In this document: positions 1 through 51,487 of the stretch, one piece after another
How positions within the stretch are numbered: the first letter of the stretch is position 1
How the letters are laid out: every line of letters begins with the position of its first letter
NCBI GenBank assembly: GCA_964493875.1
Contig: CAZBPT010000001.1
Coordinates: 53,020 to 104,506 of the forward strand
DNA from: an uncultured Bacteroidales bacterium
GTDB taxonomy: Bacteria; Bacteroidota; Bacteroidia; Bacteroidales; ML635J-15
Direction of reading: 5' to 3'
DNA length: 51,487 nt
Notes under the pieces: generated by a model
Database searches by the model: none
Seen by the model: the letters and a program-made list of their open reading frames with translations, nothing else
What the model was told of the DNA's origin: nothing
Made by a program: the position numbers and the translations under genes

Positions 1-363
1 AATATGCTTTGCGATATTTTTTGCTTGTTCAATATTTTTTCCGGCTTTGGAATCGCTTTGCATACTATAAGAATTATCTATATAGATTGCTGTAACGGAA
101 ATTTGTTTGTTTTGACTTTTATCATTAGGAATATAAGGACCGGCAAAAGCAATCACCAACATTGCAATTATTAAAATTCTTGAAATAAGAATAAGTAAGT
201 TCTTTAATATATTTATTCTTTGACTTTGTTTTTTTATATTTTTTAGGAATTCGTTATTACTAAAATATACAAGTTTATGTCTTCTGAAATTTATTAAATG
301 AATAATTATTGGTATAGATACAGCAAAGAATGCCCATAGAAAATTAGGATTAACAAAATTCAT
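1..363 (-). CDS. BatA-like protein with N-terminal double-transmembrane domain (5' part only; gene runs off the left edge)
   Basis: Absent from the ORF track because there is no stop in the window. A reverse-strand ATG at 363..361 opens MNFVNPNFLWAFFAVSIPIIIHLINFRRHK...IIAMLVIAFAGPYIP...VTAIYIDNSYSMQ. The frame stays open to position 1 (121 codons). This is a typical BatA/aerotolerance-type N-terminus. Confidence 0.6.
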   Translation of the reverse strand, partial: MNFVNPNFLWAFFAVSIPIIIHLINFRRHKLVYFSNNEFLKNIKKQSQRINILKNLLILISRILIIAMLVIAFAGPYIPNDKSQNKQISVTAIYIDNSYSMQSDSKAGKNIEQAKNIAKHI

Positions 364-495
364 AATAAAATTTCTGCAAATTTAGTATAAGTTTTTCAAA
401 AATCAAATTTTGTTTTACTTCATAAAGAGATAAATGATGCTGATAAATTAATGAGAAAAAAGGAAAAAACAAATAAAAGTTTTTGTTAAAAATAT

Positions 496-503
496 TATCT
501 TTG
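496..503 (+). promoter_or_regulatory. putative Bacteroidota -7 promoter box (TAnnTTTG) for alaS
   Basis: TATCTTTG lies 16 nt upstream of the alaS ATG at 519. Confidence 0.4.
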
Positions 504-518
504 CAAGAAAATATATAA

Positions 519-1346
519 ATGGAATCAAAAGAGATAAGACAGCGATTTAAAGATTTTTTTGAGCGTAATGGGCATAAAATTGTTCCAAGTGACAGCATGA
601 TAATAAAGGGCGACCCTACATTAATGTTCACAAATGCGGGAATGAACCAATTTAAAGATATTTTTTTAGGAATACGCAAAGCCGACACGCTACGAATTGC
701 AGATTCACAAAAGTGTCTAAGGGTTTCAGGCAAACACAACGATTTGGAAGAAGTTGGGCACGACACTTATCATCACACCATGTTTGAGATGCTTGGAAAT
801 TGGTCTTTTGGTGATTATTTTAAGGAAGAAGCTATTCGCTTGGCATGGGAATTGCTCACAGAAGAGTTTGAAATCGACAAAGATCGTTTATATGTTACAG
901 TTTTTGGTGGAGACCAATCAGAAAAATTAGAGATAGACATAGAAGCTGAAAATATTTGGAAAAAATATCTAAGTAAAGACCGTATTATCTATGGTTCAAA
1001 AAAGGATAATTTTTGGGAAATGGGAGATTTGGGTCCTTGTGGTCCGTGCAGTGAGATTCACGTTGATATTAGAGACGAAAAAGAACGTAATGAAATCCCT
1101 GGGGTCTCGCTTGTAAATAATGACCACCCACAAGTTATAGAAATTTGGAATCTTGTATTCATTCAATACAACAGAAAAGCTGATGGCAGTTTGGAATTAT
1201 TACCCGCAAAACACGTAGATACAGGAATGGGATTTGAAAGACTTTGTGCTGTTTTACAAAATAAAAAATCTAATTATGACACTGATGTTTTTCAAACTAT
1301 TATTAAAGAAATTGAAAAAATTACCAATTTAAAATATTCCCGTTAA
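519..1346 (+). CDS. alaS: alanine--tRNA ligase, N-terminal fragment (class II catalytic core, 275 aa)
   Basis: Contains [46 protein letters not shown] and [14 protein letters not shown] (motif 3). Ends ...NLKYSR with TAA at 1344, and further in-frame TAA codons follow at 1374 and 1377. Confidence 0.9.
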
Positions 1347-1398
1347 TATATTTTTAATCACTCTATAAATAACTAATAAAACAAAGAATTTCAAAACA

Positions 1399-3198
1399 AT
1401 GAACAAAAAAGAAGAAAATATAAATATAGCAATGCGAGTGATATCGGATCATCTTCGTGCCGTAGCTTTTGCCATTGCCGATGGGCAATTACCATCAAAT
1501 GTTAAAGCTGGTTATGTTATCCGTAGAATTTTAAGACGTGCCGTTCGATATTATTATTCGTTTTTGGATATGAAAGAACCTATGATTTACAAATTAGTAG
1601 ATACATTAGTAAAACAAATGGGAGATGATTATCCGGAATTAAAAAGACAACAAAAATTAATAGAAAATGTTATTCGCGAAGAAGAATTATCTTTTTTAAA
1701 AACTCTTGAAAAAGGAATAAAATTATTAGATAACATTATAAAAAAAGGAGATAAGGTAATTTCCGGCACAGATGCTTTTGTTTTGTACGACACTTACGGA
1801 TTTCCTCTAGATTTAACCGAACTCATTGCAAAAGAAAACGGCATTAGCGTTGATACAGAAGCATTTGATTCGGAAATGCAAAAGCAAAAAGAAAGAGCTC
1901 GCAGTGCTGCTGAAAAAGAAACTGAAGATTGGACAATTATAAATGAAGGAAGCACTATTTTTTTAGGTTATGACACTTATAGCTGTGAAATTAAAATCAA
2001 TAAATACAGAGCTATAAAACAAAACAACAAAAAATATTATCATTTAGTTTTTGATAAAACTCCTTTCTATTCAGAATCAGGAGGTCAGGTTGGTGACACC
2101 GGTATAATAAAAAATATCAATGAAGAAATTGCTATTGAAAATACAATAAAAGAACACAATCAAATTATTCATGTTAGCAGTAAATTACCGACAAATTTAG
2201 AAGGTAGCTTTGAAGCCATTGTTGATATTGAAAAACAAAAATCATCCGCAAGAAATCACAGCGCCACTCACCTATTACATTTAGGATTAAGAAATATTTT
2301 AGGCACACATGTAGAACAAAAAGGTTCTTTGGTTGACAGCAGTAAATTAAGATTTGATTTTTCACATTTCAATAAATTGACAGAACAAGAAATCAGAGAA
2401 GTTGAATTATTTGTTAATTCGTTAATAATTAAAAATATAAAGAGAGAGGAATGTAGAGAAATTCCAATTTCGGAAGCAAAAGAAAAAGGAGCGATGATGC
2501 TTTTTGGTGAAAAATATGGCGACAAGGTACGTCTTATTGAATTTGGAGAATCAAAAGAATTATGTGGAGGAATCCATGTGGTTTCGACAGGAGAAATAGG
2601 TTTTTTCAAAATCGTTTCCGAAGGAGCAATCGCAGCCGGAATTCGTAGAATTGAAGCAGTTACTGGAATAAATTCTCAAGTAGAAATTTTTAATTCTTTT
2701 GATACAATTAAAGAAATATCTTCAATATTAAATAATCCAAAAGATATTTTGGAATCTATTAATAAGATTAACACTGAAAACCACGAATTAAGAAAGCAAA
2801 TTGAAGTTTATCATGCAGAAGAAATTAAAGAAATAAAAAATTCTCTATTGCAGAAAGCAGAAAAAAAAGATAATATTTCGATTATCGTAGCAGAAGTTAA
2901 AGTAAATAATGCAAATGATATCAAAGAAATATGTTCGCAAATTCGTGCACAGCTAAATGATTTTGCAGTTTGTCTAGCAGCAAATATCGACGGCAAAGCA
3001 TTTTTAGCATTAGCCTTTTCTGAAAATCTAGTATCAGAAAAGAAATTTGATGCCGGCAAATTGATTCGTGAGATAGCAAAAAACATTGAAGGCAGCGGAG
3101 GAGGACAAGCATTTATTGCTACTGCCGGAGGTAAGAATCCAAACGGAATAGGAAAAGCTTTGGAATTTGCAAAAGACTTATTTAATAAATCATTGTAA
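1399..3198 (+). CDS. alaS: alanine--tRNA ligase, C-terminal fragment (tRNA-recognition, editing and C-Ala domains, 599 aa)
   Basis: Starts MNKKEENINIAMRVISDHLRAVAFAIADGQLPSN, which is where a one-piece AlaRS continues. Carries the editing motifs HSATHLLH and CGGIHV and the C-terminal GSGGGQAFIATAGG. It is in a different frame from 519..1346. Confidence 0.9.
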   Translation: MNKKEENINIAMRVISDHLRAVAFAIADGQLPSNVKAGYVIRRILRRAVRYYYSFLDMKEPMIYKLVDTLVKQMGDDYPELKRQQKLIENVIREEELSFLKTLEKGIKLLDNIIKKGDKVISGTDAFVLYDTYGFPLDLTELIAKENGISVDTEAFDSEMQKQKERARSAAEKETEDWTIINEGSTIFLGYDTYSCEIKINKYRAIKQNNKKYYHLVFDKTPFYSESGGQVGDTGIIKNINEEIAIENTIKEHNQIIHVSSKLPTNLEGSFEAIVDIEKQKSSARNHSATHLLHLGLRNILGTHVEQKGSLVDSSKLRFDFSHFNKLTEQEIREVELFVNSLIIKNIKREECREIPISEAKEKGAMMLFGEKYGDKVRLIEFGESKELCGGIHVVSTGEIGFFKIVSEGAIAAGIRRIEAVTGINSQVEIFNSFDTIKEISSILNNPKDILESINKINTENHELRKQIEVYHAEEIKEIKNSLLQKAEKKDNISIIVAEVKVNNANDIKEICSQIRAQLNDFAVCLAANIDGKAFLALAFSENLVSEKKFDAGKLIREIAKNIEGSGGGQAFIATAGGKNPNGIGKALEFAKDLFNKSL

Positions 3199-3216
3199 GT
3201 CATTCTAATATTTAGT

Positions 3217-3251
3217 CCCGCAGGAATAAGTCTCTGCGGGATTTTTTTTTT
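3217..3251 (+). terminator. rho-independent terminator after alaS
   Basis: CCCGCAG (3217-3223) pairs with CTGCGGG (3234-3240) and is followed by a run of about 10 T. Confidence 0.75.
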
Positions 3252-3273
3252 GATTTTGTATCCAGAAGCTTAG

Positions 3274-3290
3274 TTGTTGTCACGGTTTTT
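3274..3290 (+). repeat. 17-mer TTGTTGTCACGGTTTTT, copy 1 (inverted copy at 28429..28445)
   Basis: Exact 17/17 match to the reverse complement of 28429..28445. Both copies lie in spacers between convergent genes. Confidence 0.6.
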
Positions 3291-3435
3291 GCATAGAGCA
3301 ACATCAAACCAGATATTCATCGGGAATATAAAGCAAAAACACGCGCCAACAAATATTTTTACGTTTTATCAAAAAAATATTTGTAAAAAAATTGAATTGT
3401 ATTTCTAATGAGAAAGATGAATTTTCGATAAATTA

Positions 3436-5865
3436 CTAATCTTTATTCACTACAGTAAAATATCGGGAAACGGAAATTCCTTTATTATCCACTATTGTCA
3501 AAAGATATTTTCCAGAGTTCAGTTTTACAGATATTTCATGAATTTCTTCAGTAGTATTAACATAAGCACCATCGATATACCAGAAAATTTTAGCATTATT
3601 ATCTTGATGAGCAACTTTAAAAACGGCAGATAAAGTATCTCCATAAGAATTTACAGGAATATATACGCGAGTATTAAGATTTGGATAAATAATGTCCATT
3701 ACCGAAGAGCTTGAAATATTATCATTGCAACCATCCAAAAAAGGAGGAAGTACAGAATAAGAAGGATTTTTCATTTTATAATAATATTCCATTGAAGGAG
3801 AAAGGACAAAACAAGATTTTCGGTGAATTTTTTCTATAGGATAACAATCGGAATTTACAAGATAAGATTCTGTTTCATCAAAATTATAGCAATGATGATA
3901 AGGACAATTTGGAGATTTTATAGCTGTATTCGACACATAAACCGTATCCACAGTATCACAGTCTGTAGAAGCGATATATCCGCTTTTTGCACAAATCGCC
4001 AAGGGAGTTGTATTGTCATAAGGGAAATCAAACCATTTATCATAATCAGGAAAAACATTTAGAATTTCAAAGAGTACAGGTGCTGCAACTTTCTGTCCTA
4101 TGATATCGGATTTTGGCTCCCCTGTAGCGTTTCCCACCCATACGGCAACAACATATTTTGGATTGATAGCAACAGCCCATGCATCTTTAAAGCCAAAACT
4201 TGTTCCTGTTTTCCAAGCCACTTGTTGTTTTGAAGAAAAACTTCGCCAATTTTTTTCATCGCCAGGCCTGTTTAACTCTGTCATCGCTAAAAATGTATAA
4301 TAAATTGAAACAGCATTAAGAAGATTTTCGTCCTTTTCTTTATTATCTCTTTTATCGGAATTTAATAAATAATGAGCAGGGAAATAAGCATCCGATAAAT
4401 ATTTTGCTTCGTTAGAATTATAATAATTAAGACTTCTCGCCATCGAAGCATAAGCAGAGGAAATTTCCCATAAATTTGATTCCGCTCCACCTAAAATAAG
4501 TGACAATCCGTAATAATCAGAACTCTTATCTATTGATTTCAAACCTAAATATCTCAATACAGACAAAAATTTATAAACATCATATTGTTTTAGCAAATGC
4601 ACAAAAGGAATATTCAGCGATCTCACAAGAGCCTCATCGGCAGGCACAGCACCATCATTTTGTTTATCAAAATTTTCGGGTGAAAAATCTGCAATTTTTG
4701 TGGGAGTGTCTCTCAGTAATGTTTTTGGTAAAATAATTCCGTCAGAAAGAGCAGCAGCATATAAAAAAGGTTTTAAAATACTTCCTGTGCTCCTATTTGA
4801 TAAAATCATATCAATATCTTTTTCCTTTGTATCGGAATCAAATGCGGCATTGCCAACATATACAAGAACTTCCCCTGAATTTACATCCAAAACGATACAA
4901 GCAATATTATTGATTCCATTTTGTTTATACAAACTATTATATTGATCAATGATTTTATTTGCAAGTTCTTGATATTTAAAATCTATTGTAGATAAGAATA
5001 CATTGTTGGAATTTTTGTTTTCTTTTAATATTCGTTCAACAAGATGGTATGCAGATGTTGGATAAGGTAAAGGATGTTGAGGAATTTCTTCTTCAATCGA
5101 CAATTGATAATCATCTTCAGATAGAATATTCTTTTCATAAAGCATCTTCAATAATTTATCGCGTTTTGCCTTTAATTTTTCTCGATTTTTTGCCGTATTT
5201 ATATTTGTGGGATCATTTGGAAGAACAGCAAGCATGGCATTTTCTGCCCAAGAAAGATTATATTGTGAACGACCGAAATATCGCCAAGAAGCGGCATCGA
5301 TGCCAACAATGTTTCCACCAAAAGGTGCATGAGAAGCGTATAATTTTAATATTGATTCTTTTGAATAAGTACATTCCAAGCGTATTGCCAAGAGAGACTC
5401 AATAATCTTTTCGTAAAAACTTCGTTTTTTGTTATTTCTCATTAACCTTATTGTCTGCATTGTAATTGTAGATGCGCCACTAACAATTTTTGAAGATTTT
5501 ATGTTCTGTTTTGTTGCTCTTATTATTGATAAAGGGTCTACTCCAAGATGATAATAGAAACGCTTATCTTCAAAGCAAACAATGCAGGTTTTGAACTTTT
5601 CATTCACGGAATCTGTTTCCGGAAATCGCCACTGCTTGTCATCGGATATTTTTACGCCGAGTAATTCCCCGTTTTTATCCACAACCACACAGGAATAAGA
5701 AACATTGAACAAGGGATTTGGTAAAATGAAAATAAATAATAAGATTAAAGATATTGAAAATAATAGAATTGCAGAATAAATGATTTTCTTTTTTAAAGAT
5801 AAAGCAAGAATAGATTTATAAAAATCAAAGAATTTTTGAGAAATTATCTTTAATATTTTTTTCAT
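3436..5865 (-). CDS. pbpC: penicillin-binding protein 1C (bifunctional transglycosylase/transpeptidase)
   Basis: 809 aa with an N-terminal TM helix, the GT51 motifs EDKRFYYHLGVDP and GASTITMQ, the transpeptidase motif STGSILKP, and a long C-terminal PBP1C-type beta domain. Confidence 0.85.
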   Translation of the reverse strand: MKKILKIISQKFFDFYKSILALSLKKKIIYSAILLFSISLILLFIFILPNPLFNVSYSCVVVDKNGELLGVKISDDKQWRFPETDSVNEKFKTCIVCFEDKRFYYHLGVDPLSIIRATKQNIKSSKIVSGASTITMQTIRLMRNNKKRSFYEKIIESLLAIRLECTYSKESILKLYASHAPFGGNIVGIDAASWRYFGRSQYNLSWAENAMLAVLPNDPTNINTAKNREKLKAKRDKLLKMLYEKNILSEDDYQLSIEEEIPQHPLPYPTSAYHLVERILKENKNSNNVFLSTIDFKYQELANKIIDQYNSLYKQNGINNIACIVLDVNSGEVLVYVGNAAFDSDTKEKDIDMILSNRSTGSILKPFLYAAALSDGIILPKTLLRDTPTKIADFSPENFDKQNDGAVPADEALVRSLNIPFVHLLKQYDVYKFLSVLRYLGLKSIDKSSDYYGLSLILGGAESNLWEISSAYASMARSLNYYNSNEAKYLSDAYFPAHYLLNSDKRDNKEKDENLLNAVSIYYTFLAMTELNRPGDEKNWRSFSSKQQVAWKTGTSFGFKDAWAVAINPKYVVAVWVGNATGEPKSDIIGQKVAAPVLFEILNVFPDYDKWFDFPYDNTTPLAICAKSGYIASTDCDTVDTVYVSNTAIKSPNCPYHHCYNFDETESYLVNSDCYPIEKIHRKSCFVLSPSMEYYYKMKNPSYSVLPPFLDGCNDNISSSSVMDIIYPNLNTRVYIPVNSYGDTLSAVFKVAHQDNNAKIFWYIDGAYVNTTEEIHEISVKLNSGKYLLTIVDNKGISVSRYFTVVNKD

Positions 5866-6278
5866 TATTTAAGCATAGAAAGCGCTTTATTTTCAGCAGT
5901 TTTCATATTGTCAAATTCTTCGGAGCTTTTATCGTTTAGTCCCACAAGATGCAAAATTCCGTGAATAATTACTCGATAAATTTCTGTAACTTCAGTTTTA
6001 TATTCTTTGGCATTTTCTGCAACAGTTTCGAGGCTGATATAAATGTCGCCGCTTATTTTATTATTTTCAGAATTATCAAAAGTAATTATATCTGTACTAT
6101 AATTATGCTTAAGATATTCCATATTTATTTTTAATATATATTCATCATCACAAAAGATATAATTAATATTTCCGATAGATTTTCCATATAATTTAACAAT
6201 TTCAGAAATCCATTGTCTTATTTGTGATAATTTTATTTTTGGTTTAGAAACATTTTCGTAAAAAAAATTGATATTCAT
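5865..6278 (-). CDS. ybeY: rRNA maturation endoribonuclease YbeY
   Basis: 137 aa with HGILHLVGLND (the H..H.....H metal motif). Its stop overlaps the pbpC ATG by 1 nt. Confidence 0.9.
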   Translation of the reverse strand: MNINFFYENVSKPKIKLSQIRQWISEIVKLYGKSIGNINYIFCDDEYILKINMEYLKHNYSTDIITFDNSENNKISGDIYISLETVAENAKEYKTEVTEIYRVIIHGILHLVGLNDKSSEEFDNMKTAENKALSMLK

Positions 6279-6291
6279 TATTTCCTTTTTG

Positions 6292-6299
6292 CAAAAATA
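6292..6299 (-). promoter_or_regulatory. putative -7 box (TATTTTTG on the minus strand) for ybeY-pbpC
   Basis: The reverse complement of CAAAAATA lies 14 nt upstream of the ybeY ATG. Confidence 0.4.
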
Positions 6300-6343
6300 A
6301 CAAATAATTTATTAGCAACAAAAAAAATTGAGAAATAAAAAAT

Positions 6344-6375
6344 CACAAAAAAAGAGAGAGCCTTAGCCCTCTCTT
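6344..6375 (-). terminator. rho-independent terminator after the P5C dehydrogenase gene
   Basis: AAGAGAG pairs with CTCTCTT plus an inner GC/GC pair. The flanking A-run gives a U-tract on the minus-strand transcript. Confidence 0.55.
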
Positions 6376-6397
6376 AAAAATAAAATTATGAAAATGT

Positions 6398-8023
6398 CTA
6401 TTTCATGTATGGATATAAAATTTCGGTAGCAGGAATTAAAGTTTCTTTAATTGCGCGTGGATTTGTCCAACGAATTAAATTCAAATAAGACCCTGCTTTA
6501 TCGTTAGTTCCTGAAGATCTTGAACCACCAAAAGGTTGAAGTCCAACAACAGCACCTGTTGGTTTGTCGTTAATATAGAAATTTCCTGCAGTATAACGTA
6601 GTTTTTTTGTCATTTCTTCGGTAACATATCTGCAATTACAGAAAATAGCGCCTGTAAGAGCATAAGCTGTTGAATTATTGCAAATTTCTAAGGTTTCTTC
6701 AAATTTGTTGTCATCATAAACATAAACAGTAAGAACTGGCCCAAAAATTTCTTCTACCATTGATTTGAAATTTGGATTAGTAGTTTTGATGATAGTTGGT
6801 TCTACGAAATAACCTTTTGATTTATCGCAATTTCCTCCGGAAACAATTTCACATTCATTACTTTGTTTTGCTAAATCGATATAAGATTTAATATTATCGA
6901 AAGAAGCTTCATCAATAACAGCGTTCATGAAATTATCGTGATCCATTACATCACCGATTTTTATTTTTTTAATATGCATCAACATATTCTTTTTAACGTC
7001 TTCCCATAAAGAAGCAGGTACATAAGCACGAGAAGCTGCAGAGCATTTTTGACCTTGGAATTCGAAACTACCAGCAACCAATGCAGTAGCTAAGTCTAAA
7101 GCATCAGCAGATTTGTGAGCAAAAACAAAGTCTTTACCACCTGTTTCACCAACAAGTTTTGGATAAGAAACATAATTTTTTCTATTTTCAGCAACATTTC
7201 TCCAAAGAGTATCAAAAGTTACAGTAGAACCTGTAAAATGAATACCTGCAAGCCATTTACTGCTTGTAATAACTTTTCCTAAAACACTTCCTTTTCCAGG
7301 AATGAAATTGATAACGCCATCAGGTAATCCAGCTTCTTTATATATTTTCATCAAATAATAATTTGAAAGAATAGAAGTAGAAGATGGTTTCCAAAGAACG
7401 GTGTTACCCATTAGAACTGGAGACATACTTAAATTGCTGGCAATAGAAGTAAAATTAAATGGACTCAAAGCGAAAACGAATCCTTCTAATGATCTGTATT
7501 CTACTTGATTTATTTGGTTAGCGGTTTGTCCGGGTTGGTCACTATAAATTTGAGAAGCATAGAAACAATTAAAACGTAAAAAGTCAATATTTTCGCAAAC
7601 AGCATCAATTTCTGCCTGATAAATATTTTTACTTTGTCCTAACATAGTAGCCGCATTAATCAAAGCACGATATTTTTTGGCAAGAAGTTCAGCAACTCTT
7701 AAATTTATTGCACAGCGTTCTGTCCAAGGCATATTTTCCCATTTTTCTTTTGCTTGTAAAGCAGCTTCTATAGCCATTTCAACTTCTTTTTCTCCTGCTT
7801 GATGATAGCGAGCCAAAACATGTTTATGGTTATGAGGCATTACCACTGTTCCCATATTACCTGTTTTAACTTCTTTTCCACCAATAATTAGAGGTATTTC
7901 GATTTCTTCATGACTTAATTTTTCTAAAGCAGCATCTAAAGCTTTTCTTTCAGGACTACCTTTAAGATAGGATTGAACCGGTTCGTTTGCCGGTCTCGGA
8001 AAACTAAATAATTGATTATTCAT
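6398..8023 (-). CDS. pruA: L-glutamate gamma-semialdehyde (1-pyrroline-5-carboxylate) dehydrogenase
   Basis: 541 aa aldehyde dehydrogenase fold with ETGGKD, FEFQGQKCSAASR (catalytic Cys) and EEIFGPV. Length and termini match the stand-alone PruA type. Confidence 0.85.
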   Translation of the reverse strand: MNNQLFSFPRPANEPVQSYLKGSPERKALDAALEKLSHEEIEIPLIIGGKEVKTGNMGTVVMPHNHKHVLARYHQAGEKEVEMAIEAALQAKEKWENMPWTERCAINLRVAELLAKKYRALINAATMLGQSKNIYQAEIDAVCENIDFLRFNCFYASQIYSDQPGQTANQINQVEYRSLEGFVFALSPFNFTSIASNLSMSPVLMGNTVLWKPSSTSILSNYYLMKIYKEAGLPDGVINFIPGKGSVLGKVITSSKWLAGIHFTGSTVTFDTLWRNVAENRKNYVSYPKLVGETGGKDFVFAHKSADALDLATALVAGSFEFQGQKCSAASRAYVPASLWEDVKKNMLMHIKKIKIGDVMDHDNFMNAVIDEASFDNIKSYIDLAKQSNECEIVSGGNCDKSKGYFVEPTIIKTTNPNFKSMVEEIFGPVLTVYVYDDNKFEETLEICNNSTAYALTGAIFCNCRYVTEEMTKKLRYTAGNFYINDKPTGAVVGLQPFGGSRSSGTNDKAGSYLNLIRWTNPRAIKETLIPATEILYPYMK

Positions 8024-8045
8024 AATACTTTTTTTTAAATAGGTA

Positions 8046-8053
8046 CAAATATA
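8046..8053 (-). promoter_or_regulatory. putative -7 box (TATATTTG on the minus strand) for pruA
   Basis: The reverse complement of CAAATATA lies 23 nt upstream of the ATG at 8023. Confidence 0.35.
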
Positions 8054-8079
8054 AAGATATTTGTTGATAATTCCAAATA

Positions 8080-9312
8080 TTAAGAAAAAAACAAATATCC
8101 CATAAATATTGCCATGGTAATTCCTGCAAAATCGGCAATAAGTCCTGCCACTAAAGCATAACGAGAATTTGTAATCCCAACAGAACCAAAATATAAAGCA
8201 ATAATATAAAATGTAGTATCGGTAGCACCATTAAAAATACAACTCAACCTTCCGGCAAAAGAATCCACTCCAAAGGTATTCATTGTATCAACCATTAATC
8301 CTCTTGCTCCACCTCCGCTCAAAGGTTTCATTATTGCAGTTGGCAGTGCATCTACAAATTGACTGTCGAGGTTCATTTTTTCTACAATAAATTTAATTCC
8401 ATCAATAAGGTAACCCATAGCACCAGATGCACGAAAAGCACCAATAGCAACCAATATGATGATAATATAAGGAATTATTTTTATTGATACGGAAAAACTT
8501 GTTTTTGCTCCTTCAATAAAACTGTCATAAACATTAATTTTCTTAAAAAAGGCAATCGAAATAAATATTATTATTATTGCAAACAATATAAAATTTGATG
8601 CTAAAGAAGAATATAATTTTAAGCTATCAGAACTTGCCATGAGTGCAAAAAATATTATTCCTGCAATTATTAAAGAAAATCCCAACAGATACAAAATGAC
8701 TTCCTTCTTAAACAAATTAATTCTTTGATAAATTGCCACAGCAAGAATTCCGACAAAAGTACTTGTAAAAGTACAAATTAAAATCGGCAAGAAAACATCT
8801 GTTGGATCGCTTGCCCCCAATTGCAGTCGATAAGCTATGATTGATACTGGTATTAATGTTAATCCCGAAGTATTAATCACGAGAAACATTATCATAGAAT
8901 TTGAGGCTGTGTCTTTTTTTGGATTTAGTTCCTGGAGTTCTTTCATGGCTTTTAGTCCCAGCGGTGTTGCAGCATTGTCGAGACCTAAAATATTTGCAGC
9001 AAAGTTCATTACCATTGATCCAAAAACAGGGTGGTTTTTTGGTAAGTCGGGGAATAATTTATTAAATAACGGAGATATTGCTTTTGTAATAATATTTATG
9101 GCGCCACTCTTCTCTCCTATTTTCATTACTCCCAACCATAGAGCCATAATTCCTGTAAGCCCCAACGACAATTCAAATCCTAATTTTGCCATTGAAAAAG
9201 CTTCATTCATAATATTTGGGAATACCATCATGTCGCCGAAAAAAACCATTTTTAACAAGGCAACTAAAAATGCAGAAATAAGAAAGAAAATCCAAATATA
9301 ATTTATTATCAT
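8080..9312 (-). CDS. fused SpmA/SpmB-like nucleoside-recognition-domain membrane protein
   Basis: 410 aa polytopic protein with two Gate-like halves. The fused form is typical of Bacteroidota. Confidence 0.7.
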   Translation of the reverse strand: MIINYIWIFFLISAFLVALLKMVFFGDMMVFPNIMNEAFSMAKLGFELSLGLTGIMALWLGVMKIGEKSGAINIITKAISPLFNKLFPDLPKNHPVFGSMVMNFAANILGLDNAATPLGLKAMKELQELNPKKDTASNSMIMFLVINTSGLTLIPVSIIAYRLQLGASDPTDVFLPILICTFTSTFVGILAVAIYQRINLFKKEVILYLLGFSLIIAGIIFFALMASSDSLKLYSSLASNFILFAIIIIFISIAFFKKINVYDSFIEGAKTSFSVSIKIIPYIIIILVAIGAFRASGAMGYLIDGIKFIVEKMNLDSQFVDALPTAIMKPLSGGGARGLMVDTMNTFGVDSFAGRLSCIFNGATDTTFYIIALYFGSVGITNSRYALVAGLIADFAGITMAIFMGYLFFS

Positions 9313-9321
9313 TTACAATTA

Positions 9322-9927
9322 TTATTTATAAAAATTCATTTTATTTATATATTCCCAGACCTCTGGATCTAAAAAAAATCTAACATCTTTATTTTCAGAA
9401 ATCGACTTACGAATAAAACTCGAAGATATTTCAAATTGAGGAGCATCAAGAATTTCGATTTTGGCTTCTGGAACTTCCAAAAGTAATTCTTCCAGATATT
9501 TTTTACATTCTGTATCCTGACGTTTGTAAACATAAATAGGATAATCGCGAAGAATAATTTTATAGTTTTTCCATTTATTAAAACTTTTAAGATTATCACC
9601 ACCAACAAGAATAGAAAATTTTGTATTAGGATATTTTTCCTGCAAATATGTTAGAGTGTTTATTGTATAATTTGGTTTTGGAAGATAAAATTCAATATCT
9701 GATACATAAAATTTTTTATAATCGCCGATTGCTAATTCTAGCATATATTTTCTTTGTCGCTCGTCCAAAAGTGAAGAATTCTTTTTAAGTGGATTTTGAG
9801 GCGTAACAACAAACCAAAATTCTCTGAAATTGAAACATTCGACAATATAATTTGCAATAGCCAAATGTCCGACATGCACAGGATTATAAGAGCCGAAAAA
9901 CAATATTATTTCTTTACTATTCTGCAT
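9322..9927 (-). CDS. nadD: nicotinate-nucleotide adenylyltransferase
   Basis: FGSYNPVHVGHLAIA (HxGH motif) plus a C-terminal ISSSFIR motif, 201 aa. Confidence 0.9.
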   Translation of the reverse strand: MQNSKEIILFFGSYNPVHVGHLAIANYIVECFNFREFWFVVTPQNPLKKNSSLLDERQRKYMLELAIGDYKKFYVSDIEFYLPKPNYTINTLTYLQEKYPNTKFSILVGGDNLKSFNKWKNYKIILRDYPIYVYKRQDTECKKYLEELLLEVPEAKIEILDAPQFEISSSFIRKSISENKDVRFFLDPEVWEYINKMNFYK

Positions 9928-10933
9928 TCAAAATTTTAACTTCAAAAATTAATGTACTAAACGGAGGTATTGATTGATATTTTTGGTCGCCATAAGCTAA
10001 TCTAAAAGGAATAATTATTATGGAATGTTCGCCCACTTTCATTTGTGTAACAGCTTGGTCAAGTCCTTCGATAACTTCTTTTTTTCCAACAACAAAACGG
10101 AAAGGTTTATTGCGTTCGAAAGTAGAATTAAAAACAGTTCCATCAATAAAAGAAGCAGAATAATCTATAGTTATCAAATCTCCGTTTTTTACTTGTCGTG
10201 ATGATCCTTTTTCTACTGTAACAATGTATAACCCGTTAGTAGTTTTTTTATATGGTTTATTTAATATTGAAAGATACTTCTGTATATCGCTTTTTTCAAC
10301 ATCATTATAATAACTATATATTTCCTTGTTCTCCTTAATAAAATCTGTTTGTGTTTCAATTTTTAACATCTTGATATTAAAAATCAATTTGTCTCCTTTT
10401 TTTAATGGAGCAGGAAGTTCTTTTCCTTGCGTATAATGATAAAAATTATAAGCATCAATTTTATAAACAGCGCTATCGTTTTCGGCAAGCATTCCAAGAG
10501 CCTCCTCAAAACAACCTCCCGAGTGCGAGGCTCGTTTTAAAGTCATTACAAAATTGTTTGAAATTTTTTTTGAATCAAAAAGGATTTTTCCATCTTCAGT
10601 ACTGTAAGTAAAGTCTATGGTAACAATGTCTCCGGGAATTGGATATTTATTACTTCTATGAGAAACAATACGTCTGTAATTAAGCCCAGACTCAGTTTTT
10701 TGAAATATCTTATCGGGTTTTGTTGTTGTTAATTCTGCTTCCCCGTTTTTGCCAATTAACATCACAGTAAGTTCTCCAGAATTTGTATCCACATAATTGA
10801 AATCTTCAATTTTTACAGTTTTCTGAGTTTTATTTTCATTTGATTTTTGATTATCGTTATTCTTTTTATTTTTACATGAAAAAAAAGAAAGAGGAAAAAT
10901 CAGAATAAGTATATATAAAAAAATATTTCTCAT
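9917..10933 (-). CDS. FKBP-type peptidyl-prolyl cis-trans isomerase lipoprotein (paralog A)
   Basis: I place the start at MRNIFLYILILIFPLSFFSC (lipobox). The C-terminal FKBP domain reads GDLITIDYSASFIDGTVFNST...VIEGLDQAVTQMKVGE...AYG. The ORF-track start at 10945 adds 4 residues. Confidence 0.8.
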   Translation of the reverse strand: MRNIFLYILILIFPLSFFSCKNKKNNDNQKSNENKTQKTVKIEDFNYVDTNSGELTVMLIGKNGEAELTTTKPDKIFQKTESGLNYRRIVSHRSNKYPIPGDIVTIDFTYSTEDGKILFDSKKISNNFVMTLKRASHSGGCFEEALGMLAENDSAVYKIDAYNFYHYTQGKELPAPLKKGDKLIFNIKMLKIETQTDFIKENKEIYSYYNDVEKSDIQKYLSILNKPYKKTTNGLYIVTVEKGSSRQVKNGDLITIDYSASFIDGTVFNSTFERNKPFRFVVGKKEVIEGLDQAVTQMKVGEHSIIIIPFRLAYGDQKYQSIPPFSTLIFEVKILNAE

Positions 10934-10934
10934 A

Positions 10935-11792
10935 TTATTCAACATTAAGAATGTTTATCACAAAAATCAAAGAAGAAAAAGCTTGCACTTTACCTGAACC
11001 TTGTTTCCCGTACGCGAGTTTTGAAGGGATTATCATTCTGACGCTATCACCAACATGCAAATTTTTAACACCATCATTTAAACCTTTAATCATCTCATCG
11101 GAATCAACTTTAAAAGTTAAAGGTTGTTTTCCGAAAGATGTTTCGACAATAGTTCCATCAATAAGTGTCAGCATAAAATCTAAAGAGACAACAGAAGTAG
11201 AATTTACTGTTTCTCCTTTGCCTGATTTTAATACCTGCAAAAATACACCGGCAGAATTTGGAATAGTGTCCATATTGCTATTAATCAAATATTTTATAAG
11301 CAATTCGTGTTCTTTTTCTTCCGAAACGTGATATTTATTTGTAATAATTTTATCGGCATCTTCTTTATCTAGAATGTTAATGATTTTTACTTTCACGATA
11401 ATCATATCGCCGGATTTTACATCTTCAGGAAAAGAGTTAAACCGTTCTGTTTTCAATAAGAAATCATCTGCAAGAATTCTAAAAATTGCAGAATCACCCA
11501 CTGACAATAGCATCAAACCGTCTTCAAAACATCCTCCACGATGAGAAATTTCGGAAACTTTTCGTAAATATTTTCTTTCATTATTGTTTGAATTAAACAA
11601 TTCAACATCAGTTTCGGTATAATATGAAAGCGACATTTCTACCAAATCTCCCATCTGAATTTTTTGTCCGTTAGCATCAGAACTTTGAAAAAGAATGTAT
11701 TCTAATCCCGAACTATCTTTTTTATAATTTGAAGACGAACAGGATAAGAAAAACAACGTGACGATTAATGTAAATAAAATAATTTTTTTCAT
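10935..11792 (-). CDS. FKBP-type peptidyl-prolyl cis-trans isomerase lipoprotein (paralog B)
   Basis: I place the start at MKKIILFTLIVTLFFLSC. The C-terminal FKBP domain reads VVSLDFMLTLIDGTIVETSF...MIKGLNDGVKNLHVGD...AYG. It shares the SH.GGCFE motif with paralog A. Confidence 0.8.
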   Translation of the reverse strand: MKKIILFTLIVTLFFLSCSSSNYKKDSSGLEYILFQSSDANGQKIQMGDLVEMSLSYYTETDVELFNSNNNERKYLRKVSEISHRGGCFEDGLMLLSVGDSAIFRILADDFLLKTERFNSFPEDVKSGDMIIVKVKIINILDKEDADKIITNKYHVSEEKEHELLIKYLINSNMDTIPNSAGVFLQVLKSGKGETVNSTSVVSLDFMLTLIDGTIVETSFGKQPLTFKVDSDEMIKGLNDGVKNLHVGDSVRMIIPSKLAYGKQGSGKVQAFSSLIFVINILNVE

Positions 11793-11972
11793 AACTAAAG
11801 AACGCAAAAGTAAAAAAATAATTATTAACTACTATCAAAATTACTAAATTAAATAAAATTCCAATAAAAGAAAAAAAAAAGCTCAAAAAATCAATAATTG
11901 TGAAGAATCTACGAGTGACTTATTAATATTAAATATTTTTTCTTTGATGAAAAAAATGTTACTTTTGTATAA

Positions 11973-13178
11973 ATGAAAATACTTTTGTTAACAAATAAAG
12001 TTCCGTATCCACCTAAAGATGGAGGGGCAATTGCAACGCTTTCTTTAGCTGTGTCTATGGCAAAAAACGGAGTTGACATTAGTATTTTATCGTTCAATAC
12101 CGACAAGCATTATTTTGATATAAATAAAATTCCGCAGGAAATCACAAATCATCTGAAATTTTATTCTGTAGATATTAGTACAAAATTAAATCCTTGGAAA
12201 GCCCTCAAAAATTTTATTTTTTCGAATGAACCTTACATTGCTGAAAGGTTTGTTAGTGAGAATTACAAAAATAAATTAATAGAATTATTAAAAAAAGAAC
12301 AATTTGACATCATACAATTAGAGGGTTTGTATATGTGTTCATACATAAAGGCTATAAGAGAAAACTCGAACTCAAAAATTGCTTTTCGTGCACACAATAT
12401 TGAACACATAATTTGGCAAAGAAAACACAAAAACGAAAAAAATCTTTTACTAAAATATTATTTAAAAAACCTTTCTAAACGAATTTTAAAATATAAATTA
12501 AAATATCTTAATTGTTATGATGTTTTAATACCAATTACAGCAGAAGACGATGCTTTTTTCAACAAATTGGGAAACAAAAAAAGATCCCATGTAGTGCAAA
12601 CAGGCATTGACAAAGAAAATTATATAATAAATAAAGAACATTGCGAATTTCCTGGGTTTTTCCATATTGGAGCATTAGATTGGATGCCAAACCAAGAAGG
12701 GTTAAGATGGTTTATTGAGAATTCATGGAAAAAATTTCAGGAAGAAAATCCTGATTATCATTTTTATGTTGCAGGAAGAAATGCTTCAGAAAAAGAAATT
12801 AACTTCTTTAATAAAAATAATATTTCATATTTGGGAGAAGTTGAAAATTCAATAGATTTCATAAATTCAAAATCAATTATGATAGTTCCACTGCTTTCTG
12901 GAGGAGGTATGCGGATAAAAATTATTGAAGGAATGGCACTCGGCAAAGTAATAATTTCTACGAGTATAGGTGCAGAGGGTATCCCTGTTACAAACGGAGA
13001 AAATATTCTTATAGCAAACAGTCCTGAAGAAATAATTAACGCCATGAAATTAGTTCTTTCCGATAAAGAATTATTTGAAAAAATATCAAAAAATGCTGTT
13101 GACTTTATTTATAAAAATTTCGACAATAAAATTATCGGAGAAAAATTAATAAACTTTTACAAAGAAATATTACAATGA
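11973..13178 (+). CDS. glycosyltransferase, GT-B fold (family 1/4)
   Basis: MKILLLTNKVPYPPKDGGAIA at the N-terminus. C-terminal half has the GGMRIKIIEGMALGKVIISTSIGAEG nucleotide-sugar-binding pattern. Confidence 0.8.
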   Translation: MKILLLTNKVPYPPKDGGAIATLSLAVSMAKNGVDISILSFNTDKHYFDINKIPQEITNHLKFYSVDISTKLNPWKALKNFIFSNEPYIAERFVSENYKNKLIELLKKEQFDIIQLEGLYMCSYIKAIRENSNSKIAFRAHNIEHIIWQRKHKNEKNLLLKYYLKNLSKRILKYKLKYLNCYDVLIPITAEDDAFFNKLGNKKRSHVVQTGIDKENYIINKEHCEFPGFFHIGALDWMPNQEGLRWFIENSWKKFQEENPDYHFYVAGRNASEKEINFFNKNNISYLGEVENSIDFINSKSIMIVPLLSGGGMRIKIIEGMALGKVIISTSIGAEGIPVTNGENILIANSPEEIINAMKLVLSDKELFEKISKNAVDFIYKNFDNKIIGEKLINFYKEILQ

Positions 13179-13993
13179 AAATCAGCGTATTAATGACGGT
13201 TTATATTCGTGAAATTGCTCCCTACTTAAAAGAGAGTATAGAGAGTATTTTGAATCAAACCGTAAAAGCAGATGAAATTGTTATAGTAAAAGATGGTCCT
13301 GTAAAAGACGAAATTAATGAAACATTAAAATACTACGAAGAAAAATATCCTGGATTTTTTAAAATTATCACATTAGAAAAAAATCAAGGATCAGGCATAG
13401 CATCAAGAATCGGTATAGAAAATTGCTCATATGAATTGGTTGCAAGAATGGATTCTGACGACATTTCTATGCCAAACAGATTTGAAAAAGAATTAGCATA
13501 TCTAAAAGCAAATCCCGAATGTAGATTGATAGGCACCGACCACATAGAATTTACTGACGAAGGAAGAGAAGTATATAAAAAATTTCCAAACAATCATGAT
13601 GAATTGGTAAAATTTGCAAAATCAAGAAATCCTTTTAGCACTCCATCGGTTATAATGTACCGTGAAGATGTTCTCGCTGTAGGAAATTATCATGACAAAA
13701 TGTTGTTTGAAGATTATGATATGTGGATTCGTTTAATTGTATATGGAGTAAAAATATACAATATTCCCGAAGCATTGGTAAAAGTTAGAACTACAAATGG
13801 ATTATATGGCAGACGTGGCGGAAAAAAATACGTTCGTTATACATATAGATTTTATAAAGGAGCTGTGGATATAGGTTTTTTAAATTGGTTTGAAGCTTTT
13901 CCAAAAGTTCTATATCGCAGTATTATTGCTATAATGCCACCATTTTTAAGAGAATGGTTTTATTTAAACTTTTTACGTAAAAGAATCAATTAA
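13175..13993 (+). CDS. glycosyltransferase family 2
   Basis: ISVLMTVYIRE...SILNQT and ARMDSDDIS (DxD). Overlaps the upstream GT gene by 4 nt (ATGA). Confidence 0.8.
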   Translation: MKISVLMTVYIREIAPYLKESIESILNQTVKADEIVIVKDGPVKDEINETLKYYEEKYPGFFKIITLEKNQGSGIASRIGIENCSYELVARMDSDDISMPNRFEKELAYLKANPECRLIGTDHIEFTDEGREVYKKFPNNHDELVKFAKSRNPFSTPSVIMYREDVLAVGNYHDKMLFEDYDMWIRLIVYGVKIYNIPEALVKVRTTNGLYGRRGGKKYVRYTYRFYKGAVDIGFLNWFEAFPKVLYRSIIAIMPPFLREWFYLNFLRKRIN

Positions 13994-14036
13994 TAACGAA
14001 TATAATAATATTTATATTTATAAAAATATATAAGAG

Positions 14037-15242
14037 ATGAGAAAATTAAACACGATAGAAGAAGCCCTTGAAGATTTTAAAGAAGGTAAAATTGTAATAG
14101 TTGTAGATGACGAAGACAGAGAAAACGAAGGCGATTTTATTGTTTCTGCAGAAAAAATCACACCGGAAATTGTTAATTTTATGCTAAAAAACGGAAGAGG
14201 TGTTCTATGTGCACCAATTCCTGAAGAACGTTGCAAAGAATTAGATCTCGAAAAACAAGTATCAAACAATACATCAATGCTTGGTACTCCATTTACTGTT
14301 ACTGTTGATAAATTAGAAGGCTGTACTACGGGCGTTTCCGCACACGACAGAGCAGCAACAATTAGAGCATTGGCAGACGAAGCATCTACTGCTGAAACAT
14401 TTGGACGTCCTGGACATATAAATCCTCTTTATGCAAAATCCAAAGGAGTTCTCCGCCGTGCAGGACATACCGAAGCTGCTATCGATTTGGCACGTCTGTC
14501 TGGACTATTCCCTGCAGCTGCACTTATTGAGATTATGAATGAAGACGGTTCAATGGCTCGATTACCGGAACTTTTTGAAGTTGCCGATAAATTTGGGTTA
14601 AAAATAATCAGTATCGCAGATTTAATAAAATACAGACTTAAAACCGAAAGTACTGTAGAAATTGGAGAAAGAGTACATCTTCCAACAGATTACGGTGATT
14701 TCGACATTATTCCATTCCATCAAATTAGTAATGATTTAGAACATATAGCACTAATAAAAGGCTCTTGGGAAAAAGATGAACCAATAATGGTAAGAATGCA
14801 CTCAAGTTGCGCTACAGGAGATATCTTCGCATCAAAAAAATGTGATTGTGGAAACCAACTTCACGAAGCAATGAAACTTATTGAAAAAGAAGGTAAGGGT
14901 GTTATTGTTTATTTGAATCAGGAAGGTCGCGGTATCGGACTGATGAACAAAATAGCTACTTATAAACTTCAAGAACAAGGCTACGATACTGTTGATGCTA
15001 ATTTGCATTTAGGATTTAAAGACGATGAACGTGATTATGGCGTAGGCGCTCAAATATTAAGACAAATTGGCGTTACTAAAATGAAATTAATTACCAATAA
15101 TCCTCGAAAACTTGCCGGACTTAAAGGCTATGGATTAGAAATTATTGAAGTAAAACATCTTGAAATTCAGCCTAATAACTATAACCATTTTTACTTACAA
15201 ACAAAAAAAGAAAAAATGGGACACATTCTTAATAAACTATAA
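14037..15242 (+). CDS. ribBA: bifunctional 3,4-dihydroxy-2-butanone-4-phosphate synthase / GTP cyclohydrolase II
   Basis: [11 protein letters not shown] and [12 protein letters not shown] (RibB half). [19 protein letters not shown] and NQEGRGIGL (RibA half). Confidence 0.92.
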
Positions 15243-15270
15243 TTAAGAAACACAAAAAACTTACAAAAAA

Positions 15271-15714
15271 CTATTCGTGATTTTGTATATAGGATAAAAA
15301 ATCATTAATAATCTTGCTATGGTCAAATGCAAGAGAAGGGAGTTTATCAATATCGAAAAAAGATAATTCTTTGGCATCATCTCCTGCTTGAGCTTTTTCT
15401 ATATTTTCACAAAAGCCATAATATACTATTGTAACAGTTCTCCCTCGGGGATCTCTACCTATATCGCCATAAGTTCGAAATTGATATAATTCAATGTCTT
15501 TCAACGAAGTTTCTTCAAGCAATTCTCTTTTTACAGAATCAATAAGATTTTCCTCCATTTCAATAAAACCACCGGGCAAAGCCCAACAATTTTTAAATGG
15601 ATCATTCCCTCTTTTTATCAACAATAATTTTGTTCTAGATTTGCTATCTAAAATAAGAGCATCTACGGTAATAGATGCTCTTGGATAACTATAAAAAATT
15701 TTTTTTTCTTTCAC
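15271..15714 (-). CDS. NUDIX hydrolase
   Basis: Nudix box GGFIEMEENLIDSVKRELLEETS. Uses a GTG start. Confidence 0.8.
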   Translation of the reverse strand: MKEKKIFYSYPRASITVDALILDSKSRTKLLLIKRGNDPFKNCWALPGGFIEMEENLIDSVKRELLEETSLKDIELYQFRTYGDIGRDPRGRTVTIVYYGFCENIEKAQAGDDAKELSFFDIDKLPSLAFDHSKIINDFLSYIQNHE

Positions 15715-15728
15715 AAATTCAAAAAAAA

Positions 15729-16292
15729 TTACTTTGCTCTTTCAACATACTCTTTTGTACGCGTATCAACTTTAATTTTTTCTCCAATTTCAATAAAAAG
15801 AGGTACCATAATACTTGCTCCTGTATCAATAGTAGCAGGTTTTAGTGCGTTAGTAGAAGTGTCTCCTTTCAAGCCAGGTTCAGTATAAGTAACTTCCGAT
15901 ATAACAAATGGAGGCAATTCACAAGTCATAGGAGTTTCTGTTTCGGCATGGAAAACTATTTCTACTTCTTGTCCTTCTTTTAAAAATTCAACACCTTCAA
16001 TAACTGCCTCTGGAATAGAAACTTGCTCATAAGTTTCTAAATGCATAAAATTAAAACCCATATCATCTTTATATAAAAATTGATAAGGTCTTCTTTCAAT
16101 ACGAATTATATCTATTTTTGCACCTGAATTAAATGTATTTTCGATTACACGTCCGTTTTCTAAACTTTTCATTCTCGTTCTAACAAAAGCACCGCCCTTA
16201 CCAGGTTTTACATGTTGAAAATAAACGATTTGATAAGGTTTTCCGTTATACTCTATTGTTAAGCCGTTTTTGATATCTGCTGTCGTTGCCAT
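15729..16292 (-). CDS. efp: translation elongation factor P
   Basis: 187 aa with [15 protein letters not shown] and three OB/KOW-like domains. Confidence 0.92.
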
Positions 16293-16363
16293 ATTAAAAT
16301 TTTAACAAAAATAATATTTTTTTTTTATTTTCTGAAATTAATTTTTTATTTACATAAATTCAA

Positions 16364-16399
16364 TAAAAAAAGCAACAATAATTATTGTTGCTTTTTTTA
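16364..16399 (-). terminator. bidirectional hairpin terminator downstream of the T9SS cargo gene
   Basis: Perfect 22-nt palindrome AGCAACAATAATTATTGTTGCT, flanked by an A-run on one side and a T-run on the other. Confidence 0.7.
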
Positions 16400-16416
16400 T
16401 TGTTAAGAAATGATAA

Positions 16417-17955
16417 CTACATAATTATCAAATGTTTATTATAAGTTTTAGTTTCTGTTATTATCCTTACGATATAAGATCCACTAGGTAAATTTGTAGA
16501 AATTTCATATTGTTCTTGACCTTCGTAAAGACCTTCTTCTCTTAAAACACTACCATTCATATCAATAATCTGATAATATTTTAAATTTTTCATATTATTT
16601 AATTCTATGGTAAATACCCCATCACTTGGATTTGGATAAATATCGAAATCTCCATCATTTGTTTCTTCATCAACAGAAATAGGATTTGATCCTAAAACTG
16701 TAGCACAATCGCTAACTGAACACCCTGATGTATTAACAACTGTAACACAATACTCGCCAGCTGACAAATTATTTATTGATGAACCAACATCACCATTGCT
16801 CCAATAATATAAGTCAGATTCATTATCTGAAATTGCTGTTGCTGTACCAATGTTTTGTGATTCATAATCATCTGTAGTAGAAAAAGAACTGATTACGGGA
16901 CTTGGATTTATATTTAAAGAAACTTGATTATTTGCCTGCACAAAAATAGAATCATTAGAAATTCCGTATTCTGCACTCATCGCAACTGTATCTGCATCAC
17001 TGTAAAAATCTGGATAATAGACAATAAGTTCATAAGTTCCGCTAGTTGTAGGTTCAAAAGAAAAAGATTGTGTATTAAAACTAGCAATTTCATTACCATC
17101 AAAAAATAATTTATAACTTGCATTAGCTATATAATTAGCTGAAATTGAAATCATTATGCTTTCACCTTCACAAATTGAAGCTTCAGAAAAATTAAAATCG
17201 GGACGAGGTAAAGAAAATTGTAAAACAGCACTGCCTTTTGCTCCATTACCGCCAATTCTATAATCAGAGCCAAATGCTTTGTATAAAGCACCTCCTGAAC
17301 CGCCACCTCCAATTACAGAACCATCACTACCATTAGAGTTGATATCAGATACACCACCGACACCGCCGCCAACACCTGCTCCTGCTCCACCAGGGCCTCC
17401 AATTCCTTTATTTACAAGAGATTGATATATGAAGTTTCCATAACCACCATCTTCACCATATATCCCTGAAACGTTCATTATATCAGAAGAAGAAGAAAAA
17501 GATCCTCCCAAACCATAATCACCACGAGAAGAAGATTCTGTAGCAGCTGTACTCTTATTGATGCCTCCACCGGCACCACCACCATTTGCTACTATTTGAC
17601 TTTCTCCAAAAGATATTTTCGAAAAACCGCCAACTTCGCCATCAGCAGCTGCACCGCCACCATTACCACCACGACCTACAATCACGGAACAAGAATCAAA
17701 AGCATTTGGGAATTCACCATAAATAAAACTTCCACCGCCGGCACCACCGCCTAAAGCTGTTGCAGACAACATTGCTTGGGCTCCGCCACCGCCACCGCCT
17801 GCTCCCCATGCCTGACCACTTATAAGTATTGCACTTTGAGGTATCGATGGGGAATAAGTTCCATCATTATTCCAAGTCATTACAATTTGACTACTCATAG
17901 TGATTGACAAAAACAATAAAATCACAAAAGGGATAATAAAAGTATTATTCTTCAT
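16417..17955 (-). CDS. secreted glycine-rich-domain protein with SprB-like repeat and T9SS C-terminal sorting domain
   Basis: I place the start at MKNNTFIIPFVILLFLSITMSSQ (signal peptide); the ORF-track start at 18069 adds 38 residues. About 230 aa of GGxGG-rich repeats, e.g. AWGAGGGGGGAQ and GRGGNGGGAA. One SprB-type repeat (YYWSNGDVGSSINNLSAGEYCVTVVNTSGC). The C-terminus FDIYPNPSDGVFTIEL...YIVRI matches a type A sorting domain. Confidence 0.75.
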   Translation of the reverse strand: MKNNTFIIPFVILLFLSITMSSQIVMTWNNDGTYSPSIPQSAILISGQAWGAGGGGGGAQAMLSATALGGGAGGGSFIYGEFPNAFDSCSVIVGRGGNGGGAAADGEVGGFSKISFGESQIVANGGGAGGGINKSTAATESSSRGDYGLGGSFSSSSDIMNVSGIYGEDGGYGNFIYQSLVNKGIGGPGGAGAGVGGGVGGVSDINSNGSDGSVIGGGGSGGALYKAFGSDYRIGGNGAKGSAVLQFSLPRPDFNFSEASICEGESIMISISANYIANASYKLFFDGNEIASFNTQSFSFEPTTSGTYELIVYYPDFYSDADTVAMSAEYGISNDSIFVQANNQVSLNINPSPVISSFSTTDDYESQNIGTATAISDNESDLYYWSNGDVGSSINNLSAGEYCVTVVNTSGCSVSDCATVLGSNPISVDEETNDGDFDIYPNPSDGVFTIELNNMKNLKYYQIIDMNGSVLREEGLYEGQEQYEISTNLPSGSYIVRIITETKTYNKHLIIM

Positions 17956-18181
17956 AAAAAAAATTTGTGTTAATAAATAATTATTTGATTTTTTATGCAT
18001 ACAACAAACATTTATGCATTTTTTAAAAATAACGAACTTCAATAAATAAATACAAGTATTATTATTCATTCAATTATTTTACAAATATAACATATAAAAT
18101 TGGATTTTCAATTTTATTTTTGCAAAAATAATCGTTAATAATATATTCATCATCGGTAATTCGCTAATATTCAAGAATATA

Positions 18182-19360
18182 CTATTCGTACATTCCTGAA
18201 TATAATTTTGAAATTTCCATCTTGGTTAGAAGTCTCCATTTTCCACGAGGCAAATCTTTTTTCGTTAATCCGGCATAATAAACCCTATCGAGTTTTTTTA
18301 CTACATATCCAAGTTGTTCAAATATTCTTCTAACAATTCTGTTTCTTCCCGAATGAAGTTCTATTCCTAGTTCTGTTCCGTCAGTGTTAACATAATCAAT
18401 TTTGTCGGGTTTTATGAAACCGTCCTCCAATTCAAAGCCATTCGAAATTTGTTCAAAATCTTCAACAGTTAGTGCACGTTCTAAAAAAACATGATATATT
18501 TTCTTTTTGTTGTATTTTGGGTGAGTAAGTTTTTTTGTAAGTTCTCCATCGTTTGTAAGAAGTAGTAATCCTGTTGTATTTCTATCCAAACGGCCTACAG
18601 GATAAATGCGTTCGGTACAAGCACCTTTCACTAAATCCAAAACTGTTTTTCTTCCTTCGGGGTCATCTAAAGTTGTTATATAATCTTTTGGTTTATTCAA
18701 CAAAATATAAACTTTTTTTTCGCTGTTAATTTTTTCATCACCTAATTTTACAACGTCATTTGGAAAAACCCTTGTTCCTAATTCTGTAATGATTTTACCA
18801 TTAACAGAAACAGAACCGGCAGAAATCAATACGTCAGCTTCTCTGCGGGAACAAACTCCTGCATTAGAAATATATCTGTTCAATCGTATTCCTTCTTTTT
18901 GAGAATCTTTGGATTTTGATTTATTAATATCTTGAGAAAAATTCACATTTTTTCTTTTAATTAATTTTGGAGTATCGTCATGAACAAAATCCGAAGAGCC
19001 TGATGGTTTACGGAATTTGTTGTTCCTTACCTTCTTTTCTTCAAAGACTTTTTTGTCTTCTTTTTTTGCTTTTAAATAACTTGGAACCTCTGAATATTTT
19101 GAAGCCTTATCGAATTTTTTGCCGTATCTTCTGTTTTTATCTGCTGGATCATATGCTCTTGTTTGAAAATTTTCTTCTCTTCCTTCTCTTCCTTCTCTTA
19201 CATCACTTCTATTATCTTTATTTCTTTTATAACTGTGAACATTGTCACGAGAATTGTCAGAATTATTTTTATTTCTGCGGGAGTTGTTGTTGCTTTCTGT
19301 ATTATTTTCTGAAACAGATGATTTACTTCTGTCAGATCTTGTATAATTGTTTGGTTTCAT
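18182..19360 (-). CDS. rluB: 23S rRNA pseudouridine synthase (RluB/RsuA family) with long basic N-terminal extension
   Basis: S4 domain IRLNRYISNAGVCSRREADVLI and catalytic motif PVGRLDRNTTGLLLLTNDG. It is preceded by about 156 aa of K/R/N/S-rich low-complexity sequence. Confidence 0.85.
   Translation of the reverse strand: MKPNNYTRSDRSKSSVSENNTESNNNSRRNKNNSDNSRDNVHSYKRNKDNRSDVREGREGREENFQTRAYDPADKNRRYGKKFDKASKYSEVPSYLKAKKEDKKVFEEKKVRNNKFRKPSGSSDFVHDDTPKLIKRKNVNFSQDINKSKSKDSQKEGIRLNRYISNAGVCSRREADVLISAGSVSVNGKIITELGTRVFPNDVVKLGDEKINSEKKVYILLNKPKDYITTLDDPEGRKTVLDLVKGACTERIYPVGRLDRNTTGLLLLTNDGELTKKLTHPKYNKKKIYHVFLERALTVEDFEQISNGFELEDGFIKPDKIDYVNTDGTELGIELHSGRNRIVRRIFEQLGYVVKKLDRVYYAGLTKKDLPRGKWRLLTKMEISKLYSGMYE
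19174..19200 (-). repeat. in-frame 9-nt tandem repeat (3 units) inside the rluB extension
   Basis: CTTCTCTTC, CTTCTCTTC, CTTCTCTTA on the plus strand, encoding REGREGREE. Confidence 0.8.
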
Positions 19361-19448
19361 TTTAGAACATTAATGAATTAAAAACGTCAATAATTATTAG
19401 TTATTTTATTTATAATAAAATTTTTATCAACATAAAAAATTTATTTTA

Positions 19449-20054
19449 TTAAAAATCGAAAAGTGAATTTTCTTTGATTGGTAACAAGCGATAACTCATT
19501 CGGTGATATTCAGAAACACCGAATTTTTCTATTGCTTCCCTATGTTTTTTTGTTGGATATGCTTTATTTTTATTCCAATCATAATATGGATATTTCAGAT
19601 GTAATTGTTCAATATATTCATCTCTATATGTTTTTGCCAAAATGGAAGCTGCAGCAATCGACATATAAGTAGCATCGCCTTTTATTATGCATTTGTGAGG
19701 AATATTTTTATAAATTTTAAATCTATTTCCGTCAATTAGTAATATTTCGGGAATAACGTTCAGTTTATCTACGGCAATGTGCATCGCCTTTATAGACGCG
19801 TTTAGAATATTTATTTTATCAATTTCGACATTATCGACACTTGCAACTGCAAAGTCGATTGCATTATTTTCGATTTCGCTTTTAAGTAAAAGACGTTGTT
19901 TTTCCGATAATTGTTTTGAGTCGTTCAGGATATCGTTATGATAATCGGCAGGAAGAATAACCGCAGCCGCAAAAACGGGTCCTGCGAGACAACCACGACC
20001 GGCTTCATCACAACCTGCTTCAATTTTTCCTGCTTCAAAAAATTGTTTAAGCAT
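19449..20054 (-). CDS. rnhB: ribonuclease HII
   Basis: [15 protein letters not shown] and a later DSK motif, 201 aa. Confidence 0.92.
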
Positions 20055-21177
20055 TATTTACCGTTTTTTCTATACAGTCCCACATAATTTTTGCTGACCT
20101 CTCCCAAGAAAATTTCTTAACCTGTTCTTTACCATTTTCGACCAAAGAATCACCTATTTCGCTGTTTTTTATAAGTTGTATCATATATTTGGCAACAGTT
20201 TCATAATCGTTAGGGTCGGCATAAAGAGCAGCATTTCCTGCTACTTCGGGAAGTGAACTCGTATTTGAAGAAATTATAGGAATTTCACAGGCCATTGCTT
20301 CAACAAGAGGAATTCCAAAACCTTCGAAAAAAGGAATGTACAATAATGCCAATGCAGATGCCATCAATTTATGAAGAACTTCGTTTTCAAGTCGTCCTGT
20401 AAAAATTACGTCTTTTCGGCTTTCAATATTTTGTAAACATTCATCAATCTCATCAGTGAGATGCATAGCAGAGCCAACAATGACAAGCTTTTGAGGGAAG
20501 TCTCCTGAACGCTTAAACAAATCAAAACTTCTTAATAATCCGGGAATATTTTTTCTAGGATTTAGTGCACCCACAAAAATAAAATAATCTTGGTCATCGG
20601 TATATTTAGTTTTAACGATATTTTTTTCGCTAAGTTTTATTGGTTTATATATTGAATTTGCAGCGTTGTAACAAACAGTGATTTTATCGGAATCAACACA
20701 AAAAGTTTTAGAGATATCTGATTTTGAAAACTCCGAAACAGAAATAATATGTTCAGCCTTTCGAGCAAATTTTGGAAAATAGTAATTATAATATTTTCTA
20801 GTCAAAAAAGGCAACCTTTCAGGATTATGAACAAAATTAATGTCGTGAATAACCGGAATTTGTTTCACAAATGTAGACAGCGAAAGAAATCCATCTGGAG
20901 ATAGAAAAACATCGGCATTGATTTTTTTTAATATTTTTGGAATTTGTAATTCAAACCAAATATAATATAAAAAAGGATGTCTTGCCTGTGGAGAAACAAC
21001 AATGGGAGTGACATTTTCGGAAAAAATAAAAGAATTGTCGTAAGGACGGTCAAAAATGAAATAAAAATTATGATTCGGATTGTTTTTTGTTAATCGTTTT
21101 AATGTTTCAAAACTAAACCAACCTATTCCTTCTAATTTACCTCTCAATAACAAACGTGTATTTACCGCGATATTCAT
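20047..21177 (-). CDS. glycosyltransferase family 1 (GT-B)
   Basis: C-terminal half has [28 protein letters not shown] (the E-x7-E region). Its 3' end overlaps the rnhB start by 8 nt. Confidence 0.8.
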
Positions 21178-21926
21178 TATAATAATTTTAATTGTCTTGC
21201 ATATTCCAAATCACGAGGCGTATCAATAGACAAAGATTCATACTCTGTATAAGCAATTTTAATTTTATAAGCATTTTCTATCCACCGCAATTGTTCCAAA
21301 GATTCAACTTTTTCCAATGAAGACTGTGGTAATTTTGTGATTTCCAACAAAATATCCTTTCGATAAGCATACAAACCAATATGTTTGAAATATTTATGAT
21401 TTGTAAGCCAACGCTTCTTATCCATTCCTCTGTAGTATGGAATTACAGAGCGACTAAAATAAATTGCCTCATTTTTATTATTGATAACGATTTTTGGTTT
21501 ATTAACGTCAAACAAATCTTCTTGGTTACTGATATATTTTGCCAAAGTAGCAATTTGTGTTTTTTTCGATTTGAAACATTTTTTAATAATATTTATTTGT
21601 TCTATGTTAATAAATGGTTCATCGCCTTGCAAATTTATTACAACGTCAAAAGTTTTATTTTCAATTTTTTCAATTTTTAAAATTGCCTCTGCACATCTGT
21701 CTGTTCCACTTTTGTGCTTTTTCTTAGTCATTACAACTTTACCATTGAAAGACAAAACAGCGGAATAAATTTTTTCATCATCAGTAGCTACGTAAACATC
21801 ACTAAACACTTTTGATGCCTGTTCATAAACATGTTGAATCATTGGCTTCCCGTTGATATTTACAAGCGGTTTCCCAGGGAAACGGGTGGAAGCAAATCTA
21901 GCCGGAATTATTACTATAAAATCCAT
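21177..21926 (-). CDS. kdsB: 3-deoxy-manno-octulosonate cytidylyltransferase (CMP-Kdo synthetase)
   Basis: IIPARFASTRFPGKPL and NLQGDEPF, 249 aa. Confidence 0.92.
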   Translation of the reverse strand: MDFIVIIPARFASTRFPGKPLVNINGKPMIQHVYEQASKVFSDVYVATDDEKIYSAVLSFNGKVVMTKKKHKSGTDRCAEAILKIEKIENKTFDVVINLQGDEPFINIEQINIIKKCFKSKKTQIATLAKYISNQEDLFDVNKPKIVINNKNEAIYFSRSVIPYYRGMDKKRWLTNHKYFKHIGLYAYRKDILLEITKLPQSSLEKVESLEQLRWIENAYKIKIAYTEYESLSIDTPRDLEYARQLKLL

Positions 21927-21939
21927 TTGAATTTTTTTA

Positions 21940-21947
21940 CAAAAATA
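21940..21947 (-). promoter_or_regulatory. putative -7 box (TATTTTTG on the minus strand) for the kdsB-GT1-rnhB operon
   Basis: The reverse complement of CAAAAATA lies 14 nt upstream of the kdsB ATG. Confidence 0.4.
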
Positions 21948-22004
21948 CTAATTTTTAGATAATTATTACATTTTTTCTGATTTTTGTTATTCAATAAAAA
22001 TGTT

Positions 22005-22012
22005 TATATTTG
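22005..22012 (+). promoter_or_regulatory. putative -7 box (TATATTTG) for pgk
   Basis: Lies 20 nt upstream of the ATG at 22032. Its position argues against the TTG start at 21984 used by the ORF track. Confidence 0.4.
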
Positions 22013-22031
22013 TAAATATAAAAATTATATA

Positions 22032-23228
22032 ATGATTTCAATAGATAATTACGATTTTAAAAACAAAAAAGTATTATTAAGAGTAGATTTTAATGTTCCT
22101 ATTATTGGCAATTGGGAAGAGTATGATTTCACAAGAATAAAACTATCCGTTCCAATAATTTTAAAAATTTTAACAGACGGTGGCTCTGTAATATTGCTCT
22201 CTCACTGGGGTCAGCCATTAGGAAAAGTTGAAGAAAGTCGCTCTTTCAAAAAAATTCTTCCCCATATTGAAAGAATTCTCAATGTGAAGAAAATATTTTT
22301 TTGTGAAAATCCTTTCGACCGTAAAACTGCTGAAACAGCAAAAAAATTAAAAAGCGGAGAAATTCTATTGTTGGAAAATCTAAGATTTTTTCCTGAAGAG
22401 ATAACAGAAAATGAAGAATTCGCACAATTATTAGCTTCTTTTGGAAATTGTTATGTAAACGATGCTTTCGGAGCATCTCACAGAGTTCATACCTCTACTG
22501 TTACTCTTCCAAAATATTTTCCATACGATAAAATGCTTGGCTACTCTTTTGAAAAAGAAATTACAAAACTCGACAACTTAATTATTGATAACAATAAAGT
22601 TCCTTTCACACTTCTAATTGGTGGAAATAAAATATCATCAAAAATTGGCGTTATAGAAGCCTTAATTACCAAAATCGACAATCTACTAATTGGTGGAGCT
22701 CTGGCATTCCCATTTTTAGCTGTATATGGCAATAAAACAGGAAATATTACTATTGAAAAGAAACATATCGAAACAGCAAAACGGATAATGAATTTAGCAA
22801 ATAAACACAATGTAAAAATTCACTTGCCAATAGATTTTGTTATCTCTGATGTTATTAGCGAAGATGGTAGTATTAGTCATTGCGAAAAGAGCGAAATTCC
22901 TAATGGTTGGTCGGCTCTTGACATCGGAATTAAAACAATTGAAAATTTTGTTGATGTCATTTCAAACTCAAAAACTCTTCTCTGGGACGGCCCAATGGGA
23001 ATGTATGAAATTCCAAATTTCTCATACGGTACTTTAAAAATTGCATTGTCAATTGGACGACTCACCGACAAAGGACTATTTTCAGTAGTTGGCGGCGGGG
23101 ACACTATCGCAGCGTTAAACAAATACAGCATCTCACACAAAATGTCGTATATAAGTTCCGCAGGTGGTGCTTTGCTAGAATACCTCGAAAAAAATTCTCT
23201 TCCTGCTATTGAGGCAATAAAAAAATCT
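22032..23228 (+). other. PGK unit 1 (divergent copy, 399 aa)
   Basis: SHWGQP replaces SHLGRP, YDFTRI replaces DDTRI, GGALAFPF replaces GGG..YTF, and WDGPMGMYE replaces WNGP.GVFE. Confidence 0.8.
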
Positions 23229-24422
23229 TTCGACATTGATAGTTACGACTTCAAAAACAAGAAAGCAATTATTCGTGTTGATTTTAATGTTCCTCTTGAC
23301 GAAAATTTCAATGTAGTTGATGATACCAGAATTATTACAGCCTCTCCTTCAATAAGAAAAATATTAACAGACGGAGGCTCTGTAATTTTAATAACCCACT
23401 TGGGAAGACCAAAAGGCAAATATGACGAAAAGTTGTCTGTTAAACATATTGTTTCTCATCTATCTCAACGATTAGGACAAGAAGTAAAATTTTCCGGAGA
23501 AATTATTGGTAAGAATACGACAAAAATGGCAAAAGAGTTGAAACCGGGTGAAATTATGATATTGGAAAATGTTCGCTTCGACCCTCGTGAAACTGAGAAT
23601 AACGAAGAATTTGCAAAAGAACTAGCCCAATTAGGAGATGTTTACATTATGAACGCCTTTGGAACTGCTCACCGTGCACATGCCTCTACTTATAATATCG
23701 CTAAATTCTTTCCAAAAGATAAAATGCTCGGATATTTAGTAGAAAGTGAAATAAATAGTATAAACAAAATTCTTCAAAGAGCCGAAAAACCGTTCACTGC
23801 TATTATTGGCGGTTCTAAAATATCCACTAAAATTAATATCATTAAAGCTTTAATTAAAAAAGTCGATTGTCTTATTATCGGTGGCGGGATAAGCTATACT
23901 TTTATTAAAGCCATGGGAGGCAGTATTGGCGACTCTCTTTTTGAAGAAGATTTCATTAAAACTGCTGAAGAAATTATTGAAGAAGCTAACAGATGCGGAG
24001 TAAAATTAATCCTACCTATAGATTGCATTATTGCGAATAAATTTGATAATAACGCCGATATCAAAATTTCTAAAATCACTCAAATTCCTGACGGCTGGCA
24101 AAGTTTAGACATAGGAATCAAAACATCTGAACTTTTTACAAAAATCATTGAAAATTCTAAAACAATTTTATGGAATGGACCTGTAGGAGTTTTTGAAATG
24201 GAACACTTCTGCAACGGAACTATAAAAATTGCATTGGCAGTTTCAAGAGCTACGGCAAAAGGTGCTTACTCTGTTGTTGGTGGTGGTGATAGCATTGCTG
24301 CTCTTAATAAATATAATTTGGCAGATTCTATCAGTTTTATATCAACTGCAGGTGGTGCTTTATTGGAATATATTGAAAATGGAGACCTGCCAAGCATTAA
24401 AGCTATTAGAACAAATATATAA
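22032..24422 (+). CDS. pgk: tandem phosphoglycerate kinase fusion (PGK-PGK, about 796 aa)
   Basis: One continuous frame holds two complete PGK units. RVDFNVP, ENLRF/ENVRF, NDAFG..HR / NAFGTAHRAH, GG.KIS.KI, W.GP.G..E, GGGD.IAA and AGGALLEY each occur twice. Confidence 0.9.
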   Translation: MISIDNYDFKNKKVLLRVDFNVPIIGNWEEYDFTRIKLSVPIILKILTDGGSVILLSHWGQPLGKVEESRSFKKILPHIERILNVKKIFFCENPFDRKTAETAKKLKSGEILLLENLRFFPEEITENEEFAQLLASFGNCYVNDAFGASHRVHTSTVTLPKYFPYDKMLGYSFEKEITKLDNLIIDNNKVPFTLLIGGNKISSKIGVIEALITKIDNLLIGGALAFPFLAVYGNKTGNITIEKKHIETAKRIMNLANKHNVKIHLPIDFVISDVISEDGSISHCEKSEIPNGWSALDIGIKTIENFVDVISNSKTLLWDGPMGMYEIPNFSYGTLKIALSIGRLTDKGLFSVVGGGDTIAALNKYSISHKMSYISSAGGALLEYLEKNSLPAIEAIKKSFDIDSYDFKNKKAIIRVDFNVPLDENFNVVDDTRIITASPSIRKILTDGGSVILITHLGRPKGKYDEKLSVKHIVSHLSQRLGQEVKFSGEIIGKNTTKMAKELKPGEIMILENVRFDPRETENNEEFAKELAQLGDVYIMNAFGTAHRAHASTYNIAKFFPKDKMLGYLVESEINSINKILQRAEKPFTAIIGGSKISTKINIIKALIKKVDCLIIGGGISYTFIKAMGGSIGDSLFEEDFIKTAEEIIEEANRCGVKLILPIDCIIANKFDNNADIKISKITQIPDGWQSLDIGIKTSELFTKIIENSKTILWNGPVGVFEMEHFCNGTIKIALAVSRATAKGAYSVVGGGDSIAALNKYNLADSISFISTAGGALLEYIENGDLPSIKAIRTNI
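23229..24422 (+). other. PGK unit 2 (canonical copy, 397 aa plus stop)
   Basis: Begins FDIDSYDFKNKKAIIRVDFNVPLDENFNVVDDTRI with no linker and no Met. Retains THLGRPKG, NAFGTAHRAHAS, GGGISYTF and WNGPVGVFE. Confidence 0.85.
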
Positions 24423-24439
24423 TTTCGAAAACTATAATT

Positions 24440-25321
24440 ATGAACATTGCGATCTATGGTAGAAATTTTGGAAATAATTTCACCGGAATGGCAATTCAAC
24501 TATTTGAAGAGCTAAAAAGTAATAATGTCAACATCTTCATCAATAAAAAATTTTATATATTCCTAAAAGAAAAGATATATTATAATTTATTAAACGCTAC
24601 TCTTTTCGAAAACGAATTACCTAAAAATACAAAAATTGATTTCCTTTTCAGTGTTGGTGGTGATGGAACTTTCCTTGAAGCATCATCGCTAATATATAAT
24701 TCCAGTATCCCTATTTTAGGCATAAATACGGGAAGACTTGGGTTCCTGTCATATGTAAATTCAAAAATACTTATTATGTCTATTCAACAAGTATTACAGG
24801 GAAAATTTACTACTGAAAAAAGAATGTTGTTAGACGTTAATGCAGGAAATAACTTCTATGGGAATAACAGTTATTGCTTAAACGACTTTGTTGTCCAAAA
24901 AAAATCTTCTTCAAGTATGATTAAAACTAAAGTTTTTATCAACAATTCTTTATTAAATACTTACTTATCTGACGGGATTATTATTTCTACCCCAACCGGC
25001 TCTACTGCTTACTCACTAAGTTGTGGAGGTCCAATTATTGAACCTAAATCGGAAGTGATCCTAATAACTCCAATTGCAAATCATAATCTTACTGTACGAC
25101 CAATTGTAGTTTCTGCTAATTCAGAAATACAAGTCGTTTTTGAATCTTCTATAAATCACCTTCTTGTATCTATGGATTATCGTAGTTTTGAAATAGATAA
25201 AATAAAATCCATAAACATAAAAAAATCAGATAAATACATTTACTTCGTTAATCTTTTTGAAAATAATTACTTCCTTACTCTCAGCGAAAAATTATACTGG
25301 GGGCTTGATATCAGAACCTAA
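24440..25321 (+). CDS. nadK: NAD+ kinase
   Basis: GGDGTFL and STPTGSTAYSLSCGGPI, 293 aa. Confidence 0.9.
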   Translation: MNIAIYGRNFGNNFTGMAIQLFEELKSNNVNIFINKKFYIFLKEKIYYNLLNATLFENELPKNTKIDFLFSVGGDGTFLEASSLIYNSSIPILGINTGRLGFLSYVNSKILIMSIQQVLQGKFTTEKRMLLDVNAGNNFYGNNSYCLNDFVVQKKSSSSMIKTKVFINNSLLNTYLSDGIIISTPTGSTAYSLSCGGPIIEPKSEVILITPIANHNLTVRPIVVSANSEIQVVFESSINHLLVSMDYRSFEIDKIKSINIKKSDKYIYFVNLFENNYFLTLSEKLYWGLDIRT

Positions 25322-25325
25322 ATTT

Positions 25326-26354
25326 CTAATAATTATTTAACTTTGATTTATAATTCTCATTAAATTTTATCCAGTCAACTTGATTTTTATAATGATCTGC
25401 TCCGAAATAATCTAAAATTTTCTCTAGTACTATTGTAGGAACATATGCCCTCTGAATATTCAAAAGTTTAAAATCTTCATCAAAAAGCACAACAGCAGGG
25501 AATCTTAATTCCGGTTGTAACAACGCCAACACAAATTTATGCGGATAACCTTTAACTTTACCTTCGTTGGCAAATACTGCTCCATCAGGAAACGTTAATG
25601 TATCTTTCATGTCGTAATTGATTTTTACAGGATAATAATTATTATTTATATAATCTGCTATTACAGGATGTCTAATAGTGGAGCTCAACATTATTTTTGA
25701 GACATTACTATATTCCGAAGCTACAAATAAAAATATTTTTTTGGGATTTGTCTTCATTAATTCGATACAATCCTGGATATCAATCCAATTTATTTTTGCA
25801 GTAGTAATAGTTGTGGAATCTGCATAAAATGTATCTTTAAAATCACTATAAAACAACTGATAATCTGCTTGCTTATTTACTCTCTCTGCAAAATATATCA
25901 ATATCGGTTCAATATCCTTAACAGACATAAAACCGGGAACAGCTACGGGATTCCACTCATAATCTATATATACTATTGAAGGATATGAAAGACGAGAATT
26001 CAACATCTTTACTGCAAAGGTATTTGGCGATCTTTTTGTTCCCAAAGGAGATGGATTAAAAAATTTTTCGCCTTTATATTCAACAGTGTCAAAACCTTCT
26101 GCATCAAATTTTACAGGATAAAAATTAGTATTTATATATTCTGCAATAGTCGGATTTGTAAATGTTTCTGCATCCATCTTTTTACACCAGCCACACCACG
26201 AAGTGTACATGTCTATCATAATGGTTTTAGGATTAGTTTCTTGCAATTTAATGGCTTCCTGAATTGTAAGCCACTTTACACTCGAATTGTTAAGTTGTTG
26301 AGAAAAAAGGTTATACGAAACAAATAGCAATAATATAATCAAAATTTTTTTCAT
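25326..26354 (-). CDS. secreted thioredoxin-fold protein with two tandem domains (DUF255-like)
   Basis: I place the start at MKKILIILLLFVSYNLFSQQ (26354). The ORF-track extension to 26594 overlaps ribD and its promoter. Domain 1 has WCGWCKKMD; domain 2 is homologous but reads SEYSNVSKIM and has no cysteines. Confidence 0.75.
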   Translation of the reverse strand: MKKILIILLLFVSYNLFSQQLNNSSVKWLTIQEAIKLQETNPKTIMIDMYTSWCGWCKKMDAETFTNPTIAEYINTNFYPVKFDAEGFDTVEYKGEKFFNPSPLGTKRSPNTFAVKMLNSRLSYPSIVYIDYEWNPVAVPGFMSVKDIEPILIYFAERVNKQADYQLFYSDFKDTFYADSTTITTAKINWIDIQDCIELMKTNPKKIFLFVASEYSNVSKIMLSSTIRHPVIADYINNNYYPVKINYDMKDTLTFPDGAVFANEGKVKGYPHKFVLALLQPELRFPAVVLFDEDFKLLNIQRAYVPTIVLEKILDYFGADHYKNQVDWIKFNENYKSKLNNY

Positions 26355-26426
26355 AATAATATAACTACTTTTATTAATTTTTATTATGATATAAGTTAAT
26401 AATTTTGAATTTCTTTTATAATTTAT

Positions 26427-26434
26427 TAATTTTG
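26427..26434 (+). promoter_or_regulatory. putative -7 box (TAATTTTG) for ribD
   Basis: Lies 11 nt upstream of the ATG at 26445. Confidence 0.4.
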
Positions 26435-26444
26435 CAAAAACAAT

Positions 26445-27491
26445 ATGATACACGAAGATTATATGCAACGTTGCTTGGAATTGGCAAAAAATGGCTTCGG
26501 TAATGTTGCTCCAAATCCTATGGTTGGCGCTGTTGTTGTATTCCAGGGCATAATTATTGGAGAAGGGTATCATAAAGAATATGGCAAACCTCACGCCGAA
26601 GTAAATGCCATTAATTCTGTAAAAGATAAATCATTACTTAAAGATTCCACTTTATACGTTTCTCTAGAGCCTTGTTGCCATTTCGGAAAAACGCCTCCTT
26701 GCACCGATTTGATAATTAAATCCAAAATAAAAAATGTGGTTGTCGCAAGCATAGACCCAAACCCATTGGTACATGAAAATGGAATTGCAATACTTAAACA
26801 AGCAGGTATTAATGTAATAAGCAATATTTTAGAAAAAGAAGCAATATTTCTAAATCGCCGTTTCTACACTTTTAACTTGAAAAAACGTCCATATATTATT
26901 CTGAAATGGGCTCAGTCTTCCGACAATTATATAGATTCTATAAGGCACTCTGCAAAAGAAAAACCTGTTTATTTTATTGACAATTTTGGAAAAACATTGG
27001 TGCATAAAATGAGAGCAGAAGAGTCTGCAATCCTTATCGGCAAAAAAACAGCCTTACTTGATAATCCTTGTCTCACTTGCAGAAATTTCTTCGGGAAAAA
27101 CCCAACTCGAATTATTATTGACAGAAATCTCGAATTAGATAAAAATCTCAATATTTTCAATGACGAAGCAAAAACAATTATTTTTAATCTTATTAAAACA
27201 GAAAATAACAATAATCTGTCTTATATTAAAATTAATGATTGCAACAATATGATTGAAGAAATTAACAACAAGCTTTTTATGTTGGGAATACAATCTATAA
27301 TTATTGAAGGAGGAAACAATATTTTATCTCAATATATTGAAAAAAATTTATGGGACGAAGCAAGAGTTTTTACTTCAAAAACTATACTTGGCAAGGGCGT
27401 TCCTGCTCCTAAAATCGAAAAAAATCCAAATAATATTGAAATGATTAATAATTATTCCTTAAAAACTTTTTATAATGACGAACACAAATAA
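26445..27491 (+). CDS. ribD: bifunctional diaminohydroxyphosphoribosylaminopyrimidine deaminase / 5-amino-6-(5-phosphoribosylamino)uracil reductase
   Basis: Deaminase zinc motifs HAEVNA and PCCHFGKTPPC, followed by the reductase half, 348 aa. Confidence 0.9.
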   Translation: MIHEDYMQRCLELAKNGFGNVAPNPMVGAVVVFQGIIIGEGYHKEYGKPHAEVNAINSVKDKSLLKDSTLYVSLEPCCHFGKTPPCTDLIIKSKIKNVVVASIDPNPLVHENGIAILKQAGINVISNILEKEAIFLNRRFYTFNLKKRPYIILKWAQSSDNYIDSIRHSAKEKPVYFIDNFGKTLVHKMRAEESAILIGKKTALLDNPCLTCRNFFGKNPTRIIIDRNLELDKNLNIFNDEAKTIIFNLIKTENNNNLSYIKINDCNNMIEEINNKLFMLGIQSIIIEGGNNILSQYIEKNLWDEARVFTSKTILGKGVPAPKIEKNPNNIEMINNYSLKTFYNDEHK

Positions 27492-28395
27492 TAATTTCAG
27501 CAAAGGACAAAAAACTATAATAATTATCGCGATTTTTGCGGCTGCATTTCTTATTTCACAAATACTAAGCGTTTATATCATGGATCTTTTTGGAGTCGGG
27601 ATTAATATTAACAACATTACAGCAGAACAAAAATATGAAATTTTCGGGATAAAGCTCGCTCAACTTTTCGCAAGTTTAGTCATGTTTGTCATTCCTCCTA
27701 TTATCATTGCAAAGATTTTTAAAAATAAAATATCAGAATATTTACAAATAAAATCATCGCCAAAAGCTATATGCTATTTACTCACATTGTTATTTATGAT
27801 AGCGTCATATCCATTACTATCAATAATTTCTGAATGGAACGCTTCATTAAGATTTCCCGAATCCATAAAATTTCTTGAAGAAATATTTCGTTTGGCAGAA
27901 GAAACAAATTCTAATATTACCAATTTAATTCTTTCTGGTACAACAATCAGCGATTTGTTGTTAAATATACTTGTAATAGCAATTATTCCCGCCGTGGGTG
28001 AAGAATTTGTTTTTCGCGGATTGTTACAGAAATATTTGATAAAAGCTATTAAAAATCCACACATAGGAATAATTATTTCTGCTTTTATTTTTTCAGCAAT
28101 ACATTTCTCATTATTTGGCTTTGTTCCTAGATTTATATTAGGAATTTTTCTTGGTTATTTAGCATGGAGATTTTCTTCTCTTATTCCTGGCATTTTTGCA
28201 CATTTTTTAAATAACGCATTTGCAGTTTGCTTGTCGTTTTACTTCAGTAAAATTGGGCAAACACAAAATTTGGAAGATATCAATATATACCCCGACAACA
28301 TTTACTTACTTATCGGAATTACAGTAATAGCCTCTGTATTGGGATTATTATTATTTGCAAATATAAAAAGAAAGAAAATTAGAAAGATAATTTAG
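27475..28395 (+). CDS. CPBP family intramembrane glutamic endopeptidase
   Basis: Polytopic protein with EEFVFRGLL, FSAIHF and HFLNN motifs. Overlaps the ribD end by 17 nt. Confidence 0.8.
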   Translation: MTNTNNNFSKGQKTIIIIAIFAAAFLISQILSVYIMDLFGVGININNITAEQKYEIFGIKLAQLFASLVMFVIPPIIIAKIFKNKISEYLQIKSSPKAICYLLTLLFMIASYPLLSIISEWNASLRFPESIKFLEEIFRLAEETNSNITNLILSGTTISDLLLNILVIAIIPAVGEEFVFRGLLQKYLIKAIKNPHIGIIISAFIFSAIHFSLFGFVPRFILGIFLGYLAWRFSSLIPGIFAHFLNNAFAVCLSFYFSKIGQTQNLEDINIYPDNIYLLIGITVIASVLGLLLFANIKRKKIRKII

Positions 28396-28428
28396 AGTAA
28401 AATATATTGTATTGCGTCTTTCTGTATT

Positions 28429-28445
28429 AAAAACCGTGACAACAA
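28429..28445 (-). repeat. 17-mer TTGTTGTCACGGTTTTT, copy 2 (inverted relative to 3274..3290)
   Basis: The plus strand reads AAAAACCGTGACAACAA. It sits in the 77-nt spacer between the convergent CPBP and GT2 genes. Confidence 0.6.
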
Positions 28446-28472
28446 GAAAGTTCAAGTTTAAATGTTTTTTAC

Positions 28473-29252
28473 TTAATTTTTTACAAAAATTTTCGAAAAG
28501 ATTTTCCTTATTAACATTGAAGGATAACCATAAATGATTGCCATAAAGCACAATACAGTATTTAACAACGATATTTTTATAAAATCTTTTCTAGAATCAA
28601 AATGAGAAAGTCTTTCTTCTTGGGGAGGGTAATATACATTAATAAAAACCGGCTTTAAATGAATATTTGCCCATGCTGCTCGTACAAGCATCTCTAATTC
28701 TGCTTCATACCTATTACTTAATGACTTAAAATGTCTTAACTTATTCAACGGATATAATCTGTAACCCGTTTGAGTATCAGGAAGTTTCTTAAATGTTTGT
28801 AAACAAAACCAAAAATTTGAAAATCTGTTCGCAAATTTATTCTGCTTAGGCATATTAGGATTCGAAAAATCTCTACAGCCTATTACCATCGAATCTTTAT
28901 TCTCACGCACAGCAGAAATAAACAAAGGTAAATCATCAACTTTATGTTGCCCATCGGCATCTATTGTAACTGCGTACTCATAACCTAACTGCCTAGCAAA
29001 CAAAAAACCACGTTTCAAAGCATAGCCTTTACCACGATTTTTTTCATAACTTTCAATTTTAATAATATCTCTATATCTGCTTAAAACTTCTCCTGTTCCG
29101 TCAGTAGAACCGTCATTCACAACAATGATATTATCAAAACATGAAATGCAATCATCTAAAACATTATTGATGATTTTTTCACTATTATAAACAGGAATAA
29201 TAATACATATTTTATTATCCCCAATAATATTATTAATGTCTTCTCTAAGCAT
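28473..29252 (-). CDS. glycosyltransferase family 2
   Basis: CIIIPVYNSEK, VVNDGSTDGT and TIDADGQH (DxD-type), with one C-terminal hydrophobic segment. Confidence 0.8.
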   Translation of the reverse strand: MLREDINNIIGDNKICIIIPVYNSEKIINNVLDDCISCFDNIIVVNDGSTDGTGEVLSRYRDIIKIESYEKNRGKGYALKRGFLFARQLGYEYAVTIDADGQHKVDDLPLFISAVRENKDSMVIGCRDFSNPNMPKQNKFANRFSNFWFCLQTFKKLPDTQTGYRLYPLNKLRHFKSLSNRYEAELEMLVRAAWANIHLKPVFINVYYPPQEERLSHFDSRKDFIKISLLNTVLCFMAIIYGYPSMLIRKIFSKIFVKN

Positions 29253-29268
29253 GCTGGCAAATTGGAAC

Positions 29269-30084
29269 TTATTTTTTTATAAAAATACTTTCACCCATTT
29301 TTACATTTTCATCAACTCTAAAAAAAATGTTCGCTAAATAATTGTTTTCCAAAAGTAATATTACGCTAGAACCCATTTCAAAATATCCTAGCTCCTCTCC
29401 TTTTTTTATTTCTTTGTAAGTATCAAAGGTATATTTAAAATATTTTCCTTTTTTTATATTTGTCTCAATATTTTTTTCAAAAGATAATTTTACTTTTCCT
29501 ACCATCATTGCACCAACAAAAATGAATTGGAACTTTCCATAATCAGAATCTCCATGTAAAATTATTCTTTCATTCTTGCAATAAACTCTTTCGCGTTTTT
29601 TTATCGTTTTTTCTTTTACAGAAAATAACGTTCCGGGATGATATGTAATTTTATTAATTTTCATATCAAAACAAGCATGCACTCTGTGATAATTACATGG
29701 AGACAAATAAAAAACGCAATAAGATTGCATATCACTTTCTTCTTCGTTTGTAAGTTCATGAACGTTATACATACGACCTTTAACATGAATCCTCTTTAAC
29801 GGGGTTATGTACCCATAATCAAAAATACTACAATCTACCGGCGATACTATTCCTTCAGAAATTTTACGACAATCTGGCTTTAATTTTCTTGTAAAAAATT
29901 CATTGAAATTTTCAAAACCTCCTTCAGGAATAACGTATTCATCCATAGAAACATTATAAACCTTTTTCCATTTTTCAATTACCCAATTTACATAAAATTT
30001 TGGATGCTTGAATTCTGCAAACAATCCTGCTATTCGAGAGGTTTTATTTCTAATATTCTGTTTGGATCTCGTTTTTTGGTTCAT
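29269..30084 (-). CDS. psd: phosphatidylserine decarboxylase proenzyme
   Basis: Self-cleavage motif FEMGSSVILL near the C-terminus and NYHRVH in the core, 271 aa. Confidence 0.8.
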   Translation of the reverse strand: MNQKTRSKQNIRNKTSRIAGLFAEFKHPKFYVNWVIEKWKKVYNVSMDEYVIPEGGFENFNEFFTRKLKPDCRKISEGIVSPVDCSIFDYGYITPLKRIHVKGRMYNVHELTNEEESDMQSYCVFYLSPCNYHRVHACFDMKINKITYHPGTLFSVKEKTIKKRERVYCKNERIILHGDSDYGKFQFIFVGAMMVGKVKLSFEKNIETNIKKGKYFKYTFDTYKEIKKGEELGYFEMGSSVILLLENNYLANIFFRVDENVKMGESIFIKK

Positions 30085-30647
30085 TTTTTTGTGTTAAAAA
30101 AATTCATAGTCCTTTCAATCCCTATAAATGGAAAATTTTTTATTACATCAACTGCAATCTCAATTTTAGAATTAATCGTTTCTTTTTCATCTTCTGTCCA
30201 TGTTCCTAAAACAAAATCTACTTGATGTCCTTTAGAAAAATCATTCCCAATGCCAAAACGCAAACGAGCATATTCTTGTGTTTGCAAAACATCTTCAATA
30301 TTTTGCAAACCATTATGCCCTCCGCTACTACCTTTGGCTTTTATCCTTATAGTTCCTAAGGGTAAAGCTAAATCATCTACAACAACAAATAAAGAAGTAT
30401 TTTCAATTTTTTCTTTATTCATATAATAAGAAACAGCTTTACCGCTTAAGTTCATATAAGTTGAAGGTTTCAACAATAATAATTGCTTCCCCTTTAATCT
30501 AATTTCAGAAATTGCACCATAACGCGCATCTACAAAAGACGCATCCATTTGTTTTGACAATACATCTAATACTTTAAAACCAATATTATGACGTGTCTCC
30601 TGATATTCTTTCCCAATATTTCCCAAGCCGACAATTAAGTATTTCAT
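30081..30647 (-). CDS. pth: peptidyl-tRNA hydrolase
   Basis: YLIVGLGNIGKEYQETRHNIGF and GGHNGL. Its stop region overlaps the psd ATG by 4 nt. Confidence 0.92.
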   Translation of the reverse strand: MKYLIVGLGNIGKEYQETRHNIGFKVLDVLSKQMDASFVDARYGAISEIRLKGKQLLLLKPSTYMNLSGKAVSYYMNKEKIENTSLFVVVDDLALPLGTIRIKAKGSSGGHNGLQNIEDVLQTQEYARLRFGIGNDFSKGHQVDFVLGTWTEDEKETINSKIEIAVDVIKNFPFIGIERTMNFFNTKK

Positions 30648-30662
30648 GTCCGGGAAAAAATA

Positions 30663-31247
30663 TTATGCTGTTGCTTCGGTTGTTTCAGCATTACCTGTTC
30701 CTCTTGTAGAAACTACAGTTACAATAATAGTTATAGGTGCATCTACAAATTGTAATGTATCTGATTGTAAATCACGTACTCTTATTGATTGTGCTATGTT
30801 TAAGTCGGTAACATCAACAACAAAATTTTCTGGAATATCATCCATTTTTGCTTTTACAGTAATTTTCTTTAAATTTTGTTTTAATTTACCTCCGATTTTT
30901 ACACCAACAGAAGAACCTTCGAATTTTAACGGTATAGCAACCTTAATTTCTTTTTCAGGAGTTACTTCGTAAAAATCGATATGTAATATTTTATCAGTAA
31001 CCGGATGATATTGAACTTCTTTTACTAATGAAATATGTTTTTTGCCATCAATAATAATATCAGCAAACAATACTTCAGGAGTATAGATTAAACCACGTAC
31101 TTCACTCTGTTGTGTAGTAATATGAAGCGTTTCTGATGCTCCGTAAATCACTGCAGGAATACTGTCTTCTTTTCTTATTGCTTTTGTAGCTTTTTTCCCA
31201 ATTTCAACTCTCTTGGTTGCTTTTACTTCTATATGTTTCATTGTCAT
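30663..31247 (-). CDS. rplY: 50S ribosomal protein L25 / general stress protein Ctc
   Basis: 194 aa with IPAVIYG and a two-domain Ctc-type length. The start could instead be the second ATG at 31241. Confidence 0.85.
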   Translation of the reverse strand: MTMKHIEVKATKRVEIGKKATKAIRKEDSIPAVIYGASETLHITTQQSEVRGLIYTPEVLFADIIIDGKKHISLVKEVQYHPVTDKILHIDFYEVTPEKEIKVAIPLKFEGSSVGVKIGGKLKQNLKKITVKAKMDDIPENFVVDVTDLNIAQSIRVRDLQSDTLQFVDAPITIIVTVVSTRGTGNAETTEATA

Positions 31248-31362
31248 AAATTTGTGTGCTACTCAACCTTTAACATAAAAGTCCCATCGCACGGTTAATT
31301 TTACAAAAATAGTATTTTTTTTTGTTTCTTACAAATTATTTTAATTTTTACAACTAATATAT

Positions 31363-32160
31363 TTATATTGTTATTAGCTCTACGCCATCAATTTTTATTT
31401 CGCGAGACCTTTCTTCAAATATTGCAAAAATTGCAGTTCCACTGCCCGACATTTGCGAATAGATTGCTCCTTCGTCATAAAACTTATTCTTAATATCTGC
31501 CAACTGTGGGTATAAGGAAAAAGCATATTCCTCAAAATCATTAGTTAAGATGTTTTTCCATTCTTTTATCGGTTTCTTAATTTTTTCTTCTATGCTAATT
31601 TCTTGCTCTTTCGGAGTAATTGCAGAATAAGCTGCTTTTGTACTGATGTTAAATTTCGTTAATACAACTACAATTTTATACTTGTCGAGATTTAAATCAG
31701 AATTTTTTAAAATTTCTCCTCTCCCACTAACAATTGACGGCTTATTCTCTATAAAAAAGCTACAATCGGAACCCAATTCCGATGCAATGTTTTTCATATC
31801 ATCATTAGAAAGATTCAATTGAAATAAATTATCTATCAATTTTATTGTGAAAGCAGCATTTGACGAGCCTGCACCCAAACCCGTACCGAAAGGAATTTTT
31901 TTATATAAAACAATTTTTACAGGATCAATTTTATATTTTACTGCCATTAAATTATAGGCTTTATAACATAAATTATCTTCGGTAGAACAATCTATTTTTA
32001 AACCTAAATTTATCAACTCAAATTTTGAAGAATGTAATACTTCAACCATATCGCAATACTGAATCGGATACATTAGACTATCAATATTATGATACCCGTC
32101 AGCACGCTTTGATACAATATTTAAACCTATATTTATTTTACAATTAGAAAAAGCAATCAT
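31363..32160 (-). CDS. ispE: 4-(cytidine 5'-diphospho)-2-C-methyl-D-erythritol kinase
   Basis: KINIGLNI...R.DGYH and the GHMP motif PFGTGLGAGSSNAA, 265 aa. Confidence 0.88.
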   Translation of the reverse strand: MIAFSNCKINIGLNIVSKRADGYHNIDSLMYPIQYCDMVEVLHSSKFELINLGLKIDCSTEDNLCYKAYNLMAVKYKIDPVKIVLYKKIPFGTGLGAGSSNAAFTIKLIDNLFQLNLSNDDMKNIASELGSDCSFFIENKPSIVSGRGEILKNSDLNLDKYKIVVVLTKFNISTKAAYSAITPKEQEISIEEKIKKPIKEWKNILTNDFEEYAFSLYPQLADIKNKFYDEGAIYSQMSGSGTAIFAIFEERSREIKIDGVELITI

Positions 32161-32162
32161 CT

Positions 32163-32178
32163 TATTTTTGCAAAAATA
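32163..32178. promoter_or_regulatory. palindromic double -7 box TATTTTTGCAAAAATA between divergent ispE and kbl
   Basis: Reads TAnnTTTG on both strands. The minus-strand box is 11 nt from the ispE ATG and the plus-strand box is 68 nt from the kbl ATG. Confidence 0.4.
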
Positions 32179-32237
32179 GTTTTTTTTACAAAAATATTTG
32201 TTTTTTACCTCAATTCTTGTTTATTTTGTAAAAAAAA

Positions 32238-33428
32238 ATGTATTCAGATTATAAGAATTTTTTAGACAAAGAAATTGCTGACATAAAAGCAGCAGGTCTC
32301 TATAAAGGAGAAAGAATTATTGTATCACCTCAAGGTGCTGAAATAAAATTAGAAAACGGAAAAACCGCTCTAAATTTTTGTGCTAACAACTATCTAGGTT
32401 TAGCAAACAATAAAGAATTAATTAATGCTGCAAAAGAAGCTTTAGAAACTCACGGTTATGGAATGGCATCTGTGCGTTTTATTTGCGGTACAGGCGATTT
32501 GCATAAAAAACTAGAAAAATCTATCGCAGACTTTTTTGGTACAGAAGATACTATTCTTTATGCTGCATGCTTTGATGCTAACGGTGGTGTTTTTGAACCT
32601 CTTCTTGGAGAACAGGATGCGATTATTTCTGATTCCCTAAATCACGCTTCAATTATTGACGGCGTACGTCTTTGTAAAGCAAAACGGTTCCGTTATGAAA
32701 ATGCAAATATGGAAGATTTGAAAAATCAACTTCAAGCAGCTAAAGACTGTCGTTTTAAATTAATTGTTACCGATGGAGTATTTTCTATGGATGGAAATGT
32801 TGCCCCATTAGATAAAATTCATAAACTTGCAAACGAATACAATGCTATGGTTATGGTTGACGAATCTCACTCTGCCGGCGTTGTTGGAAAAACAGGTCGC
32901 GGTGTTACAGAACATTACAATTTAAGAGGACAAATAGAAATCATTACTGGAACATTAGGAAAAGCTTTCGGTGGTGCTATCGGTGGTTTTACTACAGGAA
33001 AAAAAGAAATCATTGACATGCTTCGTCAACGCTCACGTCCTTATCTTTTCTCTAACTCTATTCCACCTCTTGTTGCTGCTGCAGGTATTAAAATGGTTGA
33101 AATCATGAAAAACACCAATACACTTCAAGATAAATTGCACAAAAATACTGAATATTTTATGAGCAAAATGACAAAGTTGGGATTTGATATTAAACCAACC
33201 GCTTCTGCAATTTGTGCTGTAATGTTATATGATGCAAAATTATCACAAGATTTTGCTGCAGAACTTCAAAATGAAGGTATTTTCGTTACCGGTTTCTATT
33301 TCCCTGTTGTTCCAAAAGGATTAGCAAGAATTAGAGTTCAACTTTCTGCCGCTCACGAAATCGAACACCTCGACAAAGCTATTGCAGCTTTCGAAAAAAT
33401 AGGTAAAAAACTTGGCGTTATTAAATAA
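32238..33428 (+). CDS. kbl: glycine C-acetyltransferase (2-amino-3-ketobutyrate CoA ligase)
   Basis: 396 aa PLP enzyme with SDSLNHASIIDG, DESHSAG and TLGKA (PLP lysine). Confidence 0.88.
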   Translation: MYSDYKNFLDKEIADIKAAGLYKGERIIVSPQGAEIKLENGKTALNFCANNYLGLANNKELINAAKEALETHGYGMASVRFICGTGDLHKKLEKSIADFFGTEDTILYAACFDANGGVFEPLLGEQDAIISDSLNHASIIDGVRLCKAKRFRYENANMEDLKNQLQAAKDCRFKLIVTDGVFSMDGNVAPLDKIHKLANEYNAMVMVDESHSAGVVGKTGRGVTEHYNLRGQIEIITGTLGKAFGGAIGGFTTGKKEIIDMLRQRSRPYLFSNSIPPLVAAAGIKMVEIMKNTNTLQDKLHKNTEYFMSKMTKLGFDIKPTASAICAVMLYDAKLSQDFAAELQNEGIFVTGFYFPVVPKGLARIRVQLSAAHEIEHLDKAIAAFEKIGKKLGVIK

Positions 33429-33447
33429 TTAATATTAATTGAATAAT

Positions 33448-33486
33448 AAAGGCTGACTAGTTTTTTAGTCAGCCTTTATTTTTTGT
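33448..33486 (+). terminator. rho-independent terminator after kbl
   Basis: AAAGGCTGACTA pairs with TAGTCAGCCTTT (12-bp stem) and is followed by a T-run. Confidence 0.8.
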
Positions 33487-33511
33487 CTTTATTTTAATTA
33501 CTATTAATCAT

Positions 33512-33536
33512 AAAAAAAACGCTCATTACTGAGCGT
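33512..33536 (-). terminator. rho-independent terminator after the acyl-CoA ligase gene
   Basis: ACGCTCA pairs with TGAGCGT across a 4-nt loop. The A-run at 33512-33519 gives the U-tract on the minus-strand transcript. A T-run on the other side makes it potentially bidirectional. Confidence 0.7.
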
Positions 33537-33569
33537 TTTTATATATTATTTAAACTTCTTTAAATATTA

Positions 33570-35351
33570 TTAAGCTTCGTCTTTTACACCGAACATTTGA
33601 TTTATTTCGTTTTGATAACGTGACAAAACCAAACCACGTTTTACTTTTAATGTTGGAGTAAGTACTTCTGTAAGTTGTGACCATTCGTCAGAAATCAAAA
33701 CAAAACGTTTTATCTTTTCTGTATCACCAAAAAACGCATTGTACTTGTCAACTTCTTTTACTATCCTCTTATAAACAACTTCATTTTTAATAATATCAAC
33801 AGGATTAGTATATTCTATGTCATGACGAGAACACCATTCTTTTAGGAACTCAAAAGAAGGAGATATTAAAGCTGCAGCAAATTTTTGATTTTCTCCAACT
33901 ACAACAATATTTTCAATGAATGCAGATTCAGAGAATTTTTCTTCAATTAATTGCGGATTTACATATTTTCCGAAAGATGTTTTGAAGAGGTTCTTTTTTC
34001 TACCAGTTAGTACTAATTGTCCTTTTTCGGTAAATTTACCTAAATCTCCCGTATGGAACCAACCTTCACTATCAATAACCTGCTTTGTTAATTCCTCATC
34101 TTTGTAATAGCCCATCATAACATTATGACCACGACAACATACTTCACCACAGTCACTAATTTTAACCTCTACTCCTGGTAAAGGGAACCCAACTGTTCCA
34201 GCTTCTCTACCATAAGGCAAACGACAGCTAACTGCAACAACCGGAGATGTTTCCGTCAAACCATAACCTTCAAAAACAGGCATTCCAATTGCAGAGAAAA
34301 AAGATGCCAATCTCGGTTGAATGCTTGCTGCACCCGATACAACTATATCAAAATTACCTCCAATCCCTTTTCTTATGTTTGAATAAACCAACTTATCGGC
34401 AATTTTAAATCTAAAATTATACCACCATGATCTTTCTTTATCAACAATTTTATATTTTCTTGCCAAACGAACAGCCCAATAAAAAATCCTCCTTTTTATA
34501 AATGGTAATTTTTGTCCGTTTGAATATATTTTATCGTAAAATTTTTCTAAAACACGAGGAACTGCTGTCATCATTGTAGGACAAACCTCCTTAATATCAC
34601 TCGCGAGGGTACCCAAATTTTGTGCATAATAAATTGACATACCCAAATATTGGTACAAAAAAACCAACACTCGTTCATAAGCATGGCATAAAGGCAAAAA
34701 ACTAAATGCACGTTTTGACCATTTTGCAGGTGTGTCTTGTAGATTTAAAAACTGATTTACCAAATTACTATGAGAGAGCATTACTCCCTTTGGAGTTCCT
34801 GTAGTTCCCGAAGTATATATTATGGTAGCACAATCGCTAGATTTAACATTTATCTTACGTATGTGTAATTCTTCTTCATTAATATTTTCTTTACCTATCT
34901 TAATAAATTCATCTAAACAAGAAAATTCTTCTCTTTTAGCAAAAGTATAAACTGTTTGTAAGGAAGGAGTAGAAGGCAAAATATCGGAAATTTTATGAAC
35001 AACTTCAGATCCTTCAACAAAAGCAATCTTGGCTTCACAATTAGTAAATATATACTGATAATCACTTGCAGATATTGTTGGATAAATTGGAACAGATATA
35101 GCACCGATTTGCATAATTGCCATATCGATAAAATTCCACTCTGGACGATTATTAGCAATAATAGCAACCTTATCGTTAGGTTGAATACCTGATTTTATTA
35201 ATGCGTAACTAATATAATTAACATTTTCAAGATATTGTTTTGGAGAATACTCTACCCAACTGCCATTTTGCTTTCTGGCTAATGCTACTTCTAAATCTGG
35301 ATAATCCTCTCTATATTTTTCTAGTATATCAAAAACTCGTTTTATTTCCAT
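33570..35351 (-). CDS. fadD: long-chain-fatty-acid--CoA ligase (AMP-dependent synthetase)
   Basis: 593 aa with the AMP-binding signature IIYTSGTTGTPKGVMLSH, YGLTETSP and WFHTGDLG. The gene symbol is by family only. Confidence 0.8.
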   Translation of the reverse strand: MEIKRVFDILEKYREDYPDLEVALARKQNGSWVEYSPKQYLENVNYISYALIKSGIQPNDKVAIIANNRPEWNFIDMAIMQIGAISVPIYPTISASDYQYIFTNCEAKIAFVEGSEVVHKISDILPSTPSLQTVYTFAKREEFSCLDEFIKIGKENINEEELHIRKINVKSSDCATIIYTSGTTGTPKGVMLSHSNLVNQFLNLQDTPAKWSKRAFSFLPLCHAYERVLVFLYQYLGMSIYYAQNLGTLASDIKEVCPTMMTAVPRVLEKFYDKIYSNGQKLPFIKRRIFYWAVRLARKYKIVDKERSWWYNFRFKIADKLVYSNIRKGIGGNFDIVVSGAASIQPRLASFFSAIGMPVFEGYGLTETSPVVAVSCRLPYGREAGTVGFPLPGVEVKISDCGEVCCRGHNVMMGYYKDEELTKQVIDSEGWFHTGDLGKFTEKGQLVLTGRKKNLFKTSFGKYVNPQLIEEKFSESAFIENIVVVGENQKFAAALISPSFEFLKEWCSRHDIEYTNPVDIIKNEVVYKRIVKEVDKYNAFFGDTEKIKRFVLISDEWSQLTEVLTPTLKVKRGLVLSRYQNEINQMFGVKDEA

Positions 35352-35434
35352 TTAAAAATATTTGACTACAAAGGTCGTAATTTTTTTAAATATTTTCTCC
35401 ATTTTTTTGAGTTTTACACAAAAATTTGCTTTTT

Positions 35435-35505
35435 TTGACGAAATTCCTATATATTGACGAAATTTCTTATTTGTATTTGAATTTTAACTAATATTGACGA
35501 AATTT
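35435..35505 (+). repeat. three direct copies of TTGACGAAATT (35435-35445, 35454-35464, 35494-35504)
   Basis: 11/11 identity in all three copies. Copies 2 and 3 extend to the 15-mer ATATTGACGAAATTT. Start-to-start spacings are 19 and 40 nt. The array lies 84-154 nt upstream of the acyl-CoA ligase ATG. Confidence 0.85.
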
Positions 35506-35792
35506 TACGTTTTTGTATATTTTATGACATAAAATAATATAATTTCTTACATATTTTTGTGTATTTTTTTTAAATACGGGTCGATTTTCTTGAAAATTCA
35601 TTTTAGAGGATTAATAATCGAAAATGATTTTGCATGAAAATATTTAATGATAATAAATTAGCTTATGTCTGATATAAAAAGAATAGAAGCTAATTCCTAA
35701 AGAAAGGAATATATCAATAAATATTTAATACGATTATTAATAACTAAATGTGGTTAGTAAAAAAAAAGAGTTAATAAATAATATATACCTAA

Positions 35793-36674
35793 TTATCGTA
35801 ACATTACTTTTAAACTCTTTTCCACAACCTTCACATTGATTTCTTGGCCCATTTCCACACAGTCACCATCAATATTAACAATTCCAGGGTTTTCTCTGAT
35901 AACAGTAATTTCATTGCACTGAAAGCTATCAATAAAAACACTTTTATCGGCATGTCCTAAAAAAACACGCACAGAAGAAAATGGTGCAGCAACTATTGGA
36001 AAGGGTTTTATTGTCGTCACATCCATTAAAGCATCGAAACAACTAGCATGAGGCGCTATTTTAAATTTATATCCAAACTGATTTGAATTGGCAAATACAA
36101 TCGAAAAAATCTCTGCCTCTAGATTATGATTTTCATATAATATCTTGATTTTCTCAGGTTTAAATGATAAATACTCGCTAATCATAGATTTAAAATACGC
36201 CAAGAAGCCTCGTTGAGAGGTTAAAGAATAACTATGAGCAACATTTGCATCAAAGCCGATTCCAGCGATAGATACTACAACTCTGCCGTTTACATTCAAC
36301 GTGTCCATGATTTTAGTATTTTTCTTCTGTATCATTGTCAAAGCAGACTTAACATCAAAAGGAATTCCCAATGAATGAGCCAATCCATTACCAGAACCGC
36401 TAGGAATGATACCCAAAGCAACATCGGTATTTATCAACTCTTTAGCAACTTCATTAATACTACCGTCGCCACCCGAAACAACAACATATTTATATCCATC
36501 TAAGACAGCTTCCTTAGCTAAAACAGAAGCATGACCGGAATATTTAGAATATTTTATTTCTCCCGATATCTTTTTTTTTCGCAACTGTTTAACAATCTCA
36601 GAACGTATCTTACGTCTGAGATTCTTATGAACTCCACTTATCGGATTTAAAATAAACAATATCTCATCATTCAT
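35793..36674 (-). CDS. YegS/BmrU-family lipid (diacylglycerol-type) kinase
   Basis: FILNPISG and VVSGGDGSINEV, 293 aa. Confidence 0.8.
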   Translation of the reverse strand: MNDEILFILNPISGVHKNLRRKIRSEIVKQLRKKKISGEIKYSKYSGHASVLAKEAVLDGYKYVVVSGGDGSINEVAKELINTDVALGIIPSGSGNGLAHSLGIPFDVKSALTMIQKKNTKIMDTLNVNGRVVVSIAGIGFDANVAHSYSLTSQRGFLAYFKSMISEYLSFKPEKIKILYENHNLEAEIFSIVFANSNQFGYKFKIAPHASCFDALMDVTTIKPFPIVAAPFSSVRVFLGHADKSVFIDSFQCNEITVIRENPGIVNIDGDCVEMGQEINVKVVEKSLKVMLR

Positions 36675-36770
36675 CCTACAAAATTATTCATGTAAAAATA
36701 ACACTATTTATCATTTTTTTAATAAATAATCATCATATTTTACAAAAATGTATTATATTTACATAAAAAT

Positions 36771-38204
36771 ATGAAGAAGGTATTTTTTCTAACTATTCTT
36801 TTGAATATTGGTATTTTCAGCTCAGTTTTTTCTCAAAAAAAATGGACTTTAAACAGTTGTATTAATTATGCAATAGAAAATAATTTTCAAATTAAAAATC
36901 AAATACTCTCAAACAAAATTTCCGACAATAATTTATTGCAATCAAAATTGGATTTATTGCCAAACTTAAATGCTGGAGTTAACGAAAATTTTGTTTTTGG
37001 CAGAAGTATTGACCCTTACACCAATGATTTTTCATCAGAAAATTATAACTCAGCAAATTTTCAAATTTCTTCTTCTTTAACTCTATTTGACGGATTACAA
37101 AAAATTAACTCAATAAAAAAATCGAAACTAACAAAACAACAAGGAGAATATAATCTTCAACTTACAAAGAAAAATATTACAATTACAATAGTTTCTGCAT
37201 ATCTTAATGTCTTATATGCCAACGATTTACTTAAAGTTGCCAGACAACAAAGAAAAATTACTGAAGAACAACTAGATCAGATTACAAAAAAAGTTGAAGC
37301 AGGAAAACTATCCATGCAAAACCAATACGACGGCGAAGCACAATTAGCAAACGAAGAACTTAATATTGTATCGGCAGAAAGCCAACTATCGTCAGCAAAA
37401 TTAATTTTAGCACAATTACTTGAAATTGAAGATTACACAAATTTTGAAATTGAAATTCCAGATAGTACAAAATTGTCAATTCAAGACGAATTATTTTCAG
37501 TAGAAGATATATATAATTCTGCTGTAAATAATATGCCGGAAATAAAAGCATCTGAAATTAACATGGAAATCGCCGAAAAAGGGCTAGATATCTCACGTGG
37601 CGGATTTTACCCTCGTTTGTCGGTTTCAGCATCTTTCGGAACAGGATATTCAAGTGCACAACAAATGATAGATAACATTATCTACGGACCTGCACAAAAT
37701 ACAGGTGCTTTCGTTACTGACATGAATGGTAATGTTCTTAATGTTTTTCAAAATTCTTTTGATTACACATATAAAAAACAAAGTTTCAAAAACCAAATAA
37801 AAGACAACGCAAGTACTTCGGTGGGGATAAGTTTAAATATTCCGATTTTTAATTCATACTCAGTAAATACCCAAGTTCAAAATTCTAAAATATTGATAGA
37901 ACAAAGTAAAATTGAAATAGAGCAGAGTAAAAAAGAATTACTAAAAACAATACAGCAATCACATTCTGACGCTCAAATGGCTCTAAATAAATACATTGCC
38001 ACCGAAAAATCATTAAAAGCTACAAAAATAAGTTTTGATTTTTCACAAGAACGATACAATCAAGGTTTATTAAATATTACAGACTATAATATCTCAAAAA
38101 ATAATTTAAGTAAAGCAGAAATTGAATTATTAAAGGCAAAGTATGACTTTATATTCAAACAAAAAATTCTTAATTACTATTTGGGAAAGGAAATAAATTT
38201 TTAG
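36771..38204 (+). CDS. TolC-family outer-membrane efflux protein
   Basis: Signal peptide, then WTLNSCINYAIENN and two coiled-coil/beta-barrel repeats, 477 aa. Confidence 0.85.
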   Translation: MKKVFFLTILLNIGIFSSVFSQKKWTLNSCINYAIENNFQIKNQILSNKISDNNLLQSKLDLLPNLNAGVNENFVFGRSIDPYTNDFSSENYNSANFQISSSLTLFDGLQKINSIKKSKLTKQQGEYNLQLTKKNITITIVSAYLNVLYANDLLKVARQQRKITEEQLDQITKKVEAGKLSMQNQYDGEAQLANEELNIVSAESQLSSAKLILAQLLEIEDYTNFEIEIPDSTKLSIQDELFSVEDIYNSAVNNMPEIKASEINMEIAEKGLDISRGGFYPRLSVSASFGTGYSSAQQMIDNIIYGPAQNTGAFVTDMNGNVLNVFQNSFDYTYKKQSFKNQIKDNASTSVGISLNIPIFNSYSVNTQVQNSKILIEQSKIEIEQSKKELLKTIQQSHSDAQMALNKYIATEKSLKATKISFDFSQERYNQGLLNITDYNISKNNLSKAEIELLKAKYDFIFKQKILNYYLGKEINF

Positions 38205-38208
38205 TGTT

Positions 38209-39519
38209 ATGGCAAAAAAAAATAAGAAAAAAATTATCATAATAGTTATTGTTGCTTTTATAGTAGCAATTGTTGCATTAATTGTATTAAAAAAGACAAA
38301 TGTTATTTCATCTAATAAACTTCAATTAGTAAGTACTGAAATAGCCACAAAAAGAACAATAATAGAAAAAGTTACTGCCAGCGGAAAAATTCAACCGGAA
38401 ACAGAAATCAAATTAAGTCCAGATGTATCAGGAGAAATTGTTGAATTATACGTAAAAGAAGGTGATGCAGTAAAAAAAGGAGATTTATTATTAAAAATTA
38501 AACCCGACCTATATGAATCAGCATTAGAAAGAAGCGTTGCTGCAGGAAATTCATCCTCAGCAAACTATAGTAACAATCTAGCACGATTAGAACAAATAAA
38601 AGCACAATTTATTCAAACAGAATCAAATTATAAAAGAGATAGATCTTTATTTGATAAAGGAGTTATTTCGCAATCTGAGTTTGAAAGTTCTCAAGCAGCC
38701 TACAAAATGGGACTTGCAGATATAAAAGCTGCAGAAGCAAGTGTGAACGCAGCCAATTTTTCAATAATAAGTGCACAAGCATCAATACGTGAAGCAAAAG
38801 AAAACCTTCAAAAAACTACCATATTCGCTCCTAGTGATGGAACAATTTCTCAACTTAACGTTGAAAAAGGAGAACGCGTTGTTGGTACTGAAATGATGGC
38901 CGGAACAGAAATGATGCGAATTGCAAATCTAGACGTTATGGAAGTTATTGTTGATGTTAGCGAAAACAGTATCATAAAAGTAAAACTAAACGACAGTGCA
39001 GACGTAGAAGTTGATGCTTATCTAAATAGAAAATTCAAAGGTATTGTTACCGAAATAGCAAATTCAGCCAATAATTCTGCCTCAGCTTCTGTTGACCAAG
39101 TTACGAATTTCAAAGTAAAAATTAGATTACTCTTGGAATCATATCAAGACCTTATTGATGCAGGAAAAAAATATCCGTTCAGACCTGGAATGTCCGCTAC
39201 TGTTGATATTCATACCAAAACAACAAAAGACGTTATCTCTGTTCCTCTTCAATCAGTAACAGCAAGAACAATAACCGACAGTATCAAAAGAATAGATGAA
39301 CAAAAAGAAGTTGTTTATATATATAAGGATGGTAAAGCAATACAGAAAAATGTAGTTGTAGGTATTCAAGATGCAAATTTTATTCAAATAGTTGAAGGAA
39401 TTGAAGAAAAAGAAGAAGTAATTTCTGCTCCTTATAATATGATTTCTAAAATACTATTTGACGGCATGCAAGTTAAAAAAGCAAAAAAAGAAGAACTATT
39501 TAAGAACAAAGAAAAATAA
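38209..39519 (+). CDS. efflux periplasmic adaptor (HlyD/MacA-type membrane fusion protein)
   Basis: N-terminal TM anchor, lipoyl-like SGEIVELYVKEGDAVKKGDLLLKI, a long coiled coil, and IFAPSDGTISQLNVEKGE. Confidence 0.85.
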   Translation: MAKKNKKKIIIIVIVAFIVAIVALIVLKKTNVISSNKLQLVSTEIATKRTIIEKVTASGKIQPETEIKLSPDVSGEIVELYVKEGDAVKKGDLLLKIKPDLYESALERSVAAGNSSSANYSNNLARLEQIKAQFIQTESNYKRDRSLFDKGVISQSEFESSQAAYKMGLADIKAAEASVNAANFSIISAQASIREAKENLQKTTIFAPSDGTISQLNVEKGERVVGTEMMAGTEMMRIANLDVMEVIVDVSENSIIKVKLNDSADVEVDAYLNRKFKGIVTEIANSANNSASASVDQVTNFKVKIRLLLESYQDLIDAGKKYPFRPGMSATVDIHTKTTKDVISVPLQSVTARTITDSIKRIDEQKEVVYIYKDGKAIQKNVVVGIQDANFIQIVEGIEEKEEVISAPYNMISKILFDGMQVKKAKKEELFKNKEK

Positions 39520-39520
39520 T

Positions 39521-40966
39521 ATGGCTCTAATAAAATCCATTTCAGGAATAAGAGGAACAATCGGAGGCAATGTAGGCGATAACCTAACACCAATTGACTT
39601 AGTAAAATTCACCTCAGCATTTGCATTATTTATTAAAGAAAAAAATCCAAATAAAGAAAATTTTCAAATAGTTGTCGGTAGAGACGCACGGATATCAGGC
39701 GAAATGGTTCAATCGTTTGTAAATATGACAGTTAGATCATTTGGATACGAAGTAATTTCAATTGATTACGCAACAACACCAACAACCGAAATGGCAGTTA
39801 TCCATGGGAAATATGATGGAGGTATTATTATTACCGCTAGCCATAATCCTATAAATTGGAATGCTCTAAAATTATTAAACGAAAAAGGAGAATTTTTATC
39901 TCAAAAAGATGGCGAAAGAATTTTAGAATTATCACAAGAAAGTAATATTGTTTTCCCTAAGACAAATATTTTAAAAGACATATCTAAATTCCAAGTTAAA
40001 GGATCAAAGGATATTTCTGCATTAGAATGCCACGTAGAAGAAATTCTAAAATTAAAATATCTAAAAGAAATCCTCTGCGAAAACAAAACAAAAAAATTCT
40101 TGTCAAATATCAGAATAGCAGTTGATTGCATAAATTCTGTAGGTTCAATATCTGTTCCATTTTTATTAATGCAATTAGGTGTAGACAAAAAAAATATTGT
40201 TTTGTTAAATAACGATTTAAGCGGAAATTTTGCACATAACCCTGAACCTATTCCAGAAAATTTAACAGACATTTCAAGAGCAGTTGTAGAAAATAAATGT
40301 GATATCGGTTTTGCAGTAGATCCAGATGTTGACAGACTTGCCATTGTTTCAGAAGACGGCTCATTCTTTGGCGAAGAATATACTCTAGTTGCATGTGCAG
40401 ACTATGTTTTATCAAAAAACAAAGGGAATCTTGTTTCAAATTTATCATCATCAAGAGCATTAAGAGACATTGCCGAAAAATATAATGTAGAATACAATGC
40501 CGCCGCTGTTGGAGAAGTAAATGTGGTTGAAAAAATGAAATCAACTAATTCCATTATAGGAGGCGAAGGCAATGGAGGCGTTATTCTTCCAGAACTTCAC
40601 TACGGTAGAGATGCACTTGTGGGAATTGCTTTGTTTCTTGCACTTCTATCCGAAAAGAATCAAAAAGTATCTGAACTAAGAAAAACATATCCAAACTACT
40701 GTATTTCTAAAAACAAAATAGAACTCAACGATAAAATAAATATTGAGAAAATTTTTGAAGAAATTATATATAAGTATAGTAATGAGACTATTACAACTAT
40801 AGATGGTGTAAAAATAGACTTTCTAAAAAACAAAGAATGGGTTCATTTGCGTAAGTCAAATACAGAACCAATAATCAGAATATATGCAGAAAGTGCAGAC
40901 GAAAAAAAAGCAAATATCTTAGCAAAAAATATTATTGAGGAAATTAACAAAATAATAAAGCAATGA
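39521..40966 (+). CDS. glmM: phosphoglucosamine mutase
   Basis: I place the start at MALIKSISGIRGTIGG (ATG at 39521, 1 nt after the adaptor stop). The ORF-track start at 39458 overlaps the adaptor gene. Active-site motif ITASHNP and metal loop FAVDPDVDR. Confidence 0.88.
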   Translation: MALIKSISGIRGTIGGNVGDNLTPIDLVKFTSAFALFIKEKNPNKENFQIVVGRDARISGEMVQSFVNMTVRSFGYEVISIDYATTPTTEMAVIHGKYDGGIIITASHNPINWNALKLLNEKGEFLSQKDGERILELSQESNIVFPKTNILKDISKFQVKGSKDISALECHVEEILKLKYLKEILCENKTKKFLSNIRIAVDCINSVGSISVPFLLMQLGVDKKNIVLLNNDLSGNFAHNPEPIPENLTDISRAVVENKCDIGFAVDPDVDRLAIVSEDGSFFGEEYTLVACADYVLSKNKGNLVSNLSSSRALRDIAEKYNVEYNAAAVGEVNVVEKMKSTNSIIGGEGNGGVILPELHYGRDALVGIALFLALLSEKNQKVSELRKTYPNYCISKNKIELNDKINIEKIFEEIIYKYSNETITTIDGVKIDFLKNKEWVHLRKSNTEPIIRIYAESADEKKANILAKNIIEEINKIIKQ

Positions 40967-42075
40967 AAAAAATGATTTTTTTTATTGTAATATCCTCATT
41001 GTTTGCTCTTGCTTGCAACAATACTACTCCACAAGAAGAAAAAAATAACGTTTCATTTGTGAAATATGCAGAAAATTTTTCCATCGACACAACAAACGAC
41101 GGATATTGTATTTCAACAAAAAACCGCTTCGATAATTCATTTTCACAAAAATATTATCTTAGCCGTAACAATATTAAAAACGGGGAAGAAAACAAGATTC
41201 ATATCCCTGTAAAGAAAATAATTTGCCTATCTACAACTCATTGTGCCTTTATAAGAACGCTATCCGAAGAAAATTCCATTTTAGGAATTAGTGGAACAAA
41301 ATATATATATGATAGCACAATTAACAAAAAAATTGAACAAGGAGAAATTATTGAAGTGGGATATGAAAATCAAATTAACTATGAAAAAATCATTTCACTA
41401 AAACCCGATATTATTTTTGCATACGCTGTTGACAATAATAGTACTGCGACATTAGAAAAATTGAATGCTTCTAATATTCCAATAATATACGTTTCAGAAT
41501 TTATTGAAACGCAACCTCTTGGCAGAACTGAATGGATAAAATTTTTCGCTTGTTTTTACGACAAATTACCAGAAAGTACAATCTTTTTTGATAGTGTGTC
41601 AAATAATTACAATTCAATAAAAAAGCTTGTAAGCGAAAATGTTGAAAAGAAGCCAAAAGTAATCACAGGACTTCCCTATAAAGGAACTTGGTGGTTGCCT
41701 TCAAAATCATCTTTTTTCGCGAATTTTCTCTCTGATGCTGGTGCAGATTATTTATTTAACAGAGAAAGCAAAAATAACGAAAGCATGCCGATATCATTAG
41801 AAAATGTTTTTGATATTGCAAAAGAAGCTGATTTTTGGTTAAATCCGAACGATTGTTATACAAAAAAAGATATTTTAAACGTTGACCAGAGAATAAAAAA
41901 CTTTGACGTTTTCAACAAAGCAAAAATTTACAATAATTTCAAACGAACAAATAAAAACGGAGGATGTGACTTTTGGGAATCAGGGATTGTACACCCGGAC
42001 ATAATTCTTAACGACCTCGTTAGTATTTTCTATAATAAAAACGATGAACTGATTTATTACTTTGAAGTAAAATAA
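40963..42075 (+). CDS. ABC-transporter periplasmic binding lipoprotein (BtuF/FecB-like, Peripla_BP_2 type)
   Basis: Lipobox LFALAC, KIICLSTTHCAFI and LKPDIIFAY. Overlaps the glmM stop by 4 nt. Confidence 0.7.
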   Translation: MKKMIFFIVISSLFALACNNTTPQEEKNNVSFVKYAENFSIDTTNDGYCISTKNRFDNSFSQKYYLSRNNIKNGEENKIHIPVKKIICLSTTHCAFIRTLSEENSILGISGTKYIYDSTINKKIEQGEIIEVGYENQINYEKIISLKPDIIFAYAVDNNSTATLEKLNASNIPIIYVSEFIETQPLGRTEWIKFFACFYDKLPESTIFFDSVSNNYNSIKKLVSENVEKKPKVITGLPYKGTWWLPSKSSFFANFLSDAGADYLFNRESKNNESMPISLENVFDIAKEADFWLNPNDCYTKKDILNVDQRIKNFDVFNKAKIYNNFKRTNKNGGCDFWESGIVHPDIILNDLVSIFYNKNDELIYYFEVK

Positions 42076-42079
42076 AAAT

Positions 42080-43794
<1,715 letters not shown>

Positions 43795-43810
43795 TATAAA
43801 TTTATACTTA

Positions 43811-43842
43811 AAAAAAAGCTACAAGAAATTGTAGCTTTTTTT
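43811..43842 (+). terminator. rho-independent (bidirectional) terminator after eno
   Basis: AGCTACA pairs with TGTAGCT across a 6-nt loop, with an A-run before and a T-run after. Confidence 0.75.
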
Positions 43843-43921
43843 ATGTATATTGGTTTTTAATATAAAAACAAATAGGTATTATTTGATTAAATCTCAAATT
43901 TGATAATAAAAAAAGGAAAAA

Positions 43922-45211
43922 TTAACGAAGATTTTTTTTATGGACAATTTTTTGATGAACAAAAGATAATGCTCGACTTATCTTTTCCCAATCTGTTAAA
44001 TAGTATAAAGCAAAAAAAACTGAAAGAATCGACACTACCTGTATTCTGTACATAAACCAATAATGCAAATAAACGGCATTAGGCAATAAAATGTAATATA
44101 AATATGGAGCTATTCCAATTAATAATAAAATAACTGCCAGTTTAATTCCTTTTTTTCTAAAGAAGAATGCAGAAAGTAGTACCAATACTGAAAGTATAAC
44201 AGAAATGAAAGTAAGAGATAAACCCATAAAGTTTCTATCTATACTGTCTAATATCGTGATTTTTTCTTCACCAACATTTTGACTCGCCCTCATTGTCATA
44301 GCATATAAAGCTTCTCCAAAACTATCATAATCGGTGAATATCGCTGTAAGTCCCCACTTTGCAACCCAAGACAATAAGAAAGAAAAACACCACAAAATAG
44401 AAAACAATGCAATATTTTTAAATAGTTCTTTGAAACTACTCTTATTATATAATACTAAATATGTAATTAAAGGAATTCCTAAAGATGCTACAGGTACAGT
44501 ATTGAAATCCAAATACTGAGTCAAAGCACCAAAAACAAAAAATAGCATTGGCAACATTTTAGATTTGTTTTCAGGAATTAGAAGTATGAGAATTGAAAGA
44601 AAAAAAGCAACATCAAAACCTATACTAAGTTGCATGCTAAATTGCGTTGTAAAAAAATTTATTGCTAATAACGAGAACAAAAATAAGAAAGAGACTTTCA
44701 TTTCGGTTTTTTTATACAACAGTAAAAGCAATGATAATAATAAAAAAGAAGAAATTGCCCAATAAAACCAACGAATTGAATAATAATTTCCAAAACCCAA
44801 TAAAAATCGTTGAATAAAGGTATTACCATTCCAATATCTTGAATGATTTTGCTCAAAACCTGTAGATTTACCTGCAACTAAATCATTTATATCTTCATAG
44901 CGAAAAAAATTTCCTCGCTTCCAAAATGGGCATAGCAAAGCAGATTCTATAGGCTTGTCTCGATTTATTAAATAATTTTTTTCGAGTAAAACAATCTCGG
45001 CAAAACTATCAAAAGCATAATATTTCTGATCATATATTATATGTTCCGAAAGATCCTCTTTTTCTCTTTCAAACATTGGAATAGATTTAATAATATTTTG
45101 TTGAATTCGCCAATTAGGCAAAAGACATGCTAATACCGAAAAAGAAAAAAACAATGCTATTAAAGCAATAAACACTATAAAATATTTCAAAAATAATCTG
45201 ACAATTCTCAT
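43922..45211 (-). CDS. uncharacterised polytopic membrane protein (about 10 TM helices, one large N-proximal loop)
   Basis: 429 aa. An N-terminal TM helix is followed by a roughly 110-aa soluble loop and then a dense run of hydrophobic helices. I recognise no family motif. Confidence 0.55.
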   Translation of the reverse strand: MRIVRLFLKYFIVFIALIALFFSFSVLACLLPNWRIQQNIIKSIPMFEREKEDLSEHIIYDQKYYAFDSFAEIVLLEKNYLINRDKPIESALLCPFWKRGNFFRYEDINDLVAGKSTGFEQNHSRYWNGNTFIQRFLLGFGNYYSIRWFYWAISSFLLLSLLLLLYKKTEMKVSFLFLFSLLAINFFTTQFSMQLSIGFDVAFFLSILILLIPENKSKMLPMLFFVFGALTQYLDFNTVPVASLGIPLITYLVLYNKSSFKELFKNIALFSILWCFSFLLSWVAKWGLTAIFTDYDSFGEALYAMTMRASQNVGEEKITILDSIDRNFMGLSLTFISVILSVLVLLSAFFFRKKGIKLAVILLLIGIAPYLYYILLPNAVYLHYWFMYRIQVVSILSVFFALYYLTDWEKISRALSFVHQKIVHKKNLR

Positions 45212-45250
45212 TTAATAGTTTTTTATAAATTTAATACTATTTATGTAATT

Positions 45251-45886
45251 TTAATTCTTTTTTTTCATCGTACAAATAGATATCAAATTACAAGTATCGC
45301 ATTTTGGATTTCTTGCAGTGCAAGTATTCCTGCCAAATAAAATTAGCCAATGATGTGCATCGGGTATAATATCTTTGGGAATATTTCTTACAAGCTCTCG
45401 TTCTGTCTGTAAAAGTGTTGCCTCCTTTGAAACAAGTCCCAAACGCTTGGAAACACGGAAAACATGCGTATCTACAGGCATTTTTGGTTCTCTAAATAAA
45501 ACACTAAGAATTACATTTGCAGTTTTTCGTCCTACACCAGGCAATATAAGTAAATCTTCAAAAGAAATTGGCACAACTCCTTTGTATTTTTCAGTAATTA
45601 TTTTAGAAGTCTGAATTAAATAATTTGCTTTTGAATTTGGATAAGTACAAGAACTAATTAACTGAAAAATTTCCTCATTCGTGGCTTGACTCATTTTTTC
45701 AGCATCTGGATATTTCTCAAATAATTTTTCCGTAATAATATTTACGCGTTTGTCAGTACATTGAGCAGACAAAATCACTGCGATTAGCAATTGAAAGGCT
45801 GTGGAAAAATTCAATTCGGTTCCAACAATCGGCATAGTTTCGGCAAAATATTTCAATGCTATTTTATATCGTTGTTTCTTTGTCAT
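45251..45886 (-). CDS. nth: endonuclease III
   Basis: HhH-GPD motif LPGVGRKTANV and the C-terminal 4Fe-4S cluster CTARNPKCDTCNLISIC. Confidence 0.92.
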   Translation of the reverse strand: MTKKQRYKIALKYFAETMPIVGTELNFSTAFQLLIAVILSAQCTDKRVNIITEKLFEKYPDAEKMSQATNEEIFQLISSCTYPNSKANYLIQTSKIITEKYKGVVPISFEDLLILPGVGRKTANVILSVLFREPKMPVDTHVFRVSKRLGLVSKEATLLQTERELVRNIPKDIIPDAHHWLILFGRNTCTARNPKCDTCNLISICTMKKKN

Positions 45887-45890
45887 AATA

Positions 45891-46520
45891 TCAAAAAATT
45901 AATTTTTTTCTCTTTGCCGAATCTATAATTATCTCAGCGCAATTGTCAATACCAAAGTAACTTGTATTTAAACACAAATCATAAGAAGAACTATCACCCC
46001 ATTTTTTATCTGTATAATAATTATAAAAATTTTCTCTTTTTTTGTCTGATCTTTCGATAAGTGCTTTAGCTTTTTGCTCGCTTATATTTCGACTTTCTGC
46101 AATTCTTCGTATTCTATCATCTAAATCGGCGGTTAAAAAAACATTTAAACAATTTTTGTTATCACGGAGAATATAATCGGCACAACGGCCAACAAAAATT
46201 GCAGATTGTTTTTTAGCGATGTCTTCAATAATTTCGCTCTGAATTTTAAATAAAGATTCTCCACTTAAATAATTATTATTATTCCATATTTCAGATTCTA
46301 CAGTAGTACGAAGAGAAAATAAACGACCCAAAAAATCAAATTTCTTTTTTTCATCAGATTCTGAAAAAAAATTTTCACAAATACCACTTTTTTGTGCAGC
46401 AATATTTAAAATATTTTTATCAAAATACTCTATATTTAATTTTTTTGCTATTAAATCAGCTACAAGAAGACAACCACTTCCAAATTGGCGACCAATATTT
46501 ATAATAAAATAATTTCCCAT
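45891..46520 (-). CDS. cytidylate-kinase-like family protein
   Basis: INIGRQFGSGC P-loop-like N-terminus, 209 aa, typical of the Bacteroidota cytidylate-kinase-like family. Confidence 0.65.
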   Translation of the reverse strand: MGNYFIINIGRQFGSGCLLVADLIAKKLNIEYFDKNILNIAAQKSGICENFFSESDEKKKFDFLGRLFSLRTTVESEIWNNNNYLSGESLFKIQSEIIEDIAKKQSAIFVGRCADYILRDNKNCLNVFLTADLDDRIRRIAESRNISEQKAKALIERSDKKRENFYNYYTDKKWGDSSSYDLCLNTSYFGIDNCAEIIIDSAKRKKLIF

Positions 46521-46531
46521 AATCCTGTAAA

Positions 46532-47887
46532 TTAAGATTTTAATTTTTTAAACTGAGCTATCAATAAGATTAAAGTTAGTATTGTAGAAAAGAGGTCGGA
46601 AAGCGGAAGGCTCAACCATATTCCAATAATACCCCAAAAATTAGGAAGAATAATTAAAAATGGAATAAGAAAAATTACTTGGCGAGTTAATGACAGAAAG
46701 ATAGCTTTTTTTGCCTTTCCAATACTTTGAAAGAAAGTTGAAGCAACCATTTGAAAGCCGATAATTGGGAAACAAATAAATACGTATCGTAAGCCTTCAA
46801 CCGTAAGATTAATAAGGTTAACATCATCAGTAAAAAATGAAGCTATAGTCCTTGGAAACAGCTGAACAACTACGAAGCCTGTAATCATTACTACTGTGGC
46901 AAAAATAATAGCAATAAAAAGTACTCTTGAAACTCTTTTATAGAGTTTTGCACCATAATTATATCCTGCGATAGGTTGCATACCTTGATTAAGTCCAAAA
47001 ACTATTAGAACAAATAAAAATGAAATTCGGTTAACAATACCATAGGCACCCACAGCCAAATCTCCGCCATGACGAACCAATCCTTTATTAATTAGAATTA
47101 CAATAACACAAGAAGCTAAATTCATTAAAAAAGGGGCCATTCCAATAGAAAAAATATCCTTACAAATCTTCAAATTAAATTTGAAAATAGTTTTTTTAAT
47201 ACGAATTTCATTTTTTTTATCAAGGAATAAAATGATTTGCCAAATCATCACAATCGATTGAGATATTACTGTTGCCATAGCACTACCCTTAATTCCTAAT
47301 CCAAATTTGAAGATAAACAAAGGATTTAAGATCAAATTCAGAATAACGGAAGCAATAGTTGCATACATAGCAATCATAGGTCTCCCGAGCGAACGTAATA
47401 GAGCATTTAAACCCAAATACAAATGAGTAACGACATTACCCAAAAGAATAACAAACATAAAATCATGAGCATAAGGCAATGTTTGTTCAGTAGCTCCAAA
47501 AAACATCAACAGAGGATCAAGAAAAATCAGCATTATTATTGTAAATAAAATACCGATTGAAACATTTAGCATCAAGACATTACCAAGAATTTTATTGGCA
47601 GCAGAATAATCTTTTTGCCCCAGTCTTAACGACATAATAGCAGCACCTCCTGCACCAACCAAAGAGCCAAAAGCCGCAGCCAAGTTCATCAGAGGGAAAG
47701 TTATTGCCAAACCAGAAATAGCCATTGCTCCGGCACCATGTCCAATAAAAATGCTATCAGTAATGTTATAGAGCGCAGAAGCAACCATAGCAATAATTGC
47801 AGGAACAGAATAAATAAGTAACAATTTACCGATTTTTTCTTCACCCAAACGCAAAATAGAATTATTATTTACATTATCGCTTTTCAT
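46532..47887 (-). CDS. MATE family efflux transporter
   Basis: 451 aa with 12 predicted TM helices. The N-terminus has the LLLIYSVPAIIAMVASALYNITDSIFIGH pattern. Confidence 0.85.
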   Translation of the reverse strand: MKSDNVNNNSILRLGEEKIGKLLLIYSVPAIIAMVASALYNITDSIFIGHGAGAMAISGLAITFPLMNLAAAFGSLVGAGGAAIMSLRLGQKDYSAANKILGNVLMLNVSIGILFTIIMLIFLDPLLMFFGATEQTLPYAHDFMFVILLGNVVTHLYLGLNALLRSLGRPMIAMYATIASVILNLILNPLFIFKFGLGIKGSAMATVISQSIVMIWQIILFLDKKNEIRIKKTIFKFNLKICKDIFSIGMAPFLMNLASCVIVILINKGLVRHGGDLAVGAYGIVNRISFLFVLIVFGLNQGMQPIAGYNYGAKLYKRVSRVLFIAIIFATVVMITGFVVVQLFPRTIASFFTDDVNLINLTVEGLRYVFICFPIIGFQMVASTFFQSIGKAKKAIFLSLTRQVIFLIPFLIILPNFWGIIGIWLSLPLSDLFSTILTLILLIAQFKKLKS

Positions 47888-47889
47888 AA

Positions 47890-48795
47890 TTATATTTTAG
47901 AGGAAGATTTTACAAACATTTGAGAAAAAATAACTCCTATAACAATAATTGAAATTCCAATAATCTTTTTCAAATCTATTTCTTCTCCAAATAGAAAAAA
48001 TGATATTAACAAGGTAAATACGGGAATTGAGTTAGTAAAAACACTTGTCCTGGCGATCGTCAGATGTCGCAAGCCATGCATATAAAAAATAAATGCAAAG
48101 GAAGAAGCAAAAATTCCTAAATAAGCAATATTGAGAATAGCGTTAAAATCAAATTCTTTCTGCAACAATTCTTTACCTTCAAAAATCAATAACAATGGCA
48201 AAAAGAAAAGCATCCCAAAAATATTTTGCCACATAGTTACATTGAAAACCGAATAACGAGTGTCGATTTTTTTAATCATCACACTATAGCCATTTGCAGC
48301 AATTATTGATAAAAAAACTAACAAAAGTCCTTTCCAGGAAACTTGCAATTGAAAATTAACATCAAACACCAAAACAATAATTCCGATTATAGAAATAACT
48401 ATACCGATAATATTTGAGAGGACTAAACGTTCTTTTAAAAACACGTAAGCAACAAAAGGAGTAAAAAGAGGGATAATAGAAATTAGCACAGACGTGGTTG
48501 AGGGGTCTAAATATTTAAGGGAATTAGTTTCACCTAAAAAATAAAGAAACGGCTCAAAGAAGGCTAGAATAAGGAATACAGGAATGTCTTTAAGTCGAGG
48601 AAATTGAATTTTTTTAACAATAAGTAAAATAACGAATAAGAAAATTGAAGATATAAGTAGTCTTGAAAAAATAATTGTAAAAGGGTCATAATACTTCAAT
48701 GCTTCCTTCGCCCATATGAAAGAACTTCCCCAAAAAAGCATTGAAAATGACAATAAGAGATATACTATAGAAATTTTTGAAAAAAAATTTTTCAC
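47890..48795 (-). CDS. EamA/DMT family transporter
   Basis: 301 aa with 10 TM helices arranged as two EamA-like halves. Confidence 0.8.
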   Translation of the reverse strand: MKNFFSKISIVYLLLSFSMLFWGSSFIWAKEALKYYDPFTIIFSRLLISSIFLFVILLIVKKIQFPRLKDIPVFLILAFFEPFLYFLGETNSLKYLDPSTTSVLISIIPLFTPFVAYVFLKERLVLSNIIGIVISIIGIIVLVFDVNFQLQVSWKGLLLVFLSIIAANGYSVMIKKIDTRYSVFNVTMWQNIFGMLFFLPLLLIFEGKELLQKEFDFNAILNIAYLGIFASSFAFIFYMHGLRHLTIARTSVFTNSIPVFTLLISFFLFGEEIDLKKIIGISIIVIGVIFSQMFVKSSSKI

Positions 48796-48833
48796 TTATT
48801 TAAAAAATTAATGCAAAAATAACTAAAAAATAC

Positions 48834-48841
48834 TAATTTTG
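48834..48841 (+). promoter_or_regulatory. putative -7 box (TAATTTTG) for the N-acyltransferase gene
   Basis: Lies 9 nt upstream of the ATG at 48850. Confidence 0.35.
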
Positions 48842-48849
48842 TAAAATTT

Positions 48850-49815
48850 ATGAAAAAAATAATAGACCCTATAAAGAAAGATTTATTACTTGCTGAACTT
48901 ACGGAAGACAAATTCTTGCGTAAACCTAATTATGGCAGTTATGAGATTTATCTTTTTGACGGACGTACATCACCAAACTTGATGAAAGAACTTGGCAGAC
49001 TTCGAGAAATAACATTTCGAAGAGCTGGAGGCGGAACAGGTCTATCAGTAGATATTGACAAATACGACCTATCTAATGATCCATACTTGCAATTAATTTT
49101 GTGGGATCCTGAGGAAAAAGAAATTGTTGGCGGGTATCGTTATATTTTAGGAGAGTCTGTTTTAGACAATCCCAAAGAAAAATTAGCGACATCTCACCTA
49201 TTCGACTTTTCCGAAAATTTTTTAAAAAACTATTTACCATATACTATAGAATTAGGACGTTCTTTTATTCAGCCAAACTATCAGCCACGGCATAATACAA
49301 AAAAAGGACTTTTTGCTCTAGACAATTTATGGGACGGGTTAGGTGCCTTAATGATTGAATATTCTTTTGTGAAATTCTTCTTCGGAAAAGTTACAATGTA
49401 TCACACTTTTAACGTTGAAGCAAGAAATTACATATTAACACTTTTACAAACTTATTTCCCTGATAAAGAAAATCTTATTACAGCAAAAAATCCTATTATT
49501 ATTGATTACAATAAATATAATTCTGCCTTTTTGGGCGATAATTATTCTGCAGATTACAAAACGCTGATAAAAATATTAAAAAGATTTGACGAGAGGATTC
49601 CTCCACTAATCAATGCATATATGAATTTATCGCATAATTTAGTATTTTTTGGCACAATTGAAAACGATGAGTTTGGCAGTGTTGAAGAAACTGGAATCTT
49701 AGTTGATATTGCTGAAATGTATAATTCTAAAAAAGACAGACACGTAAAATCATACGAAAGAATAATAAAAATCTTTGAATTATTCCCAAGAACTACAAAA
49801 CTCTTTGATTTTTAA
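48850..49815 (+). CDS. GNAT-like N-acyltransferase of the OlsB/GlsB (hemolysin-like, N-acyl amino acid lipid) family
   Basis: 321 aa with LGRLREITFRRAGGGTG and ELGRSFIQP, which are characteristic of this acyltransferase family. Confidence 0.65.
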   Translation: MKKIIDPIKKDLLLAELTEDKFLRKPNYGSYEIYLFDGRTSPNLMKELGRLREITFRRAGGGTGLSVDIDKYDLSNDPYLQLILWDPEEKEIVGGYRYILGESVLDNPKEKLATSHLFDFSENFLKNYLPYTIELGRSFIQPNYQPRHNTKKGLFALDNLWDGLGALMIEYSFVKFFFGKVTMYHTFNVEARNYILTLLQTYFPDKENLITAKNPIIIDYNKYNSAFLGDNYSADYKTLIKILKRFDERIPPLINAYMNLSHNLVFFGTIENDEFGSVEETGILVDIAEMYNSKKDRHVKSYERIIKIFELFPRTTKLFDF

Positions 49816-49838
49816 TTTTTTTTCTGACAAATAAATAT

Positions 49839-49846
49839 TATTTTTG
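49839..49846 (+). promoter_or_regulatory. putative -7 box (TATTTTTG) for the DRTGG/ATPase pair
   Basis: Lies 9 nt upstream of the ATG at 49855. Confidence 0.35.
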
Positions 49847-49854
49847 CAAAAAAA

Positions 49855-50205
49855 ATGAAAATTAATAAAATTGCTGAATTAATTGACGGACAAATACGGA
49901 CAAATAATGAGAAGACATTCATTAATGATGAGTTCGTAAATGCTTTTTCTTCTGATTTAATGAGCGATGTCTTAAGGATTACTTCCAATGGCACTATATT
50001 AATTACAGGATTATGCAACATCCAAACTATCAGAACTGCTGAAATGGCAGAAATTCATTTAATTATTCTCGCAAGACAAAAAATTGCTGATGAATCCATG
50101 ATATCTTTGGCAGAAGAAAATTCAATAGCAATTATTGAAACCGAATATAGCGTATTTAAAGTAAGCGGACTCCTATATAACGCAGGTATAAGCCCAATTT
50201 ATTAA
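49855..50205 (+). CDS. DRTGG-domain protein
   Basis: 116 aa with SSDLMSDVL...ILITGLCNIQTIRTAEMAEI...IIETEYSVF, the pattern of stand-alone DRTGG proteins. Confidence 0.7.
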   Translation: MKINKIAELIDGQIRTNNEKTFINDEFVNAFSSDLMSDVLRITSNGTILITGLCNIQTIRTAEMAEIHLIILARQKIADESMISLAEENSIAIIETEYSVFKVSGLLYNAGISPIY

Positions 50206-50206
50206 T

Positions 50207-50620
50207 ATGGAATATTTTTGTGACATCGAAAAAGGAGATTTTGTTCGTGCAGGAAAAGCTTCCAGTGATGTAAAAAAAATCCTGAAACAATTAGATATTG
50301 ATCCAAATATTATTAAAAGAATTGTTGTGGCTCTTTTTGAAGCTGAAATAAACGTTGTTGCTCATGCCGAAAAAGGAACTGTTTATGCCAATATTGATAA
50401 AGAAAAAATTAGAATAACCATTAAAGACGAAGGTCCAGGGATTCCTAATGTTGATTTAGCAATGCAAGAAGGGTTCTCAACGGCATCACAAAAAGTACGT
50501 GAAATGGGATTCGGTGCAGGTATGGGATTACCAAATATCAAAAAAAATACTGACGAATTTCACATTAAAACAAAAATAGGAGAAGGTACTACATTAGAAC
50601 TGTTAGTCTTTCTCCAATAA
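50207..50620 (+). CDS. small GHKL ATPase / SpoIIAB-RsbW-like anti-sigma-type serine kinase
   Basis: 137 aa with N-box EAEINVVAHA, G1 box DEGPGI and G2 box GFGAGMGLPN. It starts 1 nt after the DRTGG stop. Confidence 0.75.
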   Translation: MEYFCDIEKGDFVRAGKASSDVKKILKQLDIDPNIIKRIVVALFEAEINVVAHAEKGTVYANIDKEKIRITIKDEGPGIPNVDLAMQEGFSTASQKVREMGFGAGMGLPNIKKNTDEFHIKTKIGEGTTLELLVFLQ

Positions 50621-50642
50621 TAAAACAATAAAAATAATTAAT

Positions 50643-51487
50643 ATGAATTGTTCTGTCATAGCTTCCGTATATAATGAAGAATTAGGAATAGAAATGTTTT
50701 ATAAAGAAACAAGTAAAATTTTAAGTTCTCTTTCTATCAAATATGAACTTATATTTGTTAATGACGGCAGCAAAGATAATAGTCTAAAAATTCTGGAAAA
50801 AATTGCCGAAGAAGATAAAAATATAAAAATAATTTCATTTTCAAGAAACTTCGGACACGAAGCAGCAATGATTGCCGGAATTGACAATTCTACCGGTGAC
50901 GCCATTATTTGCTTAGACAGCGACTTGCAACACCCACCCTCTCTATTCCCTGAAATGCTCAAAAAATATCAGGAAGGATACGAAATTATTAATATGACGA
51001 GGACGTCAAGAAAAGATGCAAACTTTATTTCTAAAATAAATTCCAAACTTTTCTACAAATTTTTAAATTCTATTTCTTCAATAAAAATTGAAGAAAATGC
51101 TTCAGATTTTTTTCTTATTTCAAAAAATGTTGCAAATATCATCAGAACAAATTTCCGAGAAAGAACAAGATTCTTGCGCGGAATTATTCAACTTATAGGA
51201 TTTAACAAAACAACATTAAAATATGAAGCTCCCAAAAGAATTGCTGGTAAAAGCCATTATTCTTTTATAAAATTAGTAAAATTATCTCTCACCGCGATTT
51301 CGTCTTTCTCGAAGTTGCCATTACAACTTGGAATTATTGTAGGACTGATATTTATTGTTTTCTCTATCGTCGTTCTGATTTATTCCATAGTAATGTGGCT
51401 TTTAGGAGATGTCTTTTCAGGATACACAACCATTATTGTATTCTTAAGCCTATTTGGCGGAATACAAATGTTTGTTATCGGAATTAT
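50643..51487 (+). CDS. glycosyltransferase family 2, polyprenyl-phosphate glycosyltransferase type (GtrB/ArnC-like; 3' end beyond the window)
   Basis: Absent from the ORF track because it has no stop in the window. Reads MNCSVIASVYNEE...LIFVNDGSKDNS...NFGHEAAMIAGI...LDSDLQHPP, and the C-terminal TM helices are beginning at the window edge. The frame is open to position 51487. Confidence 0.8.
   Translation, partial: MNCSVIASVYNEELGIEMFYKETSKILSSLSIKYELIFVNDGSKDNSLKILEKIAEEDKNIKIISFSRNFGHEAAMIAGIDNSTGDAIICLDSDLQHPPSLFPEMLKKYQEGYEIINMTRTSRKDANFISKINSKLFYKFLNSISSIKIEENASDFFLISKNVANIIRTNFRERTRFLRGIIQLIGFNKTTLKYEAPKRIAGKSHYSFIKLVKLSLTAISSFSKLPLQLGIIVGLIFIVFSIVVLIYSIVMWLLGDVFSGYTTIIVFLSLFGGIQMFVIGI

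Follow-up and report, generated by a model that had tools for sequence, protein, structure and literature searches.

The question raised by this locus is whether alaS, an essential gene, can be cut in two and still provide an active AlaRS, or whether the two pieces are the remains of a gene that was recently inactivated. In the window, which is the whole stretch of DNA that was analysed (51,487 nt), alaS occupies two ORFs on the + strand, 519..1346 (275 aa, with the stop codon TAA at 1344-1346) and 1399..3198 (599 aa), which lie in different frames (519 mod 3 = 0, 1399 mod 3 = 1). Re-deriving the ORFs returned exactly the coordinates and lengths given by the initial annotation, which had left both options standing. 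The coding features are:

519..1346, + strand: alaS-alpha, 275 aa; PF01411 profile positions 1-262; E = 1e-84 to E. coli AlaRS (3HXU) residues 4-271
1399..3198, + strand: alaS-beta, 599 aa; PF01411 positions 263-540, tRNA_SAD and DHHA1
1498..1500, + strand: codon of ORF2 Asn34, aligned to A. fulgidus N359 (equated with E. coli N303), the U70 reader; role from PMC10036535
1789..1791, + strand: codon of ORF2 Asp131, aligned to A. fulgidus D450 (equated with E. coli D400), the G3 reader; role from PMC10036535
2257..2271, + strand: editing-site HxxxH motif (HSATH), ORF2 aa 287-291
2563..2577, + strand: editing-site CxxxH motif (CGGIH), ORF2 aa 389-393
3091..3108, + strand: C-Ala glycine motif (GSGGGQ), ORF2 aa 565-570; glycines invariant in a 32-sequence alignment

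The first ORF contains a class II catalytic core of the AlaRS type, confirmed by PF01411 (E = 5e-111), with FTNAGM at aa 37-42 and motif 3 (GMGFERL) at aa 236-242, followed by one further helix (aa 256-269) and the C-terminus ...ITNLKYSR. The second, whose N-terminal sequence is MNKKEENINIAMRV, contains the helical tRNA-recognition region, the editing domain and C-Ala, with Pfam matches to PF07973 and PF02272; its initial MNK is without counterpart in one-piece enzymes and its predicted N-terminus is (M)NKKEENINIAMR. The products fall into size classes of 32 kDa (alpha) and 68 kDa (beta). As judged from the alignment, both the Asn and the Asp that read G3:U70 sit in beta, and alpha comprises the catalytic core only. 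The claim that no domain has been lost held up: the two ORFs cover PF01411 contiguously with zero gap or overlap, and their combined length is 874 aa compared to 872-877 aa in the nearest one-piece homologues, relative to which about 4 residues are gained (the R that ends ORF1 and the MNK that starts ORF2) and none is lost. A split intein was not found, the Pfam domains being those of AlaRS alone and the halves amounting to the one-piece length plus these ~4 residues.

Free-standing editing homologues of AlaRS exist, and the two ORFs could both be functional yet separate, with beta acting as an AlaX-type tRNA-Ala binding/editing factor, alpha activating alanine for some other acceptor and a canonical alaS located elsewhere. 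Such an arrangement would fit two loci of a second Bacteroidales group discussed below (L184 and L181), where alpha lies away from beta and which indicate that co-expression is not enforced everywhere. However, the pieces sum exactly to one AlaRS, beta keeps the residues that read the acceptor stem, and alpha retains each of the 121 N-half columns at which one-piece homologues do not vary. In addition, alaS is used as a single-copy marker (PMC11740963) and none of the split contigs examined carries a one-piece copy, making separate functions unlikely.

Alignment to the E. coli structure places the break at approximately residues 271|277 of E. coli AlaRS, in the loop that connects two helices; the matching loop has 5 residues in the E. 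coli structure and 13 in the human one. An AlphaFold2 model of the concatenated halves shows helix 256-269, coil 270-277 and helix 278-302, with pLDDT dipping at the junction; the model is of moderate confidence (mean pLDDT 77.6, pTM 0.50) and, as an artificial fusion, is uninformative on subunit affinity. The break is in a surface loop, and the helices that flank it pack together in the one-piece enzyme. The initial annotation had put the split at the boundary between the catalytic core and the tRNA-recognition region, which is close but not the exact border, since ORF1 retains the helix past motif 3 and the break falls in the next loop, one helix inside the tRNA-recognition region.

The features between and around the two ORFs are:

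496..503, + strand: promoter-like Bacteroidetes -7 motif TATCTTTG, pattern TAnnTTTG, 15 nt 5' of the ORF1 start codon
1347..1398, + strand: intergenic spacer, 52 nt, 8 G/C (~15% G+C), stops in all three frames, without stable RNA structure
1379-1398, + strand: A-rich translation initiation region of ORF2, ~20 nt
3214..3253, + strand: intrinsic-terminator-like hairpin, 11 bp (6 G-C), then a T run, 16 nt past the ORF2 stop

In-frame stops at the spacer occur in frame 0 (1344, 1374 and 1377), frame 1 (1330 and 1366) and frame 2 (1355 and 1370), and the frame difference, the A/T-rich 52 nt and the extra TAA codons at 1374 and 1377 that had been noticed earlier were all found again. As every frame of the window spacer is stopped, a single indel or frameshift cannot join the ORFs in the window. 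The same statement, made initially of the halves as such, does not extend to a sister lineage (L001-L007), as in L001 both frames overlap.

A sequencing or assembly artefact, with the true gene being continuous, has to be considered at this loop since two other apparent splits here proved to be of that kind. In Flye-style contigs, both L008/L055 and L179 (276 aa + ~600 aa) carry a one-base frameshift, and ...GKYDIIDIAMRV and ...EYGKNEKWDIALRV, respectively, are recovered once the frame is read through; the frameshifts of L008 and L179 adjoin short homopolymer runs and are probably long-read errors, and these loci were left out of the split count. The split in the window is nevertheless real. 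A 52-nt spacer with stops in every frame is beyond any indel error, and 10 independent Logan assemblies of different runs agree on every base of the junction, the runs coming from three series that include the biogas-plant digestates of PRJNA533495. This dismisses the earlier worry about the assembly and leaves an artefact with a negligible likelihood.

The split is also conserved. In the sister lineage, where alaS is 81% identical overall to that of the window and a PBP1C gene likewise lies downstream, stop and start positions are identical, the pieces are 275 and 601 aa and the spacer is 25 nt instead of 52 nt; the ORF2 start codon and the A-rich leader are kept despite this 27-nt difference. 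Between the window and L001, dN/dS (Nei-Gojobori) is 0.039 for alpha, with a dS of ~2.1 that is saturated, and 0.124 for beta, with a dS of 1.13. Of 279 columns with at least 98% invariance across 110 one-piece homologues, the window protein retains 276, and its mean identity to distant homologues is the same as that of unsplit relatives, indicating no rate acceleration. Both halves are under strong purifying selection. A stop codon and a frame change in an essential gene do have the look of a disrupted gene, and as the sequence at hand is 51 kb of genome, this alaS might be a recently inactivated pseudogene while an intact paralogue elsewhere provides AlaRS activity. Yet a break that persists at dS > 1 with dN/dS of 0.04 and 0.12, invariant columns that are kept at an unaccelerated rate and a start codon and leader that outlast a change in spacer length are the opposite of the relaxed constraint that pseudogene decay would bring, and we consider a pseudogene very unlikely. 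The genes neighbouring the alaS pair are intact as well, and hence the region does not resemble a decaying genome. Of the two options left standing at first, the functional two-piece AlaRS is therefore favoured over fresh inactivation, on account of the identical junction, the persistence of the split and the constraint on both halves. Rfam and tRNA scans of the window gave zero matches, so there is no tRNA gene in it.

The spacer had been proposed to bring in a new ATG together with an A-rich region for initiation, and initiation signals are indeed present. The 20 nt before ORF2 are 65% A compared to 43 +/- 10% for 37 other window genes, A is found at -3, -6 and -12, and the folding energy of this almost unstructured leader is -0.5 kcal/mol compared to -4.1 +/- 2.4 in the other window genes. 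A content at these positions and lack of structure are positive initiation determinants in Flavobacterium johnsoniae (PMC6847099). The promoter and terminator assignments are consensus matches only: TAnnTTTG at 496..503 is the sole + strand match within 496-2205, hence there is none before ORF2, and as a motif that is not significantly enriched window-wide it is weak evidence, while the terminator-like site at 3214..3253 is the single one within 300..3500. This layout suggests that alaS-alpha and alaS-beta are co-transcribed, most likely as one transcription unit.

The gene 60 gap of phage T4 is 50 nt, close to the 52 nt found here, and ribosomes could in a similar manner frameshift or hop over the gap to make a one-piece protein. 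L001 has features that would suit such recoding, in that its last sense codon AAT reappears as ORF2 codon 2 and its ORF2 frame is open back into ORF1. The window, however, lacks recoding signals: no landing codon matches the final sense codon (CGT), the three-frame stops block read-through, and no stable hairpin is predicted at the junction (-1.8 kcal/mol, z = +0.7). Moreover, the two lineages keep the ATG and the leader with gaps that differ by 27 nt, and the second split group has gaps of 213 nt and of 1.37 kb (the latter containing a gene) as well as halves that are not linked at all. Recoding is thus highly improbable.

This second group, hereafter group B, is a phylogenetically separate group of Bacteroidales in which alaS is broken at the same loop, and the split is therefore not confined to the organism of the window. 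What lies in the gap of this group is 213 nt, a methyltransferase-HNH gene or unrelated genes, and its dN/dS values are 0.05-0.08 for alpha and 0.06 for beta. A search of genome contigs gave 80 Bacteroidota loci, which are one-piece across the break except L055 (the frameshift mentioned above) and the shortened ORFs L020, L036, L049, L060 and L068. A search of metagenome contigs with ORF2 found nothing above 59% identity and added zero split relatives, and in an exhaustive representative search with ORF1 the short matches were fragments and frameshifted entries, with zero new split groups.

The split state is polyphyletic, as each of the two clades is nearer to one-piece relatives than to the other split clade. 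Both share junction features that are absent in their one-piece kin, namely ...IIKEIEKIT... before the stop and a new start MN-x-KE followed by E-x-I-N-IAMRV, and both have Asp changed to Asn at a column invariant in one-piece enzymes. It is possible, though we hold this only tentatively, that the break, instead of being a one-off accident, marks a fission junction which has recurred or has been passed on laterally. Under lateral spread, a short stop-spacer-start cassette would have moved between alaS genes by recombination, with the 52-nt spacer of the window as a scar, and mobile methyltransferase-HNH genes may have seeded or aided the transfer. An ORF of this kind occupies the alaS gap exactly, in L180 and L185 only, and the 52-nt gap of the window contains no homing-endonuclease ORF or any other. 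Sliding identity near the junction gives a modest local shift toward the other split group over ~50 residues, which is suggestive of co-conversion but not decisive. We also looked at whether the beta start could be a duplicate of the alpha promoter/start region; nothing of the kind appears in the window, and the only match, 17/20 nt in L182 (shuffle p ~0.05-0.1), is too weak to claim. A role for methyltransferase-HNH as a general gene splitter is unsupported, as an 80% homologue in a Fibrobacteria genome is intergenic, its neighbours being a complete, LysRS-like class II aaRS gene (Pfam tRNA_anti-codon and tRNA-synt_2) and a restriction-modification pair. With the family also occurring in such ordinary intergenic DNA, it is at most a candidate for the cause of the split.

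Taken together, these observations are best explained by a functional two-subunit AlaRS that arose by gene fission into two adjacent, co-directional genes and assembles non-covalently, a reading that the sequence makes probable. In this enzyme alaS-alpha would make the alanine-activating catalytic core and alaS-beta would supply tRNA-Ala recognition and proofreading through the G3:U70-reading Asn and Asp, the editing site and C-Ala. ORF2 would be translated from its own start codon by way of a Bacteroidia-type, Shine-Dalgarno-independent, A-rich unstructured leader, and the alpha and beta polypeptides would then come together without a covalent link and restore a normal AlaRS. N-terminal fragments of E. 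coli AlaRS shorter than 442 residues are cited as not charging tRNA (cited in PMC11392972), and since such short fragments fail, activity would depend entirely on the association of alpha with beta. We infer from these 51 kb of genome both that the subunits physically associate and that the pair is the cell's only AlaRS.

As the initial annotation had suspected, a bacterial split AlaRS is not known to have been described, and in the literature consulted natural split AlaRS is confined to Nanoarchaeota (PMC11392972, PMC10036535, PMC8887476). There, as in the window, the enzyme is encoded by two genes, with the catalytic core in alpha and editing and C-Ala in beta, and in N. equitans both subunits are required for efficient, G3:U70-specific charging (PMC11392972, PMC10036535). 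The two systems differ in where they are cut. N. equitans AlaRS is cut within the tRNA-recognition domain, near the equivalent of E. coli residue 368 (PMC11392972), compared to about 271|277 in the window, and this cut leaves the U70-reading Asn in alpha and the G3-reading Asp in beta, whereas in the window both appear in beta. The N. equitans genes are also half a chromosome apart, while those of the window lie 52 nt apart on the same strand of a bacterium; the unlinked state that is a trait of Nanoarchaeota is not seen in the window, and unlinked or interrupted genes occur in some group B loci only.

Bacterial GlyRS (glyQ/glyS, alpha2beta2) has a comparable layout: this class II synthetase divides the work between a small alpha subunit, which is catalytic, and a large beta subunit, which binds tRNA. 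The alpha of GlyRS is similar to the AlaRS core and AlaRS Mid1 can be superposed on part of the beta (PMC8464048, PMC4938167), and as a fused (alpha-beta)2 GlyRS also exists, both states occur in the family (PMC10164559). Nevertheless, the window sequences are AlaRS (PF01411, PF07973 and PF02272) and not GlyQ/GlyS, and the window beta carries AlaRS editing and C-Ala where GlyS carries HD and B1-B2 domains, so the relationship is one of functional analogy and not of family membership. A split essential enzyme is known from Aeromonas phage Aeh1, in which nrdA, divided by the mobE homing endonuclease into NrdA-a and NrdA-b, is active through non-covalent assembly and has short new tails at the break (PMC3045599). 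The likeness is that an essential enzyme gene is cut into two ORFs, with an HNH-endonuclease ORF in the alaS gap of L180 and L185; in contrast, the gap in the window is 52 nt without an ORF and only ~4 terminal residues are new. In Aquifex aeolicus, LeuRS is a bacterial synthetase made as two polypeptides, alpha and beta, that assemble into an active enzyme, but it belongs to class I, differs in fold and in the position of the break, and is encoded by genes that do not lie side by side.

AlaRS is said to be the sole synthetase with one four-domain, single-chain architecture across biology, the split enzymes of Nanoarchaeota being the exception (PMC10036535, PMC8887476). The split AlaRS described here is that of a bacterium, in which the cut leaves the catalytic core bare, with all tRNA-reading elements on the other piece, and the second split clade, with halves that are sometimes unlinked, extends the case beyond the window. 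In phylogenetics alaS serves as a single-copy marker, for which split copies are thrown out as artefacts (PMC11740963); annotation pipelines are likely to call such halves partial genes or pseudogenes. The locus provides a natural system for studying how a class II core docks on a tRNA-recognition module and what activity the core has alone, as well as the origin of the alpha/beta layout in bacterial GlyRS, the closest relative of AlaRS.

The initial annotation had read alaS as two ORFs in different frames, separated by an A/T-rich spacer and with apparently no domain lost, and coordinates, profile coverage, spacer and frames all agree with this description.

519..1346, ORF1 (alaS-alpha, the N-terminal half), 275 aa
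1347..1398, spacer between ORF1 and ORF2, 52 nt with 8 G/C
1399..3198, ORF2 (alaS-beta, the C-terminal half), 599 aa

All three frames are closed by stops between 1344 and 1377. ORF1 matches positions 1-262 of the Pfam AlaRS core profile PF01411 and ORF2 positions 263-540, a clean cut of the profile with no part missing; ORF2 additionally carries the tRNA_SAD editing-domain signature and DHHA1/C-Ala. The halves sum to 874 aa, compared with 872-877 aa in the closest one-piece (undivided) homologues, and in alignment with these ORF1 ends one residue beyond the usual ...KYG while ORF2 adds only MNK ahead of the usual ...E-K-T-D-I-A-L-R-V segment. A split intein is excluded, as the length and domain content of the halves leave no intein.

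The break had been placed at the boundary between catalytic core and tRNA recognition; it falls near this border, not exactly on it. In alignment, residues 3-270 of ORF1 correspond to E. coli AlaRS 4-271 and residues 9-171 of ORF2 to 277-439, the matching loop of human AlaRS aligns as 13 residues longer, and an AlphaFold2 model of the concatenated ORF1+ORF2 sequence (mean pLDDT 77.6, confidence lower at the junction) places helices at 256-269 and 278-302 with the coil 270-277 between them. The cut therefore lies in a length-variable loop, one helix past motif 3. N34 and D131 of ORF2 are the counterparts in alignment of N359 and D450 in A. fulgidus (N303 and D400 in E. coli), which recognise the G3:U70 pair (PMC10036535). 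As both are in ORF2, alpha is a bare catalytic core, with all tRNA-reading elements in beta.

An assembly error, which the initial annotation had asked to be checked, is excluded as the source of the split by identical junctions across independent assemblies. Both ORF1 and ORF2 have identical protein copies on independently assembled contigs from at least 11 sequencing runs, some of them digestate metagenomes of full-scale biogas plants (PRJNA533495; PMC7842101), and the 160 nt around the junction are the same, base for base, in all 10 loci retrieved.

Decay of the gene pair is likewise rejected. A second, sister lineage (L001-L007, from seven further runs) has ORFs of 275 aa and 601 aa whose stop and start align with those of the window, and the PBP1C gene again lies downstream. 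The two lineages are 88% identical in alpha and 77% in beta at the protein level, with dN/dS of 0.039 for alpha (dS ~2.1, saturated) and 0.124 for beta (dS 1.13). A set of 110 one-piece Bacteroidota AlaRS defines 279 columns with at least 98% invariance, of which the window keeps 276 and L001 271; measured against distant homologues, the split AlaRS and its nearest unsplit relatives have the same mean identity, which indicates no rate acceleration. The remaining window genes have full-length domain matches, and by this measure the region does not look like part of a decaying genome. Two substitutions at such invariant columns are common to both lineages: ORF2 N9 (1423..1425), an Asp to Asn change adjoining the new N-terminus that recurs in the second split group described below, and Q280 (2236..2238), an Arg to Gln change shortly before the editing HxxxH motif. 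The two changes could mark the clade or reflect adaptation to the split.

Conservation of the spacer is partial: the stop and start sites and the last ~16 nt are kept, and the length is not (52 compared with 25 nt), the 5' part differing by a 27-nt indel. The proposal that the spacer supplies an A-rich initiation region and a new ATG is well matched by the ORF2 leader. Its 20 nt before the ATG are 65% A (43 +/- 10% in 37 other window genes), A stands at -3, -6 and -12, and the folding energy of -30..+30 is -0.5 kcal/mol (-4.1 +/- 2.4 in other window genes). Such A-rich, weakly folded leaders raise initiation in Flavobacterium johnsoniae, where, as in other Bacteroidia, ribosomes work without Shine-Dalgarno pairing (PMC6847099). 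A Bacteroidetes-type TAnnTTTG motif lies 15 nt upstream of ORF1 (the sole + strand match from 496 to 2205), and the only terminator-like hairpin lies 16 nt past ORF2; these signals, where promoter and terminator are consensus matches only, fit a bicistronic unit. For recoding, the window offers no landing codon matching the last sense codon, CGT, and its junction lacks both overlapping open frames and a stable hairpin (z = +0.7). L001 differs in that its ORF2 frame stays open back into ORF1, a feature that is not conserved.

Among 80 Bacteroidota genome loci retrieved with ORF1 (the closest, L009, 78% identical in the best tblastn segment), alaS is one-piece except in L055 and in five loci set aside because the ORF is cut at a contig end or too short to judge (L020, L036, L049, L060, L068). 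Searching 5.8 billion proteins with ORF2 gave a length of ~600 aa only in the window and L001 clusters; the next matches (67% and below) are nearly all one-piece, at 872-894 aa, apart from a few shorter entries resembling partial genes. Two apparent splits into 276 aa and ~600 aa, in L008 (~5810..5835; same contig as L055) and, at the same loop, in L179 (~3815..3850), were rejected as one-base frameshifts. They adjoin short homopolymer runs on contigs named contig_NNNNN (Flye style), a one-base shift gives back the normal one-piece reading, and they are likely long-read errors, easily confused with true splits.

A separate group of Bacteroidales split loci (L180-L185) was found through the C-termini of short N-half matches, with dN/dS of 0.05-0.08 for alpha and 0.06 for beta. 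L182 and L183 have an alpha of 275 aa and a beta starting MNSKELQSEQINIAMRV; the 213-nt spacer between them contains a TACCTTTG motif. In L180 and L185 alpha is followed by a 438-aa methyltransferase-HNH ORF, an A-rich spacer (35 and 33 nt, respectively) and a beta starting MNSKEIQQEQINIAMRV or MDSKEIQQ.... In L181 (alpha 3001..3831) an outer-membrane beta-barrel-like gene and another unrelated ORF follow alpha, and in L184 (alpha 1500..2324) a convergent membrane-protein gene lies downstream and beta is not adjacent, so the halves can be transcribed as separate units or lie unlinked, as they do in Nanoarchaeum. In L182 the first codons of alpha (84..104, TATG ACT TCA AAA GAA ATT C, MTSKEI) and beta (1124..1144, TATG AAC TCA AAA GAA CTT C, MNSKEL) match at 17/20 nt, a hint that the new beta start may have come from the gene's own 5' end; the shuffle p is only ~0.05-0.1, and similarity does not extend upstream.

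In a neighbour-joining tree of the N-half (30 junction-proximal columns masked, 200 bootstraps), the six split sequences were monophyletic in 0/200 bootstraps. The window and L001 joined one-piece P0123, P0124 and P0138 to the exclusion of the second group in 200/200, and the second group joined one-piece L012, L017 and L031, with the window clade outside, also in 200/200. Nevertheless, IIKEIEKIT ahead of the stop and an MN-x-KE start are found in both groups, as is E-x-I-N-IAMRV in place of the ...K-T-D-IALRV or ...K-K-D-IAMRV of their one-piece kin; the Asp to Asn column in this segment is invariant in one-piece enzymes. This leaves two origins: two cuts in the same permissive loop, followed by convergent adjustments, or the movement of a short junction cassette from one alaS gene to another. 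Near the junction, local identity shifts modestly, and the many synonymous differences in the flanking DNA mean that any cassette transfer is old.

The methyltransferase-HNH ORF of L180 and L185 lies exactly between the alaS halves.

L180 3845..5161, methyltransferase-HNH ORF, 438 aa
L185 382..1698, methyltransferase-HNH ORF, 438 aa

Its N6/N4 DNA methyltransferase domain spans aa 25-322 and its HNH endonuclease domain aa ~350-425; the two copies, from separate contigs of a single metagenome, share 94% identity (dN/dS 0.08). The occurrence of 67-80% identical homologues across several phyla (Fibrobacteria, Planctomycetaceae, Ignavibacteria, Helicobacteraceae, termite-gut Bacteroidia) suggests a mobile gene. 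Since an 80% homologue, in a Fibrobacteria genome (L186), sits in ordinary intergenic DNA, the gene may have entered a gap that was already there, as cargo, and not have caused the split. In that region (L186 4001..6828) the homologue immediately precedes a complete class II aaRS gene (Pfam tRNA_anti-codon and tRNA-synt_2, probably lysS) and also adjoins a methyltransferase and MvaI/BcnI restriction pair; its closeness to another aaRS gene may be coincidence.

Elsewhere in the window, the ORF 21984..24422 (+), 812 codons, likely starting at an ATG near 22032 (MISIDNYDF...), encodes two full phosphoglycerate kinase units one after the other (Pfam PGK, 2 stretches, 878 bits), 50% identical over 394 aa with no stop between and the first more divergent, an unusual pgk-pgk fusion. 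The ORF 43922..45211 (-), 429 aa, between enolase and HhH-GPD glycosylase genes, has no Pfam match at E <= 1e-5.

In the literature searched, split AlaRS is described only for Nanoarchaeota and no bacterial case was found, in keeping with the initial annotation. The Nanoarchaeota enzyme is cut at the equivalent of E. coli residue 368, its genes lie half a chromosome apart, its alpha retains the U70-reading Asn, and efficient G3:U70-specific charging needs alpha and beta (PMC11392972, PMC10036535, PMC8887476); in the window pair, by contrast, Asn and Asp are both in beta. In functional terms the layout is like that of bacterial GlyRS alpha2beta2, where the alpha core and a portion of beta resemble AlaRS (PMC8464048), and like that of NrdA-a/NrdA-b of phage Aeh1, a pair that assembles again after a mobile endonuclease has split it (PMC3045599). 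The pair is an AlaRS by every sequence criterion tested, and is neither of the Nanoarchaeota type nor a GlyRS family member. Of the two readings first offered, a functional two-piece enzyme or a freshly inactivated gene, conservation and low dN/dS favour the former, and the alaS of this Bacteroidales bacterium is probably a genuine, conserved two-gene AlaRS.

Follow-up and report, generated by a model that had tools for sequence, protein, structure and literature searches.

A single reading frame encodes two phosphoglycerate kinase units

On the forward strand of the analysed window (the whole stretch of 51,487 nt from an uncultured Bacteroidales bacterium) lies a complete tandem phosphoglycerate kinase (PGK-PGK) gene of 796 codons plus stop (22032..24422, +), identified by its ORF, two PF00162 matches and collinear homologues. 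The frame runs without interruption from an ATG at 22032 to the stop codon at 24420–24422 and encodes 796 aa. The longest ORF begins at a TTG at 21984; because homologues begin at the ATG (M1 is near-invariant in alignment A1), we took 22032 as the start. Unit 1, a divergent PGK unit (residues 1–399; 22032..23228, +), and unit 2, a canonical one (residues 400–796; 23229..24419, +), both match PF00162 at full length (profile positions 1–377 of 379; Pfam), scoring 396.9 and 485.2 bits, respectively, at a curated cut-off of 27 bits. By direct reading of the translation, they abut without a linker (...PAIEAIKKS|FDIDSYDF...; 23205..23252, +). The first-pass annotation of this DNA, made from the sequence alone, had described a single frame with two full, linker-less PGK units, and this description is borne out, as are the motif strings it quoted: YDFTRI, SHWGQP, GGALAFPF and WDGPMGMYE in unit 1, and DDTRI, THLGRP, AHRAH, GGGISYTF and WNGPVGVFE in unit 2.

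The same annotation had judged the halves roughly half identical by eye and the duplication old, and both judgements stand. BLASTP of the halves gave 197/394 identities (50%, E = 6e-140). In DNA, the units share 59% identity with a longest exact match of 15 nt, and third-base identity at identical residues is 0.53, compared to 0.50 expected from codon usage alone. Therefore, the duplication is an old one and does not stem from an assembly repeat. An identical 796-aa protein, with the same kdsB gene upstream, is present in an independent Logan assembly (run SRR8925805). The two RVDFNVP motifs lie 396 aa apart in 91 of 120 family members (range 395–402). No conserved Met that would provide an internal start for a free unit 2 was found near the junction, which also lacks intergenic sequence.

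Unit 1 finds its best PDB sequence match in 1vpe (E = 3e-91), and one unit superposes on 3q3v with a TM-score of 0.94 (Foldseek). In the AF2 model of the window protein, the secondary structure is that of PGK, and most of unit 1, its C-terminal end excepted, has a pLDDT above 80; residues 376–401 fall below 50, and the equivalent junction region in the model of a main-clade protein (P0034) reaches 73–85. With pTM values of 0.65 (window protein) and 0.67 (P0034), these models leave the packing between the units unfixed. No conserved operon partner of the tandem gene was found in the compared loci: only the closest relative also has kdsB, GT4 and rnhB upstream, and the downstream nadK lacks conservation. 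The count of sigma-70 promoter-like sequences was near the shuffled expectation, the terminator scan returned no hits, and an Rfam scan of the window yielded no matches.

A tandem PGK family in uncultured Bacteroidales

Collinear PGK-PGK homologues of ~794 aa, with 55–84% identity to the window protein at 100% coverage, are all derived from MAGs of uncultured Bacteroidales/Bacteroidota. In GTDB species genomes, a relative is encoded by 498 stretches, the best 80 of which are all full length (covering residues 1–79x); the MAG names among these loci point mainly to digesters, sediments and groundwater. We define these proteins here as the Bacteroidales tandem PGK-PGK family. Both units carry a STAGGALLE hallmark (G394A, S398L), and the window protein shares this hallmark in both units as well as the two-unit collinearity, the spacing and the lack of a linker.

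The sole NCBIfam model matched by the window protein is NF010569 (PGK/TIM), with a score of 869.3, below the cut-off of 883. Of the 645 positions in this model, the match takes in those of the PGK part alone (best stretch, positions 6–392), and Pfam detected no TIM domain in the window protein. NCBIfam holds no model for PGK-PGK tandem proteins, and annotation pipelines name such tandems plain 'phosphoglycerate kinase'. Full-text literature searches found no paper on a PGK-PGK fusion. The first-pass annotation knew of no such fusion, which holds for the literature searched and fails for the databases; it would have given up its reading had the architecture proved common and characterised, and we find it common (>120 database clusters, 498 GTDB stretches) but not characterised.

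Divergence of unit 1 is confined to one subclade

We compared residues (human PGK numbering unless stated as window protein numbering) across 120 family clusters, comprising 95 from a main clade and 25 from a subclade that includes the window protein, and across 139 single PGKs. Unit 2 of the window protein is canonical at D23, N25, R38, H62, R65, R122, H169, R170, K215, K219, N336, E343, D374 and the glycine loops, in agreement with the fully canonical unit 2 of the first-pass annotation, and the catalytic and binding residues are canonical in 120/120 C-terminal (C) units of the family. Unit 1 keeps D23, N25, R38, H62, R122, H169, R170, K215, K219, E343, D374 and the glycine loops and carries R65Q, T167A, A214N, G238A, T242P, L256T, G312A, N336D and V341M. 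Its catalytic set K215, K219, E343 and D374 is thus complete; its basic patch for 3-phosphoglycerate (3-PG; R38, H62, R65, R122, R170) has Q at position 65 and retains the other four residues; and Asn336 is replaced by Asp. In window protein numbering, the altered positions include Q61 (human R65; SHWGQP, codon 22212..22214, +), N199 (human A214, adjoining catalytic K215; GGNK, codon 22626..22628, +) and D319 (human N336; WDGP, codon 22986..22988, +).

At 124 family-invariant positions, the window protein shows 26 changes in unit 1 and 6 in unit 2. Across the subclade, N-terminal (N) units carry 12–35 such changes and C units 0–7, compared to a mean of 0.5 in main-clade N units. The full set of 13 residues from D23 to D374 named above is kept in both units of 95/120 clusters. 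The asymmetry between the units is confined to the 25-cluster subclade containing the window protein, and we reject a degenerate unit 1 as a family-wide trait, since both units are canonical in the main clade. The degenerate unit 1 claimed in the first-pass annotation is a real divergence in this protein and not a property of the fusion as such.

The derived unit-1 changes shared within the subclade are N336D, F342Y, S375T, T393S, G312A and A214D/N. Position 336 is D in 25/25 subclade N units and N in 95/95 main-clade N units, 120/120 C units and 130/139 single PGKs. At position 214, subclade N units have D (17), N (7) or S (1), where the rest of the family has S or A. Losses in the 3-PG site vary by subclade lineage (R65Q, R65S, R65H, or R122G with R170Y), and the sister protein P0014 combines R65Q, R122G, H169N, R170Y and H172Y in its unit 1, as checked in the raw motifs; most of its 3-PG basic patch is gone.

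The earlier reading had laid its stress on the Arg of HLGRP, that is, on R65. This residue is indeed Q in unit 1 of the window protein, yet among the family N units 106 have R here, 3 have Q and 1 has S (21, 3 and 1, respectively, within the subclade). D218, its salt-bridge partner, is T or S in both units throughout the tandem family, and yeast R65 mutants are said to keep activity. With R65Q limited to 3/25 subclade clusters, four of five patch residues left, D218 altered and a crystal structure available of the yeast R65Q mutant (1qpg), we downgraded R65Q as the key lesion.

The telling change in unit 1 is N336D. The NH2 group of N336 binds the β-phosphate of ADP (PMC2441801), the residue counts among those essential to domain closure (PMC3900376), and it is reported to occur in all bacterial and eukaryotic PGKs, N336S being as damaging as K219S (PMC3723536). 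This substitution was visible in the first-pass annotation as WDGP and was not singled out there.

The two units also differ in rate. The ratio of unit-1 dN to unit-2 dN has a median of 1.64 in the subclade vs 0.95 in the main clade, and within the subclade unit 1 evolves about 1.6–2.9 times faster than unit 2. In comparisons of close pairs, N units have a dN/dS of 0.07–0.10 and C units one of 0.02–0.04. Given these values, unit 1 is under purifying selection and is not decaying freely.

Origin of the tandem and proposed exchange between its halves

In neighbour-joining trees, the only tree method used, all units of the tandem family form one clade apart from single PGKs (99.5% of 200 bootstraps), with Blattabacterium and a Flavobacteriaceae MAG providing the nearest single PGKs. 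Such a topology agrees with a single ancestral in-frame duplication, as does the STAGGALLE hallmark shared by both units. Monophyly of all N units and monophyly of all C units were each recovered in 0% of bootstraps, so that simple divergence after one duplication, which predicts reciprocal N/C monophyly, is rejected. The N and C units of P0026 group together in 100% of bootstraps, and at another locus (L046) the two halves match exactly over 133 nt at corresponding positions. Under strict criteria, no column proved diagnostic of N vs C units; some residues, seen family-wide, tell the two kinds of unit apart in part. We consider gene conversion more likely than repeated independent duplication, given that no single-unit member was seen inside the tandem clade, that N/C-discriminating residues are shared and that L046 carries a conversion tract.

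These patterns fit one ancestral duplication followed by episodic gene conversion. In this scenario, a Bacteroidota pgk gene would have undergone a single in-frame head-to-tail duplication, with loss of the stop codon and of the second start codon, in the common ancestor of what is now a large clade of uncultured Bacteroidales, and the halves would afterwards have been partly homogenised by occasional conversion. Most of the clade, with complete active sites in both halves, is predicted to have a PGK with two active sites.

A proposed reading: a working unit with a weakened partner

We read the gene in the window as a covalent tandem PGK dimer in which unit 2 is the putative working PGK and unit 1 a catalytically weakened, retained partner, and we put the probability of this reading at a little under 60%. 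Having kept the ancestral enzyme, unit 2 would perform the PGK reaction in both glycolysis and gluconeogenesis. Unit 1 is changed at residues that serve nucleotide-phosphate binding and the coupling of substrate binding to hinge closure (N336D, A214N/D, G312A, T393S) and, in this organism, is additionally short of one 3-PG patch arginine (R65Q); on the basis of these changes, it is probably weakened in catalysis and may be en route to a pseudo-enzyme. Its maintenance by purifying selection would probably reflect a structural need of unit 2 or a ligand-binding regulatory role. The architecture and its distribution, the residue patterns, the unequal rates and the purifying selection are direct results, whereas what each unit catalyses and why unit 1 was retained are inferred from them; we counted the losses of R65, R122, H169 and R170 in P0014 unit 1 in favour of dispensable catalysis. 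Against a weakened unit 1, catalysis may persist, as most catalytic residues and the glycine loops are kept; Asp at position 336 might bind phosphate via Mg2+ instead of repelling it; R65Q alone need not inactivate the enzyme (1qpg); and strong purifying selection fits a working enzyme equally as well as a structural role.

More tentatively, and with less chance of being right than wrong, unit 1 of the subclade could be a non-catalytic ligand-binding module with a regulatory or scaffolding role, or a kinase with an altered donor, that controls the active PGK to which it is tethered. If so, the living lineages of the family would together span the whole transition from a two-site enzyme to an enzyme-pseudoenzyme tandem.

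It is rather unlikely that both units are fully active and form a two-site enzyme in which the unit 1 substitutions tune kinetics (turnover, anion activation or the preference for glycolysis or gluconeogenesis). The retention of most catalytic residues in unit 1 of the window protein, its dN/dS of 0.07–0.10, the fully canonical pairs in 95/120 clusters, the existence of the yeast R65Q structure and an independent tandem family with both sites canonical (P0123; see below) all agree with two active sites. However, N336D is fixed in unit 1 of the subclade, at a residue whose change to Ser is about as damaging as K219S (PMC3723536), and position 214, next to K215, is now acidic or polar. Moreover, unit 1 of P0014 has been retained without R65, R122, H169 and R170, and unit 1 evolves 1.6–2.9 times faster than unit 2.

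We consider it improbable that unit 1 of the subclade gained a new function, either as a kinase with another phosphoryl donor or acceptor or as a ligand-sensing domain controlling unit 2. The derived changes have become fixed throughout the subclade and concentrate where nucleotide phosphate is bound and along the closure pathway, and this fixed pattern, together with the dN/dS of 0.07–0.10, resembles a shift of constraint more than relaxation; yet the 3-PG site erodes differently in different subclade lineages, which points to loss more than to redesign, the gene neighbourhood offers no clue, and no positive evidence points to an alternative ligand. Finally, single in-frame stops in two related MAG loci (L001 in unit 2, L018 in unit 1) show that errors or breaks occur in the family, but an assembly or sequencing artefact that joined two adjacent pgk genes is hardly credible and is rejected, given the identical ORF in an independent assembly, hundreds of collinear full-length homologues from different projects, the conserved unit spacing, a junction without start codon or intergenic sequence, and a DNA identity of 59% between the halves, at which repeat collapse cannot create the fusion; the tandem PGK-PGK gene is thus confirmed as real.

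Comparison with known phosphoglycerate kinases

Textbooks describe PGK as a monomer that works by hinge bending. Throughout a large clade of uncultured Bacteroidales, the form found is the natural covalent tandem described here, and the PGK-PGK architecture also arose independently elsewhere (P0123). It leaves current knowledge of glycolysis unchanged. Its members offer a graded natural series, from both sites intact through a fixed N336D in one unit and loss of R65 to loss of most of the 3-PG patch, that could be used to study the change of an enzyme half into a pseudo-enzyme as well as tethered hinge-bending units.

Like the monomeric bacterial PGKs of Thermotoga maritima (1VPE), Campylobacter jejuni (3Q3V) and Geobacillus stearothermophilus (1PHP), each ~397-aa unit is a complete PGK. 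The tandem differs in joining two units in one chain without a linker and in carrying G394A, S398L and D218T/S in both; unit 1 in the branch of the window protein further differs by N336D and R65Q. In the passages searched, a 2020 review deals with PGK monomers, oligomeric archaeal PGKs, PGK-TIM fusions and the PGK-like proteins of kinetoplastids, and no mention of a PGK-PGK tandem was found there (PMC7729029).

The Thermotoga PGK-TIM protein (fus gene; NF010569) is likewise a PGK with a C-terminal covalent fusion to a glycolytic enzyme (PMC7729029), whereas the partner in the window protein is a second PGK and not TIM. The PGK-like 'dead' isoforms of kinetoplastids are paralogues in which 3-PG or catalytic residues are substituted; they are retained in genomes and presumed to be non-catalytic (PMC7729029). 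In this they are reminiscent of unit 1 of P0014 and, less strongly, of that of the window protein. However, these isoforms are eukaryotic and are encoded by separate genes or fused to non-PGK domains (PAS, HTH and others), without being tethered to an active PGK. The homodimeric or tetrameric PGKs of the archaea Pyrococcus woesei and Methanothermus fervidus also have at least two PGK units per functional particle (PMC7729029); they are non-covalent assemblies of identical subunits linked to thermoadaptation, in contrast to the covalent tandem with its diverged halves. A further parallel in architecture is the P0123 tandem PGK family (~798 aa, 7 clusters), which has the same linker-less PGK-PGK arrangement with both units canonical and 73% identical. 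Its origin is separate: its N units pair with its C units as sister groups (100% bootstrap), and both fall among single PGKs, outside the Bacteroidales clade.

A single gene with two complete phosphoglycerate kinase units

The gene at 22032..24422 (+) is one open frame of 796 codons with two complete Pfam PF00162 phosphoglycerate kinase (PGK) domains, scoring 396.9 bits for unit 1 (residues 1–399) and 485.2 bits for unit 2 (residues 400–796); the boundary, read directly in the sequence, has no linker. The longest mechanical ORF begins at TTG 21984; homologues start at ATG instead, and M1 is almost invariant in the family alignment. The two units are identical at 197 of 394 residues (50%; E = 6e-140), and their DNA is 59% identical with a longest exact match of 15 nt. 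Since third bases at identical residues agree at 0.53, where codon usage by itself predicts 0.50, synonymous sites are saturated and the duplication is old. These results bear out the first-pass annotation, which had described an uninterrupted frame of two linker-less PGK units, about half identical, diverged in DNA and anciently duplicated; the motifs it quoted were all found as written. The junction is fixed across the family: 91 of 120 members space their units by 396 aa, and an internal Met near it is not conserved.

Distribution and genomic context

Among 5.8 billion clustered proteins, more than 120 clusters of ~794 aa matched the fusion with 55–84% identity at 100% coverage; those with names are called plainly ‘phosphoglycerate kinase’, from MAGs of Bacteroidales, Marinilabiliales or Bacteroidota. 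Genomes representing one GTDB species each contain 498 stretches that encode a relative; of these, the best 80 all span residues 1–79x and all come from MAGs, one being a complete 4.6-Mb chromosome (OY762280.1). Because the closest GTDB locus (L001) is only 72% identical to the window protein, the window’s organism is without a close representative among GTDB species genomes. This locus (L001:4404-6797) carries a single in-frame stop in unit 2 (KFFP*DKMLGY), and another (L018:6001-8385) carries one in unit 1 (SSAG*ALLEY); either stop may reflect an error in the consensus or a true loss of function.

In cultured Bacteroides, Parabacteroides, Phocaeicola and Prevotella, PGK is a single-unit protein (44–46% identical). 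In a 50%-identity library, the family reduces to essentially one full-length representative (P0067), and the best single-unit PGK shows 42–46% identity to unit 1 and ~50% to unit 2. Among single PGKs, the nearest belong to Bacteroidota, namely to Blattabacterium cuenoti and to a Flavobacteriaceae MAG. The sole NCBIfam match was the PGK/TIM equivalog, at a score under its cut-off, and no model for a PGK-PGK tandem was found in that collection.

The gene is surrounded by housekeeping genes. Upstream, on the opposite strand, lie rnhB, a GT4 glycosyltransferase and kdsB; a NAD kinase gene stands 18 nt downstream, followed by genes for a thioredoxin-like protein and ribD. The upstream genes are common only to L001, and comparing the neighbourhoods of relatives revealed no conserved operon. 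The thioredoxin-like ORF (25326–26594, −; GTG start) overlaps the start of ribD (26445–27491, +) by ~150 nt. Since its thioredoxin-like Pfam matches fall in the part translated from an internal ATG near 26360, that ATG is probably the true start. Across the whole window (1–51487), Rfam gave no family at gathering score and no tRNA, rRNA or riboswitch matches, and GC content is uniformly ~30%.

A probable single duplication followed by gene conversion

We built a neighbour-joining tree (200 bootstraps) of 68 units from 34 diverse fusion proteins, adding other multi-PGK proteins and 30 single PGKs. Every fusion unit fell into one clade in 99.5% of bootstraps, and neither all N units (unit 1) nor all C units (unit 2) were ever monophyletic (0% each). 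Instead, in several lineages the N units fall together with the C units of their own protein or group, in 100% of bootstraps for P0026 and 85% for the P0043/P0108 group, and same-protein N-versus-C identity ranges from 46% to 80% across the family. At one GTDB locus, L046:7007-7139 and L046:8198-8330 are identical over 133 nt, each lying at nt 1012 of its unit, the halves elsewhere falling to as low as 57% protein identity; the tract has the look of recent gene conversion within the gene. Some residues partly separate N from C units family-wide, including in the subclade to which the window protein belongs, and a strict search of the family gave no diagnostic N-versus-C columns. In that subclade, N units were monophyletic in 100% and C units in 93.5% of bootstraps. 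The simplest account is a single ancestral in-frame duplication, after which the two halves of the gene underwent conversion episodically.

Active-site residues of the two units

All units were aligned to human PGK1 (417 aa, whose numbering is used here), and the named residues all matched the expected letters. In the main clade (95 of 120 clusters), D23, N25, R38, H62, R65, R122, H169, R170, K215, K219, N336, E343 and D374 are kept in both units without exception. The other 25 clusters form the window’s subclade. Their C units are fully canonical; their N units carry N336D and S375T in all 25 cases, T393S in 24, D or N at A214, which adjoins K215, in 24, and G312A in 21. R65 is replaced by Q in only three clusters and by S in one; L001 has R65H (motif SHWGHP). 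Over 124 columns that show at least 97% invariance elsewhere in the family, subclade N units show 12–35 changes (26 in the window’s unit 1) and C units 0–7 (6 in its unit 2), and main-clade N units average 0.5. In the sister protein P0014, unit 1 combines R65Q, R122G, H169N, R170Y and H172Y, confirmed in the raw motifs THWGQQ, LIENLGF and FGAANYNY. Judged by these residues, unit 1 of this lineage would be unable to bind 3-phosphoglycerate (3-PG) canonically, yet it is kept.

The N336 NH2 group touches the ADP beta-phosphate (PMC2441801). N336 is listed as essential for domain closure, alongside R38, K219 and E343, and lies on a proposed ADP-to-hinge signalling path, with T393 on the 1,3-BPG-to-hinge path (PMC3900376). 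It is reported to be present in every eukaryotic and prokaryotic PGK, and N336S to resemble K219S in its damage to growth and kinetics (PMC3723536). Given this role and the reported universality and damage, N336D is the strongest indication that unit 1 has ceased to function as an ordinary PGK.

For R65, a passage of a 2020 PGK review describes closure-stabilising salt bridges formed by R65 and R170 with D218 (PMC7729029). T or S occupies the D218 position of both units family-wide, and that of 67 of 139 single PGKs. Yeast R65 mutants reportedly keep activity and lose anion activation. A yeast R65Q structure exists in the PDB (1qpg). On these grounds R65Q is weaker evidence than N336D. The degenerate 3-PG site proposed in the first-pass annotation holds insofar as R65Q is present in the window’s unit 1, a change confined to a few clusters.

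The hinge-proximal motif reads SSAGGALLE in unit 1 (23157–23183) and STAGGALLE in unit 2 (24345–24371), the canonical form being STGGGAxLE. G394A and S398L occur in both units family-wide and, with T/S at D218, are family hallmarks that touch residues implicated in hinge signalling.

Predicted structure

The AF2 model of the window protein (mean pLDDT 81.5, pTM 0.65) has PGK topology in both units, with pLDDT below 50 at residues 376–401, the unit 1 C-terminal helix and junction. By Foldseek, one unit superposes on bacterial PGKs with a TM of up to 0.94. The main-clade protein P0034 gave a better model (pLDDT 90.9, junction 73–85), its pTM still being only 0.67. In PGK structures, both chain termini lie in the N-domain, so that a linker-less tandem should set the two 3-PG-binding domains side by side.

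Selection and the roles of the units

In subclade pairs with unsaturated dS (0.5–0.9), dN/dS was 0.07–0.10 for unit 1 and 0.02–0.04 for unit 2, which indicates strong purifying selection on unit 1, although its constraint differs from that of unit 2 and is looser. Comparing the units by dN, the median unit-1 to unit-2 ratio was 1.64 in the subclade versus 0.95 in the main clade. Unit 1 is not a decaying pseudogene.

We favour, with a probability of roughly 0.6, the reading in which unit 2 does the enzymatic work and unit 1 is a weakened partner that has been retained. The pseudo-enzyme tethered to an active PGK that was first suggested finds partial support: it fits the window’s subclade, mainly through N336D and less through R65Q, with unit 1 still under selection, but not the main clade with its two canonical units, which should have two active sites. 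For the window protein, we rate two fully active units as rather unlikely, given the invariant N336D of subclade N units. Acquisition of a new function by unit 1 seems more doubtful still. That the fusion is an artefact is scarcely credible, since an identical protein, with the same upstream gene, lies on an independently assembled contig (run SRR8925805); the tandem gene is real and conserved.

Other tandem and fused PGKs

Mollusc gene models (P0129, Bulinus truncatus; P0133, Aplysia californica) contain 2 to 3.5 PGK-like repeats with most catalytic residues replaced (K215Q/E, N336Y/S/C/T, R65T/H/E), and could represent either dead proteins built of PGK repeats or gene models that were merged. 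Other metagenome fusions, among P0314, P0336 and P0345–P0349, join a methyltransferase (PF13649/PF08241; ~660 aa) or TIM (PF00121; ~655 aa) to PGK. A second tandem PGK-PGK family of ~798 aa comprises seven clusters (P0123, P0303–P0308); the source of P0123 itself is ENA metagenome contigs reaching 358 kb. Its units are both canonical, 73% identical and sisters in 100% of bootstraps, and the family is placed among other single PGKs; it arose independently of the Bacteroidales fusion.

No paper on PGK-PGK fusions emerged from full-text searches of PMC and bioRxiv, and neither ‘PGK domains’ nor ‘Bacteroid’ appears in the 2020 review (PMC7729029). The tandem PGK is common in databases, yet apparently undescribed in the literature. 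The forms listed in the passages of that review considered here are monomers, archaeal dimers and tetramers, PGK-TIM, and the PGK-like or ‘dead’ isoforms of kinetoplastids (PMC7729029).
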